Notes under the pieces: generated by a model
The model's input: only the letters and a program-made list of their open reading frames with translations
Told to the model about the DNA's origin: nothing
Databases searched by the model: none
Program-made: the position numbers and the translations under genes
DNA from: Piromyces finnis finn
Lineage: Eukaryota > Fungi > Neocallimastigomycota
Direction: 5' to 3'
DNA: 28,836 nucleotides
NCBI GenBank assembly: GCA_002104945.1
Contig: MCFH01000137.1
Span: 1-28,836 of the forward strand
Part shown: one piece after another, positions 1 to 28,836 of the stretch
How positions within the stretch are numbered: position 1 is the stretch's first letter
Layout of the letters: the number at the start of each line of letters is the position of its first letter

Positions 1-824
1 TCCCCTTTTTTGTTCTTGATGTTTTTCCTGCTTCTTTTTCGATATTATTTACTCTGTTCTTGCTATCTCGTTTTTATTCTTTTTCTTGTTCCTGCTTCTC
101 TTGTTGTTGTTATGATCTTGTTTTTTTATAGTAGTTCTTTTCTTCCTTTTTTATTACCTCCACAATTACTAGTTACTGATGTGTCTTGTATTTCTCCATT
201 ATTTATTTTCAATTAACATCCCATGTTCTTTTATATAAGGCAATACCATATTTAATAAAATTATTATAATCGTTAGCTCTAGATTTTTCTTCAATTTGGT
301 TTATAGCATCTTCACATTCCTTTAAAAGACAGATTTTGATAAAAAATTCTATCTTCTTTTTCTTCCTCTTCATAATTTATTTTTTCATGTATTTTTTTAT
401 TTTTTAATTTAACTTTATTAATATATTTTTTTTAAAATCTTAACTTTAATTAAAATATTATTTTTTTCTATTATTAAAATACTTTCCAATAGGAAATCCG
501 AAATCATATCTCCATATCCACTATTTTAACATATTCATATTACTTTAATGATTCGATTTAACACACTATTTTTATATTTTTTTAATTTGACTTAAATTTT
601 CATTTTTTTTCAGTTAATTTGGGTTTAAGATGTTCAATAGTGTATTTGTAATCTTTAGATTCTTCATCTTTAAAATTTAAATAAAGAACAGGATATTTAT
701 AAAATCCTCTCATGCTTTTTCTATTTTTAGAAACTTCTAAACTATCAAATAAATCATTTCTTAAATTTTTTCTATTAATAGGCCTTTCAAAGAATTCTTG
801 AATCATTTTTAAATTAAAACTTTT

Positions 825-962
825 ATTGAGGAAAAGGAATCGATACTCAGTCCTAATAAATCCCAAATGCTTTCATCAAAACTCAATGATCCTGATATTT
901 CAACAGATGAACTTTCCAAAGAATTTACTTCAGCTGCTCTTTCAATTGAAGATGTATTAAAT
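825..962 (+). mobile_element. Fragment of LINE pol (post-endonuclease linker), left-arm copy
   Basis: Translates as IEEKESILSPNKSQMLSSKLNDPDISTDELSKEFTSAALSIEDVLN, 34/46 identical by hand alignment to IEEKESILSHNKFQILSAKLNDSNFSTDELSKEFTSTAFSIADELS in the LINE ORF at 11271-11408. Confidence 0.9.
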
Positions 963-2069
963 ATTATATATTTATATGTTTTTCTTGATAATAGAAAATA
1001 AAATTTATCGTTATTATTTTTCTCACTTTTATCTTCATATGATATAAATAAAGCTTTATTAAAAAAAAATGAAAACTAAAATAATTATCAATTTTTTTTT
1101 AATTAAATAGATTTCATAATATTTGTTTTTCATGGAAAAGCTGAATTTTTTAAATAATTTTATATTTATATTAATTAATTATTATATATTTCATAATTAT
1201 AATGATTTAAAAAATTTATAATAATTATCTTTATTTGTTAAAGTATGATTTTATTTTTGTTTTTAAATTAAAAGTGAAGGTCGTTATTATTTCTAACCAA
1301 ACTTCTAATAAATATAATAATAATTAAACCTTAATCATGTTTAATGATTTATAATAATTTATGTAATATCAAGTTAAAAAATAGGTGTTAAAATAAAATA
1401 TAATAATATGCCTTGTTTAAAATTGTAGGATATTTTAAATATATTTTACTTTTCATGAAAATTCAATATTTTTACTATTTGTATTTCTTAATTTTATCAA
1501 TTATTTGCATAATCTATAAAAGAAATAGATTTATATAACAAATAGTAAAAATATTGAATTTTCATGAAAAGTAAAATATATTTAAAATATCCTACAATTT
1601 TAAACAAGGCATATTCATTATATTTTATTTTAACACCTATTTTTTAACTTGATATTACATAAATTATATTATAAATCATTAAACATGATTAAGGTTTAAT
1701 TATTATTAATATTTATTAGAAGTTTGGTTAGAAATAATAACGACCTTCACTTTTAATTTAAAAACAAAAATAAAATCATACTTTAACAAATAAAAGATAA
1801 TTATTATAAAATTTTTAAATCATTATAATTATGAATATATAGATAATAATTTTATAATTAATATAAATATAAAATTATTTAAAAAATTCAGCTTTTCCAT
1901 GAAAAACAAATATTATGAAATCTATTTAATTAAAAAAAAATTGATAATTATTTTAGTTTTCATTTTTTTTTAATAAAGCTTTATTTATATCATATGAAGA
2001 TAAAAGTGAGAAAAATAATAACGATAAATTTTATTTTCTATTATCAAGAAAAACATATAAATATATAAT

Positions 2070-2207
2070 ATTTAATACATCTTCAATTGAAAGAGCAGCT
2101 GAAGTAAATTCTTTGGAAAGTTCATCTGTTGAAATATCAGGATCATTGAGTTTTGATGAAAGCATTTGGGATTTATTAGGACTGAGTATCGATTCCTTTT
2201 CCTCAAT
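2070..2207 (-). mobile_element. Fragment of LINE pol, right-arm mirror copy
   Basis: Reverse complement of 825-962; same peptide. Confidence 0.9.
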
Positions 2208-2432
2208 AAAAGTTTTAATTTAAAAATGATTCAAGAATTCTTTGAAAGGCCTATTAATAGAAAAAATTTAAGAAATGATTTATTTGATAGTTTAGAAGTT
2301 TCTAAAAATAGAAAAAGCATGAGAGGATTTTATAAATATCCTGTTCTTTATTTAAATTTTAAAGATGAAGAATCTAAAGATTACAAATACACTATTGAAC
2401 ATCTTAAACCCAAATTAACTGAAAAAAAATGA
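2208..2432 (+). pseudogene. Remnant of AAA-ATPase-like domain (PF09820-type) gene; mirrored at about 600-824 on the minus strand
   Basis: KSFNLKMIQEFFE...DLFDSLEVSK...FYKYPVLYLNFKD resembles the family pattern GKSLNLSMLxxFF...LFxxLxIxK...KYPVIxLxFKD recalled from memory. The Walker A region is cut off by the antisense LINE fragment. Confidence 0.65.
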
Positions 2433-2469
2433 AAATTTAAGTCAAATTAAAAAATATAAAAATAGTATG

Positions 2470-2802
2470 TTAAATCGAATCATTAAAAGTAATATGAATA
2501 TGTTAAAATAGTGGATATGGCAGATATGATTTCGGATTTCCTATTGGAAAGTATTTTAATAATAAAGAAAAAAATATATTTTAATTAAAGTTAAGATTTT
2601 TAAAAAAAAATAAAAAAATACATGAAAAAATAAATTATGAAGAGGAAGAAAAAGAAGATAAGAATTTTTTATCAAAATCTGTCTTTTAAAGGAATGTGAA
2701 GATGCTATAAACCAAATTGAAGAAAAATCTAGAGCTAACGATTATAATAATTTTATTAAATATGGTATTGCCTTATATAAAAGAACATGGGATGTTAATT
2801 GA
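2470..2802 (+). pseudogene. Frameshifted C-terminal remnant of PD-(D/E)XK_9 (DUF1703/PF08011-type) nuclease domain; mirrored at about 209-560 on the minus strand
   Basis: Reads IIKSN...NSGYGRYDFGFP across frameshifts, then LKECEDAINQIEEK...FIKYGIALYKRTWDVN* (2686-2802). These match the recalled family motifs SNRESGYGRYD and ALxQIEEKxY...KYGIAF. Confidence 0.72.
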
Positions 2803-5426
2803 AAATAAATAATGGAGAAATACAAGACACATCAGTAACTAGTAATTGTGGAGGTAATAAAAAAGGAAGAAAAGAACTACTATAAAAAAACAAGAGTCAT
2901 AACAACAACAAGAGAAGCAGGAACAAGAAAAAGAATAAAAACGAGAATAGCATAGAACAGAGTAAATAATATCGAAAAAGAAGCAGGAAAAACATCAAGA
3001 ACAAAAAAAGGGGATAAAATAAAGTTAAATAGTTATAATTTGTTTATTTGTTTTATTTATAACCATGGTTTTTAAATTATTTTATTGTAGTATTAATTAT
3101 TCTCATGCATTGATAAATACTTCTGATATTATTTAATAAATGAAAGTTAAATATATTTATCACAACTACTTTAGGAAGATTTTTATTTTTATATCTAATA
3201 TTATGAGATAGTGATTTGAATTAGATGAATAAGAAAGTGATCATTTAAAAATATCGTGAGCTTTACTAATTTGTATTTCAATGTTTATTATTTCATCACT
3301 TCTTGTTATTACTTTTACATTTATCATAATAATATTTTCCACCCAGTTTAAATAAATCAATCATAAATTTTTTAAGACCTTTTTCTTCTGTAGTTTCAAT
3401 TATAATAATTAAAAAATTTGTGTCATTAACAAATGAAAATAAATCCGTTTAATTTATTCTTTTTCTAGGCATTCAGATAAAGCAATTGTAAAGCTTTTTA
3501 TAATCACATTTTTATTTCTTTAGACTATAAAAAACCTATTAAAAATTAATATATTTTATATTTTCATTTTTGAAGAATATAAAATATAAATTATAAAAAT
3601 AAGTAAATATATTTTTAGAGTAAAATTAGAGAGAGGATAGATTTTATAAAAATTGATATATAAACCTCCTTTTTTTTTAATTTTTTGTTTTTTTATATTT
3701 AATTTATACGTGATGTATCTAGATTTCTTTCCACAATATTAAAAAAAATAAGAATCTAAATAAAATAACATAACTATAAAAAAATATTTCTAGTATATAT
3801 GTTTAATCTTTATAATAAAAATAAAAATGCTTTTTTTTTTTTTCTAATTCATAGTTTATAAAACTAATGGTGGAAATAAATCCGCTTAAATTTCATTTTT
3901 ATTTTTAAAAAAAATAAATATAAAAATAAAATAATAGATTAAACATAGGTTAAATATTTTTTATATAAAAATAATAAATTATTATTTAGTTAACTACTTC
4001 GCAAGTTATTACTTGTTTCTTAATATAAACTAATTATTCTTTTTAAATATTTATATTTATAATTTTATTATTAAATTTTAATAATGTCTTTATTTTTGTT
4101 ATATAATTTTGCTTATTCAACTACCTTTTTTTAAATTTTAAATATTATTTCTATATAATAAGTATAAGTTGTATATTTGTATATTATTTTATGGTACTTG
4201 TATATATTTTGATTATTGAAAGAAAATAATAAACTAGGCATAGAATAGGATTCTATTGAAAGATTACTATATAGAATTTGTCGAGAATGAAAAGGACTTT
4301 ATTTTTAATAAATTTAAACATATATGTAAATATAGATTAATACCAATTGCATATTAAAAGAAATTATATATATTAAATAATATTAAAGACACAAAATTGT
4401 TGAATGATAATGACTAGATAATTATCCTATAAATATATTAAAATTAATACCTGAAAAAAATAACAACATTGAAAATTTTGAAAATAATTTGAATAAAGAA
4501 AACAAAAAAAGAAAAAATAACAAGGTTTCTTGAAAGGGAAATTTACATGTTTCATATTATATATTATAAAGAAAATTGAATGAATGACGTAAAATATTAA
4601 AAATATAAAAAATTAATTGAGAATTTTAACATGAAAATATACGTTAATGTAGATTTTTTTTGTGATAAATAACGAATATATGGTGATATAATAAAAATAA
4701 AAATGTTGAAGATTCGGATAATTATCATAATTATTAAATGCTGTCATGGTAGTATAAGAATTACAAAAAGTAGAAATTATGTTCTATGAAAGAGATACCT
4801 GATGCCTATGATAATATTATTTGTAAAACTATTACTATGTTTTAATTTTTCAGGTGATCAAATATTAATTAGATTCACATCATGTATTACTTTCTTTACC
4901 TAACCAATATCTATTAATTTCCAATTGCTTGATTTGACACTATATGAAAATGATTTATATCCCTTCATATAAATATGAAAAAGCGATGAAGAATCAAGAA
5001 AAACTAATATACACAATGAATATTTTTAATCAAACATAAAATATAAAGTTTTACAACAAATATAAGTAATTGACGGAAGTTATTCAGTTTCAAAATTTGA
5101 AATTCTATATGAATTTGACTGTTAAAAAAGTATTAAAATAATAGATATAGATTTTATTTTCTATTATCAACAAAAAAACACATAAATGTCAATTGAATCA
5201 AATAAATTAAATAGTAGAACTACTTTATATGAAAATGCAACAAATAATAATCCAATTAGAAGATTAATTATATGATAAAAAATATAGGTGATAGCAAATG
5301 TAGTTATAGTAAATATATGGATATGAGTTTTAAAGAAAAAACAATAGAATGAAATTGAGTATTTAGAAAAATTAGTAGTAGAAGATTTTATACCTTAAAA
5401 GTAATATATGTTTAAATTATAAATTA

Positions 5427-6251
5427 ATGTTGGACAATAACCAGGTTAAAAGATGCATGGATAAAATCATCAATGAAAAAAGAAATAAATTAAATAATAT
5501 TATTAAAGAATGCGACATTGAGAAATTGATTTGTTTTTATCAAGATAATGATGCATTAATGGACAATATTAACGATTCAAATTATGATGTACTCTCCAAT
5601 GCTATATCTTTCGGGTTACCTTTGGATTTTATTGAATCTATTATTAATTTATTTTCATATTCAAACTTTGATTATGAAGTTCCAAAAAACATTTTCGCAG
5701 AAACAATAACTCCCGCGGTTTATTCTCTTTTATTAAGTAGAAGCGATGTATGTTCTTTGCTCATTTCCAATGGTGCAGATATAAATTATGGATTTATAGA
5801 TAGTACTAATTCATTTAATATTTTAATAGATTTTTTAATTTTTCATAGGAAAGCATCTTTTAATGTTTTATATTATATTATTGAAAAATTAAAAAATGAA
5901 AGTAAAAAAATTGAAAAATTGAGAATCCCAGAATACGTATTTCATATAATAATTAAACATAAAAAGAATGAATATTTCCCACTTTTGGCAAAAGAATATT
6001 TATGCTATAAAAAATTTCCAACAGGATGGTACTCTATGGCATTAAAATATAATAATTATGAAGTCGTAAATGATATGTATGTGCTTGATGAAAGCACACC
6101 AGATCAAAAGGTAAAATTTATTTTAGAAGAATTAAAGAGAATTGGAAGTAATGACAAAGATGTCTATATATTATCTATGACAATTAAAAATCAAGAATTT
6201 ATTAAATATTTCAATAAATATAATGATTACAATGAATGGATAACTAATTAA
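5427..6251 (+). CDS. Ankyrin-repeat-like protein (274 aa; the true start may be Met at 5457)
   Basis: Long ORF in AT-rich DNA with ankyrin-like segments YDVLSNAISFGLPLDFIESII and TPAVYSLLLSRSDVCSLLISNGADINY. Confidence 0.7.
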   Translation: MLDNNQVKRCMDKIINEKRNKLNNIIKECDIEKLICFYQDNDALMDNINDSNYDVLSNAISFGLPLDFIESIINLFSYSNFDYEVPKNIFAETITPAVYSLLLSRSDVCSLLISNGADINYGFIDSTNSFNILIDFLIFHRKASFNVLYYIIEKLKNESKKIEKLRIPEYVFHIIIKHKKNEYFPLLAKEYLCYKKFPTGWYSMALKYNNYEVVNDMYVLDESTPDQKVKFILEELKRIGSNDKDVYILSMTIKNQEFIKYFNKYNDYNEWITN

Positions 6252-7140
6252 AATAATTTTATATTTAAATTTTTATATTTAAATTTTTTCTTGTTTTATA
6301 TTTTTATTAATAAAAAAGACATGTAATAATTCATTTTTAAAATAAAATATAAATAAAATAATAAAAATATAATAAAAAAATAAATTATTTCTTAAAGTAT
6401 AAAAATTTTAAAAAAAAGTTTAAGTTTTTTCGTGTCAAAGTTCAAATGCAATTTTTTTTTTTTTTAGATCAAATTTTTTTAAATGGACGATGAATAATTA
6501 ATTAATGAATGAATGAAAAATTAATAAAAAATTCAAACTTTGAAAATTTTCAAAAATTTCAATATTTTTTAAAATTTTACTTGAAAAAAGTTTAAATAAA
6601 ATGTTTTAAATAAAAAAAAATTTTAAAATTTTAAAAGTTATTGCCATGTTATAGCCCACAAATATATTATTACACATTTACTTTACTTAGTGAATTAATG
6701 CTAAAATGCCATTTATTAAAAAAATTTTATCATGAAAAAAATATTTTAATATAAAAGAAATAAATGAAAAAGATTTACGCAATTCACAATTAAAAAAATA
6801 AAAATATATATAAAAAATGAAAATGAAATGTATTGTAAATATTTTAATATTATAAATTTATGCAAGAAATGTTTATTATATTTTATATATTATTAAATAT
6901 CAAGTCAATATAAGATATTGTAAATTAATAATTATAATAATAATCTTATTATGATTAATTTTTATTTATATTGTAAAGAATATAGAGAAAATAAATAATT
7001 TTATATATTTTTATTTATTATTACAAACTTTTCTTAATTTTTACTTATTTTTTAATTTTTATTGTTATTTTTAAATTGATTAAAAACTAATACTATTTAT
7101 ATATTATAATTTTATTATATAATTACTTATTTATATTATT

Positions 7141-7148
7141 ATTATTGC

Positions 7149-7207
<59 letters not shown>

Positions 7208-7233
7208 GTAGTAGTAGTAGTAGTAGTAGTAGT
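7141..7233. repeat. Compound microsatellite (TTA)n followed by (GTA)n
   Basis: Directly visible trinucleotide runs. Confidence 0.95.
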
Positions 7234-8777
7234 ATTAAGCATCATGTTTTAATTTAAAAATATTTTAAATTTAAAAAAAAACGATTAACCCCTAGTAATA
7301 TAATCTAACCCTTTATAAATTTTGTTTAAAAATATTACATCTATGACAGTGGTAATTTATTATTTTAATTATATACAAATGATATAGCACACAGTTTTAT
7401 TATTACTCATTTACTTTACTTAATAAAATAGTATTAAAATACCATTTTTAAAGAATAATTGAAGTAAAAATAAATATTTACACATATATTTTTATTTTTT
7501 CAATGTAAGTTTTATAAATTATCATCTTTCTTTTATGTCCTATTTAAACAGTTTTCTCATGATAAAAATTAGCCATAAAATTGTTTAAGTATTTTGTTTA
7601 AATTTCTTTTATAAAATATTTCGAGTTGTTTATATATACTATAAAAGAAAAATATATAAAACATATAATAAATAGTTGAAAATTGAATTAATATAAAAAA
7701 TGAAGTACACTTTAAATATTTCAATACAACTTTATACAAGACATATTTATTATATTTATTATATTTTATTTTAACTTGCTATTCTATATAAGTTAGAAAA
7801 ACATTAAACTTTATATTAAATAATAATGATGATGATGGTGATAATGGTAATAATTAGATATTTTTTTTCGTTTTTAATACTAATTAATACTTGATTTTAT
7901 ATTTTATTTGGTAGAAATGTAGAAATGTAGTTAGAAATTACTTATCAATATAGATTTTGATTAATTTAAATTATAATCTATATATACATCTTTGAATAGT
8001 AAATTAGAACCATTACTCTACCATTTAATAATTAACTATAATTTTTAAATATACATTAATAAATATAGGTAAATTCTTAATATTTTTTAATAGATAAAAA
8101 TGTAATTTGACATATGGAAGAGTTTAAAATTTTACTTATTTCAAAATCATTAAATAAAAGAATAAATCAAATGATATATATATCTGAATAAAAGAATTAT
8201 TAATTAAATAAAATAACGAAAGAATCAATTTATTAATAGATAAATGAATGAATCTATTATTATATTAATGAATAAATAAATTAATATATATAAATTAATA
8301 AATGAATATGCAAATAAATGACTATTTTAACTAAAATAATTTGAAAAGTCTCAATGTTTTATTTTACAATTTTAATTTCTAATATATTAAAATAAAGAAT
8401 TTTTTAAAGATAGTTGAAAATAAATATTAAATATTAAGATGTTATTATATTAAAATATACTTAATAGTTAAAGTTTATATATATTAAAGAAATTAAAAAT
8501 AAAAAAGTAATAAAATATAAATAATCTATAATGTGTAATACTTTAAGTTAATAAAAATGTAATTTAGGAAAAAATAAATTATCTTTTATTTTACAATTTT
8601 AATTCATAATATTGCTTATTTTTTTTTAATTTTCAAGTTTTAAATATTAAAGCATTTCAATATTTAAATAAAATATGCTTTAATGTAAATAGTGTAATAT
8701 GTATAAATAACATAATATATTAAAACATTTTAATGATATATACACATACATGATATGATATACAAGTTTATTATTAT

Positions 8778-8814
8778 TCATTTATTGTCATTATTATTAT
8801 TATTATTATTATTG

Positions 8815-8855
<41 letters not shown>

Positions 8856-11800
8856 GCTATCTCTACTGTTATCAACATCTTCATTATTATTGATAGGACT
8901 ATCGGAATTACGTTGATTGAAAAAATTTAATAGTTGGACTATGTAATCATAATATTTAATACGGATATCTCTAAATGTTGGACAATCTAATAACCAATGT
9001 TTAATATTTTGATCTCCACTCTTGCAACATGGACAGTAGTTAGGACAAACTGGATCAACGAATTTAGCGGTTTTTGCAACTCTAGCATCCAACTTGTATC
9101 CGCTTCTTGCTTTCAAAAGCCAGTAGAAACCATAGACAAACTCTGGGTACTCATAGCATAATTTAATAAAGTCTTTAGTTTCAATAAATTTATTATCGTC
9201 ATAGTATTGAGCTTTGATTGATTTTCCTTTGAGATCTTTCCAATAAAAGTTTTTAACTGCTTTAACATCTCCATGCTTCTTTAATTTTTTATCAAGTGTC
9301 CTACTTGATTTGCACCATGTATATTTTCTAAATTTAGGAATGTACTTGACAAGGTGTGAAATAATACAATTTGAGCTTTTCCACTTGTTAAAACATCTAA
9401 CCTGAGCTAATGCGCATTTGGCTGACAATGGAGGAATACCCAAATCTTTTGAAATAGAATATAGAGATATAAACGATACAGCTTTATGAACTCCTGCAAC
9501 CCACCGTATTCCTTTGTTAACATGCTTCTGAGCAATTCTAGACCTAGCTTTATTGGATCCAAGTAATGGTGCAAAGTATGAAACTCTGCTGATCACTTGT
9601 GAGTTAAGTACTAGCTTTTTGAAAGGAATAGGAATATTAGGGTTTCTTAAGAATTTACTGACTGAAAAAAGTCCTTTCAAAACCTTATTATTAAGAGCTT
9701 TAATAACTGGTTTAAGAGACAAATTCTTATCAAATGGAACACCAAGATAAGTGTAGCAATCAGTAGTTGGAATGGGTTGTCCTGCCAAGTAGAATGTTGG
9801 ATCTCTCTTGTTCTGATTTTCAACTGATTCAGGACGAATCACCATCGTTGAACATTTTTGGATACCAAATTCCATTTCATTATACATCGCCCATTCGTTA
9901 ACTTTTTTAAGCAACTTTTTTAAGCAGCATCTTGTAGGAGCACAAATAACTATATCATCTGCAAATAGTCCACCGCAGCATCGAATGCCTCCTAAACTGA
10001 CTCCAAGATCTTCGCACCCTTTAAAAATATCATTAATAAAGAGATTAAAGAGAATTGGAGAAAGTGGGCAACCTTGACGGACTCCTTTCTTCACATCAAA
10101 AGATTTCGAGAATTGTCCATCTAATTTGACATTAGCCTTAGATGTTAGATATAATTTTTTTATGAACTGTAAACTCTTACCTCTAATTCCTAAACAATCT
10201 AATTTATGTAGGATATTACCGATTGGGACTGAATCGTATGCTTTCCTAAGATCTAAAAAGGCCAAATATGTCTCTTTATTATCTAATTGACGTCTACGAC
10301 ATATTTCTTGGATTGAAATGAAAAAACTGATACTCTCTTCCTTTTTTCGAAAACCAAATTGTTCCGGTCTAATGAAATTGTTCTTAAGACCATATTCTGA
10401 AATTCTAGTGGTGACAATTTTGGAAATCAACTTAATACCATTATTGATAAGCGATATACCACGGTAGTTATCACAGTCTGTCAAATCACCCTTCTTCGGA
10501 ATAGAAACAATACTGGATTCATTCCATGAGTTGGGGAAGTCTCCATCCCAAATACGGTTGAATAATTTATGAATAAATTTTAAACCATGAGCATTATTAT
10601 CGGTAGTGGCATTACCAGAAGAATTATTATCAGTAGCATTATTAGAATCATTACTTGAAGGAATTAATGCTTTGAAAAATTCAATAGGAATACCATCCGG
10701 TCCTGATGCTTTATAATTTGGAGTAGAGAGGATAGCTGACTTGACTTCATCAATACTAATATCTTGATTGATATCCCATTCTTCAAGCATAGGGAGTGAA
10801 AAACGCTTATTCGTTGGTTCTTCATACCATTGCTCCAAGTCAAGACTTGCACCACTTGGATCAGATGCAAGATTTTCGAAATGATCATGCCATACCTCTA
10901 GTTGTTCTTCCGTAGCAACAACTAAATCTCCATTTTTATTTTTAATAGGCTGAGCAGTAAAGAAAGTATCTTTTCCGATTTTCGCAGTTTTCTTGATCCA
11001 TTTCCAAGCTTTCTTAGGATTATGACTCTTCATATACTCACAACCTGTTTTAATCCAATGAGGATATTCTTGTTTCCTGTACTCATTACATTTTTTATGA
11101 ATGTAGTTAATGAGCTTATTATAAATTTCAATCCTTTTAATCAATTCATCTATATCATAAATTCTTTCTTTTTTTAATTTCCTATACAGCTTCATTTTGA
11201 TTTTCTGAAGATTAAAAATTTGTTGTGAAATATGAAATGAAAATTTTATAATATTATTTACAGAAGTAATACTGAGCTCGTCTGCAATTGAAAAAGCAGT
11301 TGAAGTAAACTCTTTGGAGAGTTCATCTGTCGAAAAATTAGAATCGTTGAGTTTTGCTGAAAGTATTTGGAATTTATTGTGACTGAGAATAGATTCCTTT
11401 TCCTCAATACATTTTAATCTATTCCATTTCAGAATTTTCTTAGGAACACTAAAGTCATTAGAAAAATCATCCATAGGAATAACTTTACCATTAATAAGGA
11501 GTGGCTTATGATCTGAAACAGGATAAAAATCATTTATGAATGATCCTGAGTGAATAAGATCTTTCATCTTCGAGTTGATAAGAGCGTGATCAATGTCGGA
11601 AGATTGATCACCCCGAGTCCAAGAGATAGAAGAACCTTTGAGAGGAAGAACTTCCCAATCTCCTAATCCATTAGATGATAACCAGTTGGATAATTTTACT
11701 TTAGACATATTAAAATCACCAACAAGAATCGATGGATGAGATGAGTGAGTTTGTAACCACAAGCGAACTTCTAACTTTGCATGATCTACATAGATGTTGT

Positions 11801-12284
11801 GATGTCTATGAGGCATATAAACATTCCCAATCGAGCATTTGAATTTATTCCAAAGGCTAAAAGTATAAATAGAGATAATATACTTACCTAAGAAGTTTTC
11901 AAGTGAGGCTTGACACGAATTGTGAATACCTAAATATAAACCTCTCATTCCAGGAACTGATTCATCAGCTTTCTTGAAAAAGTGTCTATAATTTCGTAAA
12001 GTAACACAACAAGGATACTCTGTATTCGATCCAGAACCATTACCAGTTTCTTGAAAGCATAAAAATAATGGTTTAAAAATAGCTGTGAAATAGCTAATGC
12101 TATCTCTCTTCTCATGATTCCACCCATTGGTATTCCAACTAAGACAGAAAGAAAAATTATCGGGCTTGTTGGATGAGCAAGAATCGTTGCTATAACTATT
12201 ATTATTATTATTGTCATCGTTATTAATGGATGATGTGTCAGAGGAATTAGATGACCTATTATCAGATGCGGTGTAATTGATGAA
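8778..12284 (-). CDS. LINE pol reading frame (APE-RT-zinc finger), open for 1169 codons; extends upstream of the called Met at 11948
   Basis: APE motifs WNTNG (12123-12137) and CFQET (12045-12059) lie upstream of the called start in the same frame, followed by GDFN, SDIDH and SDH. RT motifs: KASGPDGIP, YRGISL, QFGFR, FLDLRKAYDSV, GVRQGCPLSPILFNL, LFADD, YTYLG. Zinc finger: CPCC-x8-H-x4-C. The frame is closed upstream by TAG at 12285-12287. Confidence 0.93.
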
Positions 12285-12853
12285 CTATCGACTACTGAAT
12301 TGTTATCGGAGTTAATAGAACTATCAGAATTAATTGTTGAATGATGAGGTTGAAATTGTGATTGTTGTAGATCTGGAGTATATTCATGTTGGAGATCTTG
12401 TTGAAGATCTGAACGTTGATGAGATTGTTGAGATGATTGTTGAGTTGATTGTTGAATTGTTTGTTGAATTGATTGTTGTTGTTTATTGGAAACTAAAAAT
12501 TTACGTTTGAGTGAAGAAAAAGTGTATTTGTGATTCCTTCTACTACGAGCTGAAAAGGAAATTTTGACAGTTGAAAGTTTCTTTCTTAAGATGTGTAAAA
12601 TATTATAACAGTCTTTCACTGAACCATGAACCTTGACTAAGAAAAAGTGATCATTGAAATTCTTCAAATATTTAACACTAATAACTGAATTAAAATTGTC
12701 CTTCAGAATAACCTCGAGTTTTTCCCATAGTTTGCTAACTGACCATGATCGAATACCACGGATAAAGAAGGATCTAATATTATCTAAGGGGATACCATAA
12801 GAGCGGGTACCACGTCTGATATAATTCTTATCTTTGATATAAAGGACGGACAT
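11945..12853 (-). CDS. LINE ORF1-like (possible RRM-like N-terminus, Gln/Ser-rich linker); the part downstream of about 12270 is probably an out-of-frame shadow of pol
   Basis: Directly upstream of pol on the same strand; basic/aromatic N-terminal ~115 aa and QQS/QQT 4-aa repeats. The C-terminal ~105 codons overlap the APE-coding frame. Confidence 0.65.
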   Translation of the reverse strand: MSVLYIKDKNYIRRGTRSYGIPLDNIRSFFIRGIRSWSVSKLWEKLEVILKDNFNSVISVKYLKNFNDHFFLVKVHGSVKDCYNILHILRKKLSTVKISFSARSRRNHKYTFSSLKRKFLVSNKQQQSIQQTIQQSTQQSSQQSHQRSDLQQDLQHEYTPDLQQSQFQPHHSTINSDSSINSDNNSVVDSSSITPHLIIGHLIPLTHHPLITMTIIIIIVIATILAHPTSPIIFLSVLVGIPMGGIMRREIALAISQLFLNHYFYAFKKLVMVLDRIQSILVVLLYEIIDTFSRKLMNQFLE

Positions 12854-12958
12854 GATAATTAATTCTAATTAAAAAATAAATTGAATATAAAATAAGAACT
12901 AATAAATAATTATAAATATAATGGGAAAAAAACTGTATCTCTCTTCTTAAAAAAGTAC

Positions 12959-13085
12959 TGGATAGTACAAAAAATTGTTTCAATGCTTTGATTATAATTT
13001 CTTTTTTGAATTTGAAGTTGTAATTTTTCTTTGTAAATTCTAGTTTTGGTTTGTTGTTAGTAAATTCGATTCGCTTTTTTGACAC
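12959..13085 (-). CDS. Possible upstream coding exon of LINE ORF1 (42 aa, MSKKRIEF...FFVLS)
   Basis: A GT..AG, AT-rich 94-bp segment at 12865-12958 (GTACTT...TTAATTAG) would splice this exon in frame (phase 1) to KLII-MSVLY. Inference only. Confidence 0.3.
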
Positions 13086-13450
13086 TAAAAATTATTTGAC
13101 TTTACTTTTCATAAATATTTAAATTGGTAAGATTTTAAATCGGAATTGAATGTCGACATCAGAAAGATTGTGAATAGTATTTTTACATGATACAGAGTGA
13201 ATCAATCTCTTACAGGAAACAATTCAACAATAGCTACATGAATATAAAAATACAATGCAAATGCTAAAGTTGACTACATTGGATTCTTACAAGAGAAGAG
13301 TAGTACTACATGAATACATGAATTAAAAGAAAAAATACAGCAACAAAAATGTATTACTCTTCTAATTAAATACTAAACAAACTTACCTGAATATCAACAT
13401 TCAACTTATCCATCAAATAAACTAATACTCGATGGAAAAAAAAAAATAAT

Positions 13451-13590
13451 TCGCCCAGTACCATGAGCTTAGTCTTTATAATATTTCCCAATAAAGACCA
13501 ACCAAACATCCATTGCGCAATGATTGGATTTATTTATTATTTTTTCTACTCGCTCAGTACCATGAGCTTGAGTACCATGAGCTTGAGTAG
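13451..13590. repeat. Three copies of AGTACCATGAGCTT (13457, 13556, 13571) in the putative LINE 5' UTR
   Basis: Exact 14-mers. Copies 2 and 3 are tandem with a 15-bp period; copies 1 and 2 share a TCGCYC prefix. Confidence 0.9.
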
Positions 13591-14107
13591 ACCCCTTCGG
13601 GAAACTTCATTTTAATAAATGACGGTACGTTCCCTCGGGGGATGTTGTACAAAGACTCTGTTCATGCATGTAACTATTATTACTTTAATCCTTTAGACTA
13701 TTAAATTAATAATAAAATATTCAAAAGTAAATAATGCACCATGGAGTTTGGGTTAAAATAAAACTTTTACACACCTATACTTTTTAATAATTCTATTTAT
13801 TACTTTATTTTTTTATTTATTTTTTTTTTTTTTTTTACCATTTTACCTTTATCATTCAGGTAAAACTTGATTTATTTTTTAATTATATAAAAACATTGAT
13901 TTTTATTATTTCATAGGATATGTAGAATATGTATTATAATAAAAATCTTTTTTTTTTTTTTTTTTTTATGAAATTTCTATTATTTATAGTTGTTTTTTTT
14001 TTTTTCTATTTATTTTTTTTTAATAGGATTTTTAATTTTTAATTTATTTATTTTTTTTAAAAATAGAATAATAATTGATATAATGACTTTTTTTTTCTTT
14101 TTCAAGT

Positions 14108-14836
14108 CTATCCTCTATAACAGAATAATTCATCAACCTTAACTTCACGAGTATAAGCAAATACACCATAAGCAATATATCCGCTGCAGTCTTTTTCACT
14201 GTAATTAGCACCAGCATAATAATATAATTCGTAAAGATCAGTGTATCCTGGAACGAGTTGATAAAATTCATAGACTGTGAATTCATTATTTTTATATCCC
14301 AAATCAGCTTCATCAATGAAATCTACATTAGTTAAAGTATAGTAGTGAGGTTCACCCTTACTGTCACCTCCTCCTTCTTGTACAGTATATTTACTTAAAT
14401 CTGCTTTATATTGTCCACCAAATTTTTTATCGATGAAGAATTGAATAAATTCTTCTAGATTCATTGGTGTTTTACCTTCAATATATCTTTCTCTAGCATT
14501 TGATACAAATTCTAAATTATCAGTAATAGTGTAATCATTTAATACAAATTCAAGGTTATCAGAAAGAGAATAATCCTTAAGTTTGATATAAATCTTTGCT
14601 TTTTCTCCTATACTATAACCATTGGCAAGTTGTGTAACTTCAATGTAAAAAGCTTTAGCACGGCTATCTGGAACATAGGCATTATACATGTAATTTAAAC
14701 CTTTACCATACTTTTCAGAGATATGATCTTCTACTAATTTATAAATTTCTTCTCTTGGTATATCATCAAATCTGTCATTACAGAAAGCCTTTATAATTAG
14801 TAAAGACAAAAAAAATAGATATAATAACTTTGCCAT
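14108..14836 (-). CDS. Secreted hypothetical protein (242 aa), single exon
   Basis: N-terminal signal-peptide-like MAKLLYLFFLSLLIIKAFC; coding-like composition; internal tandem 13-aa duplication DYSLSDNLEFVLN/DYTITDNLEFVSN. No family recognised. Confidence 0.8.
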   Translation of the reverse strand: MAKLLYLFFLSLLIIKAFCNDRFDDIPREEIYKLVEDHISEKYGKGLNYMYNAYVPDSRAKAFYIEVTQLANGYSIGEKAKIYIKLKDYSLSDNLEFVLNDYTITDNLEFVSNARERYIEGKTPMNLEEFIQFFIDKKFGGQYKADLSKYTVQEGGGDSKGEPHYYTLTNVDFIDEADLGYKNNEFTVYEFYQLVPGYTDLYELYYYAGANYSEKDCSGYIAYGVFAYTREVKVDELFCYRG

Positions 14837-15689
14837 TATATTATTTTATTCCTTTTTATTTTTTTTTATTTTTATTTTCTTTACTTTTTTTAATTTATTC
14901 AAGTTATATTTTCAACTTTATTTTTTTATTTTATTTTATAATTATTATAACGACGACTAAAACAATAATTATAAAGTTTTAAATAAAAGAAAATTATTTG
15001 GTGGATTTTCTTTTTTCTTTTATATGTATTTGTATATTTCTTTGATACATCACTAATATAATAAGAAATATATGAATCCCATATATTAAAATATATACTA
15101 TACATTTTAAAATATATTAAAATATATAATTAAAAATAAATTTAATATAACTTCGGAAACGTAGTACAAATTCATAAATTAAAAAAGTTTTGTTAACAAA
15201 AACTTTAATTCTTAATAAACCAAAATTAAATTGATAACTTAAATTAATATATTGTTTTTTGGAATTAATATGTAATAACTTATAAAGTATAATATAATAG
15301 ATAATATAATTATCTATATTATCTATAATGATTTCCATGTTGTTGGTAAAGGAATAAAGAAAGGAAGTTTTAATGTATGATTCTATAAAGCACAGTAAAA
15401 AATGAGCAACATGTAATAAAATTTTTATTTATAACCTATTGAGCTTACATATTAACTAACCCTGGAAATAAATAAATAAAGCGAAACATGATAAAATATA
15501 TATATTTGTTTATAATAAAAAATAAAATTTTCTTTTCTATATCGTTAGGTAGATTCAATTTTTTATTCAACAAAAATTTTTATCCATTTTTCATTTTATT
15601 TTTTAAAAAAATATAATAATTATATAAACTTTAATTTATATAAATATTTTATTTTAATATATATATTTAATAAAATTATATTAAATTCT

Positions 15690-15895
15690 TGTTAGAATAT
15701 GTGAAACGTTATGTCACATGTATTCAAATGTATTGAAATGTATTAAAACGTATTTGTATATATTGTATTTGATTATATGTTTAAGCCACAATGTAAATGT
15801 ATAAATACATGTAGTTTGAGAAGAATGTAACGTAAGTAGTTCTTTATCATAAAATATATTAATAAAGTTGACATAATTATAAACAACTCTTAATA
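15690..15895 (+). repeat. 5' LTR (206 bp)
   Basis: TGTTAGAATA...CTCTTAATA, with AATAAA at 15861. Differs from the 3' LTR by one substitution and an 11-bp deletion (CTAAATTAAAC). Confidence 0.93.
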
Positions 15896-15907
15896 GATTA
15901 AGAGTCT
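15896..15907 (+). other. Degenerate primer-binding site
   Basis: GATTAAGAGTCT directly after the LTR; 8/12 match to GGTTATGAGCCC, the half-tRNA-iMet type PBS known from copia-group elements. Confidence 0.5.
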
Positions 15908-16619
15908 CATTGACTCTCAAGAGAGAATCTCAATGCCTCTTAAAAGGATTCTTAGAAATGGAATAAGAGTGCTGGACACTAAATTATGACAAAGGAGAAA
16001 ACAGTAGGAAATTCTAACCATTACAATTAAATTATTTAATCTGAAATTATCTATGTTTGGTAAAATTGTTTTGAGATCTAGAATTTGAGATTTCAAAATT
16101 TTGAAATTGAAATGGCAATCTAAAATAGAAAAACATTACCTGATATAAACAAAGTTTCCTTATACTAAAATAATATAGACAATTTTAAATTCCGAAAGCA
16201 AATTATTCTAAAATTGAATTTTAAATTTTTTTAACTTTTAATTTAAATCTTTAAATTTAAAAATAAACAAAACAAATTGAACTCTAAATAATTTTGAACC
16301 AACATAAAATTTATTTTATTCAAATACAACCAACGCCTAAAACTCAGAAATAAATTAAAGTATTCAAAATTGAAAAGAATTAATTATTTTAGAAACTATT
16401 TATGAATAAATATTGTAAAATTAAATTCAAAGTTAATAAAGTACAAATTCGAAATATAAATTTAGAATTAAATAAACAATAGAATTTCATTCTCAGTTTA
16501 CTTTATTCACTACAAACAGTATAAATTAACTAGTGAACTCTAAATTTATTTTATATAATTATTTACAATTGAGTTATTAAATTTCATCAAATATATTAAT
16601 ATTATAAATACTCCAAAGA

Positions 16620-17822
16620 ATGAGATTAAGAAGCAAAGTAATATATTTTTTAAATATTTTTTCGACAATTTTAATTCTACCATTGGTAATTGCTGAAAAT
16701 CAAAAATGTCATGTAACCAATGTCGGAACAGGTGTTTGCGTTAGAGAGGATCAATGTAAATTAAATGATAAACAAACTGGCAATGCTAAAGCATATGCAG
16801 GTTTTTGTACACATGACTCAGTTAATATTAAGTGCTGTATAAAAAATGTCAATACACTTACAGATGGAACAATTCTTCCAAGTACAGGAAAATGTAAAAA
16901 TATAAATGAAAATGGCTGTTCAGAAGAATCTTACACGAGATATTTAAACCAATGCCCAGGAGAGAGTGTTGTTCAACTATGTGTTCCAAATACAAATCTA
17001 AATAATGATCAATTAAAAGTAAGTGACAATATAATTAACATAATCAAAGGTTTTGAAGGATGTGTATTAACTGCCTATTTAGATCCGGTTGGAGTATGGA
17101 CTATTGGTTACGGTACTACCAGTGCTAACTCTGATATTACTGGAACATATATCAACGAGGGCTTAACAATAGATGAAAAAACTGCAGAGAAATGGTTAAA
17201 ACTTTCAATCGAAAAAAAATATGGTCCTAATGTAAAATCTTTCAATTATAAATATAATTGGAATCAAAATGAATATGATGCATTATGTAGTTTTGCTTAT
17301 AATGTTGGAAGTATTGATGGATTAACTAATAATGGTCGGAGAACAAAGGAAGAAATTAATAAAAAGATTTTAGAATACAACAAAGGATATGTAAACGGTG
17401 TTTTAAAACCTCTTCCAGGATTAGTAAGAAGAAGAGCAGCTGAGGCTGCACTATTTGCAGGTTGTGACTATTCAACCTATATCAATTTTGGTAAAACATA
17501 TACTAAAATTGGTATAGAAATTTGTGATCATATTGGTGAATTTTATATTAAAAAGTTATGCGATCTTGGTTATAAAGTTGACATTAGTAAAGTCAGTATA
17601 TCCAAAATACCAATTATCTCTAACAATACCGATATAACTAATATTTCTAATGACATTAATATAGTTGATAGTGAATCTTGTGGTTATTATATTGTTGATA
17701 ACCAACTTAATGACGAACAAGAAGATTCAAACGGAACTGTAAACTTCAAATATATTTCTCTCGCAAATGTATTTATTATTTTAATGTCAGTAATGTTTTG
17801 GAAAATAAACATTGTATATTAG
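16620..17822 (+). CDS. Secreted, probably surface-anchored GH24 (phage-type) lysozyme: signal peptide, Cys-rich N-terminal repeats, GH24 domain (17019-17456), hydrophobic C-terminal tail
   Basis: Catalytic E-x8-D-x5-T (E146, D155, T161 in FEGCVLTAYLDPVGVWTIGYG), NQNEYDALCSFAYNVG and GLVRRRAAEAALF are GH24 signatures. 400 aa, intronless; C-terminus ISLANVFIILMSVMFW is hydrophobic (TM or GPI signal). Confidence 0.93.
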   Translation: MRLRSKVIYFLNIFSTILILPLVIAENQKCHVTNVGTGVCVREDQCKLNDKQTGNAKAYAGFCTHDSVNIKCCIKNVNTLTDGTILPSTGKCKNINENGCSEESYTRYLNQCPGESVVQLCVPNTNLNNDQLKVSDNIINIIKGFEGCVLTAYLDPVGVWTIGYGTTSANSDITGTYINEGLTIDEKTAEKWLKLSIEKKYGPNVKSFNYKYNWNQNEYDALCSFAYNVGSIDGLTNNGRRTKEEINKKILEYNKGYVNGVLKPLPGLVRRRAAEAALFAGCDYSTYINFGKTYTKIGIEICDHIGEFYIKKLCDLGYKVDISKVSISKIPIISNNTDITNISNDINIVDSESCGYYIVDNQLNDEQEDSNGTVNFKYISLANVFIILMSVMFWKINIVY

Positions 17823-18412
17823 AATTCTCCTAATTTACTCAATTTATTAAATTTATTAATTTGATTTTGATCTACTCACTATGTCAATTTACATTCATCA
17901 TCATTTAAAAATCCATATATTCAATTATGTAAATATTCATAAACATACAATCAACGTTTCCACAAACATTCATTTTATTTTTAAAAGAACTAGTTTTATT
18001 AACATTCATAAAATAGCATTATTGTTATTGAAAGCATAGCATACATATTTATTTCAAGTAAATAAATTGTTTGTGAAATATTCAAATACTTTAACTACTA
18101 CTATTTTAATGAGAAAATATTCTTTCCGCCATAGAGGAAAGATAGAACATAAAGAAAATACATAAAATTTATACAATTAGAAACATGAATTAGAATAATT
18201 AAACATTATTTGATAAGTTTATATAAAATATCCTATTACAATGAAATTATACAAAAAGAATTGAACTATCCTTGTGAAAATGTCAAACAACCTCTTCATG
18301 ATAATATCACTCAAAATTAGTATATATTATTTAATCCAGTATACAACTCTTTGAATTGATTTACTATAACAACACATTAAGATAATATATTTAGCCTCAA
18401 AAGCATTATTAA

Positions 18413-18504
18413 AGTTATTGCTAATCTACAAAGCAAATATATTTCTGGTCAAATGCTCATCCCGTAGGCAATTATTAGTTATTGCTAATCTACAAAGCAA
18501 ATAT
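18413..18504. repeat. Two exact 28-bp direct repeats (AGTTATTGCTAATCTACAAAGCAAATAT) separated by 36 bp
   Basis: Copies at 18413-18440 and 18477-18504; each has an internal TTGCT/AGCAA inverted repeat. Confidence 0.9.
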
Positions 18505-18539
18505 TTTAAATGAGGTAATTTATTAAAGTTAGAAATGCT

Positions 18540-18650
18540 TAGCGTGAAATGAGCATATTCTACACATATATATTTAGAATGACCTAGCGTGAAATGGGTG
18601 CATTCAATAATATTTTAACAACTTATCATGATTTAACTTAGCGTGAAATG
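18540..18650. repeat. TAGCGTGAAATG x3 with unrelated spacers
   Basis: Exact 12-mers at 18540, 18585 and 18639. Confidence 0.9.
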
Positions 18651-19752
18651 AGTTATATTCATAGATAATTATTAATGATGGTTTTAGACCTATATATATT
18701 TAATTTGGCCCCATCAATAACAATGTAGCACCTTCATAGTAAGGGCTCCTTAGATTTAGATGACATTGATTCATCATATTTATTTATTACCAACATTCAA
18801 GAATGTTGTGACGCCGTTTTAAAATATAATTTACGGTGATTTAGTAACCTCATATATAAATCGCCACTTTCAACGTAGTGAGTGATCGCCGACCAATTAG
18901 CTGACATTCTAATTAACCGAGCCGACTTCGATATAATTTAGAAGAACTTTATTCTCTTCAACAATCGATATTTTAAATGTCATTATCTTACAATATTAAC
19001 TTGTTATAATTTTACTGGTATATCTACTTATTTTAATTTGAAGTAAAGAAATACATAATTGAGGAATATTTTATTCATTAGTTTGATATTCTATGATTAT
19101 CACTACATTAAAATATATTATCATGAAAATATTATTTCACTATATTTTAAAGGATAAGCAATTGAGAAAAATGAATGAAAACATTAGAATATGTTATTTA
19201 TTATTTATATAGGTATTAATACTTATCGTATATGTTATGGAAAATTATTCATTATTATGAAAATTTGATGCAAAATGAATGAAATTTTATGAAATTTAAA
19301 TTTCTCATTTTCAAATCTAAATATTTATTACTAAACATCTAGATTTGAGGGGGAAGTAGTGAATATACGAAATTTAAAATTCAAGATAATAATTTTTGTT
19401 TCTAGTTAAACATTGGAAATAACTAAAACATTGCATAGAAACTAAGGCTTAATAAATAGAATGAATTGAAATTCAAATTGTAAAAATTTATAAGATTCAA
19501 TATTCAATATGTAAAAATGAAAAGAACAAAATTTCAAATACAAAGTAAAATATTCTTAAATATTATAAGAATAATTAATCAATACAAAAGGCATAAAAGG
19601 AAGGAAAAACACCTAAAAGAAAATGTTAAAATTCAATATACATAAACTAAATAACTATTAAGAATTTAATTAAAATTTTACCATTATTAATTAGTATTTA
19701 CAAATAGATTGAAATACAATTATGCTAATATTCTAAAGAAAATTGTAATTAT

Positions 19753-20050
19753 AAGGACATAAAACCAGAGAGTTATCCATAGGTTGTCCGAAGAACGTAA
19801 AACCAAGAAGATTAACCATAGGTTGTTAAGAGAACGTAAAACCAAAAAGAGTTATCCATATGTGTTGTCATAAGGACGTAAAATCAAAGGTTAACCATGA
19901 GTTGTTAAGAAAACGTAAAACCAAAGAGGTAAACCATGCGTTGTCATAAGGACGTAAAATCAAAGAGATAAACCATGTGTTGTCTATAATTCTGTGTAAA
20001 TCTCAGAGAGATTACCAATATAGTTTATAGGATAATGTAAAACCGGAAGG
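19753..20050. repeat. Degenerate tandem array of ~36-43-bp units (consensus about AAGGACGTAAAACCAAAGAGGTTAACCATGTGTTGTCAT), 6 clear plus ~2 decayed copies
   Basis: Recurring CGTAAAA(C/T)CA and CCAT...GTTGT cores, located in the 3' internal region of the LTR element. Confidence 0.9.
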
Positions 20051-20346
20051 GTTTTCAATCCTTAATGGATGGTATAACAATTTATGAATATCCAATCCAA
20101 ATTTTAAACTTTAATACTACCCAATTATACAAAGGTTTTCAGTTTATCCATAAAAACGAAGTTATAGGGTAATATTTAAATTCTTTAAAGCAATTAGCGA
20201 ATAATATATGTGAAATATTTTAAATTCCAATTAATGAAATATAAAAATTTTAAACATTAGATTTAGTTTATAGTTAATAGTTTAGAAATAATAAAATGCA
20301 CATATTCACCAGCAAACCAAATTTTACTTAGTAGAAAATTAGGTTT

Positions 20347-20355
20347 GAGGGGGAA
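20347..20355 (+). other. Polypurine tract
   Basis: GAGGGGGAA immediately before the TG of the 3' LTR. Confidence 0.9.
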
Positions 20356-20572
20356 TGTTAGAATATGTGAAACGTTATGTCACATGTATTCAAATGTATT
20401 GAAATGTATTAAAACGTATTTGTATATATTGTATTTGATTATATGTTTAAGCCACAATGTAAATGTAAAAATACATGTAGTTTGAGAAGAATGTAACGTA
20501 AGTAGTTCTTTATCATAAAATATATTAATAAAGTTGACATAATTATAAACCTAAATTAAACAACTCTTAATA
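20356..20572 (+). repeat. 3' LTR (217 bp)
   Basis: TGTTAGAATA...CTCTTAATA followed by the TSD ATTCT. Confidence 0.93.
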
Positions 20573-20586
20573 ATTCTATTAATATT

Positions 20587-20753
20587 ATTAGAATATGTGA
20601 AATATATGACTCTTGTATTAAGAAATATATTAAAACGTATTGTATTTGATTAAATATTTAAGCCACAATGTAAATGAATAAATACATGTAGTTTGAATAG
20701 AAAGTTAACTATATTATCATAATTATAAAACCTAAATTAAACCACTCCTAATA
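20587..20753 (+). mobile_element. Older, diverged solo LTR of the same family (~167 bp)
   Basis: TATTAGAATATGTGAAA...TTAAGCCACAATGTAAATG..AAATACATGTAGTTTGA...CCTAAATTAAACCACTCCTAATA aligns to the young LTRs with many substitutions and deletions; no TSD. Confidence 0.85.
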
Positions 20754-20893
20754 TAGAAATTTCTTTTTCTCTGAAACATAACACAAATAATGAGTCATTT
20801 TAGAATATGATCATAAAAAAAAAATGTATCATCTTATATATAATTTTATATCCTCTTATATAATCCAATAATCCAATAATATAATAATTATAA

Positions 20894-20929
20894 GATAGGT
20901 AGGATAGGTAGGATAGGTAGGATAGGTAT
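20894..20929. repeat. Minisatellite (GATAGGTAG)x4
   Basis: Directly visible 9-bp tandem; the last copy ends in T. Confidence 0.9.
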
Positions 20930-21849
20930 TCCATATCCTAATATAGTTTCTAAGCTATATTCTATCATATGAACTACTCTATATAATATACATTATTATG
21001 AAATTATGAATACACAAAGTTTACTTTTCTGTTTTATGTATCATATATAAAGAGTGGTTTGGAGAGTTATTCTTATATCATGAATACTGATGATTACAAT
21101 ATATATAAATCAATTTATTAACTTTAATCATGACTTTAAACTTTGATATTAATTAAATAAAGAGTTGGTGTATTCCTAACACAATTCAACGAATCTTTTA
21201 GTTTATTTTAGTTGTAATGTCGTCCTGCTTTAAGTTAAATTATCCAACAATCCTTTCTTATAAAATCATTTGCTACTTTTTTTTTATCCTCATATTCACA
21301 CTTTTTTTATTATAACCTCGTGATTATTTTTTTCAATTCCAAAATAGGTTTATTTAATGTATTCTTTAAATTTTTGTAATGGACTATCTACCTAACTAAA
21401 TTATTGAAATTACTCCTTACATTCATTAATATTATAAACTTTAAAAATTTTTTTGATTTTAATGGATGATGTGCAAATAAACTAAATTATATTTAAAAGG
21501 TTTAATAATTATTCATGTGTATTTCCTATATTAACACCAAGATCTTTACTAAACAAAATTAAAAATACAAGAATCCTAATTGAAATAATTTAATGATCCT
21601 TTTGGTTTTATTTTATTTTATTTTATTTAATTTTATTCTATTTTGTTATTCAAATTTGCTTTTTTTTTTTTTTTAAAAAAAAAATGATAATTTTTACTCT
21701 TTTATTTAACCCTAAAAGAGATGACATTTTTATTTTCAATTATTACTTTTAAAAAATAATATTATAATTTTTTATTTTATGTATAATTTAAAAATATTAT
21801 TTTTTTATTGCTATTAATAATTTTATTTTCTTTAAAAAAAGAAAACGAC

Positions 21850-22779
21850 TTAAAGACATTGAGAGTAATAATCATTAACAAATACACATTTTGAGCCTGA
21901 TTGGCAACATGTAGGACCATTAAATCCTATACCACCACATTGTCCCCATTTAGTAGCACAATTTTGATTAGTAGTAGTAGTAGTTGAAGTTGAAGTTACT
22001 TTTACAGTTTCGGTAATAGTAACAGTATCAATTTCAGTGATAGTCACCTTAACTGTAGAACATTGATTTATAATTGTTTTAGTAGTAGTAGTAGTTGGAA
22101 TAGTTTTAGTTGAAGTAGTAGTAGTAGTTGGAATAGTTTTAGTTGAAGTAGTAGTAGTAGTTGGAATAGTTTTAGTTGAAGTAGTAGTAGTAGTAGTAGT
22201 AGTTGGAATAGTTTTGGTTAAAATAGTGGTAGTAGTAGTAGTTGGAATAGTTTTAGTTGAAGTAGTAGTAGTAGTAGTAGTTGGAATAGTTTTAGTTGAA
22301 GTAGTAGTAGTAGTAGTAGTTGGAATAGTTTTAGTTAAAGTAGTGGTAGTAATTGAAATATTAGAATTTGAAAAGAGTGGTAGAGGTCTAGTAGCAATGA
22401 TTTCTGCAGTACTTGTTGCAAGAGTTATGGAGGAAGTAGTGGAAAGCTTTGATTTAGTAAAAATTGGTATTGTTCTAAGGGTAGGAAGGGCAGTTGTTGT
22501 AGTTTTTGTTATTCCAGAATAATCACAGTAATAAGTATCGTAACAATATTCATGTCTTAATGTCCAAACACCACCTACTCGAATACATTCTTCCTTATAT
22601 CCAGGTAAAGGTGTTACAGGAGTTCGACCTTCACAAAATTTTTCTTTTTCAGAAGGATCAGTTGGTTGACCTGGTATAGTTTTAGTGGCACTTACAATGG
22701 TATTTTCAGAATTAGAAGCATTAATAAAAGTTAAAGCTGTCAAAAAGACAACATAAAATAATAATTGAGATGTTTTCAT
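21850..22779 (-). CDS. Secreted non-catalytic CBM1 protein (signal peptide, small 4-Cys domain, Thr-rich repeats, C-terminal CBM1)
   Basis: C-terminal [36 protein letters not shown] is a canonical CBM1; ([12 protein letters not shown])n linker; no glycoside hydrolase motif seen. Confidence 0.92.
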
Positions 22780-24112
22780 TTTTAAATATAAAATTATAAT
22801 TTTATTAAAAATATTATTTAACCTTTGAATTATTTTTATATTGAAAAGCTATTAATCTAAATAGACCTTTTTTTTTATTTATTCTTTAATTATTTTTATT
22901 TAAATATTATTCTTTTTTTTTTTTTTTTTTTCTTTAATAAATAGTTTATTATAAATTATTTATAAAAAAAAATTATAATAAATATTTATTTTTTTTTATT
23001 TCTTTTTTAATTTAAAAAAGAAAAAAGAAAAATCCAACTTTATATAAACCTTTATGTAATTCATTGTAAGAAAAGAAATTAATTTTTTTTAAAAAAAAAC
23101 AAAGAATTGTGTAACAATTCAATTAAAAACATAAAGGGGTAAATGGAGTACAAAATAAATTAAAATTTTATTAAATTTATTTTCCATGATACGAAATGGA
23201 TATAACAATTTTATTTTATTTATTTTTAAAAAAAAAATATTACAAAACTATACTTTTTAAAAGTATAACCCTTAGTCATCCTATCTTTTAAAAGTTTAAA
23301 ACTATATATTAATTATAATATTATTATCTTTAATATGTAAAGACATAAAGAATTATTTGTTGATTATAGTAATGGAATTAGAGGAAATTTTTTTTTAAGA
23401 AAGCAGAGATGGCAAAATAGTATCATTTTTCATTCTACAACTTTTTAAATATTTTTTTTTTTTTTTTGAGAATTTATAAAAATTAAAATCATCTTTTTCA
23501 TATTTATTTTTTTTATTGTATTATCCAACTTTTATATCTAGTAATTCGTGATCTAGAACTAATTTATGTTTTAATATTAATCATAATATTATTAATCTTC
23601 AAATGTAATATGTATATACACTTTTATTTTTATTCAATTCTATGAATGCTTATTCATTTCATTTTTGTTATGAATTGTCCTTCTTTTTTTCTATATCATC
23701 AATAATTTTTTTTTTAAAAAAAAAAAAAACAACTAAATCGGTTATATATTGATATAATTAAAATTAATAGAACAAAATAAAAAAATATATTTAACTCATA
23801 AACAATTATAATAGAAAATAATAAAGTATTAAATACTTTTCAATTTCTTTTGATATATTTATTTTATTTTATACTATAAAAGTTATTGCATATCATGTTT
23901 TATCTTTTTTCATTTCATTGATTTTTAAATTTAATTTGTTTACAAAACAAATAATAGATTTTATACTATAATTTAGCAATAAATCGATTACTAAAAAAAT
24001 TTTTTTTTTAAAAACATTTTATTAAAATATATTTAAATACATAATCAATATGTATATTTATTAATACTTAATGTACTTATTTATACTATAAATTACATTT
24101 TATTAACTTTGT

Positions 24113-25018
24113 TTAAATACATTGAGAGTAGGATGAACTGTATTCATGACAGGTAGAACCTTGTTCACAACAGGTTGGACCAGAATAACCAGTACCACCA
24201 CATTGAGCCCATTTCTTAGCACAATTTTCTTGTGGTTGGCTTGTTGGTTCAGATGAATTAACAGTAATAGTAACTCTTTCAGTAACAGTAACCTTTACCT
24301 TTTCAGTGAGAGTTACAGTAACTGGTGTGCAGTTAGAATCTGATGGATTAACCTTGGTTGTAGTGGTTGGGATAACCTTGGTTGAAGTGGTAGTGGTTGG
24401 AATTACCTTGGTTGAAGTAGTAGTGGTTGGGATAACCTTGGTTGAAGTAGTAGTGGTTGGGATAACCTTGGTTGAAGTGGTAGTGGTTGGGATAACCTTG
24501 GTTGAAGTAGTAGTGGTTGGGATAACCTTAGTGGAAGTGGTAGTGGTTGGGATAACCTTGGTTGAAGTGGTAGTGGTTAGGATAACCTTGGTTGAAGTGG
24601 TAGTAGTTGGGATAACCTTAGTGGAAGAACTTATTCTATTATTAGTGGTATATACTGGTAATGCTTTAGTAAAGGTTCTTGTATCGAGTCCACAATAACA
24701 CCATTTGCTATTTTCAATACTCCATTCACCATATTTATCTCTAATGTAAATAGTGTCACAAGTATTTTTATCTTTACAATAGTTTGTGTCTTCAGGTAAA
24801 GGTACAACTGTTGCAGAAGCAGTCTTAGTAGTTGTAATAACTACAGTTTTCATTGTAGTAGTAACAGTTTTTTTAGTTATTGATGAGTTTGATGGAATTT
24901 TTGGAGGAAGACTTGTTTGTTTTGATATATATTCATAGGAAGGGTTCAAATAAGTAGTTGTTTGAGCATTAGAAAGAGCTCCTAATAAACCAACTAAAAG
25001 AAAATTATATAATTTCAT
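24113..25018 (-). CDS. Secreted non-catalytic protein with a dockerin-like (CBM10-type) motif, (TTTSTKVIP)n linker and C-terminal CBM1
   Basis: CBM1: CAKKWAQCGGTGYSGPTCCEQGSTCHEYSSSYSQCI. CKDKNTCDTIYIRDKYGEWSIENSKWC resembles the second half of a fungal dockerin (C..v.y.D..G.WgvEn..WC). Signal peptide MKLYNFLLVGLLGALSNA. Confidence 0.88.
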   Translation of the reverse strand: MKLYNFLLVGLLGALSNAQTTTYLNPSYEYISKQTSLPPKIPSNSSITKKTVTTTMKTVVITTTKTASATVVPLPEDTNYCKDKNTCDTIYIRDKYGEWSIENSKWCYCGLDTRTFTKALPVYTTNNRISSSTKVIPTTTTSTKVILTTTTSTKVIPTTTTSTKVIPTTTTSTKVIPTTTTSTKVIPTTTTSTKVIPTTTTSTKVIPTTTTSTKVIPTTTTKVNPSDSNCTPVTVTLTEKVKVTVTERVTITVNSSEPTSQPQENCAKKWAQCGGTGYSGPTCCEQGSTCHEYSSSYSQCI

Positions 25019-26597
25019 TTTTATTTTATTTTTTTATTTTTTTTTTTTTTATTATTTATTTTTTATTTATTTTTTTTTTTTTGTTTTAAATATTCTCTCT
25101 AATTTAAATGAAAACTTTTTTAACTTTTATATTCTTTTTTTTTTTTTTTTTTTAATTAAATAGTAGATTTGAATTAAATTAAAATTTATATTAAAAATTG
25201 ACTACGTTGTTTTACAAGCCTTCAATGTATTTACATTAATGTGTTTCATTAATTTAAAATATCACATGCCATATATTATATACTATAAAGATATATTTTC
25301 AATCTATATAATTAATTAGTGTAATTGTATTATACATGTTATACCTAACTTACATCTATTAGGATTGTTTTAATCCCAGAAAATAATAACTGCTAGTCCA
25401 AATCTTTTAAGAAAAATTGTTAATCGTAGTGGATTGGGAAAAAACATGAAACTAATGAATATATTAAATTAAATATTTATACATAAAACTTGAAATTAAT
25501 GAGTATAAGCATGTATAAGCAACTTAGTATATATAAATGTTACAATGAAAAAAAAAAAAAAAAACTTATATTTTTTAATTGATGTATTGGATAAAACTAT
25601 TGTTTTTTATATTTTAACTCAATCGAAATAGTTATTCATTTAAAAGAAGAAAATATAAATGAAAATTTAGATAAAAATTACATAGAGAAATTATTAATAA
25701 TAGTATAGTAAATAATAATTCTAAAAGATACGTTTATTAAGTAGTATTGAAGTTACTTTTTTTTTTAAAATTTTTATTAATATTAGTTAGGTATGTATTT
25801 AATACTATTTATAAACAGAAATTTTTTCTAAAGGAGCATATATATTTGCTATTTATAATTATTCTGAAATGTATCAATGCAAAAATAAAAAAAAAAAAAA
25901 ACGTCGGTATGGAGATGACTTATCTATTTGTTATTATAAAAAGTAAATTCATAGATGGTAGTAATGTATTAATAACCTAAATTATTTCTATTAACTTTTA
26001 ATCCATTTTAAATATCTATAAATACTTTTATAAATTATTGCTAATATTATAAAAATGCATAGTGTAAAGTAAAAACCTTTATATAACTTTGGCTTTATTT
26101 AATATATTATATTTTATTTATTGTACAACAAATTTTAAATTAAATCCATGAAATAATAATGCATTAAATAGTAAGGTATACTATTATATATTAATAAGAC
26201 AAAATAAAATAGTTTTCTCTAATTAAATCAAAAGTATACTGTGTAATTTTATTTTACTCTATATTATAATAATAATCTGGGGTTTTTTTTTTTAATTCTT
26301 CAAATTTCAAATTTAATACATAATTAGAATCTTTTATTTTATCTTTTATATTTTATCATTATCATTAAAGAATTAAATAATAAAATAAAATATCAAGTGA
26401 AACATGAATCCAGAAATATTTAAAAAAATTCTAAAGTTTATTATATCATAAAATCAATATTTCATTAATTTTCAAATTAATGTTTATATATATAATCATT
26501 CAGATATTTATTAAAATAGTATTAAGTATTGGGTAAGTATTATTAAAAATATATATTTATTATTATTTTATAATTAAATATAAAACAATAATAATAC

Positions 26598-26820
26598 ATT
26601 AAAAACTTTATCGTCATATATACAAGATACAGCAATGTAACATTTTAAATTGTAGTTTTCATCTGAAAATTCAATAGAGTTACTTAAAATATCATAAATT
26701 CCTAATTTAATACAATTACTCTTTCTGCAATAATAACTCCATTCATAATTTACATTTACTCCTGAATTTTGATATTTATTCACAAAAGTATCAGGTACAT
26801 TATTCATAGTTACATTTAAA
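26598..26820 (-). CDS. Possible isolated coding exon of unknown gene
   Basis: Coding-like stretch (LNVTMNNVPD...YDDKVFN) flanked by a TACAG acceptor and a GTATTA donor; neighbouring exons not convincingly identified. Confidence 0.3.
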
Positions 26821-27169
26821 CTGTATATCAAAGGAAGTATAAATAAATATGTATATAATTAAATATAACATTATAATATCTAAATATCTAAATGTTTTAT
26901 ACGTTTATTTAAGAAAAGTATACATTTCCTAATATACAAAATAATAATGATAAATTGAGTTTTTTTTTTATTAAAATTTTTTTTTTTTTTTTTACTTTCA
27001 ATTTATAGAATTATTAGAATTTTCTATATATTAAAATAGAAGATGCTAAAATTTTATATTGAAATTCGATTGGTTGAAAATTAATGACAATCATTTTATT
27101 AACATTTAAAAATATTTTTAAATCACATATCACATATATGATAAAAATAATATTATTAATGATAAATAG

Positions 27170-28836
27170 TTAATCACATTTATTAACAAAGCTAATAAAA
27201 ACTTGTTCGAGAGAGTACTGTCCAAAATTATATTGATTGATAATACGTTGATCTTTAGCACTTTCCATCAGAGAAAAAACTCTGCCAATATTTTCTATTT
27301 TTATTTTTATAGAATACTTTTGATAATTCATCGAGGATTCAACGTCATAGGTTTCGTCGGCTTCTAAACCAAATAAATTTTTTTCTTTAACAATACTTTT
27401 TTCAAATTCTTCAGGATCGGAAGTAAAGACTTCCAAGGTGTAAATGTTACTGTGATTCATCTTAATACTTCTTGGCGTATCAATACAAACTAAACGTCCT
27501 TTAACTAAAATGGCAATACGATTACAGAGAGCTTCTGCTTCTTCCGTGGAATGCGTTGTTAAAATTGTAGCTGTTTCCCGATCATTCTTTATTTTTGAAA
27601 TTAACTTCCACATATAACGACGTGTAAACGGATCCATACCTGCACTTGGTTCATCTAAAATGAGGAAACTTGGGGAGGAACAAATAGCTATAATTAAAGA
27701 AAGTTTACGTTTAGTACCACCACTAATTTCACATACCTTTTTATTTGCATGAATTTCAATACCACAAGCTTCAATTAATGCTTTTTTGTAAATAGGTATA
27801 TCTTTGGAGGAATAACCACAAATATTAAGGTAGAATTCAATGGTTTCTTTCACCGTTAATAACTTCCAAAGGGCATCGTGTTGAGAACAATAACCTAATC
27901 CCAAATCTGTTAATTCTGTTTTATTTATATCTTTTTTATTGTATTGTATGATACCATTGGTGCGTGATAAAAGACCAGTAATCATAGAAATAGAAGTAGT
28001 TTTACCAGCTCCATTTGGACCTAATATACCAAGACATTCACTTTTATTAACGCCAAAGCTAACATCATCCACAATACGGTTAATGTATCTTTTTTTATTT
28101 TCATCAAAGTATATACGATTATCCATTTTTTCAAATGCACTTTTAGATTTTTTATTCTTTTGTCTTGTTTTGTTTTTCTTTTCTATTTTGTCTTTATTAT
28201 CACTACTGTCATCCTTCTTCTTCTTATTTTCAGCTTCCTTTTTCTTTTTCTTTTTAATATCTCTTGATTTTATTTTGAAATATTTACTTAATTGGAATAC
28301 CTCCAATACAATATTCCTAGTAGTAGTATTACTATCATCATCAGCATCATCAAGAGATTGCTTTATTTTTTCATATTCATTTCGAACATCTATTGGTCCA
28401 TCTTCAATTTTCTTATCCTTCTCATTTCTTTCCTCGGGTGAGTGTTTATCCGTGTGATGTAAACGTTTTTGCTTTACCTTTTCCAAAATAATTAAAATAC
28501 ATCCATATACTATAATGATGCCAATGGCAAACATAACCAAATAGATAAACTTATACCTTGGATAAAATACATCTTTAAGGGTTGGTCTTCTCGACTCAAA
28601 ATATGTTTTTTTAAGAAGCTTGGATTTTTGACTGCTGGTAAGATTTGCATTAGAATTTATAGCGACAGCTTCCTCTGACAATAAAAAATTGTCAATAGCT
28701 TCTTCGGACAAGGTATTCATTTTATACATCAAGAGAGAGTTTAATTTTCCGTAATAAAGAATAATTAAACCTGGAACAAAGAAAATTAAAATAATATAGG
28801 TACAAAAGAGTAGTTTTTTATCTTTTATTAATTTTT
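27170..28836 (-). CDS. ABCA-subfamily ABC transporter, 3' part (TM segments and final nucleotide-binding domain); 5'-truncated by the window
   Basis: Walker A GPNGAGKTT, signature ISGGTKRKL, Walker B/D-loop LILDEPSAGMDP, H-loop TTHSTEEAEALC, and C-terminal SLEQVF typical of ABCA. The frame stays open from the called start (28732) to the window end (KLIKDKKLLFCTYIILIFFVPG...). Confidence 0.93.
   Translation of the reverse strand, partial: KLIKDKKLLFCTYIILIFFVPGLIILYYGKLNSLLMYKMNTLSEEAIDNFLLSEEAVAINSNANLTSSQKSKLLKKTYFESRRPTLKDVFYPRYKFIYLVMFAIGIIIVYGCILIILEKVKQKRLHHTDKHSPEERNEKDKKIEDGPIDVRNEYEKIKQSLDDADDDSNTTTRNIVLEVFQLSKYFKIKSRDIKKKKKKEAENKKKKDDSSDNKDKIEKKNKTRQKNKKSKSAFEKMDNRIYFDENKKRYINRIVDDVSFGVNKSECLGILGPNGAGKTTSISMITGLLSRTNGIIQYNKKDINKTELTDLGLGYCSQHDALWKLLTVKETIEFYLNICGYSSKDIPIYKKALIEACGIEIHANKKVCEISGGTKRKLSLIIAICSSPSFLILDEPSAGMDPFTRRYMWKLISKIKNDRETATILTTHSTEEAEALCNRIAILVKGRLVCIDTPRSIKMNHSNIYTLEVFTSDPEEFEKSIVKEKNLFGLEADETYDVESSMNYQKYSIKIKIENIGRVFSLMESAKDQRIINQYNFGQYSLEQVFISFVNKCD

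Follow-up and report, generated by a model that had tools for sequence, protein, structure and literature searches.

A lysozyme gene between two LTRs in Piromyces finnis: a probable copy of a non-autonomous, cassette-carrying copia-type retrotransposon family

Introduction

Non-autonomous LTR elements are already known, as is their occasional capture of gene fragments. The LARD, Dasheng, BARE-2 and TRIM elements of plants have LTRs, a primer binding site (PBS), a polypurine tract (PPT) and a target-site duplication (TSD), lack gag-pol and are mobilised in trans, and LARD-type families comprise many young copies together with solo LTRs and a conserved non-coding interior block, a set of features to which the family described here is closely similar. 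In acutely transforming retroviruses a captured, spliced cellular gene (v-onc) replaces gag-pol in sense orientation, replication is helper-dependent and recombination proceeds via co-packaged RNAs. Maize Bs1, like the element considered here, is a non-autonomous LTR element with intronless, sense-oriented host gene sequence; it carries fragments of three genes and no full-length ORF, and gene capture and shuffling in gene-transducing LTR retrotransposons have been attributed to aberrant template switching (PMC13317346).

The present element occupies positions 15690-20572 (4,883 bp) of the window, a 28,836-nucleotide stretch of DNA from Piromyces finnis, an anaerobic, early-diverging gut fungus. 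With a probability of roughly 85%, it is a member of a non-autonomous Ty1/copia-type family of P. finnis LTR retrotransposons that carries gene cassettes.

Anatomy of the element

The original prediction described an LTR pair of 206 and 217 bp separated by a single substitution and an indel of 11 bp, an ATTCT TSD and a PPT adjoining the 3' LTR, and all of these were found again on re-reading of the window. The features run from 5' to 3' as follows.

15685-15689, unstranded: 5' target-site duplication ATTCT, read directly and the same as at 20573-20577
15690-15895, plus strand: 5' LTR, 206 bp, TGTTAG...CTCTTAATA
15800-15807: TATAAATA within the 5' LTR
15861-15866: AATAAA within the 5' LTR
15896-15909, plus strand: primer binding site GATTAAGAGTCTCA, adjoining the 5' LTR with a spacer of 0
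15896-16113, plus strand: backbone leader (element positions 207-424), common to all cargo classes and homologous to a Neocallimastix locus
16114-16619, plus strand: upstream region that moves with the cassette, present in the protein-cargo classes and absent from the seryl-tRNA-synthetase (SerRS) class
16620-17822, plus strand: cargo gene of 400 aa, intronless and in sense orientation, identified as an ORF and by Pfam
17853-20355, plus strand: non-coding 3' backbone block, present in all 21 elements at 90-100% identity
19347-19355, plus strand: second, internal polypurine core GAGGGGGAA, found in every copy
19753-19984, plus strand: about six tandem repeats of 39 bp within the 3' block
20341-20355, plus strand: polypurine tract AGGTTTGAGGGGGAA, ending in GAGGGGGAA and adjoining the 3' LTR
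20356-20572, plus strand: 3' LTR, 217 bp
20573-20577, unstranded: 3' target-site duplication ATTCT

Because 217 bp is the normal length among 40 other LTRs, the indel is a deletion of 11 bp from the 5' LTR of the window copy. All 42 of 42 LTRs begin and end with TG...TA (TGTTAG...CTTAATA) and the canonical TG...CA is absent, a variant that is no bar to LTR retrotransposon status given the remaining features. The PPT is invariant across all 21 elements, the internal copy of its core is possibly a central PPT, and the number of 39-bp repeats differs from element to element. Upstream of the lysozyme ORF, TATAAA occurs three times (16455, 16520 and 16603), and these sites are a possible internal promoter.

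The predicted lack of a gag or pol ORF was borne out: besides the lysozyme, the sense strand of the window element holds no ORF of at least 60 aa, and its single other ORF (68 aa) lies antisense across the 5' LTR. Of the stop-free stretches in the 3' interior, none of the ten longest has a Pfam match, and the 3' block has no Rfam match.

Copy number and mobility

The genome contains 77 copies of the LTR, distributed over about 26 elements that are paired and about 23 that are unpaired. Paired LTRs lie 2.3-5.25 kb apart and none at 5.5-8 kb, so that no pair is wide enough for gag-pol, which is absent from every copy in this LTR family; the fetched copies have no ORF of at least 70 aa besides the cargo. 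A perfect 5-bp TSD flanks each of the 20 full elements retrieved and each of the 11 solo LTRs (31/31 insertions together), far more than chance alone could supply, and among the full elements the TSD varies from site to site, with the exception of TAAAC, present at two loci. The LTR pairs of the 20 other elements differ by 0-4 mismatches. Six elements, each at its own genomic site and with its own TSD, have the lysozyme between their LTRs, a count that had been named beforehand as a check, and in agreement with the proposal that it is retrotransposed cargo amplified by a retroelement. Lacking gag-pol and an autonomous master with the same LTR, the family is non-autonomous and LARD-like.

Primer site and relationship to copia elements

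The PBS adjoins the 5' LTR as predicted, but it is a 14-mer rather than a 12-mer, and its assignment to tRNA-iMet did not stand: the sequence is complementary without a mismatch to nt 27-40 of P. finnis tRNA-Lys(CUU), in the anticodon stem-loop, and not to tRNA-iMet. The tRNA-Lys(CUU) gene is located at L051:1469-1542 on the minus strand. Genome-wide the 14-mer occurs 166 times and its reversed control 0 times, and about 38 matches to RVT_2, the copia reverse transcriptase, have the identical 14-mer 3-5 kb upstream, judged by coordinates. The predicted copia-like character is upheld by the 5-bp TSD and by internal half-tRNA priming at a PBS shared with RVT_2-bearing elements, with tRNA-Lys in the primer role. 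The autonomous copia expected to share LTR ends, PBS and PPT was not found; at the DNA level no autonomous copia in the genome carries this LTR, leader or 3' block, and the PBS is the only feature common to the family and the resident copia elements. These residents, having the same primer site, are the likely helpers for mobilisation in trans.

The cassette slot and its cargos

Between the constant leader and the 3' block lies a slot that holds at least five cargo types across the family: a dead SerRS fragment, the GH24 lysozyme, a colicin-M-like domain alone or together with a CHAP/NlpC-P60-like domain, and an uncharacterised protein of 196 aa. The lysozyme is one of several genes that fill the same slot in different copies. 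The cassette junctions are identical in all cargo classes, and every cargo is a single, intronless, sense-oriented ORF. A leader and Cys-rich head are common to most of the putatively secreted cargos and a GPI-like tail to all. The most frequent cargo is the dead SerRS fragment, a pseudogene piece that matches PDB 3qne at E=1.8e-26; this fragment and the lysozyme, homologous to a Neocallimastix gene, represent host-derived, intronless, sense-oriented coding sequence between LTRs.

The predicted intact, intronless lysozyme of 400 codons was confirmed at 16620-17822, where the ORF matches Pfam Phage_lysozyme PF00959 at E=8.8e-26 over profile positions 1-125 of 125. Its translation is divided as follows.

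aa 1-26: signal peptide
aa 27-135: Cys-rich module
aa 143-275: GH24 lysozyme domain with an E-8-D-5-T motif, FEGCVLTAYLDPVGVWT, in the translation
aa about 366-400: hydrophobic C-terminal tail, GPI-signal-like

The motif corresponds to the catalytic Glu-8-Asp-5-Thr of T4-type lysozymes, and the product is probably a secreted, GPI-anchored GH24 muramidase. The gene originates from a fungal gene family and not by direct uptake from bacteria. At least five crossovers between two lysozyme lineages make the window copy a mosaic, and recombinant mosaics are found among the family copies generally.

The colicin-M-like domain of the sister copies (domain X) has no match in sequence searches of Pfam and PDB. 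Its AF2 model has a pLDDT of 91, the best 14 Foldseek matches all belong to the ColM family or BtpeA, and VIA Z is 5.6-8.0 against 11 ColM-family entries over 134-145 of 161 residues, with the next unrelated entry at 3.6. By fold alone, domain X is a putative colicin M-like lipid II hydrolase. It conserves D-x-W-D-F without a following HR, and the full DxYDx5HR catalytic motif of colicin M is not seen. The CHAP/NlpC-P60-like domain (domain Y) itself has no Pfam match, although 5 of 31 homologues match CHAP; its profile matches NlpC/P60 6biq at E=0.002, and Cys46 and His122 are near-invariant. These cargos may have an antibacterial role.

The Neocallimastix counterpart

A leader profile (E about 1e-16) and a 3' block profile (about 1e-27) match a Neocallimastix GH24 locus in colinear order, and reversed sequence, shuffles and flank controls gave no match in the same search. 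The gene there (N. californiae ORY32373.1 and its 658-aa form P0273) encodes a GH24-ChtBD1-NlpC/P60 protein that shares 63% identity over 212 aa with the P. finnis cargo, including the post-lysozyme region, as well as similar Cys-rich modules and a hydrophobic tail. It is longer, with chitin-binding and NlpC/P60 domains, and it differs in standing, intact, at a single fixed locus, syntenic between species and without recognisable LTRs.

One explanation of this likeness is that leader and 3' block are the flanks of a host gene, captured whole by P. finnis LTRs, and that the Neocallimastix locus is the un-captured ancestor. Such a history would accord with that locus being syntenic, with the lack of LTR homology in the Neocallimastix profile search, and with the position of 225-bp repeats there, which do not adjoin the PBS-like site. 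Yet those repeats are direct, 88% identical and flank the entire Neocallimastix unit, and leader homology begins at a PBS-like GATTAAGAGTCT in the exactly homologous position. Moreover, unrelated P. finnis cargos, namely the SerRS fragment and the 196-aa ORF, are flanked by the same leader and 3' block, which for that reason act as a backbone. Capture of host flanks is accordingly considered unlikely.

Selection on the cargo

A second alternative is that the cargos are neutral passengers, intact from the youth of the copies alone and of no benefit to the fungus. LTR pairs are near-identical, and the commonest cargo is the dead SerRS fragment, so that a functional gene is not needed for the backbone to spread well. 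Two lysozyme lineages, L032 and L034, were compared against a neutral simulation. Amino-acid changes between them are at neutral expectation (70 observed, 69 simulated), and because the NG86 dN/dS of 2-2.6 is inflated by AT bias, the functional case comes from missing stops and frameshifts, dN/dS aside. Despite 102 substitutions in 1203 nt, the ORF has acquired 0 stops where the simulation predicts 5.6 (P = 0.002), and its only indel, of 3 bp, preserves the frame, compared with 20 indels across the non-coding interior. The protein cargos of young copies are open in 11 of 11 cases, with a stop in the old copy L040, and the Neocallimastix homologue is intact at its fixed locus. The protein-cargo frames are probably held open by selection (P about 0.002 under neutrality), and purely neutral carriage is judged unlikely.

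The remaining alternative is that the lysozyme entered a single resident element at a later date, or that the LTR pair arose by assembly error or segmental duplication; both scenarios had been named in the original prediction as grounds for refuting it, and nothing was found in their favour. They are refuted by the six TSDs of the six lysozyme copies and by about 26 LTR pairs over many contigs genome-wide, and against them stand also junctions that are equal in all classes, with neither an internal TSD nor insertion boundaries of its own around the gene.

Proposed mechanism

In the favoured reading, that of a non-autonomous cassette-carrying family, the backbone would provide the cis signals (LTRs, the 14-nt PBS, a roughly 220-nt leader, the 2.5-kb 3' block and the PPT), with the PBS pairing with the 5' half of tRNA-Lys(CUU), and Gag, protease, integrase and reverse transcriptase would be supplied in trans, likely by copia. 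Each round of retrotransposition would add a further cargo copy elsewhere in the genome, flanked by a 5-bp duplication. Backbones and cargo domains would be reassorted when the enzyme switches template among RNAs packaged together, and selection would keep the protein cargos open.

A broader reading, offered tentatively and at rather less than even odds, is that anaerobic gut fungi keep an old, helper-dependent copia-type retroelement, shared by Piromyces and Neocallimastix, as a cassette platform that amplifies and domain-recombines surface-anchored antibacterial enzymes. Such a platform might be likened to an RNA-based eukaryotic counterpart of integrons or polymorphic-toxin loci, with peptidoglycan and lipid II as its targets, and it would equip the fungus with rapidly evolving defences against bacteria.

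Significance and comparison with known systems

No slot family with several full-length, selectively kept genes aimed at the bacterial wall is described in the literature searched. If the cargos are expressed, the family would constitute a new eukaryotic route by which weapons against competing gut bacteria are multiplied and reshuffled. The family also connects enzyme domains gained from bacteria by horizontal transfer with a mechanism for their subsequent dispersal in the genomes of fungi. The half-molecule tRNA-Lys(CUU) PBS, present also in copia elements paired with a reverse transcriptase match, is of interest for retroelement biology. A minimal cis set of LTRs, leader, 3' block and PPT moves a payload of 1-2 kb, and genetic tools are scarce in these fungi.

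Whereas the interiors of LARD-type elements contain either no coding sequence or degenerate genes of the element, the P. finnis family has a slot with several intact host-type genes; it further differs from its plant counterparts in residing in an early-diverging anaerobic fungus and in being primed from an internal tRNA-Lys stretch. In comparison with Bs1, its SerRS fragment class is the similar case, and the other cargos set it apart as full-length genes from signal peptide to anchor, present in several copies and exchanged by domain. It resembles the v-onc retroviruses in the replacement of gag-pol by a sense-oriented gene, in helper dependence and in co-packaged-RNA recombination, but it is non-infectious and without env, and its cargo, a presumably secreted enzyme, is plausibly useful to the host rather than harmful. 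The bacterial polymorphic toxin, bacteriocin and T6SS modules (colicin M, BtpeA, CHAP/NlpC-P60 amidases and GH24 muramidases) likewise combine a constant head and tail with a swappable centre, and all identified centres of the P. finnis cargos are, like them, apparently directed at peptidoglycan or, by predicted fold, lipid II. The P. finnis family differs from these bacterial loci in its eukaryotic host, in having no immunity genes, none being needed, and in exchanging its modules by way of a retroelement, where the bacterial systems use DNA recombination at a toxin locus.

Structure of the element and its surroundings

A direct-repeat search of the window returned a 195-bp repeat in exact register (15690-15884 and 20356-20550, 99% identical), which marks the two long terminal repeats (LTRs) of the lysozyme-carrying element. 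The original prediction of LTRs of 206 and 217 bp, an ATTCT target-site duplication (TSD), a polypurine tract (PPT) and an intact lysozyme reading frame of 400 codons was borne out, each in its predicted place.

Features of the element in the window
15690-15895: 5' LTR, 206 bp, ends read directly
15896 (first base): primer binding site (PBS), GATTAAGAGTCTCA
16620-17822: cargo ORF, 400 aa, the sole long sense-strand ORF between the LTRs
20355 (last base): purine run AGGTTTGAGGGGGAA; the PPT core of the family is GAGGGGGAA
20356-20572: 3' LTR, 217 bp, ends read directly
Directly outside both LTRs: ATTCT TSD, read directly

The cargo ORF matches Pfam Phage_lysozyme (GH24) over the entire profile (E=8.8e-26), and the only other ORF of at least 60 aa within the element is a 68-aa antisense ORF across the 5' LTR; an Rfam search of the element returned no match. 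Apart from the CA terminus, the element has the defining features of an LTR retrotransposon, as well as those of a non-autonomous, LARD-like element. The standard LTR length of the family is 217 bp, and the 5' LTR in the window has lost 11 bp between short repeats. The lone substitution between the two LTRs converts a family box, TATAAATA in the 5' LTR (15800-15807), into TAAAAATA in the 3' LTR (20466 region).

The window is AT-rich (GC 0.13-0.35) and also contains a LINE element, two CBM1 proteins and an ABC ATPase. The LINE-type retrotransposon (8778-12853, minus strand) is higher in GC than its surroundings; a 302-aa ORF stands ahead of its 1056-aa ORF, which matches RVT_1 and, weakly, endonuclease and zf-RVT. 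A pair of paralogous ORFs, each about 300 aa long (21850-22779 and 24113-25018, minus strand), end in a fungal CBM1 cellulose-binding module, and the remainder of both has no Pfam match.

Independent insertions of one LTR family

A DNA search of the assembly turns up numerous near-identical LTRs, and a conserved 21-mer of the LTR is counted 77 times in the genome as against none in the reversed control. These 77 copies make up about 26 pairs on the same strand, with spacings of 2.3-5.25 kb, and about 23 unpaired LTRs; since no pair has a spacing of 5.5-8 kb, gag-pol does not fit into any element with this LTR. All 20 of the full elements fetched have two LTRs with 0-4 mismatches within the pair, identical PBS and PPT, and a perfect 5-bp TSD that varies by site, with the exception of TAAAC, shared by two different loci. 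Among the loci of the first set, 11 solo LTRs are likewise flanked by perfect 5-bp TSDs. The count of LTR-lysozyme-LTR copies that had been proposed as a check gives six elements. Paired LTRs, a shared PBS and PPT and TSDs that vary by site together rule out chance, assembly duplication and segmental duplication for this family, and the fear attached to the original prediction, that its LTR pair might be an assembly duplication, is thereby removed.

Several loci record a more involved history. In the window, a solo LTR of a related family (20588-20755, about 77-84% identical) lies 15 bp past the 3' TSD, so that the element inserted beside the LTR of an older relative. Two full elements and a tandem LTR-LTR lie inside 12 kb at C24:900987-912199, and three LTRs inside 1 kb at C200:350171-351203, which suggests nested or tandem insertions. 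Two solo LTRs on different contigs, C203 and C81, agree in their flanking sequence and in a TAAAT duplication, and for that reason the two contigs probably duplicate a single locus, through haplotigs or assembly redundancy. One lysozyme copy (L031, C200:519500-527000) has an insertion of about 570 bp in its 3' block, with a poly(A) end and TTGAGGGGGAA duplicated on its flanks, which looks like SINE/LINE-type retroposition into the internal polypurine copy. By coordinates only, a second, shorter LTR-like family is found at C152:619544-623373, C208:151679-155186 and C80:17586-21412; it has the PBS and portions of the leader and 3' end in common with the lysozyme-carrying family, and two of its copies (C152, C208) contain a 483-aa ORF with 35-36% identity at its start to the Cys-rich head module of the cargo proteins.

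A constant backbone with an exchangeable slot

When the window element was mapped onto the others, the LTR and leader (element positions 1-424) and the 3' block (2164-4883) proved common to all elements, and the stretch between them class-specific.

Cargo classes
Class a (L041-L049, 9 of the 20 fetched elements): colinear, stop-ridden fragment of a cytoplasmic seryl-tRNA synthetase
Class b (window element and L031-L035, six elements): lysozyme, in two lineages
Class c (L036-L038, three elements): 432-434-aa ORFs; first ~135 and last ~40 residues as in the lysozyme cargo, centre different
Class d (L039): 514-aa ORF with the class c centre (domain X), a domain Y and the common tail
Class e (L050): 196-aa ORF without signal peptide
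Class f (L040, an old truncated copy, LTR 84% identical): head module and Y-like domain, with a stop

The synthetase fragment was recognised from Pfam pieces and from residues 356-436 of PDB 3qne (E=1.8e-26), and the two lysozyme lineages are 98% and 91% identical in nucleotides to the window copy; in a protein search, the sister copy of the lysozyme came up as an annotated Piromyces finnis protein. The protein-cargo classes also share about 500 bp 5' of the ATG, and the downstream junction between slot and 3' block has the same sequence in every class.

The copies are mosaics. Along its length the window element crosses at least five times between the types of L032 and L034, which represent the two lysozyme lineages; in the final 1 kb ahead of the 3' LTR, all cargo classes are 99-100% identical, the cargos being unrelated or 9% diverged; and head, centre and tail are found in several combinations. 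Template switching between co-packaged RNAs would yield these mosaics, and gene conversion between copies is another possible source.

Cargo proteins and selection

The GH24 centre has 55-64% identity with lysozymes, from bacteria or phages, that have cell-wall-binding repeats, and its E-8-D-5-T motif is intact. The 432-, 434-, 514- and 196-aa cargos have no Pfam match; a full HMMER scan returned about 300 homologues of domains X and Y together. Domain X finds no match in Pfam or PDB by sequence, and DUF3289 and DUF6402 were set aside as candidates for it, with Atlas scores below 0.9. Its AF2 model (pLDDT 91) has as its best 14 Foldseek matches only members of the colicin M family or the Bacteroides T6SS effector BtpeA, with E from 2e-4; Z is 5.6-8.0 (VIA) over 134-145 of 161 residues, and 3.6 for the next unrelated match. 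The domain also has a conserved D-x-W-D-F, which we take to recall the DxYD of colicin M. Domain Y has a CHAP match in 5 of 31 homologues and one Cys and one His that are near-invariant, and its family profile matches a Trichomonas NlpC/P60 structure (E=0.002). From GH24, the fold of domain X and the matches of domain Y, the three identified centres would thus be directed at peptidoglycan or, judged by fold, at lipid II, its precursor. The 196-aa cargo gives weak papain-like, PPPDE, LRAT and TseH leads only.

The shared head is a signal peptide followed by the Cys-rich module, whose model (pLDDT 74) has no PDB match and which, alone in a word-indexed protein search, returns P. finnis proteins only; weaker copies occur in other P. 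finnis gene clusters (C184, C146, C180). The shared tail, a short polar stretch and then a hydrophobic end, looks like a GPI-anchor signal.

Selection was assessed by comparing the ORFs of L032 and L034 with the non-coding interior of the same elements. The ORFs differ by 102 substitutions in 1203 nt (8.5%) and one 3-bp indel, as against 159 substitutions in 3199 nt (5.0%) and 20 indels, nearly all out of frame, in the non-coding part. When 102 substitutions were placed randomly in the ORF with the spectrum of the non-coding part, 5.6 stops were expected and only 0.2% of trials were stop-free. The NG86 dN/dS of 2-2.6 was rejected as a sign of positive selection, since the same local-spectrum simulation gives 69 amino-acid changes where 70 are observed; the ratio reflects AT bias. 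A fair reading is that the lysozyme reading frames are protected and that their amino-acid sequence is changing fast.

Primer site and candidate helpers

Copia and Ty5 prime reverse transcription with the 5' part of tRNA-iMet, cut in the anticodon arm, and a half-tRNA-iMet site had been predicted here. The genome was searched with the reverse complement of the 14-mer following the 5' LTR, which we took to resemble the anticodon arm of tRNA-Lys, and one match is a tRNA-Lys(CUU) gene whose nt 27-40, TGAGACTCTTAATC, complement the PBS base for base. Because of this complementarity the primer would be the 5' part of tRNA-Lys(CUU), cut in the anticodon arm: the half-tRNA stands and is a likeness to copia and Ty5, but the tRNA is Lys and not iMet.

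The 14-mer occurs 166 times in the genome, and about 38 of 100 listed sites lie, by coordinates, 3-5 kb upstream of RVT_2 (copia reverse transcriptase) matches on the same strand, in several ORF size classes (e.g. C1:265023 with 269115, C124:56552 with 52113, C46:868170 with 871284). Judged from these coordinates, the priming system is common to this family and the resident copia elements, which are likely helpers. With so many sites preceding matches of many sizes, the half-tRNA-Lys primer appears to be used in P. finnis by copia elements from at least seven ORF size classes. An autonomous copia with the same LTR ends, PBS and PPT had been proposed as a thing to look for; the shared PBS was found by coordinates, but when the LTR, leader and 3' block served as DNA queries, no similarity to any autonomous element came up.

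Proposed mechanism

Sequencing runs that may be of RNA contain 0.66-0.68 of the words of the stretch, and one metatranscriptome 0.18. A transcript would begin in the 5' LTR (TATAAATA at 15800), terminate past the AATAAA of the 3' LTR and be packaged by copia Gag given in trans. Reverse transcription would be primed by the tRNA-Lys half and aided by the PPT, with the internal PPT copy at 19347 perhaps also helping, and integration would make the 5-bp duplication. Given six upstream ATGs in the leader and TATAAA boxes 17-165 nt 5' of the cargo ATG, an internal promoter, rather than the full-length RNA, is the more likely source of the cargo protein.

Origin of the lysozyme

The six LTR-borne copies are the only members of this GH24 lineage that were detected in P. 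finnis. Its closest relative among fungi, a Neocallimastix protein with 63% identity over 212 aa, consists in order of a signal peptide, a Cys module, GH24, two Cys modules, a chitin-binding domain, NlpC/P60 and a similar tail. The locus is syntenic in N. californiae, N. lanati and several metagenome contigs, with CotH and CBM10 genes upstream and an Rce1-like gene downstream. The P. finnis backbone profiles match it colinearly: the leader profile from a PBS-like GATTAAGAGTCT onward (E ~1e-16) and the 3'-block profile 3' of the gene (E ~1e-27 and 7e-5), with no match in reversed sequence, 20 dinucleotide shuffles or the window flanks. The LTR profile has no match at the locus, and the sequence directly upstream of the PBS-like site has no downstream copy above shuffle level. 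Direct repeats of 225 bp, 88% identical, flank the whole unit; they cannot be called LTRs, since 743 bp separate the 5' repeat from the PBS-like site. Metagenome contigs with colicin-M-like or CHAP-like homologues (L060-L063) show none of the backbone. On the simplest reading of these sequences, the Neocallimastix gene is lodged in an old copy of this element lineage that has lost its mobility; on the rival reading, P. finnis took over a host locus together with its flanks.

Relation to known systems

A literature search found no description of retroelement-borne lysozymes or colicin-M-like proteins in anaerobic fungi. Gene transduction is a likeness to maize Bs1, which according to a recent review (PMC13317346) carries only fragments of host genes. 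In its logic the P. finnis element is also like the defective transforming retroviruses, and the modular head, centre and tail of the cargo proteins of its family are similar to the organisation of bacterial polymorphic toxins.
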